From: Acidobacteriota bacterium
Lineage (GTDB): Bacteria > Acidobacteriota > Vicinamibacteria > Vicinamibacterales > UBA823
Reading direction: 5' to 3'
NCBI GenBank assembly: GCA_002730525.1
Contig: PCAK01000007.1
Location: 1,409 to 65,408 of the forward strand
DNA: 64,000 nt
Shown here: piece after piece, positions 1 through 64,000 of the stretch
How positions within the stretch are numbered: position 1 is the stretch's first letter
Layout: each line of letters begins with the position of its first letter
Position numbers and translations under genes: made by a program
The notes under the pieces: model-generated
What the model was told of the DNA's origin: nothing
The model's database searches: none
What the model saw: only the letters and a program-made list of their open reading frames with translations

Positions 1-2022
1 AGGCGCCGAGTCGATCAGCGTCGCGGCCACCATCGCGGCGGCCTCGGCGAACCGGCCGACGTCGGCCATAGCGAGACCCAGTTCGAGGCAGGTGAACTCC
101 AGTTCGCCGGTCATCTCTCGGGCCCCGGTGGCGAAACTCGCCCAGTCGCCGGCGGAGAGCGCGATGACGGCACTCGGAACGAGCCGATTCGTGCCCTGGG
201 CGATCGCCTCTTCGGCCAGTCGCGTCGCCCGATCCGAATCGCCTGCGAAGTGCGCCGCCAGCAGCATCCACTCGAACAAACGGACCCGGTCGATCTCGGC
301 CAGTTCGTGCGCCGTCGTGAACGCGGCGAGCGCTTCATCGAATGCGCCTTGACGCATCGTGACCCGACCGACGACGCCGAGGCCGAGTGCCTCGCTCTCG
401 CGTCGCGCGGCGGCCTCGGTTCCGCACGCCAGCGCCTCGTCCAGTCGATCCTGACGGAGTCGGATGACGCCGAGCAGGTGCCAGGCGGCGCCATTGTCGG
501 AATCGACGTCCACGACCCGCGTGAGGCGGTTGGCCGCCGACTCGTACAATCCTGCTTCCAGGTCGAGCCGGGCGAGCGCGACAAGCGCGCCGGCATGCGC
601 CGGTGAGGCTGCCAGCGCCCGCTCGTGCCAGTCGCGCGCCTTCACGCGGTCCATCAGCCGTTCGAACTCGACGCCGTGGGCGTGCATCGCATCGACGTCA
701 CCTGGCTCGGGCTCGGGTAGTTCGACGTGGAGTGTTGTCGGAATCTCCACGTCCGGAATCTCCAGGGGCGATCGATACGCCGCCAGCGCCGTCCCGTCAG
801 CCGCGGTGATCTGGACGTCTACCGGCGCGCCTTCGCCGACCTTCAGGCTGACGCGCGTCGCCTCTTCGGGCCGGAGATCCACCTGAAGGCCGATGAGCGA
901 GGTCGCGTCTCGCGTCAGTTCGACCCGGGCGTTCGGGAACTCCGCCGTCGCGGCGATCCGGAACTCGACATGGCCGTCGGCCTCCGCCCGCTCGATGGCG
1001 ACATCTTTCGTCGCATACTCGAAGCCGGTCCCGAGTCCGCCAACCGGATACCACCACTCCTGCCAGGCGACCTCGCCGCCAGGCCCGAGGACGCCGTAGT
1101 CGGTCTGGGTGCGGAGCGGACCGCTCTGCACCTCGATGTACGAGCGCGGGTCGTCGGCCAGTGCAATCTGGCTCATCCGGCCGGCGTCGGATTGGCCCCA
1201 GGTCCACGCCTTCTTGCCCGGGACGAAGCGGTGGTCGGCGCACTGCACCAGGCCGTAGTCGTCGCCGACGTCGTAGGCGCCGAAGAAATCGAACGGGCAG
1301 TCGTAGGCGAAGACCGGAGTGGCATCGGGATAGTTTCGGAGCCAGCGCAGGTCGCGGCCGTCGGCATCGGCAAACGGCCAGGCAAAGAACCGATCGTGAT
1401 CGCTCGCGACCTTCATCGGATAGCAGAACCGCGTCTCGGGCGTGTTCGGAAACGCCGTGTTGTTCCAGAAGTAGTAGCTGTGCGGGCCGTCGGTCGGATT
1501 GAAGATCACGATCCGCTCGTCGAGCGCGGCCCGGCCGGGATGCAGCGTGAACCGGACCTCCCAGGCCGTCCGGAAGTTCATTTCGGTGTAGCCGATGACG
1601 AACGACGCCGAGCCGTCGGGGTGTTCGACGCTCACCACATCGACCGGGGCATAGCTCGTCACGGTGTGGCTCTGCGGGCCCCGGTTCCACTCGACACCGC
1701 CCGAGAACCAGGCGCCTCTGAGCGCGATGAGCCCCGGCTTGATCACCGGGTTCCGGTAGAACATCTCGCGACCACGGACCTTGTCGAAGACGGACAGGAT
1801 GCGGCCGCCCAGTTCGGGGATGCACATCGCGCTCAGATACTCGTTCTCGAGGAAGAGCGCGCGGTAGGTCGTGTCGACCTTCGTCCGTGAGAGATGGTCC
1901 TGCATCGTGTAGGGGTAGATGAGCGTCCCCTCCAGCTCGAAGAACCGCGGGTTCACGTCGTCGGGATGCAGCGGATAGGTCGGAACGACGACCTGGTCGG
2001 TCCAGGTTCTGACGGCAGCCAT
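1..2022 (-). CDS. DUF5107-domain protein with C-terminal TPR repeats (3' end of the gene lies beyond the window start)
   Basis: Not in the ORF track because it is open at the window edge. My translation from the minus-strand ATG at 2022 reads MAAVRTWTDQVVVPTYPLHPDDVNPRFFELEGTLIYPYTMQDHLS...GAWFSGGVEWNRGPQSH. There is no stop down to base 1 (674 codons) and GC3 bias is strong. The last ~250 aa look TPR-like (AAWHLLGVIRLRQDRLDEA). Track ORFs 797..2614(-) and 727..1890(+) are off-frame Arg-rich artefacts. Confidence 0.7.
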   Translation of the reverse strand, partial: MAAVRTWTDQVVVPTYPLHPDDVNPRFFELEGTLIYPYTMQDHLSRTKVDTTYRALFLENEYLSAMCIPELGGRILSVFDKVRGREMFYRNPVIKPGLIALRGAWFSGGVEWNRGPQSHTVTSYAPVDVVSVEHPDGSASFVIGYTEMNFRTAWEVRFTLHPGRAALDERIVIFNPTDGPHSYYFWNNTAFPNTPETRFCYPMKVASDHDRFFAWPFADADGRDLRWLRNYPDATPVFAYDCPFDFFGAYDVGDDYGLVQCADHRFVPGKKAWTWGQSDAGRMSQIALADDPRSYIEVQSGPLRTQTDYGVLGPGGEVAWQEWWYPVGGLGTGFEYATKDVAIERAEADGHVEFRIAATAEFPNARVELTRDATSLIGLQVDLRPEEATRVSLKVGEGAPVDVQITAADGTALAAYRSPLEIPDVEIPTTLHVELPEPEPGDVDAMHAHGVEFERLMDRVKARDWHERALAASPAHAGALVALARLDLEAGLYESAANRLTRVVDVDSDNGAAWHLLGVIRLRQDRLDEALACGTEAAARRESEALGLGVVGRVTMRQGAFDEALAAFTTAHELAEIDRVRLFEWMLLAAHFAGDSDRATRLAEEAIAQGTNRLVPSAVIALSAGDWASFATGAREMTGELEFTCLELGLAMADVGRFAEAAAMVAATLIDSAP

Positions 2023-2049
2023 GAGGCGAGTCGGGCGACAGCGGCCGGG

Positions 2050-3240
2050 CTACTTCACCGCCTTCGTTTCGCGAAGCTTGGCGATCTCGGCATCGTCGTA
2101 GCCGGCTTCGCGCAGCACGACGTCGGTGTGCTGCCCCAGAAGCGGTGCCGGTCGGCCGGTCGTCACGGGCGTCGCCGACAGCTTGAGCGGCGAGCCCAGC
2201 GTGCGAATCGTCCCAAGCGTCGGGTGCTCGGTCTCGACGACCATCTCGCGCGCCCGAACCTGAGGATCGTCCACGACTGCCGCGTAGTTGTTGATCGGCC
2301 CGGAGGGAATGTCGTGCGCCTCGAACAGTTCGAGCCAGTGGTCGCGCGGCTCGGTCTCGGTGATCCCCTCGATCTTCTTGGCCAGGGCCGCGCGATTCCT
2401 GACTCGGGCCGTGTCGTCGACGTAGTCGGGATCGGTCGCCCACTCGGCATGGCCCAGCAGGCCGCACACGCGCTGAAAGATCCGATCGTTGGCGCCGCCG
2501 AGCGTGATGTAGCCGTCCGAGCACTTCACCGCCTGGTAGGGCGCGCTCATCCGATGCGCCGACCCGAGGGGCGCCGGCACGCCGGTGCCGGAGAAGTACT
2601 CGGTCGCCTCCCACACCGACATCGCCACACCCGCGTCGACGAGCGACGTGTCGATCTGCTGGCCGCGGCCGGTCGTCGCGCGATGATGCAACGCCGCGAG
2701 GATGCCGGTCGTCGCGAAGAGCGCCGCGCCGAGATCAGTGATCGGGATGCCGGCCTTGGTCGGCGGGCGCCCGGGTTCGCCGGTGACCGAGATGATGCCG
2801 GAGACCCCCTGTGCCACCAGGTCGAACCCGCCGTGGGTCGCCTTGGGGCCGGTCTGGCCGTAGCCGGAGATCGACGCGTAGATCAGTCGCGGATTGACGT
2901 CGGCCAGCGTCGCGTAGTCGAGACCGAGGCCGGCCATGACTCCTGGGCGAAAATTCTCGATGAGGACGTCGGCCGACGAGGCCAGGCGCTCGAAGACCCC
3001 ACGACCGGCATCGGACTTGAGGTCGATGACGATGCCGCGCTTGCCGCGGTTGACCGCGTTGAAGCTCGGGCTGTCGCCGCCGGTCGCCCCAGCCATTCGC
3101 CGCGTGGAGTCGCCGGCGCGCGGCTCGACCTTGATCACGTCGGCACCCATGTCGCACAGTAGCATCGCGCAGTACGGCCCGGCCATCACCTGGGTGACGT
3201 CGAGCACGCGGAGACCGGCCAGAGTGCCGCCGCTAGGCAT
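2050..3240 (-). CDS. Family III CoA-transferase (CaiB/BaiF type)
   Basis: LRVLDVTQVMAGPYCAMLLCDMGADVIKVEP... and ISGYGQTGP are typical of the family. ORF 2050..3276 begins with GTG. The ATG at 3240 (MPSGGTLAGLRVLD) matches the usual family N-terminus, so the start is uncertain by 36 nt. Confidence 0.85.
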   Translation of the reverse strand: MPSGGTLAGLRVLDVTQVMAGPYCAMLLCDMGADVIKVEPRAGDSTRRMAGATGGDSPSFNAVNRGKRGIVIDLKSDAGRGVFERLASSADVLIENFRPGVMAGLGLDYATLADVNPRLIYASISGYGQTGPKATHGGFDLVAQGVSGIISVTGEPGRPPTKAGIPITDLGAALFATTGILAALHHRATTGRGQQIDTSLVDAGVAMSVWEATEYFSGTGVPAPLGSAHRMSAPYQAVKCSDGYITLGGANDRIFQRVCGLLGHAEWATDPDYVDDTARVRNRAALAKKIEGITETEPRDHWLELFEAHDIPSGPINNYAAVVDDPQVRAREMVVETEHPTLGTIRTLGSPLKLSATPVTTGRPAPLLGQHTDVVLREAGYDDAEIAKLRETKAVK

Positions 3241-3281
3241 GGGCCATACTAGCAGTCCGTCAACCGCAGGAGCCACGCATC

Positions 3282-4067
3282 GTGCCTACCCCTCACGCCA
3301 CCTTCGAAACGATCGGTCCGCTGGCCACGCTGACGTTCAACCGGCCAGAGGTGCGGAACGCCATGACCTGGGAGATGTACCAGGCGCTGTTCGACGCCTG
3401 CGAGGCCGTCGACTCGTCCGAGGAGATCCGCACCCTCATCCTGAAGGGCGCGGGCGGCGAGGCGTTCGTGTCGGGCACCGACATCGCGCAGTTCCAGGAG
3501 TTCGACTCGCCGGGCGACGGCATCGCCTACGAGCGGAGGCTCGACGAGGTCATGGACCGGCTCGAACGGGTGGCGAAGCCGACCATCGCCCAGATCGAGG
3601 GCGTGGCAACCGGCGGCGGCTGCGCGATCGCGCTGGCGTGCGACCTGCGCTACTGCACGCCGGAGTCGCGCTTCGGCATGCCGATCGCCCGCACCCTGGG
3701 CAATTGCCTATCGGTGGCCAACCATGCCCGGCTGGTCGACCTGATCGGCCCGGCCCGCGTGAAGGAGTTGCTCTTCACCGGCCGGCTCATCGATGCCGCC
3801 GAGGCGGCGTCGCTGGGGTTCGTGAATCGGATCGTCGACGCCCGGCGGCTGGGGCAGTCGGTGCGCGAGACGGCGGCGGCGATCGCCGAGAACGCGCCGC
3901 TGACGATCATGGCCACGAAGGAGATCGTTCGCCGGATTCAGGCCGGACGACGGCTCGACCCGGATGACGCGCGCGATCTGATCGAGCTGTGCTACACGAG
4001 CGAGGACTTCGCCGAGGGGGTCGCGGCGTTCCTGGCGAAGCGGCCGCCGAAGTGGACGGGGAAGTGA
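3282..4067 (+). CDS. Enoyl-CoA hydratase/isomerase (crotonase superfamily)
   Basis: 261 aa. Crotonase motifs are present: GAGGEAFVSGTDI and GGGCAIALACDLRY. GTG start with AGGAG about 9 nt upstream. Divergent from the CoA-transferase. Confidence 0.85.
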   Translation: MPTPHATFETIGPLATLTFNRPEVRNAMTWEMYQALFDACEAVDSSEEIRTLILKGAGGEAFVSGTDIAQFQEFDSPGDGIAYERRLDEVMDRLERVAKPTIAQIEGVATGGGCAIALACDLRYCTPESRFGMPIARTLGNCLSVANHARLVDLIGPARVKELLFTGRLIDAAEAASLGFVNRIVDARRLGQSVRETAAAIAENAPLTIMATKEIVRRIQAGRRLDPDDARDLIELCYTSEDFAEGVAAFLAKRPPKWTGK

Positions 4068-4083
4068 GGCCTTCGCTGCCGCC

Positions 4084-5223
4084 TCAGCGGCCGGTCACCT
4101 TGCGGAACTCGTCGACGAAGACCTCGTTCTCGAGCGGCAACCCCACCGACACCCGCATGTAGCCGTCCATCTCGAACGCCTGGCGCACCTTGACCTTGCG
4201 CTCCTGCAGCAGCGAGAGGAACGTCTCGAGCGTGTCGCCGACATCGACTGTCACGAAGATGGTCTGCGTCCGCAGCGGCGCGTATCCCAGCGCCTCGAGT
4301 TGATCGTACAGATACTGCTTGCCCTCACGCACGACCTCGACCGAGCGCGTGACGTGATCGGGATCCTCGAGGGCGCCGAGCGCGGCGGCGATCGAGAGCG
4401 TGTTCTTGTTCAGCTGGCCGAACCCGAACCTGGCCAACCGCTGCATCAGTTCGGGGTTGCCGATCCCGTAGCCGACCCGGATCCCCCCGAGCCCGTACGC
4501 CTTCGAGAACGTGCGTGTGACGAGCACGTTCTCGCGCTCCTGCGCCAGGGCGATCGCCGAGGGATAGTCTGGCTCGTCGACGAAGTGGATGTAGGCCTCG
4601 TCGACGCAGAGCACGACATCGTTCGGCACCCGCTCGGCGAAACGCCGCAACTCGCCGGCGGCGAGCAGTTGCCCGGTCGGGTTGTTGGGGTTGCAGACGA
4701 ACACGATGCGGGTCTCGTCGTCGATGGCGTCGAGCATCGCGTCGAGGTCGAGGCTGAAATCGTTCGTCAATGGTACCCGTCGAACTTCGCGATCCAGCGT
4801 CTCGGTCTTGCGCGGCACATCGGGATACGACGGCGACGCCGTCACCGTGTTGCCGGAGCGATCGAAGTACGATGCCGTCACCAGCAGGCTGAGAATCTCA
4901 GACGACCCGACACCGGTCAGGATCGTCTCCTCCGGAATGTCGTGATGCGCCGCGAGCGCCTGCTCGAGCTGGTTGTGGAACGGATACCGGTTCATGCCGA
5001 ACATCCGACTGGCGACGGCTTCGATGGCGCGGCGAGACGAGCCCAGTGGGTTCTCGTTGATCGACAGTTCGACCAGTTCGGGGTCGTCGAGACCCACGCC
5101 GCGAATGTCGCGCAGCACCGGCGAGTTGACGAGCTGCGCGGCGGCTTCCCACCAGGGCGTACCCGCCAGGGTCAACCCGGCGCTGCCGGCGATCGTGCGG
5201 CGGAAAAAGCTTCGGCGATTCAT
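4084..5223 (-). CDS. HisC-like class I/II PLP aminotransferase with twin-arginine (Tat) type signal peptide
   Basis: N-terminus MNRRSFFRRTIAGSAGLTLAGTPWWEAAAQ has an S-R-R-x-F-F motif, a hydrophobic region and an AxA site. Body motifs are NENPLG, NPNNPTG and the TFSKAYGLGG PLP-lysine motif. GGAAGGGGAG RBS upstream. Lies 18 nt downstream of the transporter gene. Confidence 0.8.
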   Translation of the reverse strand: MNRRSFFRRTIAGSAGLTLAGTPWWEAAAQLVNSPVLRDIRGVGLDDPELVELSINENPLGSSRRAIEAVASRMFGMNRYPFHNQLEQALAAHHDIPEETILTGVGSSEILSLLVTASYFDRSGNTVTASPSYPDVPRKTETLDREVRRVPLTNDFSLDLDAMLDAIDDETRIVFVCNPNNPTGQLLAAGELRRFAERVPNDVVLCVDEAYIHFVDEPDYPSAIALAQERENVLVTRTFSKAYGLGGIRVGYGIGNPELMQRLARFGFGQLNKNTLSIAAALGALEDPDHVTRSVEVVREGKQYLYDQLEALGYAPLRTQTIFVTVDVGDTLETFLSLLQERKVKVRQAFEMDGYMRVSVGLPLENEVFVDEFRKVTGR

Positions 5224-5241
5224 CTGGTTCTCCCCTTCCGA

Positions 5242-6519
5242 CTAGCCAATCCCGATCTTCAGCACGGTGAATAGCAGATAACAGACGGCGGCGCCGACGA
5301 CGGTCATCGAAAGGCCCCAGGCCATCAGTTTATTGAACAGGGCGCGCGGGTCCTCGCTCTTGGGCGCGGCCGCCAGGCAGAGCGCGCCGAGTGTCGACAG
5401 GGCCGAGACATCGACGATGTGCCCGCCGACGTTCATCGCCGACGCGATCGCTATCGGCGGCACGCCGCCCAGTGCCTCGGACAGTCCCGGCACCGTCGGC
5501 AGCATCGCCGGCAGGACGACGCCCGACGTCGAGCTGTAGATCGAGATGAACCCGGTCGAAAAGGCGATGACCGCCGTGACCGACTCGGGTGTGGACATGC
5601 CGGCCAGCAGCCGGGTGAACAGGTCGAGGCCGCCGGTCTCGTCGAGCAGTGAGATCAGCACGGTCACGCCGCAGACCATCATGATGACGCGCCACGGCAT
5701 CATGTTGACCGCTTGAAACTCGTCGCCCACCTTGAAGAGCGACAGCAGAATGGCGCCGGTGAAGGCGCCCATCCCGATATTCACGCCGAAGAAGATGACT
5801 CCGACGATCAGCGCGAGGATCACCGCCATCGTCACGTAGTGATCGCGCGTGAAACTCCAGTCGGTATCCTCGCCGCCGCTCCCCGGCACCTCGATCTCGC
5901 CGGTGTGGCGCTTCCCCATCAGCTTCAATCCGCCGAGCAAGAAGTACGCGCCAAAGGCGATCACCGTGTGCGCCGCCATGTTGTTCAGATAGTTGTGCCA
6001 CTCGAACCCGATGAGCCCAACGTCGGCCATGACGCCGTTGACGATGACGCCGGTCGGCGCGATCGGTGACAGCGAACCGGCATTGGCGCCGTTCCCCACC
6101 ATGATGGCGACCAGGAACGCCGGGATGCCGACCTGTCCGGCCACGGCCATCGCCATCGGCGCAATGATCGCCGTCGACGCGATATTGCCGGGGCCGATCG
6201 ACGCCAGGACGAACGCCAGGACGAAGAACATCATCGGGATGACGCCGACATTTCCGCGGCAGTAGAGCACCGCGCGGCGGGCAATCCGGTCAAGCGTGCC
6301 GTTCGCCTGGGCCTGAGAGAAGAGCAAGGTCACGCCGGCTAGTGTGAGGAAGAGCCGGGTCGGGAAGCCCGCCATGATTTGGTTCGGCCCGACGCCGGCG
6401 TAGAGGCCGACCAGCCAGGCGAGCGCGATCGCGAGAAAGCCGACGTGCAGCCGGATCGTGCAACTGACGACGATCGCAACCAGCAGGGCGAGCAACGAGA
6501 CCGAAGCGGCATCGAACAT
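5242..6519 (-). CDS. Ion-transporter-superfamily anion permease (MatC/CitMHS/ArsB-NhaD-like)
   Basis: 425 aa, polytopic and hydrophobic throughout (MFDAASVSLLALLVAIVVSC...GNGANAGSLSPIAPTG...), with a central hydrophilic loop. The subfamily assignment is tentative. Confidence 0.65.
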   Translation of the reverse strand: MFDAASVSLLALLVAIVVSCTIRLHVGFLAIALAWLVGLYAGVGPNQIMAGFPTRLFLTLAGVTLLFSQAQANGTLDRIARRAVLYCRGNVGVIPMMFFVLAFVLASIGPGNIASTAIIAPMAMAVAGQVGIPAFLVAIMVGNGANAGSLSPIAPTGVIVNGVMADVGLIGFEWHNYLNNMAAHTVIAFGAYFLLGGLKLMGKRHTGEIEVPGSGGEDTDWSFTRDHYVTMAVILALIVGVIFFGVNIGMGAFTGAILLSLFKVGDEFQAVNMMPWRVIMMVCGVTVLISLLDETGGLDLFTRLLAGMSTPESVTAVIAFSTGFISIYSSTSGVVLPAMLPTVPGLSEALGGVPPIAIASAMNVGGHIVDVSALSTLGALCLAAAPKSEDPRALFNKLMAWGLSMTVVGAAVCYLLFTVLKIGIG

Positions 6520-7042
6520 GGGGCGGCGAGTATATCAAGGAGGCGGGAGGCCCGGCGGCGGGTGAGCCGAGCGTACGACGGCGGAAGCGTAACTCAGCCC
6601 GGTTCCAGCCGATCTCCAGGACGCGGGCCGGCAGCGGGATCGCATAGGTGTTCCAACCGGGCTCCAACGTCACGCGACCCACACGACGGTCGTTGACCTC
6701 CAGGCTGAGCCCATGTCGAACGGAAGCGCCGAGACCGGAGTTGACCTCGATCTCCAGCGTGCCGGAACCGCCGGTCGCCACGTAGAAGCGGAAGCTCGCC
6801 CACCAGTCGACAATGGCGCGACTGTCGGCCGTCGTCGAAACCTGGGCACGCCGCTCCCAGCCATGGCCCAGGAAGTCGTCGAACGCCGGGTCCACCGGGT
6901 CGATGACGTCGGTGCTGACCGAAAGCTGCTGAGCCGGGACGTAGTCGGTAAACGGTTCGACGCGCTGGGGCGAGTTGCACGCCGCCAAGGCCAGCACAAG
7001 CGCCGCGCCGAGCCAGGTTGACCAACGCAAAGGTGTCATCAC
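6290..7042 (-). CDS. Hypothetical lipoprotein (C-terminus uncertain)
   Basis: Signal plus lipobox MMTPLRWSTWLGAALVLALAAC. The first ~155 aa look protein-like (FYVATGGSGTLEIEVNSG...). The last ~75 codons (6290..6519) overlap the transporter gene and look like off-frame sequence. Confidence 0.45.
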   Translation of the reverse strand: MMTPLRWSTWLGAALVLALAACNSPQRVEPFTDYVPAQQLSVSTDVIDPVDPAFDDFLGHGWERRAQVSTTADSRAIVDWWASFRFYVATGGSGTLEIEVNSGLGASVRHGLSLEVNDRRVGRVTLEPGWNTYAIPLPARVLEIGWNRAELRFRRRTLGSPAAGPPASLIYSPPHVRCRFGLVARPAGCDRRQLHDPAARRLSRDRARLAGRPLRRRRAEPNHGGLPDPALPHTSRRDLALLSGPGERHA

Positions 7043-7094
7043 CGACCCTCAAGGTGTCTCAGGACCGAGCGGTTGTCGCCCTGCGCTACACTCA

Positions 7095-10016
7095 ATGCCG
7101 ATGCGCGACCCGATTCATCCGATCGCCGAGCGCCTCGCGCGCGAGTTGGAGGGCGACGTCCGGTTCGACGCGATGACGCGGGAGCTGTTCTCGACCGATG
7201 CGAGCAGCTATCGGATCGTGCCGCTCGGCGTCGTCTTTCCGAAGCATGCTGACGACGTCCAGCGGATTGTCGATCTGACGGCGCGCGATCGGATCGCACT
7301 CTTGCCGCGCGGCGGAGGCACCAGCCTGGCCGGCCAAGCCGTTGGCGAGGCACTGGTCATCGATTTCTCCAAGTACATGAACCGCGTCGTCGAAACCCAC
7401 ATCCCCGAGCACGACGACGACGCGTGGGCGAGGGTGCAGCCTGGAGTCGTCCTCGACAACTTCAATACCCACCTGCGGCCCACCGGCTTCATGTTCGGCC
7501 CGGAGGTCTCGCCGTCGTCCCAGGCGACGCTGGGCGGCATGGTGGGCAACAACTCGTGCGGGTCGCGCTCGATCCGCTACGGCAAGATGGTCGACCACGT
7601 CATCGAGCTGCAGGGGTTCCTGGCGAGCGGCGCGCCCTTTCGATTCGGACAGCTGTCGGAAACCGAACTGGCCACCGCACTCGCGGGCGATGACGACACC
7701 GACCGGATCATCCAGACGGTGAACCACCTCGCCGTCACCCACCGTGACGAGGTCGATCGCCGTTTCCCGAAGATTCAGCGCCGCGTGGCCGGCTACAACC
7801 TCGACGAACTGGGGCTCAGGAACGGATTCAACCTGGCGGGGCTGCTGGTCGGGTCCGAGGGCACGCTGGCCATCAACCACGAAGCCCGCGTCCGGCTCGT
7901 CCGGAAGTCTGCCCACACAATCCTCGGCGTCTGCCACTTCGACACCTTCGCCGCATCGATGCACGCCTCGGCGCCGATCGTCGGGCTGTCGCCCCACGCC
8001 ATCGAACTCAGCGACAAGCTGCTGATCGATCTGGCGCGCGAGTCGCCGCTCCATCGCGACAAGCTCCACTTCGTCCGCGGCCGTCCCGAAGCGCTGCTCA
8101 TCGTCGAGTTCGCCGGCGAGACGCTCGAACCGCTGATGCGGCAGCTCGACGACCTGGCGACGCTGATGCGCGACCTCGGCCACGGCGACAACGTCGTCCG
8201 GATCACCGAGCCCGCGCGCTGCGCCGACGTCTGGGCGGTCCGCAAGGCGGGCCTCGGCCTGTTCGGCAGCGTCAAGGGCGATGCCAAGCCTGTCGCGTTC
8301 GTGGAGGATACGGCGGTTGCGCCCGAACAGTTGCCGGCGTTCACGGCCGAGTTCCGCGAGTTGCTCGAGCGCCACGGCGTCCGCGCCGCCTTCTACGGCC
8401 ATGCGTCGGTCGGGTGTCTGCACATCCGCCCGATGCTCGACCTGCGCACGGCCGATGGCGTCACGAAGTACCGCGCGGTCGCCGAAGAGGTGACCGAGCT
8501 GGCCCTGAAGTACGGCGGCACCCACTCGGGTGAACATGGCGAGGGGCTGGCCCGCTCCGAATTCAACCCCAAGGTCTTCGGGGAGACGCTCTACGCCGCG
8601 TTCCGGGAGGTGAAGGCGGCGTTCGACCCCGACGGCCGGATGAACCCCGGCAAGAAGGTCGACGCGCCGCCGATGGACGAGAACCTCCGCTACGGTGCCG
8701 ATTACACCACTGCATTCCCGGTGCCGCTGCTGGACTACTCGGACGTCGGCACGATGGCCGACGCGATCGAGATGTGCAACGGCAACGCACGCTGCCGCAA
8801 GTCCGAGGTCGGCACGATGTGTCCTTCCTACATGGTGACGCTCGACGAGATGCACTCGACGCGCGGCCGCGCCAACGCGCTGCGCGCGGCAATCTCGGGA
8901 GCGCTGCCCGCCGAGAGTCTCTTCTCGGAGGAGATGCACGAGGTCATGGATCTGTGCATCGGATGCAAGGCGTGCAAGCTCGAGTGCCCGTCGCACGTCG
9001 ACATGGCGAAACACAAATACGAGTTTCAGATCGGCTACCACGCGCGCGAGGGCGTCCCGCTTCGCACCCTGGCCCTGGGGAACGCGCACACGGTAGCGGC
9101 AATCGGTTCGGCGCTCGCGCCGCTCTCGAACCTCGGCCGATCCGGCCCGCTACGCTGGCTCACCAACGCTGTGCTCGGTCTCGACCCGCGGCGGTCACTC
9201 CCGCGATTCCGACGCGACACGTTCTGGCGCTGGTGGCAGCGGCGGACGGCGCCGGCCCACCAGGACCCGGCGCACACGGTGGTGCTGCTGGCCGACACCT
9301 TCACGAACTTCTACGAGCCGGAAGTGCCAATCGATGCGGTGCGGGTGCTCGAGGCAGCGGGGCGAACGGTCGTCGTGCCGGAGCCGACGTGCTGTGGCCG
9401 ACCGCAGATCTCGAAGGGGCTTCACACCCAGGCCCTCGATGCCGCCGGCGCGTCCCTCCGACAGTTGACCGGGTACGTCGAGCGCGGCGTGCCGATCCTC
9501 GGCCTCGAACCATCGTGCCTCCTCACCTACCGGGACGAGTACCCGATGTTGCTGCGGACCGACGCCGCGCGTTCGCTGGCGGCCGGATCCTGGCTGGTGG
9601 AGGAGTACCTCGCGAACGAGAGTGCGGCGGGCCGTCTGGCTCTGCCCCTTCGACCGGTCGACACGCCGGCGCTACTCCACGGACATTGTCATCAGAAGGC
9701 GATCGCGACGACCCGGGCCACGCGGGCGGTGCTCGATCTGGTGCCTGGCCTCGACCTCACCGAGATTGATTCGGGGTGCTGCGGCATGGCCGGCTCGTTC
9801 GGCTACGAGGCCGGCCACTTCGACATCTCGATGGCGATGGCGGAGCGCGTTCTGGCGCCGCGCGTCCGGGGAGCGTCGAGCGACACGATCATCGTGGCCA
9901 ACGGCACATCGTGCCGGCACCAGATCGCGGACACGACCGGCCGCCAAGCGATGCACGCCGTGCAGGTGCTGGCGCGGGCGCTGGACTTCGCCTCCGGCTC
10001 GTCCCGGCAGCCCTGA
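7095..10016 (+). CDS. FAD-binding oxidase fused to a (Fe-S)-binding/CCG domain (GlcD-GlcF fusion, YdiJ-like)
   Basis: About 973 aa. The N-terminal part is an FAD-binding type-4 oxidase (LPRGGGTSLAGQAVG). The middle has 4Fe-4S Cys clusters (CIGCKACKLECPSH). The C-terminal part has cysteine-rich CCG repeats (EPSCLLTYRDE, SGCCGMAGSFG). ORF opens at 6975; ATG at 7095 (MPMRDPIHP) avoids overlap with the divergent lipoprotein gene. Confidence 0.85.
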   Translation: MPMRDPIHPIAERLARELEGDVRFDAMTRELFSTDASSYRIVPLGVVFPKHADDVQRIVDLTARDRIALLPRGGGTSLAGQAVGEALVIDFSKYMNRVVETHIPEHDDDAWARVQPGVVLDNFNTHLRPTGFMFGPEVSPSSQATLGGMVGNNSCGSRSIRYGKMVDHVIELQGFLASGAPFRFGQLSETELATALAGDDDTDRIIQTVNHLAVTHRDEVDRRFPKIQRRVAGYNLDELGLRNGFNLAGLLVGSEGTLAINHEARVRLVRKSAHTILGVCHFDTFAASMHASAPIVGLSPHAIELSDKLLIDLARESPLHRDKLHFVRGRPEALLIVEFAGETLEPLMRQLDDLATLMRDLGHGDNVVRITEPARCADVWAVRKAGLGLFGSVKGDAKPVAFVEDTAVAPEQLPAFTAEFRELLERHGVRAAFYGHASVGCLHIRPMLDLRTADGVTKYRAVAEEVTELALKYGGTHSGEHGEGLARSEFNPKVFGETLYAAFREVKAAFDPDGRMNPGKKVDAPPMDENLRYGADYTTAFPVPLLDYSDVGTMADAIEMCNGNARCRKSEVGTMCPSYMVTLDEMHSTRGRANALRAAISGALPAESLFSEEMHEVMDLCIGCKACKLECPSHVDMAKHKYEFQIGYHAREGVPLRTLALGNAHTVAAIGSALAPLSNLGRSGPLRWLTNAVLGLDPRRSLPRFRRDTFWRWWQRRTAPAHQDPAHTVVLLADTFTNFYEPEVPIDAVRVLEAAGRTVVVPEPTCCGRPQISKGLHTQALDAAGASLRQLTGYVERGVPILGLEPSCLLTYRDEYPMLLRTDAARSLAAGSWLVEEYLANESAAGRLALPLRPVDTPALLHGHCHQKAIATTRATRAVLDLVPGLDLTEIDSGCCGMAGSFGYEAGHFDISMAMAERVLAPRVRGASSDTIIVANGTSCRHQIADTTGRQAMHAVQVLARALDFASGSSRQP

Positions 10017-10062
10017 AGGACTGCCCTACACCTGTCCGAGACTCGTCCCGGCAGCCCTACGC
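9983..10062. repeat. REP-like hairpin element (one full copy plus a truncated tandem copy)
   Basis: ggacttcgcctccggctcgtcccggcagccctgaaggactgccctaca at 9983..10030 is ~85% identical over 48 nt to 23443..23490. ctcgtcccggcagccctacgc at 10042..10062 repeats the flanks without the hairpin core. The first copy overlaps the last codons and stop of the FAD/Fe-S oxidase. Confidence 0.6.
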
Positions 10063-10792
10063 TTCGTCTCGTGCTCGGCCACGCAGCGTGCTCGCGGCCG
10101 CGGCGTCGAGCCACCAGGTGAGCGTGCCGTGCACTGGTACCAGGCGCTGCGCCGGCCAGCGATCGGGATCGTGCGGCCCCTCCAGCGTCTCAAGCACGGC
10201 GTCCGCCTTCGAGGCGCCGATCACAATCAGGTGCACCGCCGCACTTCGCTTGATGAACGCGGATGTCAATGTCAGCCGTCTCGGTGGCGGCTTCGGACTG
10301 TCGCGAACGGCCACGACCAACCGATCCGACCGACCGACCGCGCCCGCACCGGGAAAGAGCGATGCGATGTGGCCGTCCGGCCCCAGCCCGAGGAGAACCG
10401 CATCGAGCGCGGGCGCTTCGCCGCCCGTGGCGTCCCGGAGCACGCGCTCGTAGCTGGCAGCGACGTCCTCGAGGTCGGCTTCATCCAGATCGTCGCTTGC
10501 GACCATCGGGTGGATCCGATCCTCGGCCACCGGATCCGTCGCCAGGAGCGTTTCGCGGACCATCCGGTAGTTGCTATCGGCGTGGTCGCGGGGCACGACT
10601 CGCTCGTCGCTCCAGAACAGCTCGAGCGCATCCCAGGGCAAGTCGCCCCACGCCGCCGGTGAGGGCGAGCCGGTACGGGCCGCCGGCCGCCTGGCAGGCG
10701 CGCGCCTCTTCGACGATTGTGGCGGCCAGCGCCTGGTGCAATTCCCCGGCCTGGTCGAAGATGCGTCGTCGGGCTGCGGCTCCAATCTTCAT
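10057..10792 (-). pseudogene. pgl: 6-phosphogluconolactonase, apparently frameshifted
   Basis: The C-terminal ~200 aa lie in the frame of ORF 10057..10785 (ELFWSDERVVPRDHADSNYRMVRETLL, LGLGPDGHIASLFPG, SPKPPPRRLTLT). The family N-terminus MKIGAAARRRIFDQAGELHQALAATIVEEARACQAAGGPYRLALTGG lies in a different frame, starting at ATG 10792. The frames meet near 10648..10654. Total length is 736 nt, which is not a multiple of 3. Confidence 0.65.
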
Positions 10793-10863
10793 CGCCCCGA
10801 AGGATAGCAGGCCACGTCGGGGAATAGTCTGACGCGGCCGTCGGTGATAGGCTCTGCCTTCCG

Positions 10864-10949
10864 GAAGCCCAAGGCGAGCACAGCGCGCCTCGCGCGGGTC
10901 GGAGTGGGGCACTTGGGGTCCGCGCGGGGGTTCGGGGCGTAGCCCCGAC
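10864..10949 (+). repeat. Structured intergenic repeat, copy A (partner at 47651..47748)
   Basis: gaagcccaaggcgagcacagcgcgcctcgcgcgggtcggagtggggcacttggggtccgcgcgggggttcggggcgtagccccgac aligns nearly base for base with 47651..47748, apart from a 12-17 nt indel. It contains several hairpins. Confidence 0.65.
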
Positions 10950-10955
10950 TTAGAC

Positions 10956-11774
10956 ATGCCACTGACCCACACGATCGTCGCACCGCACACGCCCCGCATG
11001 GGTGTCGAGGAGCGCGCGCCCGACTTCGTTCGCGCCCTCAGCGAGAGCCAGAAGGAGATGGGCGCGGCGATCCGCGCGACGAAGCCCGACGTCCTCATCA
11101 TCAACTCGGCACACTGGGTCTGCACGTTCAACTGGCACGTCACCTGCCAGGCCGAGCATGTCGGTCACTGCGTCGCCGACGAGGCGCCGGACCTGATCGA
11201 CGGTGTGCCCTATCGCTATCGCGGCGATCCCGAGATGGGCCGGGCGATCCTCGCCGGGTTCGAGGCCGACGAGATTCCGTGCGCGCCCAACGAGAGCACG
11301 CACTTCCAGTGGGACTACGGATCGTGGGTGCCCAGCAAGCACCTCGACCCTGACGCCCAGTTGGCGATCATTCTCATTGGCACGGTCACGAGTTCCGACG
11401 TCGACGAGTGCATGAAAGCCGGCACCGCCATCCGGCGCGCCGTCGAAAAGCTGGACCGGCGCGCCGTCTTCGCCGCCAGCTGCGCGTTCACCCACGAACT
11501 CGTCCGCGGCCCCGCGTCCTGGCCGACCGAGGAGCGGCAGAAGCTCGACGGCAAGTTCATCGAGATGCTCACGTCGGGTCGAATTGCCGAGGCCAAGAGC
11601 TGGTTCAAGGAGTACAACGCGGCCGTCGTCGGTGAGATGGGTGGTCGCACCCTCGCCACGTTCCTCGGGTGCCTTGACGAAGCGTCGACACGACCCTACA
11701 CCGGAAAACAGTACGGCCCCTATACGCAGTCGTCGGGCAGCGGCAACGCCAACATCGCGCTCTGGCAGGCGTAG
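10956..11774 (+). CDS. Class III extradiol ring-cleavage dioxygenase, LigB family
   Basis: 272 aa. MPLTHTIVAPHTPRM...LIINSAHWV...WDYGSWVP resembles the LigB-type catalytic subunit. Family-level call only. Confidence 0.7.
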   Translation: MPLTHTIVAPHTPRMGVEERAPDFVRALSESQKEMGAAIRATKPDVLIINSAHWVCTFNWHVTCQAEHVGHCVADEAPDLIDGVPYRYRGDPEMGRAILAGFEADEIPCAPNESTHFQWDYGSWVPSKHLDPDAQLAIILIGTVTSSDVDECMKAGTAIRRAVEKLDRRAVFAASCAFTHELVRGPASWPTEERQKLDGKFIEMLTSGRIAEAKSWFKEYNAAVVGEMGGRTLATFLGCLDEASTRPYTGKQYGPYTQSSGSGNANIALWQA

Positions 11775-11810
11775 CGGACGGTTCCACCAGCCGAAAGGAA
11801 TAGGGCGAGG

Positions 11811-12182
11811 ATGAGCACGCAGGAAGACTACGAGAAGATCTACACCGAACTGATCGGGTTCGTACCGCCGCGTATCCACAACCGGATCCGGCTTGGCCTC
11901 GAAGTCGACCCCGAGTTGCTGCGCCAGGCCGAGGAGATCCGTCAGACAGCGATGTACCCGAAGTGCTTCGACGTGAAGACGGCTCAGCTGATGCTGGTCG
12001 GCATCTTGCTGGCCCACGCGGCACCCGCCGCCGAGTTCCACGCCCGTGCCGCCAAGCGCGCCGGCGCGACGAAAGAGGAGCTGCACGCGGTGGCCGGCCT
12101 GGCGTTCCTGTTCCGGGGCCTTCCCGCGTTCAACCTGGCGTCCGAGATCATCAACAAGATCTTCGACGAAGACGCCGCCTAG
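11811..12182 (+). CDS. Carboxymuconolactone decarboxylase (AhpD-like) family protein
   Basis: 123 aa. KTAQLMLVGILLAHAAPAAEFHARAAKRAGATKEELHAV matches the CMD-domain pattern. Confidence 0.7.
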   Translation: MSTQEDYEKIYTELIGFVPPRIHNRIRLGLEVDPELLRQAEEIRQTAMYPKCFDVKTAQLMLVGILLAHAAPAAEFHARAAKRAGATKEELHAVAGLAFLFRGLPAFNLASEIINKIFDEDAA

Positions 12183-12196
12183 CGACGTCACGGCCG

Positions 12197-12613
12197 ATGA
12201 AGCGCCTCGTCCAGGAACTGACGGTCGAGTGGGCGCACTGCGACGCCGCCGGCATTGTCTTCTACCCGTACTTCTACACCTGGTTCGACCAGGCCACTGA
12301 GCGGCTCTTCGGCGCCAACGGGCTGACCTACCCCGAACTGCGGACGCGCGGCATCGTCGGCATGCCACTGCTCGAAAGCGGAGCGAGCTACGAGAATCCC
12401 TGTCAGCTGGGCGAACGCTTGACGATGGACACGTGGGTCGACGACTGGCAGCGGAAGACGTTGCTGGTCAAGCATCGGCTGACGCACGCCGACGGGCGCC
12501 CCGCGCTAGAAGGCTTCGAGCGACGCGCCTGGGTCATCGCGGCGCCCGACGCTTCGCGCGGCATGCGGGCCGAGCCGATCCCGACAGACATCATCGCCCG
12601 CTTCGACGACTAG
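12197..12613 (+). CDS. Hotdog-fold acyl-CoA thioesterase (4HBT/YbgC-like)
   Basis: ATG at 12197 (residue 79 of ORF 11963..12613). VEWAHCDAAGIVFYPYFYTWFDQATERLF is the typical 4HBT N-terminal motif. Confidence 0.75.
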   Translation: MKRLVQELTVEWAHCDAAGIVFYPYFYTWFDQATERLFGANGLTYPELRTRGIVGMPLLESGASYENPCQLGERLTMDTWVDDWQRKTLLVKHRLTHADGRPALEGFERRAWVIAAPDASRGMRAEPIPTDIIARFDD

Positions 12614-12646
12614 CGCGGGTATACTACGGGTTCGCCCCGTACCACG

Positions 12647-13879
12647 ATGTCGCAGCAGTTGACGTCAGCAACGCCGGTTACCGCCCTGGGTTCGCCCGCG
12701 ATCGACACGCGCGTCGTCGGCATCTCCACGGCGCTGTTCGCGGCGGGCACCGTCTACCTGGCAGCGACGGTTCACGCGCAGCAGGCGATGCTGTTCCTGG
12801 TGGGCGGCGTGCTGGGGTTGCTGCTCTACCACGCCGCGTTCGGGTTCACCTCGTCGTGGCGGATCTTCATCGCCGACCGGCGCGGCGCCGGGCTGCGGGC
12901 GCAAATGCTGATGCTCGCGGTGGCGTGCCTGCTGTTCTTCCCGGTCCTGGCGTCGGGCAATCCGATCTTCACCGAGTCGATCCGCGGCAATGTCAGCCCG
13001 CTGGGCTTCTCGGTCGTGGCGGGCGCGTTCATCTTCGGCGTCGGCATGCAGATCGGCGGCGGTTGAGCGTCGGGCACCCTCTTTGCCGCCGGCGGCGGCA
13101 ACACCCGGACCATGATCACGCTCGGCGCCTTCATCGTCGGCTCGACGTTCGGCGCGCTGCACGAGCACTGGTGGAAGGCGCTGCCCGAGCTGCCGGCGGT
13201 ATCCCTGGTTGCCAGCCTGGGCCTCGCCGGTGGCCTGGCGACCAGCTTCGCGATGTTCGGCGGCGTCGTGGCGATCACGCTCATGGCCGAACGCCAGCGT
13301 CACGGCCGCGTGCGGCAGCCCGCCAGGGCGCCGCGGCACGGCATGGCTCGTATTCTCCGCGGACCGTGGCCCCTCGTTGTCGGCGCGGTCGGCCTGGCGC
13401 TCGCCAACTTTGCGACGCTGGCGCTGGCCGGCCGGCCCTGGGGCGTGACCTCCGGGTTCGCGCTCTGGGGCTCGAAGGTCGCCGGAGTGATCGGCTTTGC
13501 GCCTGAGTCCTGGCCCTACTGGGCGTCGGCATCACGGGCCGCCTCGCTCGAGGGCAGCCTGTCCACCGACATCACGTCGGTCATGAATTTCGGCATCATC
13601 TTCGGCGCGATGATGGCCGCCGGCTTGGCCGGACGATTCAGTCCGATCTGGCAGATCCCCCGGCGCTCGCTCGTGGCTGCCGTGCTCGGCGGGTTGCTGC
13701 TGGGCTACGGCGCGCGCCAGGCCTACGGCTGCAACATCGGCGCGTACTTCAGCGGCATCGCCTCGGGCAGCCTGCACGGCTGGCTCTGGCTGCTGGCGGC
13801 CTTCTGCGGCGGCATCCTCGGCACGCGGCTCAGGCCGCTGTTCGGCCTGGCGGTCGAGCGAACCGGTGGAAGCTGCTAG
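12647..13879 (+). CDS. YeeE/YedE family sulfur(selenium)-compound transporter, single reading frame interrupted by one in-frame TGA (13064..13066)
   Basis: Track ORFs 12647..13066 and 13112..13879 are in the same frame, and no other stop lies between them. Read-through gives ...GVGMQIGGG[TGA]ASGTLFAAGGGNTRTMITLGAF.... The second half carries the paralogous motif GARQAYGCNIGAYFSGIASGSLHGW. Total 411 codons, a normal length for the family. Confidence 0.75.
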
Positions 13880-13922
13880 GCAGGCGGAGATCTCCGGCAC
13901 GGCAGGTCCGATTCGGAGGGAC

Positions 13923-15254
13923 TCAGCGGGGCCGTGCATCAACGACCCGATGCGCCTTCGTCCCCGCGACGGCTGGGGGCAGCGTGCCCGGAGGCAGCAG
14001 TTCGATGGTGGCGCGCACGCGGACTGCGGCCGAGAGCGCCTGCTGGAGTCGCCGCTCGAGATCGCTCCTGACCTCACCTTCCACGACCGATCGGGCCTCG
14101 ACGCGGAGGGTCAGTGCGGGCAACGTGCCGGTGTCGTCGATAACGATCGCGTACTCGTGGGCCAGTTCCTCGAAGCCACGGACGACGCCCTCGATGGCCG
14201 ACGGGTACAGATTGACGCCACGGAACCAGATCATGTCGTCGACCCGTCCCTCGATCGAATCGCGCAGGCGATCGCCGGTGAACCCACATGCGCAGGGTCC
14301 GTCGGTGGCCAGCCGGGCGATGTCGCGCGAGCGATACCGCAAGAGGGGCTGCGTGTCGCCGACCAGGTTCGTGTAGACGACCTCGCCCGGCTCGCCGGGC
14401 CGAACAGCCTGGCCAGAGTCGGGATTGACGATCTCCGTGATCACGAAGTCACCAGCGATGTGGAGTGACGTCGAGTGTCGGCACCCGCCGCCGAGCGGAA
14501 AGAGTTCCGTCATGCCGTAGCCATCGTTGACGAAGGTGCCCCACCCGTCCATCAGGCGTTTGCGGGTGGCGGGCACGGCCGCGCCTGGTTCGCCGACGGA
14601 CAGGATCGCCCTGATTCTCAGGCCTGGCAGATCGACGCCGATCTCCCGTGCGAGCTCAGCCAGATACAGCAGGTACGATGCCGTGCCGGTGACGACCGTC
14701 GGACGTAGCTCGGTGAGCACCCGAAGCTTCGTCTTCGAATCGTACAGGCCGGCCAGCACGACCATCGCACCCGCGCGGGCGGCGCTCTCGGTCCCCGCCA
14801 TCGGCCCCATCAGCCCGTCGACCGGTCCTAGCGCCACGGTGATGTCGCCCGGCCCCGCGCGTGGATTGCGCTGAAACTTGTCGAGCACGTAGCCCCAGTC
14901 GCGCGCCGAGAAGACACGACGCAGCGGCCGGCCCGTCGTGCCGGACGTGGTCATGTACTTCGTCAGCTTCTCGCGACCGACGCCGACGTACGACCCGAAC
15001 GGCGGGCAGGCAGCCTGGTCGGCCTGCAACTCCTCCTTCGTGCAGAACGGCAGCCGGGGCAGATCGTCGAGCCCGGCGACGTCGCCCGGCGTCACGCCGG
15101 CCGCATCGAGCTTCCTGCGCCAGAACGGCGCGGCGTCATAGACGTAGGCCACCATCGCCCGCAGCCGTTCGGCCTGCAGCGCCCTGAGCTCCTCGAGGGG
15201 CAACCGCCGGAGATCGGGATCCAAGACTGTGTAGTCGGGAAGCATCGCCATCAC
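13923..15254 (-). CDS. Phenylacetate-CoA ligase-like adenylate-forming enzyme (PaaK / F390 synthetase family)
   Basis: 443 aa. FWRRKLDAAGVTPGDV...LPFCTKEEL and TTSGTTGRPL are PaaK-family hallmarks. Confidence 0.8.
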   Translation of the reverse strand: MMAMLPDYTVLDPDLRRLPLEELRALQAERLRAMVAYVYDAAPFWRRKLDAAGVTPGDVAGLDDLPRLPFCTKEELQADQAACPPFGSYVGVGREKLTKYMTTSGTTGRPLRRVFSARDWGYVLDKFQRNPRAGPGDITVALGPVDGLMGPMAGTESAARAGAMVVLAGLYDSKTKLRVLTELRPTVVTGTASYLLYLAELAREIGVDLPGLRIRAILSVGEPGAAVPATRKRLMDGWGTFVNDGYGMTELFPLGGGCRHSTSLHIAGDFVITEIVNPDSGQAVRPGEPGEVVYTNLVGDTQPLLRYRSRDIARLATDGPCACGFTGDRLRDSIEGRVDDMIWFRGVNLYPSAIEGVVRGFEELAHEYAIVIDDTGTLPALTLRVEARSVVEGEVRSDLERRLQQALSAAVRVRATIELLPPGTLPPAVAGTKAHRVVDARPR

Positions 15255-15330
15255 ACGGTCAACTCGACAGAAACAGCGGGCAGCGCCACGACCGCGACAA
15301 CATGGTGAACGCGTCAGGTCGACGTCGCCG

Positions 15331-16419
15331 CTAAGAGCACCTGGGCGGAATGGAGTCGCGGTCGCCCGGCTGCGGCACCAGTTCGCCGCCGACCGGACGG
15401 AACAGCCGCTTGTGGGGCACTGGTAGACCGTAGAGCCGTGCCGCGTTCCCGCCCAGGATCAGATTGAGATCGTCCTGCACGATGTCGAGCCGCAGGAGTT
15501 GCTTCAGGCTCCAGCCCCAGACATCGACCTGGTGCCGGACGAGCGGCTGCTTCCGCAGCTGCACGGCATAGGCCGGCGGCTGGTGGCCGTACTGTGCGTG
15601 GAACGGGATGCTCGCGCCCCAATCACAGCCCCAGAGCAGCTTCTCGGCCCCGATGTTCGGGTCGAGCAACGCCTTCATGTACATGTCGGTCCACCACAGC
15701 CCGGTCTCGAGGTAGACGTTGTCGTGCGCGGCGGCGACGTTCATCGCCTCCTCGACGAATCGCTGCGACCACCACCCCTGCAAGCCGCCATGGTCGAGGA
15801 CGATCGGCACCTCCGGATACTCGGCAGCCACGTCGGTCGCCCAGATCGGGTTGAGCGTCTCGGGCCAGACGTGATGCGTGAGCGGATAGCCCATGACGAC
15901 GCCGGTGTGGATGCGCGCGACCGATCCGTGCTTTCGCGCGACCTCCATGATCGGGCGGATCTGGTCCATCCGCTCCGTCTGTCCGAGCGTCCGCTTGTTG
16001 GTGTGATCGGCGGGCATCCCCTCGCCAAGGCCTACGAACTTCCCGGTCGAGAGCAGCGCGTCGATCTCGGCCGCCGCTGCTTCGGGCGTCCACTCGATCT
16101 CGCCGTTCCGCGACTTGCGCTGGGTCTCCATCGCCGTGCACACGGCCACGAACTTCTCGGGGTGTCGTTCGACGATCTCGAGGTTGAGCTCGTTCGTCAT
16201 GCCGAATGCCGGCAGCAGCACGCACATGTCCACGTCGTAGCAGTCCATGTCATACAGCAGCCGTGCTGAGTTGTCGTATGGCGTGAGGCCGCGCATCACC
16301 CGCGCGAGATCGTTGTAGCGCGCCTTCCCGGCGTCGAGCTTCGCCTTCGAGAATTCGGGACCCGCCGCGAAGCGCTGGGCGTGCACGTGAGTGTCGACAA
16401 TGAACCGACCGAGCTTCAT
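15331..16419 (-). CDS. Amidohydrolase-2 family metal-dependent hydrolase/decarboxylase
   Basis: ATG at 16419 (MKLGRFIVDTHVHAQRF) is preceded by GGGAGGAG. DTHVH and VLDHGG motifs are present. The ORF opens earlier at 16503. Confidence 0.75.
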   Translation of the reverse strand: MKLGRFIVDTHVHAQRFAAGPEFSKAKLDAGKARYNDLARVMRGLTPYDNSARLLYDMDCYDVDMCVLLPAFGMTNELNLEIVERHPEKFVAVCTAMETQRKSRNGEIEWTPEAAAAEIDALLSTGKFVGLGEGMPADHTNKRTLGQTERMDQIRPIMEVARKHGSVARIHTGVVMGYPLTHHVWPETLNPIWATDVAAEYPEVPIVLDHGGLQGWWSQRFVEEAMNVAAAHDNVYLETGLWWTDMYMKALLDPNIGAEKLLWGCDWGASIPFHAQYGHQPPAYAVQLRKQPLVRHQVDVWGWSLKQLLRLDIVQDDLNLILGGNAARLYGLPVPHKRLFRPVGGELVPQPGDRDSIPPRCS

Positions 16420-16481
16420 GAGGGTCTCCTCCCGAACGATTGGCGCCAGCCGCGCCGATCCGCCAGGGCTAGAAGCGGTTT

Positions 16482-16903
16482 CTACGCTTCGTGATACATC
16501 CAAGCCCCGGCGAGCGCGTCCAGCGATACTTCGACCAGGCCCCAGACGGCACCGATCATCGCCAGCCGACCCGGCAGGACACCCAGGACGTTCATGGCAA
16601 CTGTCGGGCCGAAGTAGGCAGGAACCAGATCGCGACGCTGATCGTCACCGCCGTCTTCGGACCGGGCCTGAGCCGCGGCCGCGCCGCGGCTTAGAGCCAG
16701 ACCAGCAGGATGCCAAAGGCGAACGTCATCGTAACGAACACACCGATGGCTCCCCCACCCACGGCGGGAAGATTTCGCGCCTCCAGCGCCGCCGTCAGGT
16801 CGGCGACGAGCAGTTGTTCGTTCAAGATGTATTCGCCGATGTTCATGACGAGCCCAGCGACGAGGCCGCCGACGACGACGCGACCGAGGTTGATGCCGGA
16901 CAT
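16482..16903 (-). pseudogene. Small multi-TM membrane protein gene carrying an in-frame TAA and a frameshift
   Basis: ATG 16903 with GAGGAGG RBS: MSGINLGRVVVGGLVAGLVMNIGEY...FAFGILLVWL[TAA at 16691..16693]AAARPRLRPGPKTAVTISVAIWFL. After a 1-nt frame change near 16615..16625 it continues AYFGPTVAMNVLGVLPGRLAMIGAVWGLVEVSLDALAGAWMYHEA*. Confidence 0.45.
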
Positions 16904-17061
16904 CGGATACCTCCTCGAAACGGGTCGAGACGATCGTGCGCCGGGGCGTCCAGCGCGCAACACAGACGGCCGAGCGAGAGGAGCCGATTATATCGCCGCG
17001 CTGCGCAGCCGCCCAGAGTTTACACGCACCGCTATAATCGGCCCGTCGCCGGACACTGCCG

Positions 17062-18492
17062 ATGTCGGAATCGAGTCTCTGCTTCACCACGGCCACCGAT
17101 CTCGCTGGGCGCATCGCGACCCAGGACGTGTCGGCGCGCGAGGTCATGCAGGCGTACCTAGCGCAGATCGAGCGGGTGAATCCCGAGGTCAACGCCATCG
17201 TCACGCTCGTGGCCGACCAGGCGATGGCGGCGGCAGGCGTCGCCGACGAAGCGCTCGCGCGCGATAAGCCGACGGGCCCGCTGCACGGCCTGCCGGTCGC
17301 TCACAAGGATCTGATCCCCACTCGCGGTATCCGAACGACCTACGGGTCACGGCTGTTCGCCGACCACATCCCCGAAGAGGACAGCCTCATCGTCAATCGG
17401 CTGAAGGCCGCCGGGGCGATCACGATCGGCAAGACGAACACGCCGGAGTTCGGCGCGGGCTCACAGACCTTCAACGCGGTCTTCGGCGCGACCCGAAACC
17501 CCTACGACTCGAGCAAGACCTGCGGAGGCAGCAGCGGCGGCGCGGCGGTCGCCCTCGCCACCGGCATGACGTCGCTGGCCGACGGCACAGACCATGGCGG
17601 CTCACTGCGAAACCCGGCGGGCTTCTGCAACGTCGTCGGCCTCAGGCCGTCGCCAGGACGCGTGCCGGTCTGGCCGGCGCCCGCCCCCGGATACCGGCTC
17701 GACGTGCAGGGGCCGATGGGCCGAACGGTGCAGGATGTCGCGCTGATGCTGAGCGTGATCGCCGGCCCGGATCCGCGCTCGCCGATCGCGCTCGCCGAAC
17801 CCGGCGTCAGATTCAGGCAGTCGTTGACGCGCGACCTCCACGAGACGCGCATCGCGTGGAGCCCGACCCTGGGCGGACTGCCGGTGGACCGCCGCGTGGC
17901 CGCGGTGGTGGACACGGGGCGCGCGGCGCTCGAGGCGCTGGGGTGCCGCGTCGACGAGGCGGAGCCCGATCTGACCGACGCCGACGAGATCTTCCGGGTC
18001 TGGCGCGCGTGGCACTACGACCTCGCGCTCGGCGACCTGCTGGACGCGCACCGCGAACAGCTGAAAGACACCGTCGTCTGGAATATCGAAGAGGGCCGCC
18101 GGCTCGAACCCCAGCGGATCGGCCGCGCCACTCGGGCCTGGGCGGGTCTCGACCGGCGCATTCGCGAGTTCTTCGACCGCTTCGCGTTCCTGGCGCTACC
18201 GGTCAGCCAGGTGCCACCCTTCGACGTCGATCTGCCCTACGTAACCGAGATCGACGGCGTGCGCCTCGACACCTACCTCGACTGGATGCGCTCGTGCTAC
18301 CTGATCTCAGTCACCGGTCTGCCGGCGATCTCGGTCCCGTGCGGCTTCACCGAGGACGGGCTCCCGGTCGGACTCCAGATCGTGGGCGGACCAAGTGAGG
18401 ACTTCAGCCTCCTCCAACTTGCCTACGCGTTCGAGGAGGCGACGGGCGTCGGGAGGCGGCGCCCTGCATGCGCCGTGATCGCCGAAGGCTGA
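17062..18492 (+). CDS. Amidase (amidase-signature family, GatA-like)
   Basis: 476 aa. The amidase signature GGSSGGAAVALATGM and the KDLIPTRGIRTTYGS motif are present. Confidence 0.85.
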   Translation: MSESSLCFTTATDLAGRIATQDVSAREVMQAYLAQIERVNPEVNAIVTLVADQAMAAAGVADEALARDKPTGPLHGLPVAHKDLIPTRGIRTTYGSRLFADHIPEEDSLIVNRLKAAGAITIGKTNTPEFGAGSQTFNAVFGATRNPYDSSKTCGGSSGGAAVALATGMTSLADGTDHGGSLRNPAGFCNVVGLRPSPGRVPVWPAPAPGYRLDVQGPMGRTVQDVALMLSVIAGPDPRSPIALAEPGVRFRQSLTRDLHETRIAWSPTLGGLPVDRRVAAVVDTGRAALEALGCRVDEAEPDLTDADEIFRVWRAWHYDLALGDLLDAHREQLKDTVVWNIEEGRRLEPQRIGRATRAWAGLDRRIREFFDRFAFLALPVSQVPPFDVDLPYVTEIDGVRLDTYLDWMRSCYLISVTGLPAISVPCGFTEDGLPVGLQIVGGPSEDFSLLQLAYAFEEATGVGRRRPACAVIAEG

Positions 18493-18519
18493 GGGCGCTC
18501 ACTGGACGACGAAGGCGCG

Positions 18520-19965
18520 CTACGCAGGCGGTCTGAGGTCGAAGACCGACGGCGCGACGTCGAGCGCCTCGCGGTGTGATTCGACCTCGGCCAGGATGTC
18601 GGCGATGACCTCGGGATACTGATCGGCCACGTCGAAGCGCTCGCCCGGGTCCTGTCCCAGATGGAACAGGCGCGGCGGGTCATGGACAACGCGCTCTCCA
18701 CCTTGACCGTACGATCCCTCGGTGATGAAGTGGGCCTTGAACGGCCCCTTGCGCACGGCGTAGAGTATGCCGAGGCGGTAGAAGAACATCGTGTTTCGCG
18801 GACTGTCGCCGGTCTCGAAGAGCACCGGGCGCAGATCGAACCCATCCAGAGTGCGGGTCGACGGCAGCTCGCCCCCAGCCAGCGCGGCCGCCGTCGGCAG
18901 GAGATCCAGCGTTGAACCGATCTCGCGCACCGTGGCTGGAGCGATCGTGCCGGGCCACCAGAACATCGCCGGCACCCGCATCCCGCCTTCCCACGTCGTG
19001 CCCTTGCCGTGGCGGAGCAACCCCGCGGATCCGCCCTGTTGATCGAAGACCAACCACGGACCGTTGTCGCTCGTGAACAGCACCAGCGTCCGTCGATCCA
19101 GCCCGTGCTCGCGCAGCGTATCGAGGATCTGCCCGACGCTCCAGTCGATCTCCTCGATGACATCGCCGTACAGGCCCGCCGCGCTCACATCGACGAACGC
19201 GTCGCTGGTAAAGAGCGGCACGTGCGGCATCGTGTAGGGCATGTAGAGAAAGAAGGGCTGCTCCCGGTTGGCTTCGATGAACGCGACAGCCTCGTCGGTG
19301 TAGCGGCGCGTCAACTGAGTCTGATCCACCGGCTGCTCGATGACCTCCGCGTCGCGCATCAGCGGCACGTTCCAGTACTCGCTGCGCGGCTCGAGGAAGA
19401 TCGATCCCGGCCACGGCTCGTCGCGCTGCTCCACGAGATCCATGTCGTTCGAGTACGGCAGGCCGAGCCACTGGTCGAAGCCCTGCGCGCCGGGCAGGAA
19501 GGCGGCGGGCCGACCCAGATGCCACTTGCCGAACGCTGCGGTCGCGTAGCCGCGCGCCTTCAGGACCTCGGCCACCGTCACCTCGTCGCCGGCGAGCCCG
19601 ACCGGCGAATCGGGAAACAGGACCCGCGTCCGGTCGAGCGTCCCGTACATCCCGCTGCGCACCGGCAACCGCCCCGTCAGCAGCGCGGCCCGGCTGGGCG
19701 AGCACACCGGCGCCGCCACGTAGAAGTTCGTCCACTTCTGGCCTTCAGCCGCCATCTGATCGAGGTGGGGTGTCCGGATCGTCGGATGACCGTACGCCCC
19801 CAGATCGCCGTAGCCGAGATCGTCGGCAAAGAGGACGACGATGTTCGGCGGCCGATCGGCGGGCGCCGGGGCATCGTCGGGCGCCGCGCCGCAACCCACG
19901 ACCACGGTCAGCCCGGCCGCGACGATCGCGAGACGGCATCTGAGTGTCTGGATCACGCTGGGCAT
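18520..19965 (-). CDS. Arylsulfatase (formylglycine-type), probable lipoprotein
   Basis: ATG 19965: MPSVIQTLRCRLAIVAAGLTVVVGC. FADDLGYGDLG and the CSPSRAALLTGR FGly motif are present. The ORF opens at 20070. Confidence 0.85.
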   Translation of the reverse strand: MPSVIQTLRCRLAIVAAGLTVVVGCGAAPDDAPAPADRPPNIVVLFADDLGYGDLGAYGHPTIRTPHLDQMAAEGQKWTNFYVAAPVCSPSRAALLTGRLPVRSGMYGTLDRTRVLFPDSPVGLAGDEVTVAEVLKARGYATAAFGKWHLGRPAAFLPGAQGFDQWLGLPYSNDMDLVEQRDEPWPGSIFLEPRSEYWNVPLMRDAEVIEQPVDQTQLTRRYTDEAVAFIEANREQPFFLYMPYTMPHVPLFTSDAFVDVSAAGLYGDVIEEIDWSVGQILDTLREHGLDRRTLVLFTSDNGPWLVFDQQGGSAGLLRHGKGTTWEGGMRVPAMFWWPGTIAPATVREIGSTLDLLPTAAALAGGELPSTRTLDGFDLRPVLFETGDSPRNTMFFYRLGILYAVRKGPFKAHFITEGSYGQGGERVVHDPPRLFHLGQDPGERFDVADQYPEVIADILAEVESHREALDVAPSVFDLRPPA

Positions 19966-20157
19966 CCCTTCGAAAGAACGCTGATTATAGCGCGTCAGCG
20001 GCGCGAACCGGGCGGCCGAACGAAAGCGCGCGCCCTGCACCGTGCGCTTCCGGCACATCGCACGGTGCATACGACTGCACGCTCAACCTTAACGTCTTCT
20101 TCATCAGTAAGTTGCGGAGGTCTTTCGGATGGCATTGTTCGTGCCTTTGGGAACGGC

Positions 20158-20331
20158 ATGGCTCACGGACGATTCACGCTGCTCGCCGCGTTCCTGGCGC
20201 TCCTCGCCGGCTCGCCGCTGAGCGCAATGCCGGCCGCATCGGCAGCGTCGACCGAGCCAGCAGGCGGCAGCGGAGCGAAGAAGGCCGATCGGAAGGACGT
20301 GGCGGTGCCGTCGGGGATGATCGTCCAGTAG
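20158..20331 (+). CDS. Possible small secreted peptide (57 aa)
   Basis: MAHGRFTLLAAFLALLAGSPLSAMPAASA|ASTEPAGGSGAKKADRKDVAVPSGMIVQ has a signal-peptide-like N-terminus. It is the tail of the otherwise antisense ORF 19009..20331. No clear RBS and no homology recognised. Confidence 0.2.
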   Translation: MAHGRFTLLAAFLALLAGSPLSAMPAASAASTEPAGGSGAKKADRKDVAVPSGMIVQ

Positions 20332-20358
20332 GCGTAGCGCGGAGGCATCGTGGCGAGG

Positions 20359-21366
20359 CTAGGGCTGGAGCCGCTTCATCTTCTCCAGCAGCGTCGTTCG
20401 CTTCAACTGGAGCAGGTCGGCGGCCCGGCGCTTGTTGCCGTCGGCGCGCCTGAGCGCCTGCCGGATCAGTTCACGTTCGACGTCGTGGACGTAGTTCTCG
20501 AAGTCGATCCCGTCGTCGGGAAACGCGACTCGCACGGCCAGTCCTGGTTCGGCGGCCGCCTGGATCTCCGGCGGCAGGTCGGCGACATCGATCTGGGTAC
20601 GGCCCTGGCTGAACGCGAGCGTACGCTCGACGACGTTCTCGAGTTGCCGGATGTTGCCGGGCCAGGCGTAGGCCATCAATTGCCGCATCGCTTCCTGCGA
20701 CACGCCGACGTTGGGCCGCGGCGGGACGAGGTCGCGTCCGAGGCGCTCCAAGAAGTGCTGCGTCAAGATCGGGATGTCTTCCCGCCGATCCCGTAGCGGC
20801 GGCAACGGAATCGGAATGACGTTGAGTCGATAGAACAAGTCCTCCCGGAACGTGCCTTCCGCCACGAGCTGGGTCAGGTTGGAGTTGGTCGCCGCGATCA
20901 CCCGGACATCGACTCGTCGCTGCTCGAGTGAGCCGACGCGCTGCACCTCGCCCGCCTCCAGCGTGCGCAGCAGTTTCGCCTGCACGAGCGCCGGCAGTTC
21001 GCCGACCTCATCGAGAAACAGGGTGCCGCCGTGGGCCTGCTCGAACATGCCGACTTTGTTCTCGGTGGCGCCGGTGAATGCACCCCGGACGTGGCCGAAG
21101 AGCTCGCTCTCGAACAGCGTCTCGACTACGGCCGAACAGTTGATCGTGATGAACTTGCGGACTCGGCGAGGACCCTCGTGGTGGAGCGCGCGCGCGACCA
21201 GCTCCTTCCCGGTGCCGGTCTCGCCGGTAATCAACGCGGTCCGCACGTGGGGCGCGAGCCGGCGAATCAAGTCGAACAGCTCCTGCATCCCCGGCCCGCG
21301 GCCGATCATGCCGCAGAACTCGGTGCGCTGCGCGAGGTCGCCCTCGATCGCCAGGCGTTCCCTCAA
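20359..21366 (-). CDS. Sigma-54-dependent activator module (AAA+ domain plus Fis-type HTH), downstream part of a split NtrC-family response regulator
   Basis: GETGTGKELVARALH (Walker A), GAFTGA (sigma-54 contact loop), DEVGELP (Walker B), and C-terminal NKRRAADLLQLKRTTLLEKMKRL (HTH). It begins directly after an in-frame TAG. The only immediate start is TTG, with no obvious RBS. Confidence 0.8.
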   Translation of the reverse strand: MRERLAIEGDLAQRTEFCGMIGRGPGMQELFDLIRRLAPHVRTALITGETGTGKELVARALHHEGPRRVRKFITINCSAVVETLFESELFGHVRGAFTGATENKVGMFEQAHGGTLFLDEVGELPALVQAKLLRTLEAGEVQRVGSLEQRRVDVRVIAATNSNLTQLVAEGTFREDLFYRLNVIPIPLPPLRDRREDIPILTQHFLERLGRDLVPPRPNVGVSQEAMRQLMAYAWPGNIRQLENVVERTLAFSQGRTQIDVADLPPEIQAAAEPGLAVRVAFPDDGIDFENYVHDVERELIRQALRRADGNKRRAADLLQLKRTTLLEKMKRLQP

Positions 21367-21762
21367 CTACGACACGTCACGCTTGATGTCGGCCAACAGG
21401 TCCCGCAGGCGATGCAGGTCGAACGGCTTGGTCAGGTAGTCTCGCGCGCCGAGCTTGACAGCTTCGACGGCCGAATCGATCGTCGCCTGCCCCGACATGA
21501 TGACGACGCGGCAGGACTGGTCGGTCGCCCGGATCGCCTTGATGACCTCGAGGCCGCCGACGTCGGGCATCATGAGGTCGACGAGGACGAGATCGACACG
21601 CGCCTCCGCCATCCGCTCCATCGCCTGACGGCCGCCGGTGCAGGTGAGTACGTCGAAGCCCTCGCGGCGCGCCACGCGGCCGAGCATCGCCAGCACGGAG
21701 GGATCGTCGTCCACGACGAGGACGAGAGGCCGGTCGGGCGCCGGCTGAGGATCCGACGTCAT
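21367..21762 (-). CDS. Response-regulator receiver domain, upstream part of the split NtrC-family regulator
   Basis: ATG 21762: MTSDPQPAPDRPLVLVVDDDPSVLAML...DLVLVDLMMPDVGG...KPFDLHRL. Ends at TAG 21367..21369, in frame with the AAA+ module. Confidence 0.75.
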   Translation of the reverse strand: MTSDPQPAPDRPLVLVVDDDPSVLAMLGRVARREGFDVLTCTGGRQAMERMAEARVDLVLVDLMMPDVGGLEVIKAIRATDQSCRVVIMSGQATIDSAVEAVKLGARDYLTKPFDLHRLRDLLADIKRDVS

Positions 21763-22035
21763 CGATTCGATAGGGCGAACGCTGCGCCGGCCATGATCCA
21801 GTCGCCGCAGAAGCAAGACTCGTGACCGGAACGGCCGTTCACGTCGCCATGATACCGCGCGCGTTGCCGGTACCGACGCCCCGCGTGTTGCTTGCGTTGC
21901 ATCGATCGCACGACTAGACTGCGGCCGACACGACACCAACGGACACTTTGCGACGATAGATACGGACACCTCCGAGAATGACGACGCGTTCGCCGATCGT
22001 CGCCTGGCGCTTCACCCCTTGATCAGAATCCGACG

Positions 22036-23418
22036 GTGCCGATCACTGCCCTCCCGCCGACCGCGGAAGACCTCGCTCCACTGCCGCCAGAGCCGGACGA
22101 CGCGTCGCTGACGCGTGAGCTGACGCTGCTCGACGCAACGCTGCTCAACGCCGGCGTCATGCAGGCAGCCACCCTGTTCATCGTCCCGGGAATCGTGTTC
22201 GCCAACACCGGCACCGCGTGGCTGGCGGCGCTGGCCTGGATCAGCGCCGGAGCCCTCACCTGGTGCGGCGCCGCTGCGTTTGCCGAACTCGGCGCGCGAT
22301 ATCCGCGCGCCGGTGGGCCGCTCGTCTTCTTCGAACGGGCGTACTCGCCGTTCTGGGGATTCGCATTCGGGTGGACGCTGGTCACGGTGATCCAGCCGGC
22401 ATCGATCGCCGCCGTCGCGGTGGCCTGCGTGACCTACCTCGAGGCCCTCCTCGCGCTGAACGCGACGCAAACGACGGGTAGCGCGGCTCTCCTCATCATG
22501 GCCGTGACGGCTGGGCACATCGCCGGATTTCGCCGGAGTGCCACGGCCCAGAACGTGCTGACGAGCGCCAAGATCGCGCTGTTGACCGTCGTCGCGGCGA
22601 GCTGTTTCTGGTTCGGCGGCGATGGTGCCGGGGCGTTCGGGGCCTTCGTGCCGGCCGCGCCGCTGACCCGGACGACCGCCGGATTCGGCGCGGCCGTGGC
22701 GGCGGCGCTCTGGGCCTTCAGCGGCTGGACCAGCGTGACGTTCGTCGGCGGCGAACTTCGCGAGCCAGCCGCCACGCTCCCGCGGGCGATGACCTACTCG
22801 GTAGTCGGCGTCACGGCACTGACCTTGCTCGTGACCTTGGGCTTTCTCTGGGCCCTGCCGACGTCTGGCCCGGCCGATCCCGACCGGCTTGCGCTCGATG
22901 CCGCCGGCCACGCGCTCGGCACTCTCGGTGAGCGGCTCGTCGCAATGGCGGTCGTCGTGTCGTGTCTCGCCGCAATCAGTGGCCTGGTGTTCTCGGGAAG
23001 CCGCATCATCTTCGCGATGGCACGACGCGGGTGGTTCCCTCCCCACGCTGGCGCGACGAGCGGGGGGCGGGTTCCCCGCAACGCGATGCTGTACCTCGGC
23101 GGCTGGGCGAGCGTGCTCACCTTCACCGGCCGCTATGACGAGCTGTTCACGTACGCCGTGGTAGCGGTCTGGCTCTTCGCGATGCTCGGCGGGCTGGCCG
23201 TCATCGTCGTTCGGCACCGACACCCGAACGACACGCGCCCGTACGAAGTGCCGGGCTATCCCTACGTGCCGGCGGTCTTCGGTGTCGCAAGCTGGGCGCT
23301 GATGCTGCAGACGCTGTGGACGAGTCCGGTGCAGGCCCTCATCGGTGCCATCCTCGTCCTCGCCGGCCTGCCGGTGTACTGGTACTTTGGGAAGCGAGCC
23401 GAGGGGAATCGTGCCTAG
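22036..23418 (+). CDS. APC-superfamily amino acid permease
   Basis: 460 aa, ~12 TM. AFAELGARYPRAGGPLVFFERAYSPFWGFAFGW is typical of APC transporters. GTG start. Confidence 0.8.
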   Translation: MPITALPPTAEDLAPLPPEPDDASLTRELTLLDATLLNAGVMQAATLFIVPGIVFANTGTAWLAALAWISAGALTWCGAAAFAELGARYPRAGGPLVFFERAYSPFWGFAFGWTLVTVIQPASIAAVAVACVTYLEALLALNATQTTGSAALLIMAVTAGHIAGFRRSATAQNVLTSAKIALLTVVAASCFWFGGDGAGAFGAFVPAAPLTRTTAGFGAAVAAALWAFSGWTSVTFVGGELREPAATLPRAMTYSVVGVTALTLLVTLGFLWALPTSGPADPDRLALDAAGHALGTLGERLVAMAVVVSCLAAISGLVFSGSRIIFAMARRGWFPPHAGATSGGRVPRNAMLYLGGWASVLTFTGRYDELFTYAVVAVWLFAMLGGLAVIVVRHRHPNDTRPYEVPGYPYVPAVFGVASWALMLQTLWTSPVQALIGAILVLAGLPVYWYFGKRAEGNRA

Positions 23419-23442
23419 AGCATGAGTCTAGGCGGACTTCGC

Positions 23443-23490
23443 CTGCGGCTCGTCCCGGCAGGGCTAAAGCCCTGCCCTACGCGCCACAGC
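23443..23490. repeat. REP-like hairpin element between convergent genes
   Basis: ggacttcgcctgcggctcgtcccggcagggctaaagccctgccctacg contains a perfect 8-bp stem (ggcagggc/gccctgcc) with a taaa loop. It is homologous to 9983..10030. Confidence 0.6.
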
Positions 23491-23491
23491 A

Positions 23492-24133
23492 TCACGACTT
23501 ACGGGCGTGCTCGTCGAACTGGACGCTCCAGTGCGCACCACTGCAGAAGGGCTTGTTGGTGCTCGCACCGCACCGGCAGAGCTCGAAATGTTCTTGCGAG
23601 GCGCCTTCACCCCACTCGACCTCCTGCAGATCGGCGCCGCCGATGATCGCGTAGGGCCCGTTCGGCGCGATGAAGATGACCGGATCACGCGTCTGGTCAC
23701 GGTGCTCGACACCATCGACCGCATAACTCAACGCGCCCGACGGGCAGCTCTTCACAGTCTCGATGATGTCGTTGGCCGATGCGCCTTGGGGATCGACGAA
23801 CGGCTCTTGCCGGGTCCTGAACACCGACGGCAGCCCATCGGTGCAACGCCCGGCGTGGGCGCAGATCCCGCGATTGTCGTGGACGGTGACGCCGTCGCCC
23901 TCGAAGGTCTTGCGCTTGTCCGGGGTCCGGCCCGGGGCCTTGTCACCGGTGAAGCCGTTGGTCTGGTCATGGCCGTCGCAGAACGGTTTCTTCTTCGACC
24001 CGCCACAGCGACAGAGCGCGACGGTACCGTCGGTCTCGTAGACCGTCCCGTCCGAGTAGTTCTTCAGCATCTTGCAGTTCGTGACCAGCAGCGGGCCGTT
24101 CATGGCGGCCACGATCGTCGGCTTGTTGCTCAT
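23492..24133 (-). CDS. CDGSH iron-sulfur protein: two CDGSH-type domains flanking a divergent 4Fe-4S mono-cluster domain
   Basis: CRCGGSKKKPFCDGH and CRCGASTNKPFCSGAH are CDGSH-type motifs. The central GICAHAGRCTDGLPSVF...VKSCPSGALSY is ferredoxin-like. The ATG at 24133 overlaps the upstream stop (ATGA). Confidence 0.8.
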   Translation of the reverse strand: MSNKPTIVAAMNGPLLVTNCKMLKNYSDGTVYETDGTVALCRCGGSKKKPFCDGHDQTNGFTGDKAPGRTPDKRKTFEGDGVTVHDNRGICAHAGRCTDGLPSVFRTRQEPFVDPQGASANDIIETVKSCPSGALSYAVDGVEHRDQTRDPVIFIAPNGPYAIIGGADLQEVEWGEGASQEHFELCRCGASTNKPFCSGAHWSVQFDEHARKS

Positions 24134-25851
24134 CGTCCGCCCTCCGTCGCTTCTGCGCTCGTCTCGGCCCAGCCGGTCCACCCCGGCCCACGCAGCGCAC
24201 GTCCCGGTGTCGCGCCCGTATGGTCGCCGTCCTGAAGCACCGGCGTACCGTTGACCCAGACGTGCACCATGCCCACGGCGTACTGATGCGGCTCCTCGTA
24301 CGTCGCGCGATCCTGGATGGTCGCCGGGTCGAAGGCGACGACGTCGGCGAAGAAACCCGGCGCGAGCTGGCCGCGATCGCGGATGCGAAGGTTGGTGGCT
24401 GGAAGCGAGGTCAGCTTCCGCACCGCTTCCTCCAAGGGAATGACCCGCTCATCGCGCACGTATCGACCGAGTAGCCGCGCGAAGTTCCCGTAGGCGCGCG
24501 GATGCGTCGACGTGTTGAGAAAGACGCCCTCGGTCGCATACGACCCGGCGTCCGAGCAGAAGCTGACCCAGGGCAGCGCGATCTGCCGGGCCACGTTCTC
24601 TTCGGACATCAGGAAGTAGACGACCTGCACCCGGCTGCCGTCCTCGATCACCAGGTCCATGGCGGTATCGGCGACCGACGTGCCGCGCGCCTCCGCGACC
24701 TCCGCCAGAGTCTGACCGATGTAACCGCGCAACGCCGGATTCTTGAACCCGACGAGCAACGTACCCTCGGCGCCCGCAGCGAGCAGCAGGTTTTCCCAGG
24801 CGTTCGTCGGCGTCGTCATCTCCTGCCGAACCCGATCTCGGATAGCCGGGTCGCCCAGCCGCTCGGCCCAGTCGTCGTAGCCGCCTTCCTGCACCCAGGG
24901 TGGCATCCCGGCGTCGAGGCCGGTCGAGCCCGCCGTGTAGTTGTACATGTTGGCAGTGATCTGGAGTCCCTCCGCGCGGGCCGCCTCGACCCGTTCGATC
25001 ACGGCATCGAGCTTGTCCCAGTTCGATTGACCGCCCGCCTTCAGGTGGTAGATCTCGGCCCGGATGCCGGACTCCCTGGAGATGGTCAGGAGCTCGTCGA
25101 CCGATTCCAGCAGCGCGTTGCCTTCGCTGCGCATGTGCGAGATGTATAGGCCGTCGTACTCGGCCGCGACCTTCGACAACTCGATGAGCTCGTCGGTCTG
25201 TGCATAGAACGCCGGCGCGTAGATCAACGACGAGCCGATACCGACCGCACCCTCCTCCATCGCCTGCCGAACGAGCGCCCGCATCCGGTCCAGCTCGTCG
25301 TCGGTGGGTGGGCGGTCTTCGTATCCGATCTCATGCACTCGCAGCGTCGTCGCGCCGACGAACGAGGCAACGTTGGGTGAGATCCCCTTCGTTTCCAGGT
25401 GCTCCAGGTACTCGCCGAGGGTCGTCCACTCGACGTCGAACATGATGTCACCCTGGCTGGTAACCTCGAGGTTCTTCATCTGGTCGGTCAGCGGACCGCC
25501 CGACGTGCCCTCACCGAAGACCTCGAGCGTCACGCCCTGCCGGATGTCGCCCTGCGACCGGCCATCCTCGATCAGGGCGTCGCCGGCCCAGCTCAGCATG
25601 TTGACAAAACCCGGGGCGATCGCCAGCCCCGCGGCGTCGACCTCCGTCACGCCGCGCGCGTTCCCCAGGTCGCCGACCGCGGCAATCCGGTCGCCGTCGA
25701 TCGCCAAGTCGCCGACGAAACTGGGCGCGCCGGAGCCGTCGATGATTGTGCCGTTGCGGATGATCAGATCGTGCTCGGGTGCCGACGCACAGCCCGCCAG
25801 GCTGGCGACGACCAACGTGGCAACGGCGGCGAACCGGATTGGGTGGGTCAT
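24130..25851 (-). CDS. N-acyl-D-amino-acid deacylase (D-aminoacylase) family amidohydrolase, lipoprotein
   Basis: 573 aa. Lipobox MTHPIRFAAVATLVVASLAGC. IRNGTIIDGSGAP...GDLAIDGDRIAAVGDL...APGFVNMLSW is typical of the family. Confidence 0.8.
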   Translation of the reverse strand: MTHPIRFAAVATLVVASLAGCASAPEHDLIIRNGTIIDGSGAPSFVGDLAIDGDRIAAVGDLGNARGVTEVDAAGLAIAPGFVNMLSWAGDALIEDGRSQGDIRQGVTLEVFGEGTSGGPLTDQMKNLEVTSQGDIMFDVEWTTLGEYLEHLETKGISPNVASFVGATTLRVHEIGYEDRPPTDDELDRMRALVRQAMEEGAVGIGSSLIYAPAFYAQTDELIELSKVAAEYDGLYISHMRSEGNALLESVDELLTISRESGIRAEIYHLKAGGQSNWDKLDAVIERVEAARAEGLQITANMYNYTAGSTGLDAGMPPWVQEGGYDDWAERLGDPAIRDRVRQEMTTPTNAWENLLLAAGAEGTLLVGFKNPALRGYIGQTLAEVAEARGTSVADTAMDLVIEDGSRVQVVYFLMSEENVARQIALPWVSFCSDAGSYATEGVFLNTSTHPRAYGNFARLLGRYVRDERVIPLEEAVRKLTSLPATNLRIRDRGQLAPGFFADVVAFDPATIQDRATYEEPHQYAVGMVHVWVNGTPVLQDGDHTGATPGRALRGPGWTGWAETSAEATEGGR

Positions 25852-25867
25852 GAATCCTCGTATCCAC

Positions 25868-26896
25868 TCAGCTGTCCTTCAACTTCAGCAGCTTGACGGC
25901 GTTGGCCCAATAGATCTTGTCCCGGTCAGTATCGCTCAGATCCAGCTCATCGATAATCTTGATCGTCTCGCGGATGTACATCGGCCCCTTCTCTGGATCG
26001 AACGGCGCATCGGATGCGAACAAGACGTTGTCGACACCGAAGAACTCGAGGCCGCAGACGGTGGCCGGGCGCCCGCCGAAGACCGCCGTGTCGGCGTAGA
26101 ACATTTTGAAGTAGTCGATCGGCCGCTTCTTCAATCGTTGCAGCACGGCGCCCAGATCCTCATCGGACGTTCGGCTGCCCAGCTGATCCCAGCCGTAACC
26201 GACGCGGCCCTCGAAGTAGGGCACCATGCCGCCCAGATGATGGGCAATGATCTTCAGCGACGGGTGATCATCGAACACCCCGTCGAAGACGATCCGCGAC
26301 ATCGCGACGCTCGTCTCGTAGGGCCAGCCGAAGGTCCACCAGATCTCGTATTTCGAGCTCGACTCCTGGAGGTAGTCGGCGAAGCTCGCGCCACGCGACG
26401 GATGGAGCCAGATCGGCAGGTCGTGCTCGGCCATCGCCGCGAAGAGCGGCCGAAACTCGGGCGCGGTCAGCGGCTTGCCGAGCACGTTGGTGAACACCTG
26501 GACGCCGCAGGCTCCCAAATCGCGGATCGCGCGGTGGGTCTCGGTCACGAGCCCCTCCGGAGAGTTCATCGGGAGCGACGCGACGAAGCTCGGGAAACGA
26601 TCGGGGTACTGGCGGACCAGATCGGCCATGCCGTCGTTGGCCGCCTCGGCGAGCTGGGTCGAAACGTCGGGGCCGCCCAGATGCTCGAGCGGCGGGGAGG
26701 CGAGCGAGAGGATCTGCCGGTACTCGGCGCCGAATCGATCCATCACCCGGAATCGCTCGTCGAGATTCGCCAGCATCGGAATGCCGCGCACCCGCTTGCC
26801 TATATCCTTATGATCGCCCGCCACGCGCTGCATCAGCTCGTGGAACGGCTTCGGGAAGATGTGGTTGAAGATGTCGATTTTCTGCATGATGTCCAA
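25868..26896 (-). CDS. Amidohydrolase-2 family enzyme (ACMSD/LigI/LigJ-like)
   Basis: 342 aa. IDIFNHIFP at the N-terminus, IIAHHLGG, and ASDAPFD near the C-terminus. Confidence 0.8.
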   Translation of the reverse strand: MDIMQKIDIFNHIFPKPFHELMQRVAGDHKDIGKRVRGIPMLANLDERFRVMDRFGAEYRQILSLASPPLEHLGGPDVSTQLAEAANDGMADLVRQYPDRFPSFVASLPMNSPEGLVTETHRAIRDLGACGVQVFTNVLGKPLTAPEFRPLFAAMAEHDLPIWLHPSRGASFADYLQESSSKYEIWWTFGWPYETSVAMSRIVFDGVFDDHPSLKIIAHHLGGMVPYFEGRVGYGWDQLGSRTSDEDLGAVLQRLKKRPIDYFKMFYADTAVFGGRPATVCGLEFFGVDNVLFASDAPFDPEKGPMYIRETIKIIDELDLSDTDRDKIYWANAVKLLKLKDS

Positions 26897-26933
26897 GGGG
26901 TCCGAGGCCAGGATATTCTATGGGCCGGCTCCG

Positions 26934-27569
26934 CTACTTCCAACCGTAGACGTCGAGCGTCGTCCGCCCCTGACGCAGCGCATCGGCGATCGACGCTTCT
27001 TTCTTGTCTCGTGTCCGCGCCGCGGCCAGGACGTCGCCCACCGAATCGCGGGCGAGCACGACCACGCCGTCAGCGTCCCCAACCACGAGGTCGCCGGGCG
27101 CTACCGTGACATCTCCGACGACGACGGGTTCGTTGATGCTGCCGGGGGCATCGGCCACCTTGGCCGTGCCGCGAATCGCCCGGCCGCGGGCGAACACCGG
27201 GAAGCCCGACGCGGCGAGTTCGTCGCCGTCGCGCACGCAGCCGTCGATGACCAGTCCGCCCAGGCCGCCGGCGATTGCCGCGGTCGTCATGATCCCGCCC
27301 CAGTACCCGAACTCGTACGCGCCCGCGACGGTGGCCACCAGCACGTCGCCGGGTTTCGCCTGGGCCATCGCCCGGTGCAGCCAGAGGTTGTCGCCCGGGG
27401 CACCGGCGACCGTGCAGGCGGGGCCGTACAGGCGCATCGACGTGGCCACCGGTTTGATCGCCGCCGGTAGCGCGCCGACCTGGCTCGCGGCCTCGTGGAG
27501 CGTGGCCGAGGAAAAGGCGGCGGCGGCGGTGACCAGCGCGGCGTCGAGAACGCCGTCGCGATCGGTCAC
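26934..27569 (-). CDS. RraA-fold protein (HMG/CHA aldolase / oxaloacetate decarboxylase family), paralogue 1
   Basis: 211 aa. GYWGGIMTTAAIAGGLGGLVIDGCVRD...FPVFARG. The GTG start overlaps the upstream stop (GTGA). Confidence 0.8.
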   Translation of the reverse strand: MTDRDGVLDAALVTAAAAFSSATLHEAASQVGALPAAIKPVATSMRLYGPACTVAGAPGDNLWLHRAMAQAKPGDVLVATVAGAYEFGYWGGIMTTAAIAGGLGGLVIDGCVRDGDELAASGFPVFARGRAIRGTAKVADAPGSINEPVVVGDVTVAPGDLVVGDADGVVVLARDSVGDVLAAARTRDKKEASIADALRQGRTTLDVYGWK

Positions 27570-28225
27570 GATGTGGAATCCTTCTTCCGCTGCAGCTCGA
27601 AGTACTTGTGCTGGACGCGGGCTTCGTCGAGGCGCATACCGCCCTCGAACGCTGCCCGGATCCGATTCTCGGCGGCGTCGATCTCCTGGGCCAACGCGAT
27701 GACCTCGTCCTCGCGCGACCGCGGCACGGCGACGACGCCGTCGGCATCGCCGAGCAGGGCATCCCCGGGCTCCACGGTGGCGCCGCCGATCGAGACCGGC
27801 ACACTCATCGCGTCGAGCTGCACCCGGTCCTTGCCGGTGCGCACCGACCAGCCGGCGCTGAAGATCGGGTAGGCCAACTCCAGGCTCAGCGCGGTATCGC
27901 GGCAGTGTCCGTCGATGACAGTCCCACCGACCCGGCGCCGATGCGCCACGAAAGTGAGGATATCGCCCCAGACCGTCATGTCGGGCCGGCCGCCGTTGTC
28001 GATGACGACCACCTCGCCTTCAGGGACATCGTCGATGTAGTCGCCGACCGTGCCCGGCTCGCCGGATACCGGCACCGTCCGCATGGTGAACGCCCGCCCG
28101 CAGAGCCGGAAGGTCGGCGCCAGCGGCTTGATGCCGAGGCACTGACCCGCGATGCCGAGGCGGTCGAGCGCGTCGCTGACCGTCGTGGCCGACAATGTCT
28201 TCAACGTCACCAACACCGGATCCAT
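27566..28225 (-). CDS. RraA-fold protein (LigK-length), paralogue 2
   Basis: ATG 28225: MDPVLVTLKTLSATTVSDALDRLG...VWGDILTFVAHRRRVGGTVIDGHCRD...YPIFSAG. 219 aa with a C-terminal helical extension. The upstream part of ORF 27566..28639 is off-frame junk. Confidence 0.8.
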   Translation of the reverse strand: MDPVLVTLKTLSATTVSDALDRLGIAGQCLGIKPLAPTFRLCGRAFTMRTVPVSGEPGTVGDYIDDVPEGEVVVIDNGGRPDMTVWGDILTFVAHRRRVGGTVIDGHCRDTALSLELAYPIFSAGWSVRTGKDRVQLDAMSVPVSIGGATVEPGDALLGDADGVVAVPRSREDEVIALAQEIDAAENRIRAAFEGGMRLDEARVQHKYFELQRKKDSTS

Positions 28226-28236
28226 CGTGGTCGCCC

Positions 28237-28911
28237 TCACTCGTCCGACGAGTCTCGCTCCGCCATCGACTCGTAGGTACGGCCCATGACCTGGCTGACC
28301 GGCGTGCCGTTGCGGACCGCCGTGGTCATCATCGCTTCGAGGGCGGCAATCGACTCGGCGAGATCCAGCACCTCGTCGCTCCGCGCCGCGTCGATGAAGA
28401 CCACGCCGCTGCCGTCGGCGATGACGAGATCGCCCGGCTTCACGTCGACGCCGCCGACGACGATCGGCTCGTTCCAGGCGTGTTCGGCCACCCGCCCCCT
28501 CGCCGTGACCGGCACGACATCGCGGGCGAAGACCGGATACCCGAGCGCACGGCTGTCGTCGACATCGCGCACCGAGCCGTCGACGATCGTACCGGCGACG
28601 CCGCGCACACAGGCGGCCGTCGACAGCAGCCCACCCCATCCGGCTGCATCATCGCGGCTCCGATGCTCGACGACGATGACATTGGCGGCCGTCGCCGCTT
28701 CGATGGCGGCGCTGCACAGGTGACGCGTCGCCGGCGCGTCACCTGCCGGGCCGAGCTTGACCGGCACGACGCGGCCGGCGATCCGCCGCGCGGCCGAGAC
28801 CTGCCGGATGCCGAGAGCCGTTCCCGGCAGACCGAGTCGATCCAGCGCGTCGGAGACCGTGCAGGTGTCCAGCGCCTGGAGCCGCACCAAAGCAGCGTCG
28901 TCTGACGACAT
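28237..28911 (-). CDS. RraA-fold protein (LigK-length), paralogue 3
   Basis: 224 aa. LDTCTVSDALDRLG...GWGGLLSTAACVRGVAGTIVDGSVRD...YPVFARD. Confidence 0.8.
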   Translation of the reverse strand: MSSDDAALVRLQALDTCTVSDALDRLGLPGTALGIRQVSAARRIAGRVVPVKLGPAGDAPATRHLCSAAIEAATAANVIVVEHRSRDDAAGWGGLLSTAACVRGVAGTIVDGSVRDVDDSRALGYPVFARDVVPVTARGRVAEHAWNEPIVVGGVDVKPGDLVIADGSGVVFIDAARSDEVLDLAESIAALEAMMTTAVRNGTPVSQVMGRTYESMAERDSSDE

Positions 28912-29066
28912 GATCAGGTGTTCTCCTCCCGAATCCCGGCCGGCGGGCCGCCTTGCAGACCGGCCGATCCAACTGTCAGTCGGTCATTGTCTCTTGACCG
29001 CCGGGGATATTCACTCAAATTGTGCCGCGGCACGGAGCCGGGCGCTCGGCAGTATCATCTAGCACC

Positions 29067-30506
29067 ATGTCCGAATCAAGCCTCGGCCAGCTCCCGGAGT
29101 CGAGCGTGGGCGCCGCCGATCGCAAGACGATCGTGGGAATCGCTGGCGCGGTTGCCGCAACCGTCGTCGTCCTTCTGCTCCCGACGCCCGCCGACCTGCC
29201 ACCCGAGGGCCAGCGCCTCGGCGCCGTGTTCCTGGCCGCAATCATTCTCTGGGCCACCGAGGCGATCCCGATCGCCGTGACCGCGCTGCTCGTCATCGTG
29301 CTGCAGCCGATCTTCGAGGTCGCCGAGCTCGACGCCGCGTTCAACGCATTCGTCAGCCCGGTATTTTTCTTCGTGCTCGCGATGTTCTGCATCGCGGCGT
29401 CGGTCACCAACGCCGGCCTCGACCGGCGGTTCGCCTACTGGCTGCTCGCCCGCGCCGGCACCGATAGCCGCCGGGTGATTGCCGCGCTCATCATCGGCAC
29501 GGCGGCCACGTCGGTCATGATCTCCGACGTGCCGGCCTGCGCCATCTTCATGAGCATCGGCCTGGGCGTGATGTCGCGGTTGAACCTCGAGCCCGGCAAG
29601 TCGTCGATCGGCAAGGCGATCATGATAGGCGTGCCGATCGGCTCGTTGATCGGCGGGGTCACGACGCCCGCCGGCAGCTCAGTCAACATCATCGGCCTGC
29701 ACTTCATCCAGGAGTTTGGCAACGTGACCGTCACGTTCGTCGAGTGGATGGCGATCGGTCTACCGATGGCGATTGGTCTCGTGCCGATTGCGTGCTGGGC
29801 GGTTCTCAAGAGTTATCCGCCGGAAATCGCGACGATCGGTGATGCCGGCGAGATCGAGCGCGAGCGGGCGGCGCTGGGCACGATGTCAGCCGCCGAGCGG
29901 AAGGCGGTCACGCTGCTGTCGATCATGATGGTGCTCTGGATCGCCGGCAGTTGGATTCCGTTCCTCGACGTCCTCACCGTCGGCCTGGGCGGTGCCATCG
30001 TCATGTTTCTGCCGGGCATGCGGCTGCTGACCTGGAAACAGGCCGAGCGTGCGATCGGCTGGGACACCTTGCTGATGATCGGCGGCGTGACCTCGCTCGG
30101 CACCGCGTCGGTCGAGGCCGGCCTGGCCGGCTGGCTCGTCGACCTGGCCCTGGGAGGCGTGGCCAACTGGCACATCGTCTGGGTCCTGCTGGCGATCAGC
30201 GCGTTCACGGTCGTGATCCATCTGGCGCTGCCGATCGGGCCGGTCGTCAACGCGGTCGTCATTCCGCCGATCGCGCTCCTGGCCGTCGGCGCCGGAGTCC
30301 ACCCGGCGCTCTACGCACTGCCAGTCGCGTTCACCGCCTCGTGCGCGTTCCTGCTGCCGCTGGACGCCGTGGCGCTGCTGACCTACTCGCGCGGCTACTA
30401 CCGGATGCACGAGATGCTGGCGCCGGGCGCGTTGATCAGCGCGGCCTGGGTCGTCTGGATGACGGTCGTCATGCTCGTCGTCGGCGGGCTCCTCGGATTC
30501 GTCTAG
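29067..30506 (+). CDS. DASS/SLC13 family anion:sodium symporter
   Basis: ATG 29067 (MSESSLGQLP...). AIILWATEAIPIAVTALL and the repeated hairpin-region motifs (GGVTTPAGSSVN) are typical of DASS. About 479 aa. Confidence 0.8.
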   Translation: MSESSLGQLPESSVGAADRKTIVGIAGAVAATVVVLLLPTPADLPPEGQRLGAVFLAAIILWATEAIPIAVTALLVIVLQPIFEVAELDAAFNAFVSPVFFFVLAMFCIAASVTNAGLDRRFAYWLLARAGTDSRRVIAALIIGTAATSVMISDVPACAIFMSIGLGVMSRLNLEPGKSSIGKAIMIGVPIGSLIGGVTTPAGSSVNIIGLHFIQEFGNVTVTFVEWMAIGLPMAIGLVPIACWAVLKSYPPEIATIGDAGEIERERAALGTMSAAERKAVTLLSIMMVLWIAGSWIPFLDVLTVGLGGAIVMFLPGMRLLTWKQAERAIGWDTLLMIGGVTSLGTASVEAGLAGWLVDLALGGVANWHIVWVLLAISAFTVVIHLALPIGPVVNAVVIPPIALLAVGAGVHPALYALPVAFTASCAFLLPLDAVALLTYSRGYYRMHEMLAPGALISAAWVVWMTVVMLVVGGLLGFV

Positions 30507-30520
30507 CTGGAGGCGCACTC

Positions 30521-31480
30521 ATGAAATCACTTCTGGTCACGTCCGCGGTGTCGCTCGTGCTCGTCCTCAGCGTGCCGGCGTTCGGCCAAGCACAGGACGC
30601 TCCCCTTCCCGGCATCACCCTGAGCCTCGACGAGCTCCGGGCGCAGATGTTCCACGTCAGCGCCGGTCGGCGGCTCAAGCCGGAGACTTGGCCCGACGGC
30701 AACCGGGTCGCGGTGGCATTGAGCTTCGACGTCGACAACGCCACGGCGACGCTCTCGCGCGGCAACCTGAACTCCGAGGTGATCTCGCGCGGTGAGTACG
30801 GCGCGGTCGACGGCCTGCCCCGAATCCTCCGGATGCTGGAGCGGCAGGATGTCCCAGCCTCGTTCTTCATCCCGGCCATCAGTCACCTGCTGCACCCCAC
30901 CATGGTCGAGCAGATCCTCGCCGCGGGCGTCCACGAGATTGGCGTCCATGGCTGGATTCACGAATTGCTGCCGGTGCTCGATGACGCCGAGGAGGAGCAA
31001 CGACTGCTCGTCCAGGCGATCGACGCACTCACCGAGGCCGTGGGCAAGCGCCCGGTCGGCTACCGCGCGCCGTCGTGGCAGTTCAGCCAGCACACGATGC
31101 AGCAGGTGAAGGAGGCCGGCTTCCTCTACGACAGCTCGCTCATGGCGAGTGACGACGCTTACGAGATTCTGATCGACGGTGAGCCGAGCGGCGTCGTCGA
31201 GCTGCCGATCGAACGGATCCTCGACGACTTCCCCTACTTCGGCGGCAATACGAACGGCTCGTCGCCGGTGCCCGAGATCATGGTCAAGGTCTTCGAGAGC
31301 GAGTTCGACGTGGCGTGGGAGGAAGGCGGCCTGTTCGTCCTGACGATGCACCCGCACATCATGGGCCACCGCTCGCGCGTCGCCGTGCTCGAGGGTCTGA
31401 TCCGTCATATGAAGCTCAAGGGCGGCGTCTGGTTCGCCACACACGAAGAGGTCGCGCGCTACGTCCTCGAAGCGGGCTAG
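30521..31480 (+). CDS. Secreted polysaccharide deacetylase (NodB-homology / PuuE-like) family protein
   Basis: ATG 30521 with GGAGG RBS. Signal peptide MKSLLVTSAVSLVLVLSVPAFGQAQ. ALSFDVDN...FFIPA...HEIGVHGWIHE...YRAPSW are NodB-type motifs. 319 aa. Confidence 0.8.
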   Translation: MKSLLVTSAVSLVLVLSVPAFGQAQDAPLPGITLSLDELRAQMFHVSAGRRLKPETWPDGNRVAVALSFDVDNATATLSRGNLNSEVISRGEYGAVDGLPRILRMLERQDVPASFFIPAISHLLHPTMVEQILAAGVHEIGVHGWIHELLPVLDDAEEEQRLLVQAIDALTEAVGKRPVGYRAPSWQFSQHTMQQVKEAGFLYDSSLMASDDAYEILIDGEPSGVVELPIERILDDFPYFGGNTNGSSPVPEIMVKVFESEFDVAWEEGGLFVLTMHPHIMGHRSRVAVLEGLIRHMKLKGGVWFATHEEVARYVLEAG

Positions 31481-31482
31481 CG

Positions 31483-31520
31483 GCGCCCGAAGCGCTATAA
31501 TCCGGACAGCGTTCGGGCGC
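31483..31520 (+). terminator. Strong hairpin directly after the deacetylase stop (no U-tract)
   Basis: gcgcccgaa(gcgc)...(agcg)ttcgggcgc gives a 9-13 bp stem around an ~11 nt loop, starting 3 nt after the TAG at 31478..31480. There is no T-run, so intrinsic-terminator function is uncertain. Confidence 0.35.
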
Positions 31521-31535
31521 AACGTTGCCCCAACC

Positions 31536-31870
31536 ATGGCCCTGCAGCAAGGCACTCGCCTCGGCCCGTACCGGATCGAAGCCCCCATCGGCGCAGGCGG
31601 CATGGGCGAGAGCTGTTTTATCGAATCGGCCGACAGATGATGGTCGTGGACGTCACGTCAGATCCGTTCAGAGTTGGAACGCCACGCCTGCTGTTCGAGA
31701 CAGGTCCGGGGTTTGCGTCCGGTAACTACCAGACCTACTACGACGTGTCGCCTGATGGACAGCGCTTCCTGATGGAGAGGCAGGTAGAGACAGACGACAT
31801 GTCCGAGCCAGAGCTCCGCCTGATCTTGCACTGGACGGAGGAACTCAAGCAGCGCGTCCCGATTCCCTAA
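31536..31870 (+). pseudogene. Remnant of a Ser/Thr protein kinase / TolB-like beta-propeller gene (internal deletion)
   Basis: 31536..31610 encodes MALQQGTRLGPYRIEAPIGAGGMGE, a kinase N-terminus with the glycine-rich loop. It then joins, in another frame, to (R)ELFYRIGRQMMVVDVTSDPFRVGTPRLLFE...YDVSPDGQRFLMERQ...LILHWTEELKQRVPIP*, the characteristic C-terminal end of these kinase-propeller proteins. Only ORF 31637..31870 is in the track. Confidence 0.6.
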
Positions 31871-31875
31871 TCCCC

Positions 31876-34239
31876 ATGTCGTCAACGCCCAGCGCCACTC
31901 GCGGGCGCGACCGGTGGCTTCCTCGAATGGGCTGCCTCGTTCGGATCGCGGCGCTCGTCTGCGGCGGCTGTGTCCTCTCCGCTCAGTTCGCACACGCCCA
32001 GCTGACGTTCGTCCAACGTCCGACGGCCGAGGAGGACGTCAACACCCGGACGATCCTCGGCCCGCCGCCGCCGGTGCCACCGGCGATGGTCGCTCGCGAT
32101 GACGAGGGGCGGACCACGATGCGCGCGGTGCGCCTGGACGAAGACGCGCCGCTCCAGATCGACGGGCGTCTCGACGAGAGCATCTACACCGAAGTTGCCG
32201 GTGTCGGCGGCTTCGTCCAGCAGGAGCCAGACGAGGGCGCCCCGCCTACGCAGCCGACCGAGATCTGGGTCTTCTTCGACGACACGACGTTCTACCTGTC
32301 GGTTCGGAACTGGGACAGCGAGCCGGAGCGGATCGTGGCCAGGGAGATGCGCCGCGGCAACGTCGGCGTCGCCAGCGACGATTCGATCACGCTGACGCTC
32401 GACACGTTCTACGACCGGCGCAACGGCTTCTACTTCGAGACCAACTCGTTGGGCGGCCTCTACGACGCGCTCGTAACCGACGAGCGGGCCGAGAATCCCG
32501 ACTGGGACACGGTGTGGGAGACGCAATCGGCGCGGTTCGACGGCGGATGGAGCCTCGAGATGGCCATCCCGTTCAAGTCGCTCCGCTACCCGGAAGGCGG
32601 GCCGCAGATCTGGGGGATCAACGTCCGCCGGAAGCTGCTGCGTTACGAGGAACTCTCGTACCTGAGCCCGATTCCGGCGTCGTACGGCCGCGTGGGCGTC
32701 TGGAAATTCTCGTCGGCCGCCACGCTGGTCGGCCTCGAGGCGCCGACCGAATCGATCAATCTCGAGGTGAAGCCGTTCGGCATCTCCACGCTCACGACCG
32801 ACCTCGCCGAGACGCCTCCGTTGACCGACGATCTCACGGGCGACGTCGGATTCGACGCGAAGTACGGCCTGACGAAGGGGTTGATCGCCGATTTCACCTA
32901 CAACACCGACTTCGCACAGGTCGAGGTCGACGAGGCGCAGGTGAACCTGACGCGGTTCAGCCTCTTCTTCCCGGAGAAGCGGCCGTTCTTCCTGGAAGGG
33001 CGGGACATCTTCGCGTTCGGCGGCGCGGGGCCGCGGTTCTCCGGTCTGCCATCGGGCGATACGCCGCTGCTCTTCTTCAGCCGGCGGATCGGCCTGAGCG
33101 AGGGGCAGGAGGTGCCGATCATCGCCGGCGGCCGGGTGACCGGTCGTGCCGGACCCTACACAATCGGTCTCCTGAACATTCAGACCGACGAGGATCCCAA
33201 GACGCTCGTCGAATCGACAAACTTCTCGGTGGTCCGGCTGAAGCGGGACTTCCTCGACCGCTCGACGATCGGCGTCATCGGGACCCACCGTTCGCAGGCG
33301 GTCGATAGCCCGGGAACAAACTCGGTCTGGGGCCTCGACACCCGCCTCGCGTTCTTCTCGAACTTCTTCATCGACGCCTACTACGCCCAGACGCGCACCG
33401 AGGGTCGCTCCGATGATGACACGAGCTACCGTGCGCGGGCCGAGAATACGGGTGACCGCTACGGGTTCGCGGCGGAACATCTGCGCGTCGGCAAGAACTT
33501 CAATCCGGAAATCGGCTTCATGCGGCGGCAAGATTTTCGAAGGAGTTTCGGGCAGGCCTACTTCAGCCCACGGCATCTTTCGAGCGATCTGGTCCGCAAG
33601 TACACGCTGCGGACCAGCCTCGACTACTACGAGGGCGATTCGACCGGCATTGTCGAAACGCGTGAGGTCAAAGCGGAGTTCAATATCCAGTTCGAGAACG
33701 GCGAGACCTGGCGCAACAGCTACTCGCAGAACTACGAGTTCTTGACCGAGCCGTTCGAGATCACCGACGGCATCGTCATCCCGGTGGGCGGCTACGACTT
33801 CCAGACGGTGCAATCGCGCTACATGCTCCGAACGCACCGGCCGCTCTCCGGAACACTCGCCGTCCAGACCGGCACGTTCTTCGGCGGCGAACGATCAGAA
33901 GCCAGCTTCAGCGGCCGCCTGAAGCTCTCGACGAAGCTGGGGATCGAGCCGAGCGTGGCAGTGAACGTCATCGACCTGCCCCAGGGCAGCTTCACGACGC
34001 AGATCGCCAGGGCACGCGTCATCTATACGATGTCGCCGCGGATGTTCGTCGAAGCGCTGACGCAGTACAGTTCGGCGTCGGACGCGGTGGGCACGAACGT
34101 CCGCTATCGGTGGGAATACACGCCCGGCAGCGACCTCTTCGTCGTCTACACGGAGGCTCGCGACACCCTGATCGACGGCTTCCCCGAGCTGATCAACCGG
34201 GGCTTCGCGATCAAGCTGACGAAGTTGATTCGGTTCTAG
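31876..34239 (+). CDS. DUF5916 / CBM9-like domain outer-membrane-associated protein
   Basis: 787 aa. ...IDGRLDESIYTEVAGVGGFVQQEPDEG...FYFETNSLGG...DWDTVWETQSARFDGGWSLEMAIPFKSLRY is the CBM9-like module. The long C-terminal region is beta-rich and ends in F. The start may instead be ATG 31927 (MGCLVRIAALVCGGCVLSAQFAHAQ signal). Confidence 0.7.
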   Translation: MSSTPSATRGRDRWLPRMGCLVRIAALVCGGCVLSAQFAHAQLTFVQRPTAEEDVNTRTILGPPPPVPPAMVARDDEGRTTMRAVRLDEDAPLQIDGRLDESIYTEVAGVGGFVQQEPDEGAPPTQPTEIWVFFDDTTFYLSVRNWDSEPERIVAREMRRGNVGVASDDSITLTLDTFYDRRNGFYFETNSLGGLYDALVTDERAENPDWDTVWETQSARFDGGWSLEMAIPFKSLRYPEGGPQIWGINVRRKLLRYEELSYLSPIPASYGRVGVWKFSSAATLVGLEAPTESINLEVKPFGISTLTTDLAETPPLTDDLTGDVGFDAKYGLTKGLIADFTYNTDFAQVEVDEAQVNLTRFSLFFPEKRPFFLEGRDIFAFGGAGPRFSGLPSGDTPLLFFSRRIGLSEGQEVPIIAGGRVTGRAGPYTIGLLNIQTDEDPKTLVESTNFSVVRLKRDFLDRSTIGVIGTHRSQAVDSPGTNSVWGLDTRLAFFSNFFIDAYYAQTRTEGRSDDDTSYRARAENTGDRYGFAAEHLRVGKNFNPEIGFMRRQDFRRSFGQAYFSPRHLSSDLVRKYTLRTSLDYYEGDSTGIVETREVKAEFNIQFENGETWRNSYSQNYEFLTEPFEITDGIVIPVGGYDFQTVQSRYMLRTHRPLSGTLAVQTGTFFGGERSEASFSGRLKLSTKLGIEPSVAVNVIDLPQGSFTTQIARARVIYTMSPRMFVEALTQYSSASDAVGTNVRYRWEYTPGSDLFVVYTEARDTLIDGFPELINRGFAIKLTKLIRF

Positions 34240-34279
34240 GATCCCTCGGCGCGAAGGTGGGCATTGCGCCCGGCCCCGG

Positions 34280-35401
34280 TCACCACTCTTCGGCGACGAG
34301 CTTGATCAGGTCGACCAGGACGACCACGTCCTCCAGATCGATCAACTCGACCGGCGAGTGCGAGTAGCGGAGCGGCCAGCCGAAGGGCATGTGGGGCACG
34401 CCCCAGTCACGGAACGGCGTGCCGTCGGTGCCGCCGTTGGTCGCGCCCACTTGGAGCGGCAGGGCGTGGCCCTCGGCCAGTTCGAGGAACGCGTCGAGGA
34501 CCGCGCGGGGCGTGACCGAGCTGCTGTCGACGCCGCGGGCTACCGGCCCGCTGCCGAGCGGCGCGTAGGCGAAATTCTGCCGATCGATCGGGGCGGCCGA
34601 CGAGACGAACGTATCGATGGCGTGCACGCGGGCCGGCGTGAAGCCGAGGGCGTCGGCGGCCACTCCTGCTCCAACGAGCCCGGCCTCCTCCTGCACCGAC
34701 CAGATGAAGATGACTTCGTGGTCGAGGGCATCGAGATCGAGTGCCTGTACCGCCAGCAGTTGCGCCGTCGAACCGGCGCGATCGTCGAATGACCGCGCCG
34801 TCGCCCGGGTCGCGCCGAGGCGGACGAACTCCTTCGGATTCGAGACCGTGTCACCCACACGGATCCCCAACGCCTCGGTCGCGGCGCGCGTCGCCGTGCC
34901 AGCACTCAGCCGGAAACCGTCGGGCGGTCGTCGGGTCGGCGGATCCGCCACCGTGTCGCGCGGCATGAAGATGGCCGGCACCGGCCCGGCACCGGTGTGT
35001 ATGAGCGCTGGTGTCGCCTCCCACAGATTTGGATAGAAGCCGCCGCGCGTCCGCAGTTGTGCCGTCCCGTCAGCCAGGATCTCCGTAATCTGAAAACCCA
35101 CCTCGTCCAGGTGGGCGATGAAGACGACGACCGGATCGCCCTGGCCAGCTCTGACCCAAAGATTGCCGACGTCGTCGATCTCGGGCTCGGCCCACTCGGG
35201 CAACTGACGCACGACGACGTCGCGGACCCGCTCTTCATCTCCCGACACGCCGTAGGTTTCGATCAACTCTTCGAGCACCTCCGCCACGCGTTCGACCCGG
35301 TCGGGCGTCACCTGCGCTGAGACACGACCGCCCGCCCAGAAAATGAGCAGCGTGAGCCAGGCCAGCGACAGGCGAACATGCCGCTTCGCGTTCATGCTCA
35401 T
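34280..35401 (-). CDS. M42-family (FrvX/TET-like) metallo-aminopeptidase with signal peptide
   Basis: ATG 35401 (MSMNAKRHVRLSLAWLTLLIFWAGGRVSAQ). All family metal-ligand motifs are recognisable: FIAHLDEVGF, SFDDRAGS, SVQEEAGLVGA, HAIDTF, YSHSPVE. The ATG overlaps the upstream stop (ATGA). Confidence 0.8.
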   Translation of the reverse strand: MSMNAKRHVRLSLAWLTLLIFWAGGRVSAQVTPDRVERVAEVLEELIETYGVSGDEERVRDVVVRQLPEWAEPEIDDVGNLWVRAGQGDPVVVFIAHLDEVGFQITEILADGTAQLRTRGGFYPNLWEATPALIHTGAGPVPAIFMPRDTVADPPTRRPPDGFRLSAGTATRAATEALGIRVGDTVSNPKEFVRLGATRATARSFDDRAGSTAQLLAVQALDLDALDHEVIFIWSVQEEAGLVGAGVAADALGFTPARVHAIDTFVSSAAPIDRQNFAYAPLGSGPVARGVDSSSVTPRAVLDAFLELAEGHALPLQVGATNGGTDGTPFRDWGVPHMPFGWPLRYSHSPVELIDLEDVVVLVDLIKLVAEEW

Positions 35402-36333
35402 GGCTGCGTCCCTGCCCAGGCGATGAGCCGATCGGACAGCGCGTCGGCATCGACGAGGTCCACGGTCTCGACCGGCGTCGCCTCGAAGCGCACCGGCAAC
35501 CGCGACCGCTCCACACCGCCGAAGTCCTCGCCGAGCGCACGGTCCGGAACCTCGTAGTCGATCAGCCACGTTGCCGAGAACGGCCCGTGCGTCCGAGCCA
35601 CCACCCGCAGCCCAGAGTGTCTGAGGTAGCTCTCGACGACGAATGCGATGACGACAGTGCCGAGCACCTCGCCCGAGGCGACCGTCGACGCGGCACGGGC
35701 GAGGGCGGCACAGCCTGCGCGGCGCCCCGCCTCAGGCCCGGCGAGAAGTGACTCGCCGTAGCGGTGGGCCCGCTTGGCGAGCGCGACCGCGTCGAGCACG
35801 CGGACGCCAAGCGCCGCGACATCGGCCGCCGAGTCCGCGCCGACATCGATGATCGCGTCGTCGACGTCGAACGGACGGTCGGGCTGCGACGCCCGTCCGC
35901 GGCCGAGGTGGGTCGAGGGAATCGACACGACGCCGGGCACCGGCCCGCCGTCGGTCCAGACCGCCACGCGGTGTCCTTCGAGACCCTGGTCGAAGAGTGG
36001 CCCGCCGCCGCCCACGCGACGCAGCGTGAGGAACCCGTCGTCCAGGATCCGACCGACGATGTAGCCGCGCTCGTCCATCGGGCAGACGGCCAGGCGCACC
36101 GGACTTCCCGATCCGATCACCGCCACGACGTTGCCGGCACGGTCGCGGTCGGCAAACGGCAGCCAGTCGACGAGCGTCTCCGCCATCCGCTGCTCGTAGC
36201 CGGTCACGGCCGTCATCGCAACGAAGCGATCCGCGAACTCGGGGGTCGTCTGGGCACTCACCGATGCCGCCACGACCAGGTAGGCCGCAACGGCGAGCGC
36301 CCGGCGGAAGAATGTTCGGTTGACGCTGACCAT
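35398..36333 (-). CDS. M42-like paralogue with degenerate metal-binding motifs (probable pseudo-peptidase), signal peptide
   Basis: ATG 36333 (MVSVNRTFFRRALAVAAYLVVAASVSAQ). Same fold signature (GYEQRMAETLVDWL..., FLTLRRVGGGG) but the motifs are changed: CPMDERGY for AHxDExGF, GRRAG for DDRAG, VVES for QEE, and EATPVE for HSPVE. Confidence 0.6.
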   Translation of the reverse strand: MVSVNRTFFRRALAVAAYLVVAASVSAQTTPEFADRFVAMTAVTGYEQRMAETLVDWLPFADRDRAGNVVAVIGSGSPVRLAVCPMDERGYIVGRILDDGFLTLRRVGGGGPLFDQGLEGHRVAVWTDGGPVPGVVSIPSTHLGRGRASQPDRPFDVDDAIIDVGADSAADVAALGVRVLDAVALAKRAHRYGESLLAGPEAGRRAGCAALARAASTVASGEVLGTVVIAFVVESYLRHSGLRVVARTHGPFSATWLIDYEVPDRALGEDFGGVERSRLPVRFEATPVETVDLVDADALSDRLIAWAGTQP

Positions 36334-36554
36334 GATCGGCTTCGGGACGCCAAGAATACCGGATCCGGAGGCGCCGGTCCGACAGTCGAGATCGCCAACG
36401 AACTGGTGCAGATGGAGAAAATTCGTGATCTGTACCATGTTCGTGGGGTAATTTGCTTGATCCTGAGTCCCGGGCACAGTACTTAAGGAACTCACTGGAT
36501 GACCGGCCCGCACACCAGAACGCTCGTCACGGCGTGATTCGCGACCACACATTC

Positions 36555-37634
36555 ATGACGACCAACGCCGCCGTCGAGAGGATCCGTCAGACCGTCCGCG
36601 CCCTCTCTGGCTACTACGACGTCAACCCAGACGCCGACGTCAAGCTCGATCAGAACGAGAACGCGTACGACTTCCCGGAGCCGTTGAAGCGGGAGACCTT
36701 CGAACACGCCGCCGCCGTACACTGGGAGCGCTACCACGAGGTGCGACCCGCCGCCCTGCTCGACGGGCTCGCGGCCCTGACCGGCTGGCCGGCCGATGGG
36801 CTCCTCGTGGGCAACGGCTCGAACGAACTGCTGCATGCGACGATCCTCGCTTCGGCCGCCGTGGGCGGGCGCGTCCTGACCGTGCAGCCGAGTTTTCCGC
36901 TATACGACCGGCTCTGCCGACTGCTCGGGGCTGAATTGGTCGGCGTTCCGCTGGACGCGCGGCTGGCATTCGACTCGGATCTCATCCGCCGGGAGATCGC
37001 TCGCACCGAACCGTCACTGGTCGTGATCTGCAACCCGAACAATCCGACGGGATCGGTGATCGCTCCTGATGGACTCGAGGCCATCCTCGACGATTACAAG
37101 GGCATCGTGCTCGTCGACGAAGCCTACTATGAGTTCTCGGATGGCAGCTTCCGTGCGTTCTTGGATCGGCACGACAACCTGCTGTTGCTGCGGACCTTCT
37201 CCAAGGCGATGAGCCTGGCCGGCATCCGCGTCGGCTACCTCCTCGGCGCGCCGACCCTGGTCGGGGAGATCTCGAAGGCCAAGCTGCCGTTCACCCTCAA
37301 CCCGCTATCATGTCAGGCAGCTCTGACCGCGCTGCGGCACCAGCCGGCCCTGCAGTCGCGGGTCGACACGATAGTGACCGAGCGCGAGCGGCTGATTGCC
37401 GCACTGGGGAAACGGACGGCCATCGACGTCTATCCGTCCGCGGCGAACTTCGTCTTCATTCGGGTGCCTGGTCATGGCGATCGAACGGTCGCGGGGCTGG
37501 CGGACCGGGGCGTCCTCGTCCGCAGGCTGCGCGGGCACCCGCTGCTGGCCGACTCGATGCGCGTGACCGTCGGCACCCCCGAACAGAACGATCGGTTTCT
37601 GGCCACGCTCGACGCGGCACTGGCAGACGGTTGA
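36555..37634 (+). CDS. hisC: Histidinol-phosphate aminotransferase (cytoplasmic form)
   Basis: ATG 36555 (MTTNAAVERIRQ...). KLDQNENAYDFP, NPNNPTGS and the TFSKAMSLAGIRVGY PLP-lysine motif are present. No signal peptide. Confidence 0.75.
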   Translation: MTTNAAVERIRQTVRALSGYYDVNPDADVKLDQNENAYDFPEPLKRETFEHAAAVHWERYHEVRPAALLDGLAALTGWPADGLLVGNGSNELLHATILASAAVGGRVLTVQPSFPLYDRLCRLLGAELVGVPLDARLAFDSDLIRREIARTEPSLVVICNPNNPTGSVIAPDGLEAILDDYKGIVLVDEAYYEFSDGSFRAFLDRHDNLLLLRTFSKAMSLAGIRVGYLLGAPTLVGEISKAKLPFTLNPLSCQAALTALRHQPALQSRVDTIVTERERLIAALGKRTAIDVYPSAANFVFIRVPGHGDRTVAGLADRGVLVRRLRGHPLLADSMRVTVGTPEQNDRFLATLDAALADG

Positions 37635-37673
37635 CGACGTGCGGGATCTGAAGAACGTGATCTGGAGTGACAG

Positions 37674-39335
37674 ATGGAGAACGTAATCGAAGCCGATGTG
37701 GCAGTCGTCGGCGGCGGCCTCGCCGGTCTCTTCGTGGCGATAGGCGCGGCGGAGCAGGGTGCTCGGGTCGTGGTGATGGAGAAGGCCAGGATCGAGCGTA
37801 GTGGCGCGATCGGCGGCGGCGTCGATCACTGCCTCGCCTACCTGAACGAAGGTGAACCGTGGGACACCCGCGACGGCTATCTCGCGTTTGTCAAGAAGGC
37901 GGCCGCAGGCGCTGTCGACATCGCCGTCCACGAGAAGATCTACTGCGACGAGCTCGCCGCGGCCATCAAGCGGATGGAAAGGATCGGATGCCCGATGCAC
38001 GACCCGGCGACCGGCACCTACTACCGAACGCGATCGTTCGGCGCGCCGGGCGCCTACTGGATCAACTTCGACGGCAAGAATCTCAAACCACTGGAGGCTC
38101 AGGAGGCCCGCCGCCTCGGCTGTGAGGTGCTCGACTACGTCTCGGCCACGAAGCTGTTCATCCAGAACAAACGGATTGCCGGTGTCAGCGGCTACAACAT
38201 CCGCACCGGAGAGTTCGTGGCCATCCGGTGCCCGGCGGTTGTCGTGGCCACCGGGGCCACCAATCGGCTGTACGAGACGCCGACCGGCATGCCGTTCAAC
38301 ACCTGGCTCTGTCCGTACGACACCGGCGCCGCCCAGGCGCTCGCGTTCGACGCCGGCGCGGAGCTGGCGAACATGGAATACGTGCGGATGACGATCGTCC
38401 CGAAAGGCTTCAGCGCGCCCGGGCTCAATGCCTTCACCGGCGAAGGCGCCACGTTCATCAACGCCCTGGGTGAACCGTTCATGACGAAGTACCACAAGCT
38501 CGGCGACAGGGCGCCGCGCAATGTCCTGGTCCACGCCTGCTTGACGGAAGGCGCGGAAGGCCGGGGGCCGCTCTTCCTCGACTGCACGAAGCTCCCCGCC
38601 GACAACCTGCACCAGCTGAAGACGACGATCGGCACCGACAAGGACACGCTGCCCGACTACTTCGAGCAGAAGGGGATCGACATTGCGGAGGAGCCGTTCG
38701 AGGTGGAAGTCTCAGAAGGGATGCAGACCGGGCCGCTGGAGGTCGTGGGCTCCGGCGTGAAGATCAACAGCCAGTGCATGTCGACCGTCGAGGGTCTGTT
38801 CGCAGCGGGCGACTGCGCCGATCAGATGAAGGTCGTGCACCTGGCGCTGACCGGAGGCTACGCCGCTGGGCGGGCGGCCGCACAGTACGCCAAGCGAAGC
38901 CCCGGGGATGTTCTGGCCGCCGCCGAGGTCGCGGCCGAGCGCTCACGCGTTCTCGCGCCTCTCGACCGACGGTCCGGCGTCCATTACCGCGACATCGAGG
39001 ATGTGCTGCGGCGGATCATGAAACAGTACGTGGGGCCGATGCGTACCGAGATCGGGCTGAAGACTGCCGCGCGGAAGATCGAACGGCTCAAAGGCGAACT
39101 CTCGAACCTGAAGGCCGCCAACCCGCACGAACTGGTCCGAGGGCTGGAGACCGAGACCCTCGTGACCGTCGGTGAGATCATGGCCAAGGCCGCGCAGGCC
39201 AGGCGCGAGAGCCGCTTCATCCCGTACCACTACCGACTCGACTATCCCGAGCAGAACGACGCCGAGTGGAACGGGCAGATCGTCGTTCAGAAATCGAATG
39301 AGAGCATCACGACCGAATTTAGGCCGTTCTCCTAG
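37674..39335 (+). CDS. FAD-dependent oxidoreductase of the SdhA/FrdA/AprA flavoprotein superfamily
   Basis: 553 aa. DVAVVGGGLAGLFVAIGAAEQG is a dinucleotide-binding motif. GLFAAGDCA occurs near the C-terminal third. It is followed by a small 2x[4Fe-4S] ferredoxin gene, as in AprAB-like pairs. Confidence 0.7.
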   Translation: MENVIEADVAVVGGGLAGLFVAIGAAEQGARVVVMEKARIERSGAIGGGVDHCLAYLNEGEPWDTRDGYLAFVKKAAAGAVDIAVHEKIYCDELAAAIKRMERIGCPMHDPATGTYYRTRSFGAPGAYWINFDGKNLKPLEAQEARRLGCEVLDYVSATKLFIQNKRIAGVSGYNIRTGEFVAIRCPAVVVATGATNRLYETPTGMPFNTWLCPYDTGAAQALAFDAGAELANMEYVRMTIVPKGFSAPGLNAFTGEGATFINALGEPFMTKYHKLGDRAPRNVLVHACLTEGAEGRGPLFLDCTKLPADNLHQLKTTIGTDKDTLPDYFEQKGIDIAEEPFEVEVSEGMQTGPLEVVGSGVKINSQCMSTVEGLFAAGDCADQMKVVHLALTGGYAAGRAAAQYAKRSPGDVLAAAEVAAERSRVLAPLDRRSGVHYRDIEDVLRRIMKQYVGPMRTEIGLKTAARKIERLKGELSNLKAANPHELVRGLETETLVTVGEIMAKAAQARRESRFIPYHYRLDYPEQNDAEWNGQIVVQKSNESITTEFRPFS

Positions 39336-39350
39336 AGCTAGCGCGAGGGT

Positions 39351-39578
39351 GTGAACGATATGGCGGATCAGTTGACCGACGGACCGCAGATTGGCGACAC
39401 GTGCGTCGGATGTGTCGTCTGCGTCGACCTATGTCCCGGCGACGTGCTGAGGATGGAGGGCGACAAGGCGGTCGTCGAGTACGCCGACGAGTGCTGGTGG
39501 TGCGGCGTCTGTCGGGTGGAATGCCCGGTGGAAGGCTGCGTGCAGTTCAAGTTCCCGGTCGCGATGATGAAAGGCTGA
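39351..39578 (+). CDS. 2x[4Fe-4S] ferredoxin (AprB-like partner)
   Basis: CVGCVVCVDLCP and CWWCGVCRVECP are the cluster motifs. The track start is GTG 39351; ATG 39360 (MADQL) is equally possible. Confidence 0.7.
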   Translation: MNDMADQLTDGPQIGDTCVGCVVCVDLCPGDVLRMEGDKAVVEYADECWWCGVCRVECPVEGCVQFKFPVAMMKG

Positions 39579-39608
39579 GCGACAGGCAACACCCGCAGGC
39601 CGACCCAG

Positions 39609-39650
39609 CCGGGCTGAAGCCCGGAGGGCGCAGGCGGGGCCTCACCCCGC
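39609..39650. terminator. Two GC-rich hairpins between convergent genes (REP-like / bidirectional terminator candidates)
   Basis: ccgggc-tgaa-gcccgg at 39609..39624 and gcgggg-cctca-ccccgc at 39634..39650. The second overlaps the stop of the minus-strand gene. No T-tracts. Confidence 0.35.
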
Positions 39651-40205
39651 TCGGCCAGCCAGCGCGGCGGCGCGGGCGATGCGGCGCGCCCGGAACTGAT
39701 CGGTCGACGTGCTTTCGACCTCGCGGCGCGCCGCCATCTGCGCCTGCCGGCGGCGGCGCTCCAACTCACGGTACTTCGGCTCGCGCGGCCTGGCCGAGCG
39801 CGGGCGCAAGGTGTCGAGCAGGTCGTTCGACATCGACCTGCCCCGAACGACCGCCTGGGCACGCCGCTGCTTCGCCATCCGCTTCCGCTGCATCTGGTCG
39901 TGATAGCACCGGAAGCAGAGCGTGTGGAACAGCTCGGTGCCACCGGGGCGCCGACTGTCCACCATCACCTGACGGATCTGGCAGATGGCGCAGGTCGCCG
40001 CGCCGTCAGCGATGGCAGTTTCCTCCGGTCTGGTCCCGGCCGGAGTCGGGACCGGGTCGGGGAACCCGAGGGTCCCGTCCGCCGGGTACTCCAAATCGAG
40101 CTGGCGTGCCGAGGTGTCGGTTTGGTATCTCATCTCCAACCCCGCAGTGCACTTCTGAGAAATAATGCGAGCAAAATCGGGGCCAGCTTCGGCGTTGAGG
40201 CTCAT
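39642..40205 (-). CDS. Hypothetical protein with a Cys4 zinc-ribbon and an Arg-rich C-terminal tail
   Basis: ATG 40205 is preceded by GAAGGAGGG at ideal spacing: MSLNAEAGPDF...ATCAICQIRQV...LCFRCYHDQMQRKRMAKQRR.... No family recognised. The track ORF opens at GTG 40241. Confidence 0.55.
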   Translation of the reverse strand: MSLNAEAGPDFARIISQKCTAGLEMRYQTDTSARQLDLEYPADGTLGFPDPVPTPAGTRPEETAIADGAATCAICQIRQVMVDSRRPGGTELFHTLCFRCYHDQMQRKRMAKQRRAQAVVRGRSMSNDLLDTLRPRSARPREPKYRELERRRRQAQMAARREVESTSTDQFRARRIARAAALAGRAG

Positions 40206-40276
40206 GGTCCGCCCTCCTTCATTAAGATGCAGTGTAGCCACGGAGGGTGACAGGGTAGGTCACGCCTTTTCTTCGC

Positions 40277-40306
40277 CCCTGGAAACTGACTACAATTGGG
40301 GATTAT
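40277..40306 (+). promoter_or_regulatory. Candidate heat-shock (RpoH-like) promoter upstream of htpG
   Basis: CCCTGGAA at 40277..40284 compared with the sigma-32 -35 consensus CCCTTGAA. After a 13-nt spacer comes GGGGATTAT at 40298..40306, which matches CCCCATNT only in the AT part. A TACAAT hexamer at 40291..40296 is an alternative -10. Pattern match only. Confidence 0.25.
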
Positions 40307-40342
40307 TCAGGCCATTTGAGGCCAATTCGGAGGACGCGACCC

Positions 40343-42259
40343 ATGACCGGTTCGGCGGAAACATTCCAGTTCCAGGCGGAAACCAAGCAGCTGCTCGATA
40401 TCGTCATCCACTCGCTGTACTCACAGAAGGAGATCTTTCTCAGGGAACTCATCTCGAACGCATCGGATGCGCTCGACCGGGTGCGACTCGAGGGCCTCAC
40501 GGATGCCGATCTTCTGGGAGGCGACGAGGCGTTGGAGATCAGGCTCGAGACCGACCCCGAGGCTCGCACGTTCACGATCTCGGACAACGGCATCGGCATG
40601 ACCCGCGCGGAAGTCGCCGAGCACATTGGCACGATCGCCAAGTCGGGAACGCGCGAACTGGTCGAGCGTCTGCAGTCGATTGCGGGCGGTGACGCCGCGC
40701 AGCTGATCGGGCAGTTCGGCGTCGGTTTCTACTCGGTCTTCATGGTAGCGGATCGCGTAACGCTCGTGACACGGCGCGCTGGCGAGGAGAACGCGACGCG
40801 GTGGAGCTCGACGGGCGACGGCACGTACGAACTGGCCGACGACAACCGGTTCTCCCGCGGCACGACCATCACGCTGCATCTCAAGCCGGCCGACCCGGAG
40901 CACGGCCTCGCCGACTTCATCGATCCGATGGTCTTCCAGGGGTTGGTGAAGCGCTACTCCGACTTCGTCGGCTACCCGATCAAGGCCGCGGTGCCCGCAC
41001 CCGACGCGAAAGTCGATGCGGCGCCCGAGGAGCGGGTCCTGAACTCGATGCAGCCGATCTGGACAAGGCCGGCAGCGGACGTCACCGACGAGGAGTTCAC
41101 CGAGTTCTACCGTCACGTCGCACGCGATTGGGGCGAGCCACTCGACCGTCTCGCACTGCGGGCCGAAGGCCGGCTCGAATATCAGGCGCTGCTGTTCGTG
41201 CCGGCGCACGCGCCGTTCGATCTGTACTTCCGGGACCAGCAGTTCGGCCTCCAGCTGTACGTGCGCCGGGTCTTGATCATGGACCGCTGCCAGAACCTGC
41301 TGCCCCCGTACCTCCGCTTCGTCAAGGGCATCGTCGACGCGGCCGATCTCCCGCTGAACGTGTCGCGCGAGATGATCCAGCAGGATCGCCACATCGGCCA
41401 GATGCAGAGCTGGCTCAGCCGCAAGGTCCTCGACCACCTAAAGCAGCTGCTCGAGAGCGACCGTGAGAAGTTCCGGACGCTGTGGGGCGAGTTCGGCCCG
41501 GTGCTGAAGGAGGGAGTGGCTGGGGAGGGCGACGTTCGGGATCGATTGCTGCCGCTGCTGCTGTTTCAGTCGTCGCACAATCCGTCGGCGTTGACGACGC
41601 TCGACGAGTACGTCGCGCGGATGAAACCGGAGCAGACGGAGATCTACTACCTGACCGGCGAGTCGCGAGCCGTCGTCGAGCACTCTCCCCACCTCGAAGC
41701 CTTCCAGTCGAAGGGCTACGAAGTGCTCTACCTCGTCGACCCGGTCGACGAACTGGTCGCCGAGCGGGTCCAGGAGTTCAGCGGGAAGCCGGTCAAGTCG
41801 GTCGGCAAGGGCACCGTGGAACTGGGCAGCGAGGATGAGCGGAAGCAAGCCGAGGCGGATCTCTCCGAACAGCGGAAGCGCTACGGCAGCCTCCTCGAGT
41901 TCCTGCAGACCACGCTGGCGGATGAGATCAAGGAGGCTCGATTGTCGTCCCGGCTCACGACCTCGCCGGTCTGCCTCGTCGGCGCCGACGGCGACCTCAG
42001 CCCGGCGCTCGAACGGATGCTCCGACGCAGCCAGGGCGCCGACGCGGTCACGCAGCAGAAGCGGATCCTCGAGGTGAACCCGAAGCACCCGATTGCCGCG
42101 AAGCTCCAGGAGCGGTTCGAGGCCAATCAGGACGATTCGGTCCTCGTCGACTACGCGCAGCTCCTGCTCGGCTACGCGCTCCTCGCCGAAGGCTCGGAAC
42201 TCCCCGACCCGGCGCGGTTCAATCGAGCGATCGGCGACCTGATGGTCAAGGGTCTGTGA
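40343..42259 (+). CDS. htpG: Molecular chaperone HtpG (Hsp90)
   Basis: ATG 40343 with GGAGGA RBS. FQFQAETKQLLDIVIHSLYSQKEIFLRELISNASDALDR and GQFGVGFYS are diagnostic. Confidence 0.92.
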   Translation: MTGSAETFQFQAETKQLLDIVIHSLYSQKEIFLRELISNASDALDRVRLEGLTDADLLGGDEALEIRLETDPEARTFTISDNGIGMTRAEVAEHIGTIAKSGTRELVERLQSIAGGDAAQLIGQFGVGFYSVFMVADRVTLVTRRAGEENATRWSSTGDGTYELADDNRFSRGTTITLHLKPADPEHGLADFIDPMVFQGLVKRYSDFVGYPIKAAVPAPDAKVDAAPEERVLNSMQPIWTRPAADVTDEEFTEFYRHVARDWGEPLDRLALRAEGRLEYQALLFVPAHAPFDLYFRDQQFGLQLYVRRVLIMDRCQNLLPPYLRFVKGIVDAADLPLNVSREMIQQDRHIGQMQSWLSRKVLDHLKQLLESDREKFRTLWGEFGPVLKEGVAGEGDVRDRLLPLLLFQSSHNPSALTTLDEYVARMKPEQTEIYYLTGESRAVVEHSPHLEAFQSKGYEVLYLVDPVDELVAERVQEFSGKPVKSVGKGTVELGSEDERKQAEADLSEQRKRYGSLLEFLQTTLADEIKEARLSSRLTTSPVCLVGADGDLSPALERMLRRSQGADAVTQQKRILEVNPKHPIAAKLQERFEANQDDSVLVDYAQLLLGYALLAEGSELPDPARFNRAIGDLMVKGL

Positions 42260-43245
42260 GAAACGCCGAAGTCATCCGCCAGTGGAGCGTGCTGCGGGAG
42301 CTGGAAGCGTCGCGTCGCGGAACGATCGACGGCCTCGCGCAGAAGATGGCGGTGACGACGCGGACGATCCGGCGCGATCTCGAAGCGCTGCAAACCGCCG
42401 GGTTTCCGATCTACGACGAACAGGTCGACGGCAAGCGGTTCTGGAAGCTCGACACCCGCCCGTTCAAGGGCCTGGGAGACACCGGGTTCACACTGTCGGA
42501 GCTGTGCGCGCTGTACTTCAGCCGCACCGTGCTCGAATGCCTTGCGGGTACGCCGTTCCAACACGACCTCGCGAACGCGTTCGCCAAGTTCGAGGCGATC
42601 CTCACGCCCAGGATGCGGCAGTTCCTCGACCGGCTGCCGGCCATCCTGCAGGCTAAGGGCGAGCCCAAGAAGCGCCGGGGCGGCAAGCTCGACGACACGA
42701 TCGCGCGGCTCATCGACGCGACGCTCAGGCAGCGTCAGGCGACGATGCGGTATCACTCGTTCTCGAGCAACCGGACGAAGGAGTATCTGATCGAGCCCTA
42801 CCGGCTGCTCTACGCCCAGGGCGGGCTGTACCTGTTCGCGTACGTGCCGGAGTACACGCAGATGCGAACATTCGCGGTCGAGCGGATCGACCGCCTCTCG
42901 CTCCTGGAAACCACGTTCGAGCCGACGCAGGAACTGGCACTGGAGCTGTGGGCCCACTCGCTCGGTATCGGCATCGGACAGGGACCGCCCGAGCAGGTGG
43001 AAGTGGAGTTCGCGGCGTCGATCGCTCCCTACGTCCGCGAGCGCGAGTGGCACGCGTCGCAGCGTCTGACCGAGTGCCCCGACGGCGCCCTGCGCCTCAC
43101 GCTCGAGGTCTGTATCGACGAGGCGCTCCGCAGCTGGATCCTCGGCTTCGGCGCGGTCGCGCGCGTCGTCGCTCCGACCGATCTAGCAACCGACATCGCC
43201 GCCGAACTCGAACGCGCCCGGGCCGGCTACGTCGATGTTCCGTAG
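42256..43245 (+). CDS. HTH-WYL-WCX domain transcriptional regulator (PafBC/BrxR/CapW-like architecture)
   Basis: 329 aa. N-terminal DeoR-type HTH (IDGLAQKMAVTTRTIRRDLEALQ). WYL region (RYHSFSSNRTKEYLIEPYRLLYAQGGLYLFAYV). The GTG start overlaps the htpG stop (GTGA). Confidence 0.8.
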   Translation: MRNAEVIRQWSVLRELEASRRGTIDGLAQKMAVTTRTIRRDLEALQTAGFPIYDEQVDGKRFWKLDTRPFKGLGDTGFTLSELCALYFSRTVLECLAGTPFQHDLANAFAKFEAILTPRMRQFLDRLPAILQAKGEPKKRRGGKLDDTIARLIDATLRQRQATMRYHSFSSNRTKEYLIEPYRLLYAQGGLYLFAYVPEYTQMRTFAVERIDRLSLLETTFEPTQELALELWAHSLGIGIGQGPPEQVEVEFAASIAPYVREREWHASQRLTECPDGALRLTLEVCIDEALRSWILGFGAVARVVAPTDLATDIAAELERARAGYVDVP

Positions 43246-43345
43246 CCTCGGCGGGCCCTGTCGCCGGCACGGCTCGCCGACGTTTGCGCTGTCTCGCCTA
43301 TCCCGATAGCCTTGCTCGGTGAATGCACCCCGACCTGGAGGCTCC

Positions 43346-45955
43346 ATGAAGCGCTGGTCTCATCTCGTTGCCCTCATCCCGTTCCTGGCGATTCCGGCCC
43401 TGGCGCCGGCCGAGCAGGCTGCCGCGCCGACGCCCGAGAGCATCATTGGCTGGGCGCCGTGCGCCGACTACAAGCTGGCCACCTATGAACAGATCGCCGA
43501 GTACTTCCGCGTGCTCGATCGGGCGACCGACCGGATGCAACTGGTCGACATCGGGCAGACCGCCGAGGGCCGCACCCAGCTCATGGCGATCATCTCGTCG
43601 GAAGCCAACATGCAGAATCTCGATCGCTACAAGGAGATCTCGCAACGGCTGGCACGGGCACGCGCGACCGAGGACGAAGCGCAGGCACTCGTCGACGAGG
43701 GCAAGGCGATCGTCTGGGTCGATTTCGGCCTGCACTCGACCGAGGTGGCGCACGCGCAAACCGCGCCGTGGATGGCCTACAACGCGGTCACGGAAGAAAC
43801 GGAGGAGATGCGGTTCATCCGGGACAACGTCATCTTTCTCCTGGTACCGAACATGAATCCGGACGGCACGACGCTGGTGGCCGACTGGTACATGCAGCAC
43901 GTCGGCACCGAGTACGAGGATGCGCCGTTGCCCGAGCTGTACCAGAAGTACGTCGGCCACGACAACAATCGTGACTGGTTCATGTTCAACCAGCCCGAAA
44001 GTCAGAATATCGGCCGTCAGCTCTATCAGGAATGGTTTCCGCAGATCGTCTACAACCAGCACCAGACCGGGCCGTTCCCGTCGCGCATCTTCATTCCGCC
44101 CTTCGCGGAGCCGGTCAACCCGAACATTCCGCCGCTCGTCATGCGCGGCATCAACGCCGTGGGCACGGCGATGGGCCGGCGGTTCGATCAGGAAGGCAAG
44201 TCGGGCGTCGTCTCTCGGGTCGGCTTCGATACCTGGTGGAATGGCGGCATGCGCACGGCGCCGTACTTTCACAACATGGTCGGCATTCTGACCGAGACGT
44301 CGCACGCCTCCCCGGCGCCCGCCGTGTACGACCCCGAGACCTTCCCGGCCACGTTCGGCAACGGCGAATCGACGACCGCCCCGTCGGCGTTCTATCCGAA
44401 CCCGTACATGGGCGGCGAGTGGCACCTGCGTGACAGCTGCGAGTACATGCTGACCGGATCGATGGCGGTGCTGGACATCGGCGCCAAGCGACGCGCCGAA
44501 TGGCTCTCGAACATCTATCAGATGGGTCGGGAGGCGATCGCCGACGGCGAGAACGAGACCTACGTCATCTCGACCGACCAGTGGGACCAGGCGACCGCCG
44601 CGAAGCTCGTCAACGTGCTCCGCTGGGGCGGCGTCGACGTCGAGTTGGCCAACGCCGCCTTCACGCTGGACGGCGCATCGTATCCTGCGGGCAGCTACAT
44701 CGTGCCGGGTGCGCAGCCGTTTCGGCCGCACCTGACCGACTTGCTCACGCCACAGGTCTACCCCGATCGGCGCATCTACCCGGGCGGGCCGCCCGATCGC
44801 CCTTACGACGTCAGCGGCTGGACGCTGCCGCATCAGATGGGGGTCGACGTGCGGAAGCACTCGGGGCTGGGTTCGCAACGGGCGGAACTCGCGCTCGAAC
44901 CGGTGGAATGGGTGTCGGCGCCCAACGGCAGCGTGTCGGGCCGGGCGGCCGACGCCTACGCGATCGACCCGAAGGTGAACGATGCGTTCACCGCGGTGAA
45001 CCGCTTCCTGGCCGCCGGTGAGCGCGTGTCTCGCACGACAGCGGCCGTCGAGATCGGCGAGACGACCTGGCCGGCGGGAACGTTCCTGGTCGCCGCGGGC
45101 GACGTAACCCACGCCCGCGTCGAGGAGACCGCCCGGGCGCTCGGCCTGCGGATCTCGGCGCTCGGCTCGACACCCAGCGTCGACACGGCGCCGCTCAGCC
45201 GACCGCGTGTCGGGCTGTACCACGCGTGGGGCGGCAACATGGACGAAGGCTGGACCCGCTGGGTGTTGGAACAATTCGAGTTCGACTACGCGCAGCTCCA
45301 CGACGCCGAGATCCGTGCCGGCGATCTCGCCGAAGCCTACGACGTCATCGTCCTGCCGGATGCGTCCTACAGCAGCATGCTGCGCGGGCTCTCCGCCGAC
45401 CGGATGCCCGCCGAGTACGCCGGTGGAATGACGATCCGAGGTGCTGCCAGCCTCTACGACTTCGTCGTGGAAGGCGGGACCCTGGTAGCGATGGACTCGG
45501 CAAGCGAGCTGCCGCTCGAGATCTTCGACCTGCCGATTCGGGACGTCACGTCCGGGCAGTCGGACGACGATTTCTTCATCCCGGGCACGCTGCTTCGGCT
45601 CGACGTGGATCCGGAGCATCCGCTCGGCTACGGCATGCCCGAAGAGACGACCGCGTTCTTCTCGCGGAGTCCGGCGTTCGCGCTCGGGCGACCGCTCGGC
45701 CGCCGCGAACGGATGGTCGGCGCGACACCCGAGCCCGACCCGGCGGTCACCGCCGTGGCGACCTACCCCGACGACGACCTGCTGAAGAGCGGCTGGCTGC
45801 TGGGCGATCGGGTGATCGAGGGACGCGCGGCCGTCGTCGAAGCCGAGGTCGAGGCAGGCCGTGTCGTCTTACTCGGGTTCAGAGTCCAGCACCGCGGCCA
45901 ACCCCACGGGACCTTCAAGCTGCTGTTCAACGCGATCTATCGCGGCGGCATGTAA
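43346..45955 (+). CDS. Secreted M14-family zinc carboxypeptidase-like protein (large form)
   Basis: ATG 43346 with GGAGG RBS. Signal MKRWSHLVALIPFLAIPALAPAEQ. GLHSTEVA (HxxE), NMNPDG and GHDNNRDW are M14 motifs. About 869 aa. Confidence 0.8.
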   Translation: MKRWSHLVALIPFLAIPALAPAEQAAAPTPESIIGWAPCADYKLATYEQIAEYFRVLDRATDRMQLVDIGQTAEGRTQLMAIISSEANMQNLDRYKEISQRLARARATEDEAQALVDEGKAIVWVDFGLHSTEVAHAQTAPWMAYNAVTEETEEMRFIRDNVIFLLVPNMNPDGTTLVADWYMQHVGTEYEDAPLPELYQKYVGHDNNRDWFMFNQPESQNIGRQLYQEWFPQIVYNQHQTGPFPSRIFIPPFAEPVNPNIPPLVMRGINAVGTAMGRRFDQEGKSGVVSRVGFDTWWNGGMRTAPYFHNMVGILTETSHASPAPAVYDPETFPATFGNGESTTAPSAFYPNPYMGGEWHLRDSCEYMLTGSMAVLDIGAKRRAEWLSNIYQMGREAIADGENETYVISTDQWDQATAAKLVNVLRWGGVDVELANAAFTLDGASYPAGSYIVPGAQPFRPHLTDLLTPQVYPDRRIYPGGPPDRPYDVSGWTLPHQMGVDVRKHSGLGSQRAELALEPVEWVSAPNGSVSGRAADAYAIDPKVNDAFTAVNRFLAAGERVSRTTAAVEIGETTWPAGTFLVAAGDVTHARVEETARALGLRISALGSTPSVDTAPLSRPRVGLYHAWGGNMDEGWTRWVLEQFEFDYAQLHDAEIRAGDLAEAYDVIVLPDASYSSMLRGLSADRMPAEYAGGMTIRGAASLYDFVVEGGTLVAMDSASELPLEIFDLPIRDVTSGQSDDDFFIPGTLLRLDVDPEHPLGYGMPEETTAFFSRSPAFALGRPLGRRERMVGATPEPDPAVTAVATYPDDDLLKSGWLLGDRVIEGRAAVVEAEVEAGRVVLLGFRVQHRGQPHGTFKLLFNAIYRGGM

Positions 45956-46155
45956 CGCTGGAACGCCTGACACCAACGGGGCCTGGGGCCGGCGTCGTGG
46001 ATGAGGGCGCCTGCGAGTTCCACAGCGTGGCGAAGACTTGAGTGCGGCGGCTCCGTGGACACATGCGACCGCCACGGCGGCGGCACGTTCGCCACCCGCG
46101 CCATGTGTGCCGACTCTTCCGGCGTCAACGCCTGCAGTAACTCCTGCAACGTCAC
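45937..46155 (-). CDS. Possible small hypothetical protein (72 aa, GTG start)
   Basis: VTLQELLQALTPEESAHMARVANVPPPW... has high GC3 in its first half. The tail overlaps the M14 gene end by 19 nt. No homology recognised. Confidence 0.2.
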   Translation of the reverse strand: MTLQELLQALTPEESAHMARVANVPPPWRSHVSTEPPHSSLRHAVELAGALIHDAGPRPRWCQAFQRYMPPR

Positions 46156-46220
46156 GCCTCTTCCACCATCGTCATAATTCCTGTAGCGTCACCGCGCCCC
46201 CGTGCGGTAATAAAGGTGTG

Positions 46221-46436
46221 ATGACTCAGCCAAAACTCGCACGGGCCAAGTGCCCCTGGTGCGGCTTCGTCGTCGTGGCCGCCAGTCGTGCGGCGTGCGT
46301 GGACGCCCAGCGGGAACACAATGCACTATGTCCCTCCGGTGTCCATATCCGCCTGCCCGCCACGGCTCCCGACCCAGCCCATGACGCCGGCGATGGCGGG
46401 CGTCTTCCAGTCCGCCGACTTCAACGCGGCTCGTAG
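46221..46436 (+). CDS. Possible small Cys-rich protein (71 aa)
   Basis: MTQPKLARAKCPWCGFVVVAASRAACVDAQREHNALCPSG... has CxxC...C...H..LC spacing. aaaggtg lies upstream of the ATG. It conflicts with the minus-strand ORF 46326..46637. Confidence 0.2.
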   Translation: MTQPKLARAKCPWCGFVVVAASRAACVDAQREHNALCPSGVHIRLPATAPDPAHDAGDGGRLPVRRLQRGS

Positions 46437-46637
46437 CTGGGACGGATCGAGCATCGCGCCATACTTCAACAGCCCGACGCGCTCCAACAGATCCAGCGGC
46501 CCCAATGGGACTGTACGGCCCTGCGCCGCAATCGACCCTGACCAGTACGCGGTGACGGTCGCACGTGATGTCGTCCGGGAGGCAAACGGTTCTACCGTCA
46601 GCGTGCGAGGACTGTCTGAGCCCGGCGCCCTCGCCAC
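46326..46637 (-). CDS. Possible hypothetical protein downstream of thrB (103 aa, GTG start)
   Basis: ...TVEPFASRTTSRATVTAYWSGSIAAQGRTVPLGPLDLLERVGLLKYGAMLDPSQLRAALKSADWKTPAIAGVMGW.... GC3 is ~78% and the composition is protein-like. It starts 14 nt after the thrB stop. Confidence 0.35.
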   Translation of the reverse strand: MARAPGSDSPRTLTVEPFASRTTSRATVTAYWSGSIAAQGRTVPLGPLDLLERVGLLKYGAMLDPSQLRAALKSADWKTPAIAGVMGWVGSRGGQADMDTGGT

Positions 46638-46650
46638 GACGCCGGCCCCA

Positions 46651-47610
46651 TCAATCCAGCCTCACGGCACCTTCCGTATTCACGGGGCCGACATAGACGT
46701 CCGACTCCAGACCGGCACTGTCGCGGAACGCCTTCCGGATCGCGTCGCCGACGGATGCGGCGTCCGCGTCGCTCCCGGCGAACGCGAACACTGACGGACC
46801 CGATCCGGAGATCGAACAGCCGAACGCGCCTGCCGAGCGTGCGGCGGCCTTCACGTCGGCCAAGCCTGGAATCAGGTGCGCCCGCACCGGCTCGACCAGC
46901 CGGTCCTGGATGCTCCGGCCGAACTGGACGAGGTCGCCCCGGTGCAGCGCGTCGACAAGCGCCGCGATGTTGCCGAGATTCGCGACCGCATCGTCCAGTG
47001 CGTACGATCGCTCGGCCGTCAGGCGACGCGCGGCGGCGGTCGACACCTCGCAGTGTGGATGCACGAGCGCGACGCGCAACGCGGCGGGCACGGGCAGGTC
47101 GATCAGTTCGAGTGGATCGTAGCTGCGCACCAGGACGATCCCGCCCAGCAGACTCGGCGCCACGTTGTCGGCGTGCGGCGTCCCGGACGCGGCCGCCTCG
47201 CCGACCAGCGCGCTGGCGACCAGCTCGCGGCGCGCGATCGGCGCGCCGAACAGTTCGTTCACGGCGACCGCCCCGGCCACGGCACTTGCGCCAGAGCTGC
47301 CCAGCCCGCTGGCCAGCGGCATCCGCTTCTGCAACCACAACTTGACACCGCGGCGTAGCGGCGGACCGGCATCGAGGCCGTCGAGTCGCCTGAGCACGTC
47401 GGCAGCGGCCAGGCCGGCCACGTTGCGCGCGGCATCGGTGGGCAGGGCGCCGCCGTCGCCCGTCACCTCGACGATCTCGACACCCGGAGCTTCGCGAGAC
47501 TCGGCCTCGACGACATCGCCCGGCTCGGTCAAGGCGAGGCCGAGCACGTCGAATCCCGGGCCGAGGTTCGAGGCGCTGGCCGGGGCGAAGACACGAACGT
47601 GATCTCCCAT
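46651..47610 (-). CDS. thrB: Homoserine kinase
   Basis: 319 aa. VFAPASASNLGPGFDVLGLAL and the GHMP motif PLASGLGSSGASAVAG are present. Confidence 0.88.
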   Translation of the reverse strand: MGDHVRVFAPASASNLGPGFDVLGLALTEPGDVVEAESREAPGVEIVEVTGDGGALPTDAARNVAGLAAADVLRRLDGLDAGPPLRRGVKLWLQKRMPLASGLGSSGASAVAGAVAVNELFGAPIARRELVASALVGEAAASGTPHADNVAPSLLGGIVLVRSYDPLELIDLPVPAALRVALVHPHCEVSTAAARRLTAERSYALDDAVANLGNIAALVDALHRGDLVQFGRSIQDRLVEPVRAHLIPGLADVKAAARSAGAFGCSISGSGPSVFAFAGSDADAASVGDAIRKAFRDSAGLESDVYVGPVNTEGAVRLD

Positions 47611-47650
47611 TAAGACTCAGGGTAACAAATCGCACTGGAGCGCTCCGCTA

Positions 47651-47748
47651 GAAGACCAAGGCGCGCACAGCGCGCCTCGCGCCGGTCGGAGTGGGGCACT
47701 CGGGGCCCCCGCGAAAACCGGCGCGGGGGTTCGGGGCGAAGCCCAGAC
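47651..47748 (+). repeat. Structured intergenic repeat, copy B (partner at 10864..10949)
   Basis: gaagaccaaggcgcgcacagcgcgcctcgcgccggtcggagtggggcactcggggcccccgcgaaaaccggcgcgggggttcggggcgaagcccagac. It has a perfect ggcgcgc-aca-gcgcgcc hairpin and a cgcgccgg...ccggcgcg long-range stem. Confidence 0.65.
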
Positions 47749-47954
47749 CTGAAGATGTAACGTCTCGCCACGCGGTGCCGTCAACAACCTGCAGGAGGCC
47801 AACTCCACGGCGGCGTCGGTGCTCCGGGGCCACTCACTGGACCGTCGCTCCAGTTAACCGGTTGACAGGTAACGACTTGACGATTGTCCTGCCTGGGCCA
47901 TCGCCCGTCGCGACCCGGATGCGTTTTGCATGGGCGGACGGTCTGCTGGCTTTC

Positions 47955-47988
47955 CGTGAACCTGTCGTTCTAGAATGGCAGGTTCACG
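47955..47988 (+). promoter_or_regulatory. Perfect 10-bp inverted repeat bracketing a TAGAAT -10-like hexamer (candidate operator/promoter)
   Basis: cgtgaacctg (47955..47964), then 14 nt, then caggttcacg (47979..47988). TAGAAT lies at 47971..47976 inside the spacer. The site is ~140 nt upstream of the aminotransferase gene at 48130. Confidence 0.35.
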
Positions 47989-48129
47989 CGTGGGGGTGTG
48001 GGTTCGGGGTTCGAAAGCGCCCGAAGAGACATCGAATGGGTCGCCCGCCCAGGCGTCGCTCGCGGCGTCGAACAGGCAAGAGATCTCGCAGCCGGTTTTT
48101 GAAGCAGTTCAGTACTTGAGGAGGATCTT

Positions 48130-49314
48130 ATGTCGCTCTCGCGTCGCGCGTTCTTTCGCAATCTAGGAGCCGGCCCTGCCGACTCAGCTTCCCGCGAGTT
48201 CATCGCGGCCCGCGGGCGCGAGGCGCTCGTCAACGAAATGTGGCGCTCTGGCCTGAGCTACGAAGAGGCCGAAGCGCAGTTCGGCCCGCCGCCGGAAGGT
48301 GCCATCGTGATCTCCAGCAACGAGAACCCGCTGGGTCCCGGACCGGCAGCCTACCAGGCCGTGCTAGACGGGCTCGATCAGTGGGCTGGGCGCTACCCGA
48401 CGAACTTTCGGCCGAGCCACGCCGACCTGATGCAGACGATCGCGGCCAAGTTCGATGCGCGTTCCGAGAACGTCACGCTGGGGACCGGCTCGGGCGAGAT
48501 TCTCGAGAACGCGGCGAAGGCGTTCACCGGACCGGACAAAGCGCTCATCACCGCCGACCCGTCCTACATGCAGGCGGTCAGTGTCGCGCGGCGGCACGGG
48601 CATCCGGTGAAGACCGTCGCGCTCGATGCCAACCTCCGCCTCGATCCGGAGGGCATCGCGCGCGCAGCCAGGGGCGCGGGCCTGATTTTCCTCTGCAACC
48701 CGAACAACCCCAGCTCCACGATCCTCCCGGCGTCGGATGTCGAGGCCCTCGTGAGCGAAGTGCAGCGCTCGTCGCCGGACACGCGCATTCTCATCGACGA
48801 GGCGTATCACGATTACGCGACCGACCCGGCGCACCAGACGGCGATTCCGCTGGCGCTCCGGACGCCGAACGTGTTCGTCGCCCGGACGTTCTCGAAGGCC
48901 TACGGCATGGCGGGCCTCCGGCTCGGCTACGGCATCGGCCACGTCGACACGATCAGGACGCTGGCGCAGTGGACGCACGTGTTCAACTCGAACAACCTCG
49001 CCAATGCGGCGGCGGTGGCCTCGCTGAACGATCCGGCCCACCTCGAGCAGGAGCGTGCGCGAAACACGGCCGCACGCGACTACACGATCGGTGTCTTCCG
49101 CGACCTCGGCTTCGAGGCCGCGGACTCGCAGACGAACTTCCTCTTCGTCAACCTCGGACGCCCGGCGTCCGAGTTCCGCGATGCATGCCGCGAGCGCGGC
49201 GTCATGGTCGGTCGGGACTTCCCGCCGATGGAAAACACTCACGCCCGCGTGTCGATCGGAACGATGGACGAGATGCGCCAAGCCGCTGAGGTCTTCAGGC
49301 AGGTGCTGGCATAG
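48130..49314 (+). CDS. HisC-like PLP aminotransferase with Tat-like N-terminus (weak h-region)
   Basis: MSLSRRAFFRNLGAGPADSAS.... NENPLGPG, NPNNPSS and TFSKAYGMAGLRLGY are present. GAGGAGG RBS. 394 aa. Confidence 0.8.
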   Translation: MSLSRRAFFRNLGAGPADSASREFIAARGREALVNEMWRSGLSYEEAEAQFGPPPEGAIVISSNENPLGPGPAAYQAVLDGLDQWAGRYPTNFRPSHADLMQTIAAKFDARSENVTLGTGSGEILENAAKAFTGPDKALITADPSYMQAVSVARRHGHPVKTVALDANLRLDPEGIARAARGAGLIFLCNPNNPSSTILPASDVEALVSEVQRSSPDTRILIDEAYHDYATDPAHQTAIPLALRTPNVFVARTFSKAYGMAGLRLGYGIGHVDTIRTLAQWTHVFNSNNLANAAAVASLNDPAHLEQERARNTAARDYTIGVFRDLGFEAADSQTNFLFVNLGRPASEFRDACRERGVMVGRDFPPMENTHARVSIGTMDEMRQAAEVFRQVLA

Positions 49315-49408
49315 ACCCAAGAGTGCCAGCGAGACAGTCATGAACAACGATTCACTGCCCGGACGATCGAAGCAGCCGGGAACGCTTTTCAGTATCGAGG
49401 AGGAATCC

Positions 49409-50575
49409 ATGTCGTTTTCGCGACGCGCGTTTGTGAAGACTCTCGGGATCGGGGGCGCAGCCGCGCTCTCGAGCAGCTACATCCCGAGGGCGTACGATCT
49501 GCCTTCGTTCTGGACCCCGACCCTGCTCGCGCAGGAAGGTCCGCTCCTGCTACATAACAACGAGAACCCGCTCGGCCCCGGCGACAGGGTGCTCAACGCG
49601 ATCCGCGAGCACATCGCACCGGACGGCGCGACGATCGGCCGGTACCCGTTCGCACTGACGGGCGGTCTGGCGCGGGCAATCGCCCAGCGGTTCGACGTCG
49701 AGCCCGGCAACATCATCATGGGCACCGGTTCAACGCAGGCGCTGCGGACGGCCACCCAGGTCTACACCAGCCCGACGAAGGCGCTCGTCACCGCCACCCC
49801 GACCTACGAGGAGTGCACGCAGTACGCGCAACTCATCGGCTCGGCCGTCGTCGAGGTCGGCCTCAACGAGAACCTGGAACTCGATCTCGACGAGATGGCG
49901 GCGGCGGCTCGAGGCGCTGGGATGGTGTTCCTGAACAATCCCAACAACCCGACGGCGACCGTCCACCCCGAGGATGCGGTGAACGGGTTCATCGACGACG
50001 TGCTCACGGCATCGCCCGATACGATGATCCTCGTCGACGAGGCGTATCACGACTACGTGACCGACCCACGCCACGTGTCGCAGATTCCGCATGCGGTGCG
50101 GAATCCCAAGGTGATGGCCGCGCGCACGTTCTCGAAGGCGCACGGCATGGCCGGCATGCGCGTCGGTTACATGATCGCCCACGAGGACACCGTGCGCGAG
50201 TTGTCGCCGTGGCACAGCTTCAACACGATGAATACGCCGGGGATCCTCGGCGCCACCATCTCGATCCTCGACACGCAGCGGCTCGAGGAAGAGGCGGCGC
50301 GCAACACCGAAGCTCGCCAGTACACGATCGACTGGTTCAAGAACGCGGGCTTCGACGCCACTGATTCGCAGTGCAACTTCATCTTCGTCAAGACGGGTAT
50401 GAACGCGCAGGAATTCCGCGATGGTGCCCGTGAGAATGGCGTGATGGTCGGCCGGAACTTCCCGCCGTACCAGGAAGAGTGGGCGCGAATCTCGATCGGC
50501 ACGCTCGAGCAGATGCAGCAGGCCACCGAGGCGTTCGCCAAGGTCCTGCGCGTCAACGCCACAGCGGCCGCCTAA
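49409..50575 (+). CDS. HisC-like PLP aminotransferase with Tat signal peptide
   Basis: ATG 49409 with GAGGAGGA RBS: MSFSRRAFVKTLGIGGAAALSSSYIP.... NENPLGPG, NPNNPTAT and TFSKAHGMAGMRVGY are present. By eye it is roughly half identical to the upstream paralogue in the aligned core. Confidence 0.8.
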   Translation: MSFSRRAFVKTLGIGGAAALSSSYIPRAYDLPSFWTPTLLAQEGPLLLHNNENPLGPGDRVLNAIREHIAPDGATIGRYPFALTGGLARAIAQRFDVEPGNIIMGTGSTQALRTATQVYTSPTKALVTATPTYEECTQYAQLIGSAVVEVGLNENLELDLDEMAAAARGAGMVFLNNPNNPTATVHPEDAVNGFIDDVLTASPDTMILVDEAYHDYVTDPRHVSQIPHAVRNPKVMAARTFSKAHGMAGMRVGYMIAHEDTVRELSPWHSFNTMNTPGILGATISILDTQRLEEEAARNTEARQYTIDWFKNAGFDATDSQCNFIFVKTGMNAQEFRDGARENGVMVGRNFPPYQEEWARISIGTLEQMQQATEAFAKVLRVNATAAA

Positions 50576-50589
50576 CGTTCCACCGACTC

Positions 50590-50626
50590 GGCGCATCCGA
50601 TTCCCGATGCGCCGGGTCGTTTTGTC
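50590..50626 (+). terminator. Candidate intrinsic terminator after the aminotransferase pair
   Basis: ggcgcatc-cgattccc-gatgcgcc (8-bp stem, 50590..50613) is followed by gggtcgttttgtctc, a partial T-run. Confidence 0.4.
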
Positions 50627-50689
50627 TCTGCTCGCGCTACCCGAGCCGGCCCGCAATCGGGCCGTCGGCTTACCCCCTGCCGGATCCCC

Positions 50690-52030
50690 ATGCCCGATCC
50701 GCCCACGACCGAGCTCAAGCGCTCGATGACCCTGGTCCCGGCGACCGCCCTGGTCGTCGGCACGATCATCGGCGCGTCGATCTTCGTGCAGCCGTCGGAG
50801 ATCACCGCGCTGGTGCCCTCGGTCGGCGGCGTGGCGGCTATCTGGCTGGTCGCGGGCATCCTGACCTTCTTCGGGGCGCTGGTCTCCGCGGAGCTGGCTT
50901 CGGCCTTTCCCCGTACCGGCGGCGTCTACGTCTTCCTGAACGAGACCTACTCCCCGGTGCTCGGCTTCCTGTGGGGCTGGGCGATGTTCTGGAGCATGCA
51001 CTCCGGCATCCTCGCCGCCATCGCCGTCGTCTTCGCCCGCTACGTCGCCTTCTTCGTCCCGCTGAGCCCAGTCGGCGTCCAGTTGGTGGCGGCCGGCGCC
51101 ATTCTCGTGCTCTCGGCGATCAACTACCGCGGCATCGAGCACGGCAGCCGGCTGCAGACCGCCTTCACAGTCGGCAAGGTCGCGGCGATCGCGCTGATGA
51201 TCGCCGTGGGTCTGGTGCTCGCGCCTGGAGAAGCGGCGAGCACGACGTCGGTCTCGGCACCGGCGGCCGCAGTAGCGTCCACCCCGATCACGTGGACCGC
51301 CATCGTGCGGGCGCTCATCGCGGGACTCTTCGCGTTCGGCGGGTGGCACATGGTGACCTACGCCGCGGGTGAGACGGTCGACCCGACTCGGACGATCCCG
51401 CGTGCACTGCTTGGCGGCACGGTCATCGTGACGATCTGCTATATCGCGCTGAACGCCGTCTACATGTACGTTCTGCCGATGGACGTGGTCATCTCGTCGT
51501 CACGCGTCGCGGCCGACGCCGCCGATGCGTTGCTCGGGAGCGGCGGCGCCGGATTGATGTCGGGTCTGGTCATCTTCTCGACGTTCGGCGCCCTGAACGG
51601 AATCGTCTTGGCGGGCCCGCGCGTCTACTACTCGATGGCGCAGGACGGCCTGCTGTTCAACTGGGCCGGGCGGGCTCACCCCACGTTCCGGACCCCGCAC
51701 CTGGCCATCGTGCTGCAGGGCGTCTGGGCCTCGGTGCTCGTGTTCACCGGCACGTACAGCCAGCTGTTCTCGCGGGTCATCTACGTCGAGTGGGTCTTCT
51801 TCGGCCTGATGGCACTCGGCCTGTTCATCCTGCGCCGGCGGCCCGACTACACGCCGGCCTACCGAGTACGCGGAGCCGCCGTCATCGCCGGCGTGTTCGC
51901 GCTGTCGTCCGCCATCATCCTGCTCAACCGTTTCCTCACTGAACCGGTCGAGGCTGTCATCGGCCTCGGCATCGTCTTGCTCGGCGTGCCCGTCTACTAC
52001 TTCTGGCTCGCCCGCCCGAAAGGAGCGTGA
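50690..52030 (+). CDS. APC-superfamily amino acid permease
   Basis: 446 aa. GTIIGASIFVQP...SAELASAFPRTGGVYVFLNETYSPVLGFLWGW is typical APC. Confidence 0.8.
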   Translation: MPDPPTTELKRSMTLVPATALVVGTIIGASIFVQPSEITALVPSVGGVAAIWLVAGILTFFGALVSAELASAFPRTGGVYVFLNETYSPVLGFLWGWAMFWSMHSGILAAIAVVFARYVAFFVPLSPVGVQLVAAGAILVLSAINYRGIEHGSRLQTAFTVGKVAAIALMIAVGLVLAPGEAASTTSVSAPAAAVASTPITWTAIVRALIAGLFAFGGWHMVTYAAGETVDPTRTIPRALLGGTVIVTICYIALNAVYMYVLPMDVVISSSRVAADAADALLGSGGAGLMSGLVIFSTFGALNGIVLAGPRVYYSMAQDGLLFNWAGRAHPTFRTPHLAIVLQGVWASVLVFTGTYSQLFSRVIYVEWVFFGLMALGLFILRRRPDYTPAYRVRGAAVIAGVFALSSAIILLNRFLTEPVEAVIGLGIVLLGVPVYYFWLARPKGA

Positions 52031-52037
52031 ACCGTCC

Positions 52038-53015
52038 TTGGCGATCATCGACTTTCATAACCACTTCTACACGCCTGGCTACCTCGCGTCGGTTCGCAAC
52101 GGCGAGACCGCGCTGAAGCACACGACCGACGATGACGGGAACCCGGTGCTGTACTACCCGGGCGACTACAACGTCGTTGTGCCGGGCCACCGCGACGCCG
52201 ACTTCCGCGACCAGGTGATGGCGGAACACGGGATCGACATGCAGGTCCTGACGTTTACGTCACCGGGAACGCATGTTGAGAGCCCCGCCGTCGCCGTGAG
52301 GCTGGCCAGCCAGGTTAACGACGACCTCGCGGCGATCAAAGCCTCGAAGCCTCGGTTCACCGCGCTGGCGACGCTTCCGCTGAACGATCCGCAGGCCTCG
52401 GTCGCCGAACTCGAGCGCGCCATGACGCAGCTCGGGTTCAAGGGGGTCATGCTGTTCAGCAACGTCAATGGCACGGCGTTGAGCGATGAACGGTACTGGC
52501 CGCTCTACGAGAAGGCGAACGAACTGGGTGCGGTCTTCTACATTCACCCGATCCATCCGGTGGGTGTCGAGGCGATGACCGACTACTGGCTGATGCCGCT
52601 GCTCGGCTTCGTCTTCGACACAACGCTGGCCGCGGCGAAGATCGTCTTCAGCGGCGTGGCCGAGCGGTTTCCCCGCATCACCTGGGTGCTGGCGCATCTG
52701 GGCGGGACGGTCCCCTACCTCGCCGAGCGGCTCGACCGGGGGTTTCACGCGTTCGCCGATTGCCGCCAGCACATCGACCGGCCGCCGAGCGACTATCTCA
52801 AGCGCTTCTACTTCGACACCGTGAATTTCGATCCCAAGGCCCTTCAGCTGGCGATCGACTTCGCCGGCGTCGGTCATGTGATCGCCGGAAGCGACTATCC
52901 ACACAAGATCGGCAGCCTGCGGCAGATGCTCGACAGCATCGGCGGCTTGCCGATCTCGGATCAGGACAAAGCCGACATCCTGGGCAACAACACGGCAACT
53001 TTGCTCGGACTCTGA
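52038..53015 (+). CDS. Amidohydrolase-2 family enzyme (ACMSD-like decarboxylase/hydrolase)
   Basis: 325 aa, TTG start. IIDFHNHFY, YIHPIHP, LAHLGG and GSDYPH motifs are present. Confidence 0.8.
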   Translation: MAIIDFHNHFYTPGYLASVRNGETALKHTTDDDGNPVLYYPGDYNVVVPGHRDADFRDQVMAEHGIDMQVLTFTSPGTHVESPAVAVRLASQVNDDLAAIKASKPRFTALATLPLNDPQASVAELERAMTQLGFKGVMLFSNVNGTALSDERYWPLYEKANELGAVFYIHPIHPVGVEAMTDYWLMPLLGFVFDTTLAAAKIVFSGVAERFPRITWVLAHLGGTVPYLAERLDRGFHAFADCRQHIDRPPSDYLKRFYFDTVNFDPKALQLAIDFAGVGHVIAGSDYPHKIGSLRQMLDSIGGLPISDQDKADILGNNTATLLGL

Positions 53016-53187
53016 CCGTATCAGCAGTAAGCAATCGCGCGTTCCGCGCCGTCAAACGATCAGGTTCGGAGGAACGTGCCTTTCATCGTAACGGCGTACG
53101 CGGGTAAGATCGGGCCGCCCCTGGGGGATGCGCGGGTCGACGTCGGCTGAGCCGGGCAGTGGGGCACGCGAACGGTAGACGCTCAGC

Positions 53188-54651
53188 ATGTCAGCAGGAC
53201 TTCTCTCTCGTGAGCGAATCGTGGCCGGCCCGCGATTCAACCGCTGGCTGATCATTCCGGCGGTCGTGGCCATCGAGGCCAGCATCGGCCAGATCTACGC
53301 GTTCAGCATCTTCAATCTCCCGCTCACCCGTGCGGTCGGCATCACCCAATCAACGCCGGACGACTGGCGCCTGACGACCCTGGGCTGGGTCTTCACGCTG
53401 GCGATGGTCTTTCTCGGCCTCTCGGCCGCTTTCGGCGGCAAGTGGGTCGAGGACGTCGGTCCGCGCAAGGCGGGTGTCGTCGCGGCGTTCTGCTGGGGGT
53501 TGGGCTTCTATATCGCCGCGGTCGGCGTGCAGACGCACCAGATCTGGCTGCTCTACCTCGGTTACGGCGTGCTGGGCGGCTGCGGCCTGGGGATCGGCTA
53601 CATCGCACCGGTCACGACACTGGTCCAGTGGTTCCCTGACCGCCGCGGTCTCGCGACCGGGCTGGCGATCATGGGGTTCGGCGGCGGCGCGATCATCGCG
53701 GCGCCGGCGTCGGAGTGGATGCTCACCCTGTTCGCCACCGAGTCGTCGGTGGGCGTCGCCGAAACGTTCGTCGTCCTCGGTACGGTCTACCTCGCGGCGA
53801 TGCTCGTCGCGGCGTTCATGATGCGGGTGTCGCCGCCGGGGTGGAAGCCGGAGGGTTGGACTCCGGTCGCAACAGGACGGATGGTCACGACCCGCAACGT
53901 GCATCCGAGCGAAGCGATCCGGACTCCTCAGTTCTACATGCTCGCGGGCGTGCTGCTGCTCAACGTCACGGCGGGCATCGGGGTCTTCAGCCAGGCATCT
54001 GCCCTGTTTCAGGAAGTCTTCGACGAGTTCTCCGCGGCGTCGGGCGCGATGTTCGTCGGTCTGCTGAGCTTCTTCAACATGGCCGGGCGGCTGTTCTGGG
54101 CGTCGTTCTCCGACAAGATCGGCCGCAAGGCGACGTTCGGGCTGTTCCTGTCGGTGGGCCCGGCGCTCTACGCGCTCGTCCCGGTCGCGGACGATCTGGG
54201 CGGCATGATCCTCTTCGTCGGGTGCTTCGCCGTCATCATCACGATGTACGGCGGCGGCTTCTCGACGATGCCCGCCTATATCGCCGACATCTTCGGCACC
54301 CAGTACGTCGGCGCCATCTTCGGACGAGTGCTGATTGCCCACTCGTGCGCGGCGGTGCTGGGTCCGGTACTGGTCAACTACCTGCGTGAGTTCCAGCTCG
54401 CCAACGGCGTACCGGCCGCGCAGTCGTACAACGTTACGATGTACATCATGGCCGGCCTGCTGGTGCTGGGTTTCTTTGTGAACCGCGCCCTGACGTCGGT
54501 CGATGACGACCGCTACCTCGATGACGCCTCGTCCGAGGAGCAACGGTCCGCCGCGGAAACGGCGACGCCGGCGGCGGGCTCCGCGCAGCGCGCTCGCACA
54601 CCGCTGTCCGACGGACCAGCCGTCCCGGATACCACGACCCCGCGATCCTAG
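53188..54651 (+). CDS. MFS transporter, oxalate/formate antiporter (OFA) family-like
   Basis: 487 aa, 12 TM. NRWLIIPAVVAIEASIGQIYAFSIF...GGKWVEDVGPRKAG...WFPDRRGLATGLAIMGFGGGA matches the OFA pattern. The C-terminal tail is acidic and Pro-rich. Confidence 0.8.
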   Translation: MSAGLLSRERIVAGPRFNRWLIIPAVVAIEASIGQIYAFSIFNLPLTRAVGITQSTPDDWRLTTLGWVFTLAMVFLGLSAAFGGKWVEDVGPRKAGVVAAFCWGLGFYIAAVGVQTHQIWLLYLGYGVLGGCGLGIGYIAPVTTLVQWFPDRRGLATGLAIMGFGGGAIIAAPASEWMLTLFATESSVGVAETFVVLGTVYLAAMLVAAFMMRVSPPGWKPEGWTPVATGRMVTTRNVHPSEAIRTPQFYMLAGVLLLNVTAGIGVFSQASALFQEVFDEFSAASGAMFVGLLSFFNMAGRLFWASFSDKIGRKATFGLFLSVGPALYALVPVADDLGGMILFVGCFAVIITMYGGGFSTMPAYIADIFGTQYVGAIFGRVLIAHSCAAVLGPVLVNYLREFQLANGVPAAQSYNVTMYIMAGLLVLGFFVNRALTSVDDDRYLDDASSEEQRSAAETATPAAGSAQRARTPLSDGPAVPDTTTPRS

Positions 54652-54678
54652 GACACTCGAACTACCCGCGAGGGCGCC

Positions 54679-55317
54679 ATGGCCATCCCTCTGTCGCGCG
54701 GCATCTGGTTGTCGGTCACCGCGACGCTCCTGGTGCTGGGCATCGCGGGCCTGGGCGCCGGCTGGCTACTCCAGCGCTACGAAACGAGCCACGCGTTCGA
54801 CGTCGAAGCGTCGCTCATCGCGGAGGCGCTCGAGTTGAGTGAAGGCGACACGGTCGCCGACATCATCGCCGGCGAGGGCGGCTGGACGATCGACCTGGCA
54901 GAACGGGTCGGCGACGCCGGGCACGTGTACTCGACGGGGAACGACGCCGACGAGACGGCGATCATCGCCGCCGCGATCGAGGCCGCCGGAGTGGGCAACG
55001 TGACGGTTGTCGAGACACCCGGTGAGGCGCTCGAGTTACCGGACGAGTGCTGCGACGCGATGCTCGTCCGCGTGATGTACCACCACATGGCCGATGGATC
55101 CGGCGCGGCCGATCGGATGCGGCAGGCGCTCAGGCCGGGCGGCCTGCTGGCGGTGATCGACTACGGCCGCGACGCGCCCGAGTTCTCGGGCGGCCACGGC
55201 GTCGATCAGGATCAGCTGGTGAACGAGGTGACGGGAGCCGGGCTCGACCTGATGCGGGTCATCGACGACTGGTCGGGCAACGCCTACTGCGCGATCTTCC
55301 GCAGGCCAAACTCCTGA
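54679..55317 (+). CDS. Class I SAM-dependent methyltransferase with N-terminal membrane anchor
   Basis: TM segment IWLSVTATLLVLGIAGLGAGWLL. Motif I is VADIIAGEGGW. The post-I and motif II regions (HVYSTGND...; MLVRVMYHH; LRPGGLLAVIDY) are present. Confidence 0.7.
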   Translation: MAIPLSRGIWLSVTATLLVLGIAGLGAGWLLQRYETSHAFDVEASLIAEALELSEGDTVADIIAGEGGWTIDLAERVGDAGHVYSTGNDADETAIIAAAIEAAGVGNVTVVETPGEALELPDECCDAMLVRVMYHHMADGSGAADRMRQALRPGGLLAVIDYGRDAPEFSGGHGVDQDQLVNEVTGAGLDLMRVIDDWSGNAYCAIFRRPNS

Positions 55318-55417
55318 AGCTCGGGCGTATCCCTTGCGGCCTCCCCGCAGGCCGTTCACAACGTGGTGAGGTAGACTCGCCGCGGTCGACGTGCCAACTT
55401 CCCACGGAGCCTGCATC

Positions 55418-55792
55418 ATGTCGAAACACCCGCTCGTCTGGCTTGCCATCGGCGCGCTCGTCCCGACCGCCCTGCTCGTGGCGCAGCAATCGGAATCTGA
55501 AACGCGCCGGGTCCCTCAGTTCGAGAACGAGCACGTGAGGGCCTGGAAGAGCATCATCCAGCCGAATCAGTCCCTCAGTATGCATCGCCACGAGCACTCC
55601 CGCGCGCTCATCGCGCTGACCGACGGCGACCTCGACATCGTCCAGGATTCGGGTGAGCGGGAGACCGTGCACTGGGAGGCCGGCAACGCCTACTGGCTCA
55701 CGCACAACGAGCCGGATACGATGCACGCCGACGTCAACAATTCGGACGCGGTGATCGAGGTGATCGTCGTCGAACTGAAGAACGATCGATGA
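55418..55792 (+). CDS. Secreted cupin-domain protein
   Basis: ATG 55418 with GGAG RBS. Signal MSKHPLVWLAIGALVPTALLVAQQ. HRHEHSRALIALTDG...HWEAGNAYW is cupin-like. Confidence 0.6.
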   Translation: MSKHPLVWLAIGALVPTALLVAQQSESETRRVPQFENEHVRAWKSIIQPNQSLSMHRHEHSRALIALTDGDLDIVQDSGERETVHWEAGNAYWLTHNEPDTMHADVNNSDAVIEVIVVELKNDR

Positions 55793-55838
55793 TCCGCCGG
55801 CGGGGAACACCCGCCGACCGGTTTGATAGAGTGGCCGC

Positions 55839-58055
55839 GTGGGCCGGAAGCGCAGGCGATCGACACCGCCACCGAGACGCCGCGGCCAACAACTCCCGGA
55901 CGCTCCGCCCCGACCCCGCGCGGCACGGCGCTCCGTCACCAGCGCGACCCTGATCTTCGTCGGGGCCGGGGCCCTGGCGGCCGCAGCCTGGTGGCTCTGG
56001 TCGCCCGGCACGGCCCCTGCGTCCGGGGCACTCCGTGACTCGAACCTGCTGCTCATCACGATCGATACGCTGCGCGCCGACCGTGTTGGGGCGCCCGGCC
56101 TGACGCCGACCCTCGACGCGCTCGGCGAGAGCGGACTCCAGTTCACGCACGTCTACGCCCACGCGCCCGTCACGCTGCCGTCGCACTCGTCGATCATGAC
56201 GGGCCTCGTGCCGCCCGGGCACGGCGTACGCGACAACGGGTCGTTCCGTCTGTCAGAGGCTCACGTGACGCTGGCCGAGCGGCTCGGCGCGGCCGGCTAC
56301 GACACCGGCGCGTTCATCGGCGCGTTCGTCCTCGACTCGCGGTTCGGTCTGGCCCAGGGATTCGCGGAGTACGACGACCGCTTCAACGAGGTCGCACGAT
56401 CCTTCGCCGCCAACTTCGTTCAGCGCCGGGCCCCTGACGTCCTGCGGCGCGCGGCCGACTGGATCGAGGCCGTCGACGATTCTGCCGGCCCACAGGCGGG
56501 TGGCTCGCCCTGGTTCGCCTGGGCGCATCTGTTCGACCCGCACGATCCGTACGACGCGCCCGAGCAGCGGGTCGAGGATCCCTACGACAACGAGGTCGCC
56601 TTCGCCGACGCCGCGATCGGCCGGTTCCTGACCCGACTCCGGCAAGCCGGCGCGCTCGAGGAGACGCTGATCGTCGTCACCAGCGACCACGGTGAGGGGC
56701 TGGGCGACCACGGCGAATCGACGCACAGCTTGTTTGCCTACGACGCGACGCTGCGCGTGCCGCTGATCGTCTCGGGCCCAGGAATCTCGCCGGGTGTCAG
56801 GGAGACGCCGGCATCGCACGTCGACCTCCTGCCGACCATCCTCGACCTCCTGGGCCTGGAGGTGCCGGAAGGTCTGGATGGACGCTCGCTGCGGACCAAC
56901 CCGGAACCGGACCTCCCAGTGCCGCCGATCTATTTCGAAGCGCTCAGCGCGAGTCTAACGCGCAACTGGGCGCCGCTGACCGGAATCGTCGCGGAGGGGT
57001 GGAAGCTGATCGACCTGCCACTGCCGGAGCTGTACGACCTGACCGCGGATCCAGCCGAAGCGACCAACCTGCACGATCGGCAGGCGGGGCGCGCCGGGGA
57101 GATGCGCGGCGTGCTGCAAGCGGTTGGAGAACGCGCGGCCGCCACCGCCTCCAGCGTCCCGGTCGACCCGACGGTCGAGGCGCAGCTCCGGGCGCTCGGC
57201 TATACCAGCGGCCGGGCGGGGCCGATCGATCCAGCCCGCGTCTTCACCGCTGCTGACGACCCGAAACGGCTGCTCGACGTCGACCTGGCCTGGCGTGCGG
57301 TGCTCCGCCGGCTCGCCACTTCCCTCGAGTCGCCTGGCGGCAACGCGGAGGGGCTGTCCGTGCTACGGCAGCACCTCGACGCGTACCCCGGCTTCGCGCC
57401 CGCCTACACGTCGGCAGCGACGTTGCTGATCGAGATGGGCCGCCCGAGGGAGGCCGTCGACCTGCTCGATACCGCGGTCGAACTCGGACAGGCCAACGAC
57501 GCGATTCGCGAGCGTCTCAGTCTGGCGTTGCTGAACGCCGGCGAACCCGGCCGCACAATCGAGATCCTCGAGACCCTCGTGGCCGTGGACGCGCCGTGGG
57601 CGGACGACCTGAATCGGCTCGGCGCCGCCTACGCCGCGCTCGGCCGGATCGACGACGCACGAACCCAGTTCGCCCGTGCGCTCGAACTCGGTCCGACCGC
57701 CGAGATCTGGAAGAACCTCGGTGTCATTGACGTACAAGCGGGCAACGTCGAGAGCGCCGTCCGCGCCTTCCGGGAGTCGACGGGCACCGACCCGACCTAC
57801 GTGCCGGGATGGCGACTGCTGGGGGCGGCGCTCAGGCCGACCGACCCCGATGGTGCGGTCGAGGCGTGGCGCCGCGCGGTCGACCTCTCACCGGGCGACG
57901 TCGACGCGCTCCTCGACCTGACGGCGCTGCTGCACGAAACCGGATCGGCCGGGGACGCCCGGCCCTATCTCGAGCGCTATCTCGAAGCCCAACCGCCCGA
58001 CGCCGCGCGCGTGGTCGAGGTCAGGCGACGCCTCGCGGAACTCTCAGCGCCGTAG
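55839..58055 (+). CDS. Sulfatase-like (alkaline-phosphatase superfamily) domain fused to C-terminal TPR repeats, N-terminal membrane anchor
   Basis: LLLITIDTLRADRVG and PVTLPSHSSIMTG show Thr in place of the Cys/Ser of the FGly motif. VTSDHGEGLGDHGE is present. The last ~280 aa are TPR-like. GTG start. Confidence 0.75.
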   Translation: MGRKRRRSTPPPRRRGQQLPDAPPRPRAARRSVTSATLIFVGAGALAAAAWWLWSPGTAPASGALRDSNLLLITIDTLRADRVGAPGLTPTLDALGESGLQFTHVYAHAPVTLPSHSSIMTGLVPPGHGVRDNGSFRLSEAHVTLAERLGAAGYDTGAFIGAFVLDSRFGLAQGFAEYDDRFNEVARSFAANFVQRRAPDVLRRAADWIEAVDDSAGPQAGGSPWFAWAHLFDPHDPYDAPEQRVEDPYDNEVAFADAAIGRFLTRLRQAGALEETLIVVTSDHGEGLGDHGESTHSLFAYDATLRVPLIVSGPGISPGVRETPASHVDLLPTILDLLGLEVPEGLDGRSLRTNPEPDLPVPPIYFEALSASLTRNWAPLTGIVAEGWKLIDLPLPELYDLTADPAEATNLHDRQAGRAGEMRGVLQAVGERAAATASSVPVDPTVEAQLRALGYTSGRAGPIDPARVFTAADDPKRLLDVDLAWRAVLRRLATSLESPGGNAEGLSVLRQHLDAYPGFAPAYTSAATLLIEMGRPREAVDLLDTAVELGQANDAIRERLSLALLNAGEPGRTIEILETLVAVDAPWADDLNRLGAAYAALGRIDDARTQFARALELGPTAEIWKNLGVIDVQAGNVESAVRAFRESTGTDPTYVPGWRLLGAALRPTDPDGAVEAWRRAVDLSPGDVDALLDLTALLHETGSAGDARPYLERYLEAQPPDAARVVEVRRRLAELSAP

Positions 58056-58393
58056 TCGGCGCCTCGCACCATCGCACGCCTCGGTTGCACGACGCTCCCC
58101 TTGGGAGGGCGGAGCCGTGATGCATGTTGCCCGGCGAGTAATTACCTTAACTTATTGATATAACAGGTCTTAAGCCTACATTCTCTAGATCCATGTGTTT
58201 GAATATCCGGGCCGAGACTAGGCGAAAAACAGCCCGTTTTCGGCCTCGATCCAACGTATTGAAGCAACCTTCTGGTTTTTGGGTATTTCAGACGTTCGAG
58301 AAGAAAATTTCCTTCATTTCAGGCCTGTTTTTACGGATCCGCCCTGGCGTAAAATTTGCACTATTGCCGACCGGTGGTTTGGGAAAATTTTTC

Positions 58394-58423
58394 TTGCACG
58401 AGCACGGAAAAAAGGCCTAGAAT
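58394..58423 (+). promoter_or_regulatory. Sigma-70-like promoter candidate for the TonB-dependent receptor gene
   Basis: TTGCAC (58394..58399), 18 nt spacer, TAGAAT (58418..58423). It lies ~80 nt upstream of ATG 58505 within an AT-rich ~400 nt leader region. Confidence 0.35.
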
Positions 58424-58504
58424 CACCCGTTTTCGCAAGGTGGAAGTAAGAATTCTTCGTTTTGTCCACTGTCGTTCGGGGTTGTTGTTGAGGAGGGAAA
58501 CCGT

Positions 58505-61500
58505 ATGAAGAGAACGTCGCTACTGCTCATGCTCAGTGCGCTTCTGGTGTTTGCCGGGGCCACTGATGCGATGAGTCAGCAGTTTACGGGGAACGTGCGT
58601 GGCACGGTCAGTGACGCCCAGGGGATCATCCCTGGCGTGACTGTCACCCTGGTGAACGAGGGCACGACTGTTGCCCGTGACACCATCACCAACGAGGTCG
58701 GCGAGTACGCGTTTCCCGCCGTCGCTCCGGCTACCTACTCGATCCGCACGTCGCTCCCGGGGTACAAGACCTACGAGCAGCGCGGGATCACGGTCGGCAC
58801 CCAGGCCGCTCTGACCATCGACTTGGTCCTGGAAGTCGGCACGGTTGAAGAGGAGATCACGGTAACGGCCGACGCGCCACTCATCGAGACGTCCAACGCC
58901 TCGGTCGGTGACTCGCTCGACCGCGAGATCCTCGAGACGTTGCCGGCCCCGGGCCGCAACGCCTTCCTCATTGCGGTCACCATCCCGACGGTGACGCCGA
59001 TTGGCGACCCGCAGTTCAACCGCCAGCAGGATCAGTCCAACGCCTCGCGTGTCTCGCTGGGCGGCGGCTCCATCCGTGGCAACAACTACCTCCTCGACGG
59101 TGTCCCGATTACCGAGTTGAACAACCGCGCGGTGCTCAATCCGACGATCGAGGCCCTCGCCGACGTCAAGGTCCAGGTTCACACCTACGACGCCGAGATG
59201 GGGCGGACCGGTGGCGGCGTGTTCAACACGACCGGCCGCGTCGGCACCAACGAGTTCCACGGCAGCGGCTTCTTCCAGACCCGTCCGGTCTGGGGGCAGA
59301 CCCTCAACTACTTCACCTCGGAAGCCGGCGGCACAGCGGAGAGCAGCGGCGTGGCTGACTCCTACTACCGTCTGTATGGCGGCGGCGGTGGCGGCCCGAT
59401 CATCCAGAACCGCACCTTCTGGTGGTATGCGATGGAAGGCTATCGCTCCTTCACCACGCGGTTCCAGCAGCAGATCTGGCCCGGCACCAACCAGCGCGTC
59501 GGCGACTTCTCGAAGTCGACCATCGGCGGCGCCGCGGTTCAGATCTGGAACCCGTACTGCCGTGAAGGCGCCAATTCGCGGTGCCCCGCGACCGGCAGCG
59601 GTTCGGTGGCCACCGGCGGCCTGTTCACCGGCGCGGTCATCCCGGCCGGCCACGCGGCGCTGAGCCCGGCGGCCAAGAATATGACCGCCCACTGGCCGAC
59701 CAAGACGGTCAGCGGCTCGTCCTACAACGCGAGCCAGGAAGATGGTCAGCAGAACGTCTCCGACACGTCGCGGACGATCGACTTGGCCGACATGTACACG
59801 TTCAAGGTCGAGCACAAGTTCACCGACAGCTGGTCGCTCTCCGGGATGTACATCTACAACAAGACGGACGAGCCGTCCTACTCGTACATCCTCCCCGGCA
59901 TCGCCAAGGATGACTACTTCTCCTCGAGTGGCGCCTGGTATCTCGAGCGGCGGCCGCACGTGCTGGTGTTCAACAATACGAACATCATCAACGACACCAC
60001 CGTGCTGACGACCCGCTACGGCTGGACGACTTGGCTCGACGCGACGACGCCGGGTTTCGTCGAGGGCGGCCCCTCAGGCCTCGGGTTCGCCTCCGCCTTC
60101 ACGAATGCCATTGACCAGGAGTACGGGGCGAAGATGTTCCCGAACGCCAACTTCTCTGGCAACGTGAACTACTTCGACATCGGCAAGAGCTCCGGCTCGG
60201 CCGGTCGTCGCTGGAACGCGCCCTACGCGATCAACGGCGCGATCTCGAAGTTGGCGGGCAGCCACACGTACAAGTTTGGCGCGGACTTCCGGAAGATGGG
60301 CATCCAGGGCCCGACCCGGTCGCGTCAGGCGGGCTCGTTCAGCTTCGACGAGCGGTTCACGCAAGGCCCGAACGGGGAGGGCGGCCACGAGTTCGCAACG
60401 TTCCTCCTCGGCGCGCCGCACTCGGGCAGCATCGACATCAACCGGGGCGACCTCGATGTCTACCTCAAGTACTGGGGGGCGTACTTCCAGGATGACTGGC
60501 GGGTCAACTCGCGCTTCACCCTGAACTACGGGGTCCGGATCGATCACGAAGACGGGATCCGCGAGAAGAACAACGAGTTCACCTACACGTTCGACGAGAG
60601 CGTGAAGAGCCCGCTCAACGATCAGCTGAACGCCAACGGCGTGACGGTGTCGTCGGCCCTCGGGCGGACCATCATGGGCGGCCTGCTGTTCGCGGGTGTC
60701 GATGGTGCTCCGGAACAGCACTCCAACATGCGGGCGGTGCGGCTCTCGCCGCGGTTGGGCGCGACCTACTCGGTCGACGACCGCACGGTGCTCCGTGGCG
60801 GCTACGGGTTGTTCTACGCGCCGTGGAACTTCTCGAACAGCAACCAGGGCCAGGTCGGGTTCACGCGGACGACGTCGATGAACCAGTCCGACCCGTCGAG
60901 TGAGGCTCCGATCACGGTGCTCGACAACCCGTTCCCGAACGGGCTGCAGCAGCCGCTGGGTAGCTCCACGGGGCTCCTGACCGGCATCGGCGGCAACGTC
61001 CGCTTCGTGGATGCCACGCAGCAGGCGGGCATCGTCCACCAGTACTCGATCGACATGCAGCGCGAGATTGGCGGAGATATGGCCGTCACGATCGGGTACA
61101 CCGGCGCGAGCGGGCGCGATATCGGTTTCTGCGGGTCGAACTCGTCCTGCCGGCCGAATATCAACCAGATCAGCCCGGCCACGGCCACGGCGGAGTTCCC
61201 GGGGGCCAACGGCTGGGATGCCGATAAGCTCCGGACCAGCGTGGCCAACCCCTTCCAGGGGGCGGCGGGTGCTGGTGAGTTCAAGAACCGCTCGACCATC
61301 TCGCAGGGTCAGTTGCTGCGACCGCATCCGCAGTTCAAGAACCTCGAGCGGCTCCAGCAGAACGCTGGCGGCAAGCGGCAGTACAACGCCCTGGTGTTCA
61401 AGCTCGACAAGCGAACCGGCTCCAGCTTCTGGGGCGGCCGGATGAGCTATACCTTCAGCGGCACGAAGGACAACCAGTGGGGCCAGAGCAGCGGCTTCGC

Positions 61501-62140
61501 GAGCCGGACGGCCACGCCGCAGAACTTCTACAACATCTCGAATGGCGAGTATGGCACCAGCATCTTCGACTCCCCGCACCGGATCATCCTGGCACCGATC
61601 CTCAGGATCCCGGGCCCGGCGGAGGAGGGGACGCTGGCGAGCGCCATCCTGGGTGGCTGGACGGCCTCGGCCATCGTCGAACTCGTCAGTGGCGCACCGC
61701 TCAACGTGGTCGCCAGTGGCGGGCTGTCCGACAACAACCTCGGGCTCCTGGGCGGTCACCAGCGGCCGAACCTGGTCGGCGACCCGAACACGTCGGGCAG
61801 CGACCTCGCGCGTGTGGCGTCGTCGGGTCAGACCAGCGCCCGCTGGTTCCAGGCGAGCGCCTACGCCGATGCCGGCGAGGGCACTTACGGAAACGCGCCG
61901 CGTGCCAACAGTAACGCGCGGTATCAGTTCCGGAAGAACATCGACATGGTCGTCGCGAAGGACACCAATATCGGTGGTGGCGCCGTTGCTCAGGTGCGGT
62001 TCGAAATCCTGAACATGACGAACACGCCGAAGTTCGGCGGCCTCAGCTCGAACTCGTTCAACAGCTCGACCTTCGGCCGGATCACGCAGCAGGTCGGCTT
62101 CATGCGCATCTGGCAGATCAGCTTCCGGCTGACCTACTAG
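58505..62140 (+). CDS. TonB-dependent outer-membrane receptor with N-terminal carboxypeptidase-regulatory-like domain
   Basis: 1211 aa. Signal MKRTSLLLMLSALLVFAGATDAMSQ. GTVSDAQGIIPGVTVTLVNEGT...YAFPAVAPATYSI is the CarboxypepD_reg domain, followed by the plug and barrel. The C-terminal FRLTY has an aromatic terminus. GAGGAGGG RBS. Confidence 0.88.
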   Translation: MKRTSLLLMLSALLVFAGATDAMSQQFTGNVRGTVSDAQGIIPGVTVTLVNEGTTVARDTITNEVGEYAFPAVAPATYSIRTSLPGYKTYEQRGITVGTQAALTIDLVLEVGTVEEEITVTADAPLIETSNASVGDSLDREILETLPAPGRNAFLIAVTIPTVTPIGDPQFNRQQDQSNASRVSLGGGSIRGNNYLLDGVPITELNNRAVLNPTIEALADVKVQVHTYDAEMGRTGGGVFNTTGRVGTNEFHGSGFFQTRPVWGQTLNYFTSEAGGTAESSGVADSYYRLYGGGGGGPIIQNRTFWWYAMEGYRSFTTRFQQQIWPGTNQRVGDFSKSTIGGAAVQIWNPYCREGANSRCPATGSGSVATGGLFTGAVIPAGHAALSPAAKNMTAHWPTKTVSGSSYNASQEDGQQNVSDTSRTIDLADMYTFKVEHKFTDSWSLSGMYIYNKTDEPSYSYILPGIAKDDYFSSSGAWYLERRPHVLVFNNTNIINDTTVLTTRYGWTTWLDATTPGFVEGGPSGLGFASAFTNAIDQEYGAKMFPNANFSGNVNYFDIGKSSGSAGRRWNAPYAINGAISKLAGSHTYKFGADFRKMGIQGPTRSRQAGSFSFDERFTQGPNGEGGHEFATFLLGAPHSGSIDINRGDLDVYLKYWGAYFQDDWRVNSRFTLNYGVRIDHEDGIREKNNEFTYTFDESVKSPLNDQLNANGVTVSSALGRTIMGGLLFAGVDGAPEQHSNMRAVRLSPRLGATYSVDDRTVLRGGYGLFYAPWNFSNSNQGQVGFTRTTSMNQSDPSSEAPITVLDNPFPNGLQQPLGSSTGLLTGIGGNVRFVDATQQAGIVHQYSIDMQREIGGDMAVTIGYTGASGRDIGFCGSNSSCRPNINQISPATATAEFPGANGWDADKLRTSVANPFQGAAGAGEFKNRSTISQGQLLRPHPQFKNLERLQQNAGGKRQYNALVFKLDKRTGSSFWGGRMSYTFSGTKDNQWGQSSGFASRTATPQNFYNISNGEYGTSIFDSPHRIILAPILRIPGPAEEGTLASAILGGWTASAIVELVSGAPLNVVASGGLSDNNLGLLGGHQRPNLVGDPNTSGSDLARVASSGQTSARWFQASAYADAGEGTYGNAPRANSNARYQFRKNIDMVVAKDTNIGGGAVAQVRFEILNMTNTPKFGGLSSNSFNSSTFGRITQQVGFMRIWQISFRLTY

Positions 62141-62155
62141 GCACGCTGCATGTAG

Positions 62156-62175
62156 CGCAGGGCTCTAGCCCTGCG
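62156..62175. repeat. REP-like hairpin (cgcagggc-tcta-gccctgcg)
   Basis: Perfect 8-bp stem with the same cagggc/gccctg core as the 23466..23485 hairpin. It sits 16 nt after the receptor stop codon. Confidence 0.45.
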
Positions 62176-62194
62176 GTCTGAACGACACACACCA

Positions 62195-62225
62195 GGGGGC
62201 GGCCCACGGGCCGCCCCCTTTTTTT
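62195..62225 (+). terminator. Rho-independent terminator
   Basis: gggggcggcc-cacg-ggccgccccc is a perfect 10-bp GC stem with a 4-nt loop, followed by seven T (62219..62225). Confidence 0.85.
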
Positions 62226-62293
62226 GACGGCGGACCGCCCTAGGCCAGTTCGCTTCCTTGACAGCACCGCCGTTCCTCGGAGATTGTGGAACG

Positions 62294-64000
62294 ATGAAGC
62301 GCTATTCCGTACCGGTCACGCTAGGTGTCACCATCTGGCTGGCGGTGGCAGGCACCACCGTCTCGGCGCAGCAGGCGCAGCAGATGCTCGCGGAGCGCGA
62401 GCGGCTCGACCAGACCCTCTGGCAGGCAGAGGAACTGGCGCAGCACTACGAGCAGCGCTTCGTCCGGCTCTGGGACGAGCTGCTGCGCAGCGACGCCAAG
62501 TACCAGATTCTAAAGCAGTTCCCGCTCGAGACGCTCGCGCTTGGCGATGCCGACGCGGACTCGGTCGAGTCGATGGATCTCGGCATCGCCCGTACGCGAT
62601 TCGGGCAGCCCCACCGGGAGTTGGCGACGGCGGAGTGGCAGGCGCTGCTCGAGCGCTTCGAGCGCGACGGCTACGCGATCGAGCAGACCGAGTGGCACCA
62701 CAGTCGCTTCGAGCCACCCGAGGGCGATCGAGCCGCGCGGTCGGAGGTGTCCGCCACGATTCACGCGGCACGCGCGCAGCCGGCACACCGCGTCATTCTC
62801 CGTGCCACCCTCGACGTCACCTGGTCACCCCGGGTCGATGCCCAGGACGTGCCGATCCCAGAACGGATCGCGCTCTCGAAGCTCGACCTGCTCGAACGGC
62901 ACGCGCCGGCGGCATTCGAGAAGGTCTTCGAGGTTGAACGGCTCGGCACCCGTTTTCCGATCCTGCCACTCCTCGTCTACGACCTCGACGGCGACGGCCT
63001 GTCGGAAATCATCCTGGGCGGCAGAAATCTCGCCCTCTGGAACCGCGGCGGCGGCCAGTTCGAGGCCGAGGCGTTCCTCGAGGACGGCACCGATCGCATC
63101 TTCGCTGACGCCGCGATCCTCGCCGACTTCACGAACGACGGCCATGTCGACTTCGTGGGCGTCGACCTCGAGCGGTATCCACTGCTCTTCGAGGGGAACG
63201 CCGACGGGAAGTTCACCGAGACCGGGCGCCGGATCGCCGACGTGACATTCGAGCAGCCGAAATCATTCACGGCGGGGGACGCCGACGGCGATGGCGATCT
63301 GGACCTCTTCATCGCCAACTACAAGAACGCATACGAGGGCGGCCAGATGCCGACGCCGTACTACGACGCCAACGACGGCTACCCCGCCGCCCTGCTGCGT
63401 AACGACGGCAACGGCACCTTCACCGACGTGACCGAAGCCGCGGGGCTCGCGGCCAAGCGGAATCGTCGAACCTACAGCAGCTCGTTCGTCGACCTCGACG
63501 ACGACGGCGATCAGGACCTGTTGGTCGTCAGCGACTTCGCCGGCTTCGACATGTACCTCAACGACGGCCGGGGCCGCTTTACCGACGTGGCCGACCGGTT
63601 CGGTGAAGACCGGCACCTCTTCGGCATGGCCCACACGTTCGGCGACTACGACCAGGACGGCGCACTCGACTTCTACGTCATCGGCATGAGTTCGACGACG
63701 GCACGCCGCCTGGAGAGCCTGGGCATCGGGCCAGAGGACAAACCCGAGCACAACGCCCTACGCGCCGCGATGGGCTACGGCAACCGGATGTTCCTGCGCC
63801 GCGGCGATGGCTACGAACTGGCCGAGTTCAACGACGACGTCGCGCGCAGCGGTTGGTCGTGGGGCACGTCATCGTTCGACTTCGACAACGATGGCGATCG
63901 GGACATCTTCGTCGCCAACGGCCACCTCAGCGGCGGCAGCACGGCCGACTACTGCACGACCTTCTGGCGGCACGACATCTACACCGACGACTCGCAGGAC
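62294..64000 (+). CDS. FG-GAP/VCBS-repeat protein of the CRTAC1 / ASPIC-UnbV type (3' end beyond window)
   Basis: Not in the track because it is open at the window end. ATG 62294: MKRYSVPVTLGVTIWLAVAGTTVSAQQ (signal), with 569 codons and no stop. Repeated Ca-binding-like motifs are present: DLDGDGLSEII, DADGDGDLDLFIANY, DLDDDGDQDLLVVSDF, DYDQDGALDFYV, DFDNDGDRDIFVANG. Confidence 0.8.
   Translation, partial: MKRYSVPVTLGVTIWLAVAGTTVSAQQAQQMLAERERLDQTLWQAEELAQHYEQRFVRLWDELLRSDAKYQILKQFPLETLALGDADADSVESMDLGIARTRFGQPHRELATAEWQALLERFERDGYAIEQTEWHHSRFEPPEGDRAARSEVSATIHAARAQPAHRVILRATLDVTWSPRVDAQDVPIPERIALSKLDLLERHAPAAFEKVFEVERLGTRFPILPLLVYDLDGDGLSEIILGGRNLALWNRGGGQFEAEAFLEDGTDRIFADAAILADFTNDGHVDFVGVDLERYPLLFEGNADGKFTETGRRIADVTFEQPKSFTAGDADGDGDLDLFIANYKNAYEGGQMPTPYYDANDGYPAALLRNDGNGTFTDVTEAAGLAAKRNRRTYSSSFVDLDDDGDQDLLVVSDFAGFDMYLNDGRGRFTDVADRFGEDRHLFGMAHTFGDYDQDGALDFYVIGMSSTTARRLESLGIGPEDKPEHNALRAAMGYGNRMFLRRGDGYELAEFNDDVARSGWSWGTSSFDFDNDGDRDIFVANGHLSGGSTADYCTTFWRHDIYTDDSQD

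Follow-up and report, generated by a model that had tools for sequence, protein, structure and literature searches.

A YeeE/YedE-family gene with an in-frame UGA codon

The 64-kb stretch of DNA analysed here (hereafter the window; G+C content about 67%) carries on its forward strand, at 12647..13879, a gene for a membrane transporter of the YeeE/YedE family (PF04143) that comprises 410 codons, one of them an in-frame UGA, and terminates on a TAG. The original prediction described the locus as two ORFs, 12647..13066 and 13112..13879, sharing one frame in which the TGA at 13064-13066 is the sole intervening stop; the ORF coordinates and the translation agree with this description, and the peptide read across the stop, GVGMQIGGG-[TGA]-ASGTLFAAGGGN, was reproduced. 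The read-through product matches Pfam PF04143 (Sulf_transp) with E = 1.8e-62 and 212 bits (gathering cut-off 27) over profile positions 1-309 of 310, and the PDB offers no sequence matches to it other than the entries for YeeE, the thiosulfate transporter of Spirochaeta thermophila.

The UGA (13064..13066, forward strand), proposed to encode selenocysteine (Sec) as residue 140, lies in the motif G-G-G-U-A-S-G and aligns on Cys91 of S. thermophila YeeE (StYeeE; 'LAGGCASG', PDB 6leo/8j4c). The paralogous cysteine that the second half of the protein had been said to retain as a TGC codon was located at 13730..13732 on the forward strand (Cys362, in AYGCNIG), aligned to Cys293 of StYeeE. This column is invariant across the 44 homologues examined and retains Cys in 96% of the aligned full-length TGA genes (n = 24), the lone exception being a frameshifted copy (L103); the partner of Sec140 is probably Cys362. 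The UGA is separated from the next ATG by 15 codons (13067..13111, forward strand; ASGTLFAAGGGNTRT) whose amino acids are conserved in the TGA orthologues and which, on the strength of this comparison, we read as a translated protein segment and not as an intergenic spacer. They contain the proposed bacterial SECIS hairpin (13083..13101, forward strand; TTGCCGCC-GGC-GGCGGCAA), an 8-bp stem formed by a 5' arm, UUGCCGCC (13083-13090), and a 3' arm, GGCGGCAA (13094-13101), closed by a GGC loop (13091-13093). Both its coordinates and its start 16 nt past the UGA are as first reported, and its loop begins 24 nt from the UGA.

Other genes of the window had been thought to carry plain nonsense or frameshift lesions, an impression that holds for one candidate at most among the pairs scanned: an in-frame TAG at 21367-21369 in the gene for an NtrC-type regulator may be a plain nonsense lesion, whereas most of the other pairs, namely the same-frame adjacent ORFs around 2050, 5242, 11775, 50576 and 54652, are complete separate genes (the scan of same-frame ORF pairs left out 37671-39335/39342-39578). 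A GC3-based scan of the window for further genes with an in-frame TGA was swamped by high-GC3 antisense frames and gave none that was convincing.

Conservation of the UGA among homologues

Genomes were scanned at one per species for loci encoding relatives of the transporter, and the codon at the aligned column was read in each of the 80 loci. Cys is encoded in 74 of them (TGC in 52, TGT in 22) and the remaining six carry TGA. Five of these six (L001-L005) belong to Acidobacteria/Vicinamibacterales MAGs, encode proteins 79-89% identical to the window protein and are syntenic with the window; the sixth (L026), from an acidobacterial groundwater MAG, is about 58% identical and has a different gene context. 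Metagenome contigs were scanned with a DNA pattern in which the motif was given with its TGA fixed and the sequence after the TGA left unconstrained, and yielded 24 further TGA-bearing genes (L081-L104). The TGA thus occurs in 31 loci, made up of the window, six species-level genomes and 24 metagenome contigs, that span about 58-89% identity within the window's clade and include a second clade besides.

Among database homologues, 233 of 240 have Cys at the TGA column, and the seven that do not include C-terminal fragments of TGA genes (for example P0038 and P0166). The supposition that the TGA replaces the conserved pore cysteine is borne out by this alignment, in which it falls on the invariant column equal to Cys91 of StYeeE, and orthologues with a TGA at the same column, on which the original prediction had made its case depend, are present in both the genome and the metagenome sets. 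Throughout these loci the break coincides exactly with the Cys codon and takes the form of a TGA every time, with TAA or TAG never found. The frames on both sides of it are intact in all seven genome-derived genes (the window, L001-L005 and L026). Two of the TGA copies look damaged, L103 being frameshifted and L096 truncated.

A conserved hairpin downstream of the UGA

Bacterial SECIS (bSECIS) elements have been defined by an apical loop of 3-9 nt, a stem of 4-16 bp, a G in one of the first two loop positions, a UGA-to-loop distance of 16-37 nt and a minimum free energy (MFE) of -7.5 kcal/mol or lower (PMC13188914). The window hairpin, with an energy of -12.9 kcal/mol, falls within every one of these bounds, and hairpins that do so were found in 28 of 30 TGA genes and in 13 of the 74 Cys genes. 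The best hairpin of a gene has a median energy of -11.9 kcal/mol in the TGA genes and -3.95 kcal/mol in the Cys genes; for the in-register hairpin, the MFE lies between -11.6 and -13.6 in the seven TGA genes that come from genomes, while the best of the 74 Cys genes reaches -9.9. Two Cys-type genes (L047 and L048) encode the identical FAAGGGN peptide with a TGC codon and are devoid of the hairpin.

A caveat attached to the original prediction was that a hairpin made of Ala and Gly codons could be incidental. Taken by itself the hairpin would justify this caution, since the stand-alone fold of 13064-13125 gave z = -1.13, an ordinary value for a sequence of 70% G+C, and its significance accordingly comes from the comparison across genes only; in that comparison the caution loses its force, none of the Cys genes having an in-register hairpin as stable. 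The 15 codons after the TGA vary at synonymous sites outside the hairpin. Codons +4 to +12 are nearly frozen at theirs within the window's clade; inside the hairpin the third loop base alone varies freely (GGC, GGG or GGU), and the one other exception turns a G-C pair into G-U. Synonymous diversity averages 0.186 over these codons and 0.46 over the gene, the former being the second lowest value of 98 windows along the gene, although such rank tests, like the shuffle tests, overstate independence because the TGA genes are related. Across 13 distinct hairpin sequences of this first class, 94% of cells are paired, and compensatory changes affect two of the eight pairs in three sequences (U-A to C-G in L095 and L104; G-C to A-U in L102 and L104). 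These patterns all point in one direction and lend modest support, the sequences being related, to the notion that the hairpin is under RNA-level selection.

The idea that a SECIS element occupies this position, as originally suspected, is strengthened by the geometry of the hairpin and by its distribution between TGA and Cys genes, with Rfam adding nothing meaningful: a gathering search of the window and a permissive search of 13000-13200 returned only chance-level miRNA and snoRNA matches. An extended stem pairing the UGA region with 13120-13130, proposed by RNAalifold and MFE folding, was dropped, several of its pairs being broken and none compensated.

A second clade of UGA-containing genes

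Thirteen of the metagenome TGA genes encode GGGUASGTLFQ[VLF]GGG (FQVGGG type) in place of the peptide ending in FAAGGGN. Their hairpin (CUCUUCC-AGGUN-GGAGGAG) has a 5-nt loop that contains GGU or GUU and begins 19 nt past the UGA; this second class of hairpin is conserved and shows no double changes. A neighbour-joining tree without support values places the window's clade as a monophyletic branch within acidobacterial genes of the Cys type, and has the second TGA clade branching separately from it. The nearest full-length database relatives of the second clade are 65-71% identical and of the Cys type, those with a name being Candidatus Rokubacteria. That two different peptides should be accompanied by two different hairpins of one geometry after the same UGA is hard to explain otherwise than by SECIS function.

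Decoding of the UGA and alternative explanations

In our view the region 12647-13879 very probably encodes a single 410-residue YeeE/YedE-type transporter in which the UGA at codon 140 is decoded as Sec by way of the SECIS element at 13083-13101. The stem-loop would act as a bacterial SECIS for SelB carrying Sec-tRNA(Sec), decoding of the UGA as Sec would give one continuous protein of 410 residues, and Sec would stand in for the first of two pore cysteines, one of which is found in each internal repeat. The UGA is conserved, its column is occupied by Cys in homologues, the sequence downstream of it is under coding selection, and the selected hairpin has the right geometry; from these we infer SelB-dependent insertion at UGA-140. 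The original prediction had leaned towards selenocysteine over a nonsense mutation, and the conserved TGA, the downstream selection and the hairpin all point the same way.

A nonsense mutation in a decaying gene, or an error of assembly or base calling, would have asked for very little, TGC being a single substitution away from TGA, and the copies L103 and L096, which look damaged, together with the in-frame TAG that one other gene of the window may carry, speak in favour of such a lesion. Against this stand the 31 loci that share the TGA at pairwise synonymous divergences (pS) of up to 0.6-0.7, and the ratios of dN/dS among the genome-derived TGA genes, which at 0.09-0.45 downstream of the UGA are as low as upstream of it (0.07-0.41) and hence indicate that the downstream part is translated. 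A lesion, moreover, would not select for a hairpin behind it. Public assemblies contain split products identical to those of the window in 107 blocks (the 139-aa product) and 95 blocks (the 255-aa product), and a 75-kb scaffold in ENA (ERZ23491262, scaffold_401) has the same TGA and the same hairpin; this recurrence in independent assemblies, which served as a proxy for the mapping of raw reads, excludes a base-call error, and the divergence among the TGA contigs excludes that they are copies of one assembly. We therefore consider decay or error very improbable, and we give no more credence to the view that the TGA is a true stop separating two genes, an N-terminal half of 139 residues and a C-terminal part of 255 residues that would form a heterodimer like PmpB/PmpA. 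Half-size relatives of YeeE of this name do exist and have been proposed to act as a heterodimer (PMC11582611), gene callers see two PF04143 genes at the locus, and the window gene has an ATG 15 codons past the TGA. A split at this point, however, would cut the invariant GGG-C-ASG loop motif and remove its essential Cys, and it would leave without reason both the exact position of the break and the exclusive use of TGA for it. No restart codon after the UGA is conserved across the TGA genes, 19 of the 31 having no ATG, GTG or TTG within 25 codons past the TGA, and this shortage of start codons, combined with the conservation as amino acids of the 15 codons that precede the ATG in the window gene, excludes an arrangement of the PmpB/PmpA kind.

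If the UGA is read through, the residue inserted could be one other than Sec, be it Cys delivered by a SelB-dependent tRNA-Cys of the selC* type or a different residue delivered by an opal-suppressing allo-tRNA. Stop codons are known to be read as Cys, Ser or Ala by tRNAs similar to tRNA-Sec, and allo-tRNAs are frequent in acidobacterial contigs (PMC5389517); the conserved UGA, the selection downstream and the hairpin would be equally compatible with SelB delivering Cys. Nor was the Sec machinery seen in the DNA at hand: tblastn searches with E. coli SelA, SelB and SelD found no match for selA, selB or selD in the window and 104 loci, a search space of 1.25 Mb in all (the 64-kb window plus 1.18 Mb) that consists mostly of the flanks of homologues and is uninformative on the genomes as wholes, and ARAGORN detected no tRNA in the window or in any TGA locus, and no tRNA-Sec in any of the loci. 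On the other hand, selC* genes have been reported in Firmicutes, Thermodesulfobacteria, Nitrospirae and Proteobacteria but not in Acidobacteria (PMC5389517), and Sec decoding is known in some Acidobacteria (PMC1794560). A global suppressor conflicts with the use of TGA as the terminal stop of 16 of the 35 genes in the window, and among the TGA-column genes themselves 12 of 26 end on TGA; as an ordinary terminator in the genes of the window, TGA cannot have been reassigned, and a variant genetic code was discarded. Maintaining a costly UGA and hairpin for the sake of a mere Cys would bring no obvious benefit, with TGC one mutation away and Cys encoded in 74 homologues, and YeeE/YedE has independently been catalogued as a selenoprotein family. 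Insertion of a residue other than Sec is thus improbable, if somewhat less so than a lesion or a pair of genes.

Decoding of the UGA as Sec would repair the split annotation (139 + 255 residues) that roughly a hundred blocks of public assemblies give for the locus. It marks Vicinamibacterales-type Acidobacteria as probable users of selenocysteine, and with them a second lineage, perhaps related to Rokubacteria.

Predicted structure and function of the transporter

Tanaka et al. (PMC7449682) showed that StYeeE cannot do without C91 and C293, for which Ser is no substitute and which are separated by about 7 A in the constriction of its hourglass fold, and that C22 is dispensable. The window protein has the UGA, and hence the proposed Sec, at the position of C91 and keeps C293; a Cys at the position of C22 is absent from it and from its subfamily, so that the set of three cysteines typical of TsuA/YeeE is not found. 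A Cys homologue 71% identical to the window protein (P0002) was taken as its stand-in for structure prediction. The model obtained (pLDDT 75) was matched by Foldseek to 6lep/6leo with a probability of 1.00 and TM values of 0.54-0.69, the YeeE structures being the only PDB matches with E <= 0.001, and judged on this model of a homologue the window protein is predicted to adopt the YeeE hourglass fold.

Assignment to a named transporter group met with less success. The best-scoring NCBIfam model, YedE/FdhT (NF033796), gave 136 bits where its cut-off is 350, and the TsuA models NF041049 and NF052577 gave 39 bits (cut-off 645) and 64 bits (cut-off 400). A TusA-like partner (YeeD/TsuB) was not among the 10 flanking genes scanned, neither yedF nor selD was seen as a neighbour of the window gene in the flanking genes and the loci searched, and clustering of the neighbours over 105 loci revealed no family or partner gene conserved across all of them. 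Synteny is limited to close relatives, in which genes for FAD-oxidase/Fe-S/CCG, LigB, CMD and 4HBT precede the YeeE/YedE gene. Because of the scores below cut-off, the lack of a TusA-like neighbour and the lack of a conserved neighbour family, the window protein is assigned to an uncharacterised subfamily with two cysteine positions.

By analogy with StYeeE, Sec140 and Cys362 would line the constriction of the pore. At neutral pH a selenolate is ionised, and its nucleophilicity exceeds that of a thiol. Its presence in place of Cys therefore suggests that the chemistry of the pore goes beyond hydrogen bonding alone. Sec140 would probably engage the sulfane sulfur (or selenium) of the cargo anion, either by an interaction or by a short-lived bond, or else pair with Cys362 in a selenenylsulfide, and chemistry of this kind would make the pore relay faster or redox-gated. 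It is conceivable, if rather unlikely, that selection has placed Sec repeatedly at the pore centre, in at least two lineages each with a SECIS of its own. On this reading the ionised selenol, unable to act as donor in the S-H...S hydrogen bond that has been put forward for the thiosulfate relay, would imply nucleophilic or redox chemistry for the pore chalcogens of the family, be it a transient Se-S(Se) bond to the cargo or a Sec140-Cys362 selenenylsulfide gate, and the subfamily would import sulfane sulfur or selenium species by covalent relay or redox gating in bacteria of soil and groundwater. The natural exchange of Cys for Sec at an essential pore residue may in any event serve as a probe of whether YeeE transport relies on hydrogen bonding or on covalent chalcogen chemistry.

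Relation to known selenoproteins, SECIS elements and transporters

The original prediction did not place the family on the standard lists of bacterial selenoproteins, a point that needs correcting: YeeE/YedE (PF04143, motif GUxSG, with WP_012471001.1 as an example) already figures in published catalogues of prokaryotic selenoproteins, Peng et al. (2016) count five Sec-YeeE/YedE in five organisms in a supplementary table, and a 2022 review lists them as well (PMC9312934). The window gene is therefore no new category, Sec-YeeE/YedE having been catalogued since at least 2016, but adds to a kind of selenoprotein already known, from a new lineage and perhaps a new subfamily. It shares with the catalogued proteins membership of PF04143, the Sec motif GUxSG (here G-U-A-S-G), the placement of Sec in the loop of the first repeat and the presence of Cys in homologues. 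It differs in coming from Acidobacteriota (Vicinamibacterales MAGs). In the published catalogues and the review we found Sec-YeeE/YedE listed or counted, and no analysis of the family beyond such listing; the two SECIS types and the comparative evidence presented here were not found in them.

The window hairpin resembles the E. coli fdhF-type SECIS and the bSECIS consensus in being a stem-loop that lies inside the coding region immediately downstream of the UGA, and agrees with the consensus in having a G in the first loop positions and a UGA-to-loop distance of 24 nt, within 16-37 nt. Unlike the fdhF-type element, with which it has no sequence similarity, it consists of a minimal 3-nt GGN loop on a perfect, G+C-rich stem of 8 bp without a bulged U.

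With the TsuA/YeeE thiosulfate importers (S. thermophila, PDB 6LEO; E. coli YeeE) the window protein has in common the predicted fold and the positions of C91 and C293. It departs from them in the proposed Sec at C91, the absence of C22 and a length greater by about 80 residues, and its gene has no YeeD/TsuB (TusA-like) gene next to it. YedE/FdhT (NF033796) belongs to the same superfamily and has been linked to selenium use by comparative genomics; but whereas YedE is proposed to transport selenium, the window protein would itself contain it.

Annotation and gene neighborhood of the transporter locus

The transporter locus is also carried by a public contig of 74,957 bp, ENA ERZ23491262 scaffold_401 (L107 and L108 among the homologue loci), whose stretch from the TGA to the proposed SECIS hairpin is identical to that of the window over the 91 bases read. 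The contig probably represents the source itself or a strain nearly identical to it. On this contig the gene is annotated as two separate ones, both PF04143, with products of 139 and 255 amino acids. Because identical 139- and 255-residue split products are indexed in approximately 100 blocks of assemblies, the mis-annotation of the transporter is systematic.

Upstream of the transporter gene lies a block (6945-12613) that is conserved among close relatives (L001-L005). Its products are a 1023-residue FAD-oxidase/4Fe-4S/CCG fusion, a subunit of a LigB-type extradiol dioxygenase, a protein of the carboxymuconolactone-decarboxylase family and a 4HBT thioesterase; the transporter gene comes next. 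The block resembles a cluster for the catabolism of aromatic or acyl-CoA compounds, and any link between it and the transporter is not conserved beyond the clade.

An in-frame TAG elsewhere in the window

The original prediction held that other genes in the window carry plain nonsense or frameshift lesions. The one candidate found for this is an NtrC-type response regulator encoded on the minus strand (20359-22011), whose linker seems to be interrupted by an in-frame TAG (21367-21369). The receiver domain (21370-22011) shares its frame with the sigma-54 AAA+ and HTH_8 domains (20359-21366), the residues across the stop reading '...DIKRDVS*LRERLAIEGDLAQRTEFCGMIG'. Either this TAG is a simple nonsense lesion, or it marks the boundary of two adjacent genes, the latter reading being suggested by the TTG that immediately follows the stop.

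A clade-specific cysteine and a second clade of TGA-type genes

Near the 3' end of the transporter gene, a second stretch of low synonymous variation (approximately 13802-13828, codons +246 to +253 after the TGA) equals the hairpin trough in depth, at 0.18-0.23 compared with a mean of 0.46 for the gene. Within it lies the codon (13805-13807) of an additional cysteine, Cys387, in the last helix (peptide context AAFCGGIL). This cysteine is present in every one of the 13 TGA genes that form the core Vicinamibacterales clade and in none of the 74 Cys-type homologues, most of which have alanine at this column. It is missing from the metagenome TGA locus L095 and from a second TGA clade, and the alignment has a gap at this column in the genome TGA locus L026. 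Cys387 may act as a partner of the selenocysteine that is specific to this clade, or its presence may be coincidental.

The second clade of YeeE-type TGA genes, found on metagenome contigs (L082-L084, L086, L088, L090-L092, L096, L099-L101 and L103), is characterized by the motif GGGUASGTLFQ[VLF]GGG and by a hairpin distinct to the clade, CUCUUCC-AGGUN-GGAGGAG, whose loop lies 19 nt past the UGA. Two of its copies show apparent damage: L103, identical to L101 across their shared stretch, loses the frame approximately 65 codons past the TGA, and L096 is terminated by a TAG 55 codons past the TGA. Such damage would reflect either decay of the copies or errors of assembly. The closest named Cys relatives of this second clade originate from Candidatus Rokubacteria.

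Follow-up and report, generated by a model that had tools for sequence, protein, structure and literature searches.

A widely conserved cassette of three RraA-fold genes, a putative pyruvate-yielding lower pathway, in a marine Vicinamibacterales locus

The window analyzed here is a stretch of 64,000 nucleotides from an Acidobacteriota bacterium of the Vicinamibacterales, in which six open reading frames follow one another on the minus strand exactly where a sequence-only reading had placed them. Their order is RraA3, RraA2, RraA1, amidohydrolase-2, a D-aminoacylase-like lipoprotein, and a CDGSH protein (Table 1), and the protein families proposed for these genes and for the divergently transcribed neighbors were upheld by Pfam.

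Table 1 Features of the RraA locus (positions within the 64,000-nucleotide window)
Feature	Position	Strand	Description
DASS di/tricarboxylate-type symporter	29067..30506	+	Divergent; Pfam Na_sulph_symp, CitMHS
Secreted polysaccharide-deacetylase/PuuE-like hydrolase	30521..31480	+	Pfam PF01522
RraA3	28237..28911	-	224 aa; first cassette gene; RraA-fold enzyme, PSPTO_3204/3K4I clade
RraA2	27566..28225	-	219 aa; second cassette gene; RraA-fold enzyme, motif D-X20-R-D
RraA1	26934..27569	-	211 aa; third cassette gene; GTG start overlaps RraA2 stop
Amidohydrolase-2	25868..26887	-	339 aa from ATG (342 aa from TTG at 26896); LigW/ACMSD-clade
D-aminoacylase-family lipoprotein	24130..25851	-	573 aa; Pfam Amidohydro_3/1; non-canonical metal site
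CDGSH-Fer4_19-CDGSH iron-sulfur protein	23492..24133	-	213 aa; last gene; Pfam PF09360 (zf-CDGSH) twice and PF06902
GC-rich hairpin, GGCAGGGC-TTTA-GCCCTGCC	23457..23476	-	Between the convergent CDGSH and APC permease genes; read directly
APC-family amino-acid permease	22036..23418	+	Convergent; Pfam AA_permease_2

The junctions were read directly and agree with the earlier description: the TGA stop of RraA3 is followed by 11 nt and the ATG of RraA2, RraA2 and RraA1 overlap by GTGA, 16 nt separate the amidohydrolase-2 stop from the next ATG, and the lipoprotein and CDGSH genes overlap by 4 nt, ATGA. The 37-nt gap described downstream of RraA1 stands if amidohydrolase-2 starts at the TTG at 26896, but becomes 46 nt with the ATG at 26887 chosen by gene callers; a weak sigma-70-like site lies within it. 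A ribosome-binding site, GGGAGGAG, is found 11 nt upstream of the RraA3 ATG. At the other end the hairpin likely marks the end of the operon, and a terminator scan made no call there (no T-run). The six genes are presumably co-transcribed.

The Pfam RraA-like domain is present in all three paralogues (E 1.6e-34 to 1.6e-40; PF03737 with E 2.6e-35 for RraA3, and E 1.6e-34 for RraA2), and all three, rather than the two initially singled out, are of LigK length with a C-terminal helix. The proposed likeness to LigK was borne out for RraA1, which is 40% identical to the P. putida HMG/CHA aldolase 3NOJ (E 3.7e-35), scores 173.1 against NCBIfam NF006731 (cut-off, 179), and lies well below the TIGRFAM LigK cut-off. 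With residue roles taken from PMC5065237, RraA1 keeps every LigK substrate residue, and N71, H75, R123, D124, G144, T145, K147, R195, and E199 are invariant among 34 family members. RraA1 shares fold and length with LigK/GalC/ProA (3NOJ) of the protocatechuate 4,5-cleavage and gallate pathways, as well as R123, D124, N71, H75, T145, K147, R195, and E199, and the expected products, pyruvate plus pyruvate or oxaloacetate, are alike. Unlike in those systems, there are no ligABCIUJ genes nearby in the window, and RraA1 is accompanied by two paralogues with altered pockets (G102, R147, and I195 in RraA3; G75 and I195 in RraA2). Judged by its sequence, RraA1 is a candidate LigK-like HMG/CHA aldolase/oxaloacetate decarboxylase.

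RraA3 and RraA2 belong to the clade of P. syringae PSPTO_3204 (3K4I), a structural-genomics RraA-like protein without assigned function. This is the nearest solved relative of RraA2 (E 2.1e-44; 42.5% identity), with which it has the D-X20-R-D motif in common. For RraA3, whose motif is G-X20-R-D-X2-E/D, 3K4I is both the top PDB sequence match (E 4.5e-28) and the best structural match of the AF2 model (pLDDT 87; Foldseek TM 0.80, versus 0.74 for 3NOJ). Across 82 RraA3 family members, G102, H75, R123, D124, R147, and E199 (3NOJ numbering) are invariant, and position 127 is E or D throughout. Among 53 members of the RraA2 family, D102, G75, R123, and D124 are invariant, and K147 and E199 are found in 52, the remaining member having a gap and none an alternative residue. 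PSPTO_3204, which is of the RraA2 type, was crystallized alone, with three chains, whereas the family is met here as RraA3 and RraA2 side by side, in some cases fused. Our literature search found no experiment or paper assigning a reaction to RraA3 or RraA2.

R123-D124 and E199 are common to all three families, each of which has one of two metal-site motifs. Because the catalytic residues are retained, the three paralogues are enzymes and not regulators of RNase E. Indeed, the notion that they are RraA-type regulators of RNase E or the degradosome has next to no probability. What speaks for it is the Pfam family shared with E. coli RraA, whose core alpha-beta-beta-alpha fold is also common to the paralogues, and some database names. 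However, E. coli RraA has ∼160 aa and no C-terminal helix, whereas the paralogues are ∼50 to 60 residues longer with an aldolase-type C-terminal helix, reach 41 to 56 bits against an RraA equivalog cut-off of 136, have invariant catalytic motifs, and lie in a consistently catabolic genomic context.

Three RraA genes in a row had been considered unusual, but they form a common cassette. When RraA3 served as seed, 25 of 83 genome loci had all three genes in the order RraA3-RraA2-RraA1, and 26 more had RraA3-RraA2. With RraA2 as seed, RraA3 was directly upstream in 56 of 65 metagenome loci. Estimated gaps are mostly −8 to +11 nt. The trio crosses phyla, being spread over at least six higher taxa (Acidobacteriota, Chloroflexota [SAR202/Dehalococcoidia], Alpha- and Betaproteobacteria, Actinomycetota, and Bacillota), with Streptosporangium roseum, Burkholderia cenocepacia, Ralstonia solanacearum, Polymorphobacter, and Aminobacter as cultured carriers. 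Plasmid pNL1 of Novosphingobium aromaticivorans holds the RraA3/RraA2 pair only, and on pSROS01 of S. roseum a LysR-linked operon consists of the trio alone. RraA3-type genes without RraA2 are found in 30 of the 83 loci and interleave with paired ones in a tree, which makes an obligate heteromer unlikely. The sequence-only reading had rightly asked whether the paralogues build a hetero-oligomer or catalyze sequential steps, and natural fusions in all three combinations are new evidence on this question. Several metagenomes, and also the fungus Paraphoma, encode RraA3-RraA2 as a single polypeptide; one of these fusions stands in for both genes in an otherwise identical operon (three samples), and RraA1-RraA3 and RraA2-RraA1 fusions were also found.

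The genes downstream of the trio have other distributions. Amidohydrolase-2 matches Pfam PF04909 (Amidohydro_2; E 1.1e-38) and has no match in NCBIfam. A kinship with LigI and LigJ had been suggested, but the closest relatives are 3IJ6 (uncharacterized; E 2.8e-48) and the LigW/ACMSD decarboxylase clade (LigW, E 2e-34), LigJ reaching merely E 1e-12. This homology points to a LigW/ACMSD-clade metal hydrolase, decarboxylase, or hydratase. The gene is directly 3′ of RraA1 in 10 of 124 loci with the RraA3/RraA2 pair. It takes this place in Acidobacteriota and also in Rhodospirillales (loci L024, L041, L074, L099, and L100); elsewhere, at ∼70% identity, it is divergently paired with a LigY-like gene without any RraA gene. 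The N terminus of the lipoprotein carries a signal peptide and an LAGC lipobox. Its placement in the D-aminoacylase family holds as regards the match to PDB 1M7J (E 3.4e-74), but three canonical zinc ligands are missing (H68 replaced by L, H70 by W, and C97 deleted), with H220, H250, and D366 kept. The first five of these positions read alike in all five orthologues, and D366 is retained by three; of the other two, one is truncated before the site and one has an unreadable residue there. The CDGSH protein matches PDB 3TBM (E 1.2e-8).

The order from RraA3 to the aminoacylase-like gene recurs, alongside DASS, in five further marine acidobacterial lineages (L011 to L014 and L095; RraA3 67 to 79% identical or RraA2 88% identical to that of the window), so the locus is conserved in relatives and its arrangement is not due to chance. 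The six genes are, however, not the single conserved unit first supposed, the aminoacylase-like and CDGSH genes being narrower in distribution than the cassette. Among the loci examined, the former is confined to marine acidobacterial versions and the latter to the lineage of the window (L001 to L003 and L010). No CDGSH match lies 3′ of the aminoacylase-like gene in L012 to L014, three relatives with sequence extending past it; in L012 that place holds an MFS transporter and a 312-aa protein.

These patterns bear on whether the locus is a mosaic, in which a self-contained RraA trio adjoins unrelated amidohydrolase-2, lipoprotein, and CDGSH genes on the same strand, possibly with an internal promoter. 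The restricted CDGSH and aminoacylase-like genes, the amidohydrolase-2 relatives in loci without RraA genes, the export of the lipoprotein as opposed to the cytoplasmic RraA proteins, and the sigma-70-like match in the 37- to 46-nt gap argue for it, and the three genes may be unrelated passengers. We nevertheless consider a mosaic rather doubtful, given that amidohydrolase-2 directly follows RraA1 in both Acidobacteriota and Rhodospirillales, that the later junctions are of 16 nt and a 4-nt overlap, and that five marine lineages hold the first five genes together.

The divergent neighbors proved to belong to the families first named, as judged from Pfam and PDB matches. The DASS symporter scores 200.2 against TIGR00785 of NCBIfam (cut-off, 198.6) and is syntenic with the cassette in L011 to L014 and L095. 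The deacetylase-family protein has an N-terminal signal sequence, matches PDB 3RXZ (E 7.5e-49) and PuuE allantoinase (E 4e-22), and is syntenic in L011, L012, and L095. The APC permease adjoins the locus in L012 to L014, and an amino-acid permease is likewise found beside the cassette on a B. cenocepacia plasmid.

Elsewhere, the cassette usually lies 3′ of a LigB-type dioxygenase and a LigY-like C-C hydrolase, which matches LigY (5VN5) with E 1.8e-142; a second context comprises an aminotransferase and an alpha/beta hydrolase. Among 49 loci with the RraA3/RraA2 pair and at least 5 kb on either side, 35 have the LigY-like amidohydrolase, 29 the LigB-type dioxygenase, 25 RraA1, and merely 3 an aldehyde dehydrogenase. 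The first context recalls the LigZ-LigY-LigW route by which Sphingobium sp. SYK-6 handles the lignin biphenyl DDVA, where LigZ is a LigB-family dioxygenase, LigW is the nearest characterized enzyme to the amidohydrolase-2 of the window, and the LigY product requires hydration and aldol cleavage. This product, 4-carboxy-2-hydroxypenta-2,4-dienoate (CHPD), is the enol of 4-methylene-2-oxoglutarate. Its formation by LigY is described (PMC6874591), and PMC12673573 gives the CHPD hydratase of Sphingobium SYK-6 as unidentified. Unlike that route, the window has no LigB-type dioxygenase, LigY-like gene, or in-operon aminotransferase; the LigY-like gene, though, is retained in its nearest marine relatives. 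The position after a dioxygenase and a C-C hydrolase, and the pyruvate end product of the proposed route, are also those of the meta-cleavage lower pathway (MhpD/BphH hydratase, of FAH fold, and MhpE/BphI/DmpG aldolase). However, the proteins differ completely in fold, the RraA cassette would take the place of both enzymes, and it has no acetaldehyde dehydrogenase partner. FAH-type hydratases and DmpG-type aldolases are absent from both Pfam-annotated clusters, which leaves the RraA genes as the only candidates for those steps.

Our main reading, tentatively held at a probability of roughly 0.45, is that the cassette is a pyruvate-yielding lower pathway, with RraA1 as HMG/CHA aldolase and RraA3/RraA2 as a coupled preceding step. 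The reactions, substrate, and oligomeric state that we infer are the following. The conserved core would consist of three RraA-fold, divalent-metal, pyruvate-enolate enzymes ending a catabolic route, in which RraA1 would yield pyruvate plus pyruvate or oxaloacetate. RraA3 and RraA2 would form a functionally coupled pair, probably physically associated (e.g., as stacked trimers), acting just ahead of RraA1 and most likely ketonizing and hydrating a 4-substituted 2-hydroxypenta-2,4-dienoate, such as CHPD to HMG; alternatively, they may cleave a related 4-hydroxy-2-oxo acid. To our knowledge, no RraA-fold protein has yet been shown to act as a hydratase or tautomerase. In other bacteria, the substrate would be fed in by the dioxygenase and C-C hydrolase or by the aminotransferase and alpha/beta hydrolase. 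By our reasoning, transamination of 4-methyleneglutamate would likewise give the keto form of CHPD, and this would explain both classes of context. In the window, the cassette shares its strand with the LigW/ACMSD-clade amidohydrolase and has two exported hydrolases and the DASS and APC transporters on its flanks. Since these are present and the feeder genes absent, its substrate in this marine Vicinamibacterales lineage is probably an imported open-chain polycarboxylate or amino-acid-derived oxo-acid.

Two other readings of the trio were weighed against this coupled pathway. Each of the three paralogues could be its own homo-oligomeric class II pyruvate aldolase or beta-decarboxylase, independent of the others and acting on a different 4-hydroxy-2-oxo acid or oxaloacetate, with no complex and no new chemistry; a common pathway would then be the only reason for their linkage. 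Each has a complete catalytic set, RraA3 is often alone and RraA1 often missing, PSPTO_3204 crystallized by itself, and RraA-fold enzymes can combine aldolase and oxaloacetate decarboxylase activities (PMC5065237). Still, we hold this to be unlikely in view of the RraA3-RraA2 fusions in bacteria and a fungus, the very tight coupling of RraA2 to RraA3, and the absence of a recognizable hydratase from the inspected LigB/LigY-type clusters, although the hydrolase product needs hydration before aldol cleavage. More improbable still is a single obligate hetero-oligomeric enzyme with one activity, for example of the HMG/CHA aldolase type. RraA-fold proteins form trimers or dimers of trimers, and the constant gene order, in which stop and start codons overlap, the S. 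roseum operon, and the fusions of all three neighbor combinations would fit such an enzyme. But about half of the RraA3/RraA2 loci have no RraA1 nearby and a third of the RraA3 loci no RraA2, RraA1 is in some loci several kilobases away or on the opposite strand, an aminotransferase gene separates RraA2 from RraA1 in Ralstonia, and each subunit has the full catalytic set.

The cassette is not a local oddity but a widely conserved and hitherto uncharacterized unit. If the coupled-pathway reading is true, it would turn ring-cleavage or amino-acid-derived acids into pyruvate.

The RraA trio (RraA3-RraA2-RraA1), rather than the six-gene operon, is the most interesting element of the locus: a cassette with Rosetta-stone fusions that sits within the RraA-fold class II pyruvate aldolases of aromatic lower pathways. 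Aldolases of this fold are viewed as single homo-oligomeric enzymes that end the protocatechuate 4,5-cleavage and gallate pathways.

The locus belongs to a marine Vicinamibacterales MAG ("Acidobacteria UBA2161") that recurs across numerous ocean assemblies, those of Tara among them. The six minus-strand ORFs proposed in the sequence-only reading were confirmed in the sequence, as were the Pfam families of their products (three RraA-like, Amidohydro_2, Amidohydro_3/1, and two zf-CDGSH with Fer4_19) and of the divergent neighbours, a DASS symporter and a polysaccharide-deacetylase protein. The junctions were read as it had described them, with TGA, 11 nt and ATG between RraA3 and RraA2, a GTGA overlap between RraA2 and RraA1, 16 nt between the amidohydrolase-2 and aminoacylase-like genes, and an ATGA overlap between the latter and the CDGSH gene. 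The 37-nt gap between RraA1 and amidohydrolase-2 holds for a TTG start, whereas the ATG favoured by gene callers makes it 46 nt.

Features of the locus and of the surrounding window, with the closest structures of the RraA proteins
Feature	Position	Strand	Description
RraA3	28237-28911	minus	closest structure PSPTO_3204, 3K4I (uncharacterised), 31.6% identity, E 4.5e-28
RraA2	27566-28225	minus	closest structure PSPTO_3204, 3K4I (uncharacterised), 42.5% identity, E 2.1e-44
RraA1	26934-27569	minus	closest structure P. putida HMG/CHA aldolase, 3NOJ, 40% identity, E 3.7e-35
Aminoacylase-like lipoprotein	24130-25851	minus	573 aa
CDGSH protein	23492-24133	minus	
DASS-RraA3 interval	28912-29066		155 nt
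Sigma-70-like site	26915-26943	minus	TTGGAA-17-TAGAAT, in the RraA1/amidohydrolase-2 gap
GC-rich hairpin	23457-23476		between the CDGSH gene and the convergent APC permease gene
TAG stop	21367-21369	minus	within the NtrC-type response regulator
AAA+/HTH ORF	20359-21366		part of the NtrC-type response regulator
Second APC permease and Amidohydro_2 genes	about 50576-53012	plus	adjoining each other

Upstream of the operon no sigma-54 promoter (GG-N10-GC with flanks) was found, the best match having 6 mismatches, and control by the neighbouring NtrC-type regulator is therefore not supported. This sigma-54-dependent response regulator is divided by the TAG stop into a receiver ORF and an AAA+/HTH ORF; the related assembly GCA_030743195.1 has CAG at that position and an intact protein of 490 aa. 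An independent metagenome scaffold carries this TAG too, which makes it a real nonsense polymorphism. The sigma-70-like match is a possible internal promoter of the operon on weak evidence, with one such site observed and 0.5 expected by chance.

The three RraA proteins share 33-35% identity with one another and score 122.3, 119.7 and 139.3 bits against PF03737 (RraA-like/HMG-CHA aldolase superfamily), for which the gathering cut-off is 24.5. The AF2 model of RraA3 (pLDDT 87, pTM 0.84) shows the RraA fold, extended by a long helix at the C terminus, and its structural matches are 3K4I (TM 0.80), Yer010c (0.77) and 3NOJ (0.74). Structure prediction covers RraA3; RraA2 and RraA1 were placed by sequence alone.

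To survey the catalytic residues, 82 RraA3, 53 RraA2 and 34 RraA1 homologues were aligned to 3NOJ, the numbering of which is used here, with the roles of LigK-type residues taken from PMC5065237. The essential R123-D124 pair is invariant in all homologues of the three families, and the metal-site Glu199 is the sole residue at its position throughout, with a gap in one RraA2 homologue. Two alternative metal-site motifs exist in this aldolase fold (PMC5065237). RraA2 homologues always carry Asp102, which gives the motif D-X20-R-D, and RraA3 homologues always carry Gly102, with Asp126 in 81 of the 82 and Glu or Asp at 127, which gives G-X20-R-D-X2-E/D, the motif also carried by RraA1 of the window. 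The wording of the two motifs reportedly comes from Mazurkewich et al. in 2014. With R123-D124 and a metal-site motif, the proteins group with catalytically competent RraA-fold class II pyruvate aldolases. The sequence-only reading had left room for pure RNase E regulators devoid of catalytic residues; these residues are kept in all three paralogues, which on that ground look like enzymes. The RNase E regulator (RraA) identity was rejected, given scores of 41.3, 44.5 and 56 where the NCBIfam equivalog requires 136, and it also fails on length (211-224 aa against about 160 aa).

Within the trio, only RraA1 looks like LigK. It keeps the LigK pocket residues N71, H75, G144, T145, K147 and R195, all invariant among the 34 homologues, and the LigK/GalC/ProA pocket (N71, H75, T145, K147, R195) occurs in RraA1 only, RraA3 having R147 and I195 and RraA2 having G75 and I195. 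RraA1 still falls just below the curated NCBIfam cut-off for the LigK/GalC/ProA equivalog (173.1 against 179 for NF006731; 159 against 304.5 for TIGR02798), and RraA2 and RraA3 reach 79-96 bits with these models.

The spread of the cassette was explored with an RraA3-seeded scan of one genome per species, which gave 80 loci whose ORFs were typed by phmmer against the window proteins; together with additional loci, 83 non-redundant loci were counted. RraA3-RraA2-RraA1 was observed in 25 of these, RraA3-RraA2 without RraA1 in 26, RraA3-RraA1 in 2 and RraA3 alone in 30, and the estimated intergenic distances in the cassette are mostly -8 to +11 nt. In the reciprocal, RraA2-seeded scan of metagenome contigs, 56 of the 65 loci with enough sequence have RraA3 as the gene directly upstream, and 3 more contain it in a different order. 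The trio is carried by Acidobacteriota, SAR202/Dehalococcoidia, Rhodospirillales, Sphingomonadales (Polymorphobacter), Hyphomicrobiales (Aminobacter), Burkholderiales (Paraburkholderia, B. cenocepacia, Ralstonia solanacearum), Actinomycetota (Streptosporangium) and Bacillota. In cultured Ralstonia, Burkholderia and Streptosporangium it is located on plasmids or megaplasmids, in R. solanacearum GMI1000 at about 1,565.9-1,569.3 kb of the megaplasmid; on S. roseum pSROS01 the trio alone forms a LysR-linked operon with overlapping stops and starts, and Novosphingobium pNL1 carries the RraA3/RraA2 pair. Conservation of the neighbourhood, on which the sequence-only reading had made its proposal depend, is thus borne out for the trio, a widespread conserved cassette of ancient paralogues that recurs in at least six bacterial phyla.

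A full-text literature search found no paper on the RraA pair or trio and none on a hydratase of 4-carboxy-2-hydroxypenta-2,4-dienoate (CHPD). As far as found, the cassette is uncharacterised, with two of its three members lacking an assigned function. On pNL1 (loci L175/L177) and on Croceicoccus naphthovorans p1 (L176), RefSeq names the RraA2-type gene 'diguanylate cyclase' and the RraA3-type gene 'dimethylmenaquinone methyltransferase', names that look wrong.

Natural fusions were sought by scanning 1.8 billion representative proteins with RraA2, followed by domain typing. The top of the scan holds three two-domain proteins of 436-454 aa. Bacterial fusions with RraA3 at the N terminus and RraA2 at the C terminus are represented by 2 and 4 members, which come from independent sources, and the fungus Paraphoma has two paralogous RraA3-RraA2 fusions, P0243 (KAH7084253.1) and P0395 (KAH7071958.1), of 453 and 455 aa, annotated merely as RraA/dimethylmenaquinone methyltransferase. 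One RraA3-RraA2 fusion was found in three samples, in an operon of LysR, the fusion, an RraA gene, an aminotransferase and an alpha/beta hydrolase; B. cenocepacia has the same operon with separate genes. In locus L186 an RraA1-RraA3 fusion precedes RraA2, which is encoded there as a gene of its own. The RraA2-RraA1 fusions P0282 and P0296 are N-terminally truncated fragments and hence weaker evidence. Read residue by residue, the fusions P0241 and P0243 keep the catalytic motifs in both halves. A metagenomic protein of 418 aa, P0353, joins a degenerate RraA3-like domain, in which Arg-Asp has become Arg-Gln and the WGG motif is lost, to an intact RraA1 domain, so that one half may have become non-catalytic.

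These fusions and the tight adjacency of the two genes suggest a functional coupling of RraA3 with RraA2 and make their physical association plausible. Against an association of the pair stand the 30 of 83 loci with RraA3 alone, which are interleaved with paired loci in the neighbour-joining tree. An obligate complex is further disfavoured by the lack of RraA1 in the vicinity of about half of the RraA3/RraA2 pairs and by the crystallisation of the RraA2-type PSPTO_3204 alone, and an obligate three-subunit enzyme is rated unlikely.

The genomic partners were counted in the 49 RraA3/RraA2 loci whose sequence extends for 5 kb or more on both sides. A LigY-like amidohydrolase lies near the pair in 35 and a LigB-family dioxygenase in 29, followed by RraA1 (25), a VanA-like Rieske oxygenase (13), RidA (8) and an aldehyde dehydrogenase (3). 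The LigY-like protein of locus L004 matches LigY (5VN5), which hydrolyses a C-C bond of the DDVA meta-cleavage product, with E 1.8e-142, against 7e-62 for LigJ. By annotation, the cassette of Polymorphobacter and Aminobacter lies amid ferulate, vanillate and 4-hydroxybenzoate genes, and on the PAH plasmids pNL1 and Croceicoccus p1 the RraA genes stand beside ring-hydroxylating dioxygenases. There (L175/L177 and L176) the RraA2- and RraA3-type genes come after a LigY-like amidohydrolase and RidA, themselves preceded by the ring-hydroxylating dioxygenase genes. A second class of context, found in Ralstonia, B. cenocepacia, L186 and L188, is free of dioxygenases and contains a PLP aminotransferase, an alpha/beta hydrolase and amino-acid transporters. 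Neither an FAH-type hydratase nor a DmpG-type aldolase was present in the two Pfam-annotated clusters.

The dienoate left by a dioxygenase and a C-C hydrolase needs ketonisation, hydration and aldol cleavage. CHPD is the enol of 4-methylene-2-oxoglutarate, and the metal and arginine site of the aldolases stabilises the pyruvate enolate. LigY yields CHPD (PMC6874591), whose hydratase is listed as unidentified in SYK-6 (PMC12673573), and HMG, the hydration product of CHPD, is a substrate of LigK (PMC5065237). Since 4-methylene-2-oxoglutarate would also form by transamination of 4-methyleneglutamate, one intermediate would explain both classes of context. The same metal/arginine site could in principle stabilise this enolate during conjugate addition of water. 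Given this chemistry and the shared site, the idea that fits best is that RraA3/RraA2 would prepare HMG or a related acid, which RraA1 would then cleave. A simpler rival is that the trio comprises three ordinary aldolases or decarboxylases. The most specific form of the preferred idea, in which an RraA3/RraA2 hetero-oligomer (e.g., two stacked trimers) ketonises and hydrates CHPD/4-methylene-2-oxoglutarate to HMG, a reaction new to the RraA fold, is unlikely in our estimate, at roughly one chance in five.

In the window the cassette stands in a different setting. No LigB-type or LigY-like ORF occurs in the whole 64 kb, and without a LigB-family ORF the window holds no protocatechuate 4,5-cleavage or gallate cluster. 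The closest marine acidobacterial relatives (L011-L014, L095) have a LigY-like gene between DASS and RraA3, where the window has only the short interval listed in the table; this is a presence/absence polymorphism of a presumed feeder enzyme. The exported deacetylase-family protein, the DASS symporter and the APC permease alongside lead us to read the cassette here as re-wired to imported substrates. Elsewhere in the window, the second Amidohydro_2 gene resembles the type just upstream of RraA3 in Rhodospirillales loci, and with its APC permease possibly forms a second uptake/hydrolase pair.

Amidohydrolase-2 is closest to 3IJ6 (uncharacterised), then to LigW and ACMSD. The sequence-only reading had noted that LigI and LigJ belong to the amidohydrolase-2 family; a LigI/LigJ identity was rejected, with E 2e-34 for LigW against 1e-12 for LigJ. 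The gene directly follows RraA1 in several Acidobacteriota and Rhodospirillales loci, is found at about 70% identity also in loci without RraA genes, and in L178 and L180 its homologue is divergently paired with a LigY-like gene. These contexts are heterogeneous and gave no answer as to its function.

The lipoprotein is homologous to D-aminoacylases, as had been proposed, without the canonical zinc site. Compared with 1M7J, L stands in place of H68 and W in place of H70, while C97 is deleted (the HxH region reads NMLSW and the Cys97 region FGE-G), and these losses are the same in all five orthologues. The window protein and all five orthologues retain H220 and H250; D366 is retained in the window and in three orthologues, and is missing or unreadable in the other two. 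With three canonical zinc ligands lost, a bona fide D-aminoacylase was rejected, and the protein is probably not a standard N-acyl-D-amino-acid deacylase. It is confined to marine acidobacterial loci. The last gene encodes a CDGSH protein by Pfam (two zf-CDGSH domains, E 4.1e-27), and its CDGSH-Fer4_19-CDGSH arrangement was found, among the loci compared, only in the lineage of the window. Its first motif, C-D-G-H, is one residue short of the canonical C-D-G-S/A-H; the second reads C-S-G-A-H.

That the trio so steadily accompanies LigB-type dioxygenases and LigY-like hydrolases suggests that aromatic and lignin-derived compounds have an alternative lower pathway, in which the missing CHPD hydratase is perhaps the function of the trio. 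If true, CHPD hydration by RraA3/RraA2 would fill this step of lignin-biphenyl (DDVA) catabolism, supply a hydrolytic branch of protocatechuate 4,5-cleavage and give a route for 4-methyleneglutamate-type amino acids; cultivable hosts allow this hypothesis to be tested directly. In the marine MAG the cassette has lost its tie to ring cleavage and is coupled to uptake systems instead, a hint that open-chain polycarboxylates are scavenged from dissolved organic matter.

Follow-up and report, generated by a model that had tools for sequence, protein, structure and literature searches.

The window, a 64,000-nucleotide stretch of an Acidobacteriota genome, carries two adjacent reading frames for PLP aminotransferases, gene A and gene B, whose products share 46% identity (Table 1). 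Both are intact and match Pfam PF00155 (aminotransferase class I/II; cut-off 19.7 bits) with 165.9 bits and E = 1.9e-48 for A, and 152.0 bits and E = 3.2e-44 for B; this is in agreement with an earlier, sequence-only reading of this DNA, which had described both as HisC-like. Membership of the PLP aminotransferase family is thus established at the level of fold and Pfam family. The catalytic set, NENP, Y, NPNNP, DEAY, SK and R, is present in both proteins, with the catalytic lysine of A in a TFSKA motif. Invariant alignment columns comprise Asn192, Asn193, Asp223, Tyr226, Ser255 and Lys256 in A, and Asn180, Asp210, Tyr213, Ser242 and Lys243 in B; Asn179 of B, the first asparagine of NPNNP, is nearly invariant (90% or more).

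Table 1 Features of the A/B locus and comparison genes in the window
Feature	Position	Strand	Description
Further RR-bearing HisC-like aminotransferase	4084..5223	-	Begins MNRRSFFRRTIAGSAGLTLAG
Genuine signal-less hisC (comparison)	36555..37634	+	TIGR01141, 292.4 bits (cut-off 276.55)
Shine-Dalgarno-like GAGGAGGA	48118..48125	+	4 nt upstream of the gene A start codon (ATG); read from the sequence
Gene A	48130..49314	+	Intact ORF, 394 aa; PtaA/PRK09105-like, HisC-related PLP aminotransferase; upstream member of the pair
N-terminus of A, residues 1-31	48130..48222	+	Invariant M1, R5 and R6; charge-broken spacer NLGAGPADSASREF; then conserved AARGxE
Shine-Dalgarno-like GAGGAGGA	49397..49404	+	4 nt upstream of the gene B start codon (ATG); read from the sequence
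Gene B	49409..50575	+	Intact ORF, 388 aa; PtaA/PRK09105-like PLP aminotransferase; downstream member of the pair
Predicted Tat signal of B, residues 1-27	49409..49489	+	SRRAFVK, then 16 uncharged residues
Terminator-like hairpin	50584..50629	+	14-bp stem with 10 GC pairs, then TTTTGTCTCT; 9 nt after the stop of B
APC-family amino-acid permease	50690..52030	+	PF13520, E = 1.4e-52; neighbour within this bacterial family only
Amidohydrolase-2, ACMSD/LigW decarboxylase type	52038..53015	+	PF04909, E = 1.3e-40; no signal peptide; 7 nt after the permease

The two genes have in common a strong ribosome-binding site and a start of the form M-S-x-S-R-R-A-F. The longest reading frame for B would begin at GTG 49055, which was discarded because it overlaps the 3' end of A and has no Shine-Dalgarno sequence, and because the homologues open at the same MSxSRR as the ATG at 49409. 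No later start is supported for A, since M1, R5 and R6 do not vary among 56 relatives. Alternative downstream starts that would remove the twin arginine, a concern of the earlier reading, are unsupported by the Shine-Dalgarno spacing and by the conserved N-termini.

For both proteins the top-scoring profile is PRK09105 (NF006580), with 265.6 bits for A and 262.0 bits for B, below the 444-bit cut-off; together with the PtaA equivalog NF051461 (229.6 and 235.0 bits, far under its 500-bit cut-off) it is the best NCBIfam model for the two window proteins. The match of B to PRK09105 begins at residue 3 and therefore covers the signal region, and its alignment with the PtaA profile spans residues 2 to 378. 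The AF2 monomer of A (pLDDT 86.7) has its best fold match in 3LY1 (TM 0.80/0.89), which is also the nearest solved relative by sequence (163 bits) and which, as an uncharacterised structural-genomics entry, says nothing on function. A and B share with HisC (TIGR01141) the fold and the PLP-binding motifs NENP, NPNNP, DEAY and SK(A); unlike HisC, however, they carry an N-terminal RR extension and fall below the hisC equivalog cut-off of 276.55 bits (A 236.2, B 210.0). Only the signal-less protein encoded at 36555..37634, to which B is 27% identical, passes, and A and B are accordingly extra HisC-like paralogues separate from the real hisC, as had been proposed. The earlier count of three RR-bearing paralogues was too low: there are six such HisC-like genes in this 3.3 Mb genome.

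The sequence-only reading regarded the family as functionally uncharacterised. This is outdated: PtaA of Pseudomonas, a HisC-like PLP transaminase, leaves the cytoplasm through the Tat system already folded and with its PLP, and its periplasmic reaction is known (PMC6206403); PA2531, an aminotransferase of P. aeruginosa, is counted among the experimentally validated Tat substrates (PMC6085387). The window proteins resemble PtaA and PA2531 in being fold-type-I, HisC-like PLP aminotransferases with an N-terminal twin-arginine motif. They differ from PtaA in their sub-cut-off scores and in their acidobacterial host, and no pyoverdine genes are found among the annotated window neighbours. Furthermore, PtaA is described as one protein, the available part of its description mentioning no paired subunit, whereas A and B form a conserved unit with unequal signals.

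The N-terminus of B was called a convincing Tat signal by the sequence-only reading, and the profile bears this out: the first 50 residues score 22.8 bits with TIGR01409 (TAT_signal_seq; cut-off 16.7). With Pfam TAT_signal PF10518, which is less sensitive for Tat signals here, B reaches 15.6 bits, under the 22.7-bit cut-off. The motif [ST]RRxF[VIL]K lies inside the first 40 residues of 119 of 120 B-like database proteins and is followed by at least 12 uncharged residues in 112 of the 120. The check for tatABC in the genome gave tatC (195.9 bits, cut-off 132.7) and two tatA-type genes above their cut-off (68.0 and 61.8 bits). From the profile match and the analogy to PtaA and PA2531, we infer that B is exported.

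The first 50 residues of A have no match to TIGR01409, even at E up to 10, and none to PF10518 (NCBIfam and Pfam profiles). The longest uncharged run after the twin arginine is 7 residues in A and 16 in B, so that the hydrophobic region of A is indeed as weak as had been noted; D18, R22 and E23 fall within the core region, and the profile match is missing because these charges interrupt the hydrophobic stretch. Residues 1-31 of A are, by all appearances, a Tat-signal remnant without hydrophobic core. In the AF2 monomer residues 1-20 stay below a pLDDT of 50 and residues 21-60 lie between 58 and 70, and a role of the RR segment as part of the A fold was rejected on this low pLDDT and the lack of packing of the segment. 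All 56 aligned A-clade proteins have R5 and R6, with codons that vary between CGT, CGC, CGG, CGA and AGA, and the twin arginine is retained in 32 of 33 paired A copies through synonymous codon changes. Conservation of the 5' end of A at the DNA or RNA level is ruled out by this synonymous variation, and the twin arginine of A is, on the codon evidence, under purifying selection.

The distribution of the pair was followed in a sample of 301 Acidobacteriota genomes, of which 49 had a match at E <= 1e-60. A same-strand tandem is present in about 28 of these 49 (read from coordinates), invariably in the order A-like then B-like and with intergenic gaps of -3 to 178 bp, and in two genomes one pair directly follows another. 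An RNA-library contig of 703 nt (49105..49804) joins the end of A to the start of B, DNA carry-over being possible. A tree of 75 proteins plus HisC was built by a quick search, with SH-aLRT as its sole support measure and its root on a very long outgroup branch. It unites all 32 upstream genes in a single clade (SH-aLRT 96), and the subclades of A parallel those of B, consistent with a single ancient duplication and subsequent co-divergence.

The inequality of the signals is a property of the pair throughout this sample. An uncharged run of at least 12 residues is found in 31 of 31 B copies versus 10 of 32 A copies, where it reaches up to 20; these counts overstate the support, since related genomes are not independent samples. 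The median run of the A copies is 9.5, with 22 of 32 below 12 and several carrying 3-5 charges in the core. The median of the best 10-residue hydropathy is 1.59 for B versus 0.68 for A, and the charged fraction per column rises to 50% in the A spacer versus 0% in the B core. Signal conservation in relatives, on which the sequence-only reading had made its proposal depend, thus holds for the core of B and for the twin arginine of A, but not for the core of paired A copies. Among A-clade genes that have no B partner, nine of nine have a run of at least 12, this genome's other three A-clade copies included, a contrast that rests on few independent events with the stand-alone genes coming mainly from one subclade. 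The asymmetry of the signals and the phylum-wide conservation and co-divergence of the pair are direct observations. They do not support the suggestion that the signal of A may be decayed: a weak core is conserved in the upstream partner of this pair across the phylum, and the weak signal of A is, judged by this distribution, neither random decay nor a local accident. The ten A copies with longer uncharged runs could go out by themselves, which counts against export of A on the signal of a partner.

The reading that we prefer, with a probability of roughly one half, is that A and B would together make up one periplasmic PLP aminotransferase of the PtaA-like kind, each contributing a subunit, exported as a heterodimer on the signal of B. 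Both proteins would fold and take up PLP in the cytoplasm and form the usual fold-type-I dimer, here between A and B, which the Tat system would then export. B would supply the complete Tat signal, consisting of SRRAFVK, the 16-residue uncharged core and a c-region, and A the twin-arginine n-region only, so that A would either hitchhike on B or add a second TatC contact with no insertion of a core. Transamination by the A/B enzyme would take place in the periplasm. A model of the A/B complex has an ipSAE of 0.92 versus 0.00 for the best control; 116 of 157 solved complexes attain this mark, as do 2 of 215 mismatched pairs. At least 66% of contacts are common to the runs, with a partner pLDDT of 85 or more. 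Such a pass is expected from the likeness to solved HisC homodimers and speaks for compatibility, not for a preference for the heterodimer, as the model cannot separate AB from AA or BB. With full catalytic sets in both subunits, moreover, nothing forces a heterodimer. Heterodimer formation and co-export of A are what we infer from the conserved pairing and the unequal signals taken together.

The closest precedent for export on the signal of a partner is given by the Tat hitchhikers, for example hydrogenase small and large subunits or PaoABC, which assemble in the cytoplasm and leave on the signal of one subunit (PMC3352945; PMC4273604). In these systems the passenger has no signal, whereas the presumed passenger A is a paralogue of its carrier B and has an invariant RR n-region; the literature searched contains no hitchhiker case with a passenger that is paralogous to the carrier and keeps an RR n-region. 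Since classical hitchhikers are without the twin arginine, plain hitchhiking fails to explain its retention in A. A tentative extension of the heterodimer reading, possible though on balance unlikely, is a conserved half signal: in phylum-wide heterodimeric periplasmic aminotransferases A would keep only the RR n-region and B the whole signal, both twin arginines docking at neighbouring TatC sites of the multivalent receptor, with insertion of one hydrophobic core only. If true, the half signal would be a naturally occurring step between oligomers whose subunits all carry signals and classical hitchhiking, and would separate, in nature, recognition of the twin arginine from insertion of the core.

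A different assignment, which we consider doubtful, places the two proteins on opposite sides of the membrane: B would be an exported homodimer and A a cytoplasmic homodimer with a repurposed remnant Tat peptide, binding for example a maturation or quality-control factor, and related transaminations would proceed in both compartments. A functional remnant of this kind, descended from a Tat signal, insufficient for export and retained for a function, is documented for NarG (PMC10609526). The missing Tat-profile match of A, the D, R and E in its would-be core, and the full catalytic residues of both proteins are all compatible with such a split. NarG, however, is a molybdoenzyme on the cytoplasmic face with a remnant that binds the chaperone NarJ, whereas A is a PLP enzyme with its twin arginine intact and a signal-competent paralogue always adjoining. 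The twin arginine of NarG has, moreover, degenerated, unlike that of the paired A copies, retained in all but one. No gene for a Tat-peptide chaperone is evident among the annotated neighbours, where nothing NarJ/TorD-like was noticed. Further points against the split are the tight linkage of A to B in A-B order, their co-divergence, and the extension of 25-30 residues on A, which is shed in no lineage sampled.

It is improbable that A is exported on its own, as one of two periplasmic homodimers with different substrates. The acidobacterial Tat system would then have to tolerate the short or charged core of A, perhaps by way of the hydrophobic stretch before ARGxEA. Besides the twin arginine, A conserves [IVL]-x-[AGS] followed by RG, which, as we read it, resembles a signal-peptidase site; uncharged runs of 12-20 occur in the ten A copies mentioned above, and the stand-alone A-clade relatives have normal signals. 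Against this stand the 22 copies with shorter runs, several of them heavily charged, and the absence of such drift in B. Furthermore, 13 of 14 strict-consensus Tat candidates of this genome have ordinary cores of at least 12 residues and thus give no sign of a relaxed rule in this genome.

The genes downstream of B are of the families that had been claimed for them, an APC permease and an amidohydrolase-2 enzyme; the best solved relatives of the latter are ACMSD (144 bits) and 5-carboxyvanillate decarboxylase (115.7 bits). The sequence-only reading joined them with the aminotransferases in one pathway of periplasmic conversion followed by uptake. The genes do adjoin on the same strand, a block of M14 peptidase, thrB, A, B, APC permease and Amidohydro_2 genes recurs in all four same-family loci fetched (69-88% identity), and RNA-library contigs lie over permease and amidohydrolase in two of four runs. 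Outside this family, however, the permease accompanies the pair in 1 of 16 loci and the amidohydrolase in 0 of 16. A terminator-like hairpin also intervenes after the stop of B; its RNA fold has -28.1 kcal/mol (z = -3.64; 0 of 200 shuffles fold as well), and a matching hairpin lies 3' of B in three of four same-family loci. The gap between permease and amidohydrolase is so short that the two look like a unit of their own. APC permeases transport amino acids rather than keto-acid products. We hold the common pathway to be quite unlikely; permease and amidohydrolase-2 are probably a separate, lineage-specific transcription unit. In the RNA-library run X2 contigs cover the A/B region and leave 50465..52565 bare, although missing contig cover proves nothing. 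A promoter scan of 47500..54800 was uninformative (0 matches versus 0.7 expected by chance). An MFS gene at 53188..54651 scores 319.8 bits on an L-lactate MFS model with a cut-off of 320; it was rejected as a pyruvate supplier, since the fetched same-family regions contain no copy (E <= 1e-10).

The neighbours of distant pairs are of another, periplasmic kind and speak for the heterodimer reading with its periplasmic enzyme. Among 16 distant loci, Pfam places a cytochrome c gene directly 3' of B in 4, and clustering adds two more; 5 of the 16 contain PQQ dehydrogenase genes, and 1 contains a gamma-glutamyltranspeptidase gene. The association with cytochrome c and PQQ dehydrogenases, as read from gene neighbourhoods, suggests a periplasmic pathway for amines, aldehydes or alcohols that is as yet unstudied.

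There is essentially one enzyme for which transamination in the periplasm is documented, and in the literature searched the term periplasmic transaminase refers to PtaA throughout. With six RR-bearing HisC-like genes in the present genome and relatives bearing Tat signals in several phyla, periplasmic PLP chemistry in environmental bacteria may be much more common than the literature implies. The A/B pair, in addition, lets one see in nature which parts of a Tat signal are required: in its upstream member the twin arginine has been kept through the sampled diversification without a hydrophobic core.

The two tandem genes, upstream A and downstream B, lie 94 nt apart on the same strand of a 3.3-Mb genome that is 99% complete (G+C of the window ~67%), and in both of them GAGGAGGA stands 4 nt ahead of the ATG. 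Profile searches detect the class I/II aminotransferase domain PF00155 in both proteins, which are 46% identical to each other, and alignments show that the usual catalytic residues are all retained in each, in agreement with the sequence-only reading of a tandem of HisC-like aminotransferase paralogues. The same reading had assigned a separate, normal hisC, and the signal-less protein concerned, to which B is 27% identical, is the only one of the three to pass the hisC equivalog cut-off. AF2 models A with confidence (pLDDT 86.7), the HisC-like structure 3LY1 being its closest match in fold. In four RNA libraries, belonging to three studies, there are contigs ≥99% identical to A and B, and one of 703 nt bridges the end of A and the start of B; such contigs are uninformative on strand, transcript ends and expression level, and may include carried-over DNA.

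Coordinates of the A/B pair, its paralogues and neighboring features (window positions unless a locus is named)
Feature	Position	Strand	Remarks
A	48130..49314	+	394 aa, intact ORF
B	49409..50575	+	388 aa, intact ORF
hisC	36555..37634		signal-less
M14 carboxypeptidase-domain protein	43319..45955	+	878 aa, hydrophobic N-terminus; upstream of the pair
thrB, homoserine kinase	46651..47610	−	upstream of the pair
Hairpin and T tract	50584..50629		between B and permease; 14-bp GC-rich stem, 9 nt past B stop
MFS transporter	53188..54651	+	319.8 bits on L-lactate transporter (SfMCT) model, cut-off 320
RR-bearing HisC-like aminotransferase	4084..5223	−	more distant, 31% identical to B
Multi-pass membrane protein	5242..6519	−	425 aa; 4084..5223 directly downstream, same strand
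Paralogue tandem	own genome, contig 25, L003:157-1320 and 1498-2667	−	close paralogues of A/B
Single paralogue	own genome, contig 32, L005:1501-2655		close paralogue of A/B
A-type gene with H-R for RR	L048:6099-7325	+	MSLSHRALM...; partner keeps SRRSFVQ

The highest-scoring curated profiles for A and B are PRK09105 and PtaA, yet the scores reach only about half of the cut-offs, and both proteins are therefore relatives of PtaA and not orthologues. PtaA is described as a HisC-like PLP transaminase that Tat carries, folded and cofactor-loaded, to the periplasm, where it converts the pyoverdine glutamate side chain (PMC6206403); the Pseudomonas aeruginosa aminotransferase PA2531 is tabulated among experimentally validated Tat substrates (PMC6085387). 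Hence a Tat-exported HisC-like periplasmic transaminase is a kind of enzyme already known, contrary to the suggestion that such members of the family were uncharacterised, although the term 'periplasmic transaminase' was retrieved from just five papers in the literature searched, every one concerned with PtaA.

Residues 1–50 of B pass the TIGR01409 Tat-signal model with 22.8 bits (cut-off 16.7), SRRAFVK being followed by 16 uncharged residues, whereas the same 50 residues of A, which carry SRRAFFR and place D18, R22 and E23 inside the expected hydrophobic core, give no Tat-signal match whatever. Likewise, profile alignments of B start at residue 3 (PRK09105) or 2 (PtaA), and those of A only at residue 45 or 47. 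A convincing signal in B and a twin arginine (RR) with a weak hydrophobic region in A had both been proposed from sequence, together with a check for tat genes; tatC and two genes of the tatA type are present in the genome. Ordinary cores of at least 12 uncharged residues are present in 13 of the 14 strict-consensus Tat candidates of the genome, so unusual Tat signals do not seem to be a general habit of the organism.

This asymmetry recurs among relatives. An uncharged run of at least 12 residues follows the RR in all 31 downstream genes (median best 10-residue hydropathy 1.59), but in only 10 of 32 upstream genes (median run 9.5; hydropathy 0.68), while all nine genes of the A clade, or related to it, that lack a partner in their locus have it (hydropathy 1.58), one of these lying at a contig end where a partner may be cut off. 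Three B N-termini were hand-corrected for these counts, and three genes were omitted, namely two B copies whose start could not be fixed and one A copy with HR for RR (L048 in the table). Searches that disregard gene context give a similar picture: the motif occurs within the first 40 residues in 119 of the top 120 matches to B and a run of at least 12 in 112 of the 120, and RR is present in 120 of 122 proteins of the A search set (both window proteins included), with a run of at least 13 in only 24. Charged residues occupy single A spacer columns in up to 50% of sequences, against 0% at B core columns 12–21. Across 56 aligned A sequences the invariant columns are M1, R5, R6, G29 and E31, and the twin-arginine codons vary among CGT, CGC, CGG, CGA and AGA, so selection on the RR of A is at the level of the protein rather than the DNA.

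The pair itself is conserved as a unit. Five close paralogues matching from residue 1 are present in this genome, i.e., A/B, the two genes of a second tandem (contig 25) and a lone gene (contig 32), the latter three with intact Tat-like cores of 17–18 uncharged residues; a sixth, more distant RR-bearing HisC-like gene has a canonical Tat-type start, MNRRSFFRRTIAGSAGLTLAG. Matches at E ≤ 1e-60 were found in 49 of 301 sampled Acidobacteriota genomes, of which ~28 carry a same-strand tandem (coordinates read by eye), and two genomes of this sample carry two pairs in a row. The order in the extracted loci is always A-like then B-like, the two genes being separated by −3 to 178 bp. A quickly built maximum-likelihood tree of HisC and 75 proteins, whose root lies on a very long branch to the outgroup and whose support is by SH-aLRT rather than bootstrap, unites all 32 upstream genes in a single clade (SH-aLRT 96), together with seven unpartnered genes and one contig-25 member, and leaves the downstream genes as a grade below that clade. 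Within a stand-alone subclade, the two contig-25 genes make up a recent tandem. Subclades of A have their mirror images among those of B, a pattern that indicates a single old duplication followed by co-divergence. A survey that took one genome from each species confined further pairs to Acidobacteriota-like records and one Longimicrobiales-labelled record; single Tat-signal relatives occur in Gemmatimonadota, Bacteroidota, Proteobacteria and other groups, and RR-less matches resembled ordinary HisC. Two records titled 'uncultured Bifidobacteriaceae' contain members of this Acidobacteriota-type family (an A/B pair in L066, a single relative in L076) and are probably mislabelled.

Tat is described as exporting oligomers either with a signal on every subunit or with one signal and hitchhikers (PMC3352945). 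The simplest and most likely account of the pattern is an A/B heterodimer crossing on the signal of B. A and B would form the standard aminotransferase dimer, receive PLP in the cytoplasm and traverse the membrane jointly; always travelling with B, A would be free to let its core drift, and unpartnered relatives would be obliged to keep theirs. The eroded core of partnered A and the intact core of unpartnered genes fit such drift, a contrast that comprises few independent events. A model of the complex gives the canonical dimer, with A residues 38–53 and the A core contacting B (ipSAE 0.92 against 0.00 for the best control, a mark that 116 of 157 solved complexes but 2 of 215 mismatches attain; runs sharing ≥66% of contacts; pLDDT ≥85), a pass expected anyway from the likeness to solved HisC homodimers and silent on a preference for AB over AA or BB. 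Plain hitchhiking leaves the invariant RR of A unaccounted for. The A n-region may still dock on TatC, or may serve another role by analogy with NarG, whose remnant Tat peptide has a role of its own (PMC10609526).

Downstream of B, the proposed APC permease and amidohydrolase-2 are borne out, the latter being of ACMSD/LigW type. Their supposed link to the pair holds within the bacterial family, where the block M14 peptidase, thrB, A, B, APC and Amidohydro_2 is kept in all four same-family loci fetched, but fails beyond it (permease nearby in 1 and amidohydrolase-2 in 0 of 16 more distant loci). The strong hairpin behind B folds with −28.1 kcal/mol (z −3.64) and has a counterpart with changed loop and stem bases in three of the four same-family loci; the permease–amidohydrolase gap is 7 nt, and these two genes look like a separate unit. 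The M14-domain protein and thrB upstream are both syntenic in the four loci, and the MFS transporter has no counterpart in the same-family regions fetched.

The sequence-only observation is confirmed, and its interpretation was partly right. The enzyme kind is known; what seems new is the conserved pair in which one gene product has a full signal and its partner an RR-only remnant, and literature searches returned no description of such a pair. Among the 16 loci from distant Acidobacteriota, a c-type cytochrome lies directly 3' of B in four by Pfam and two more by sequence clustering, and a PQQ-dependent dehydrogenase follows it or lies nearby in five; NHL-repeat proteins occur near the pair in four and gamma-glutamyltranspeptidase in one. 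The loci concerned are L045, L046 and L055 (also L047, L048 and L051, with L049 and L054 further away); the cytochrome is small, the PQQ-dependent dehydrogenase measures ~670 aa, and at other loci an NHL-repeat protein or a gamma-glutamyltranspeptidase is the neighbor. These neighbors are extracytoplasmic, which fits a periplasmic role for A/B, and they may indicate chemistry on amines, aldehydes or alcohols; the pair, cytochrome and PQQ-dependent dehydrogenase may together constitute a periplasmic pathway so far undescribed.
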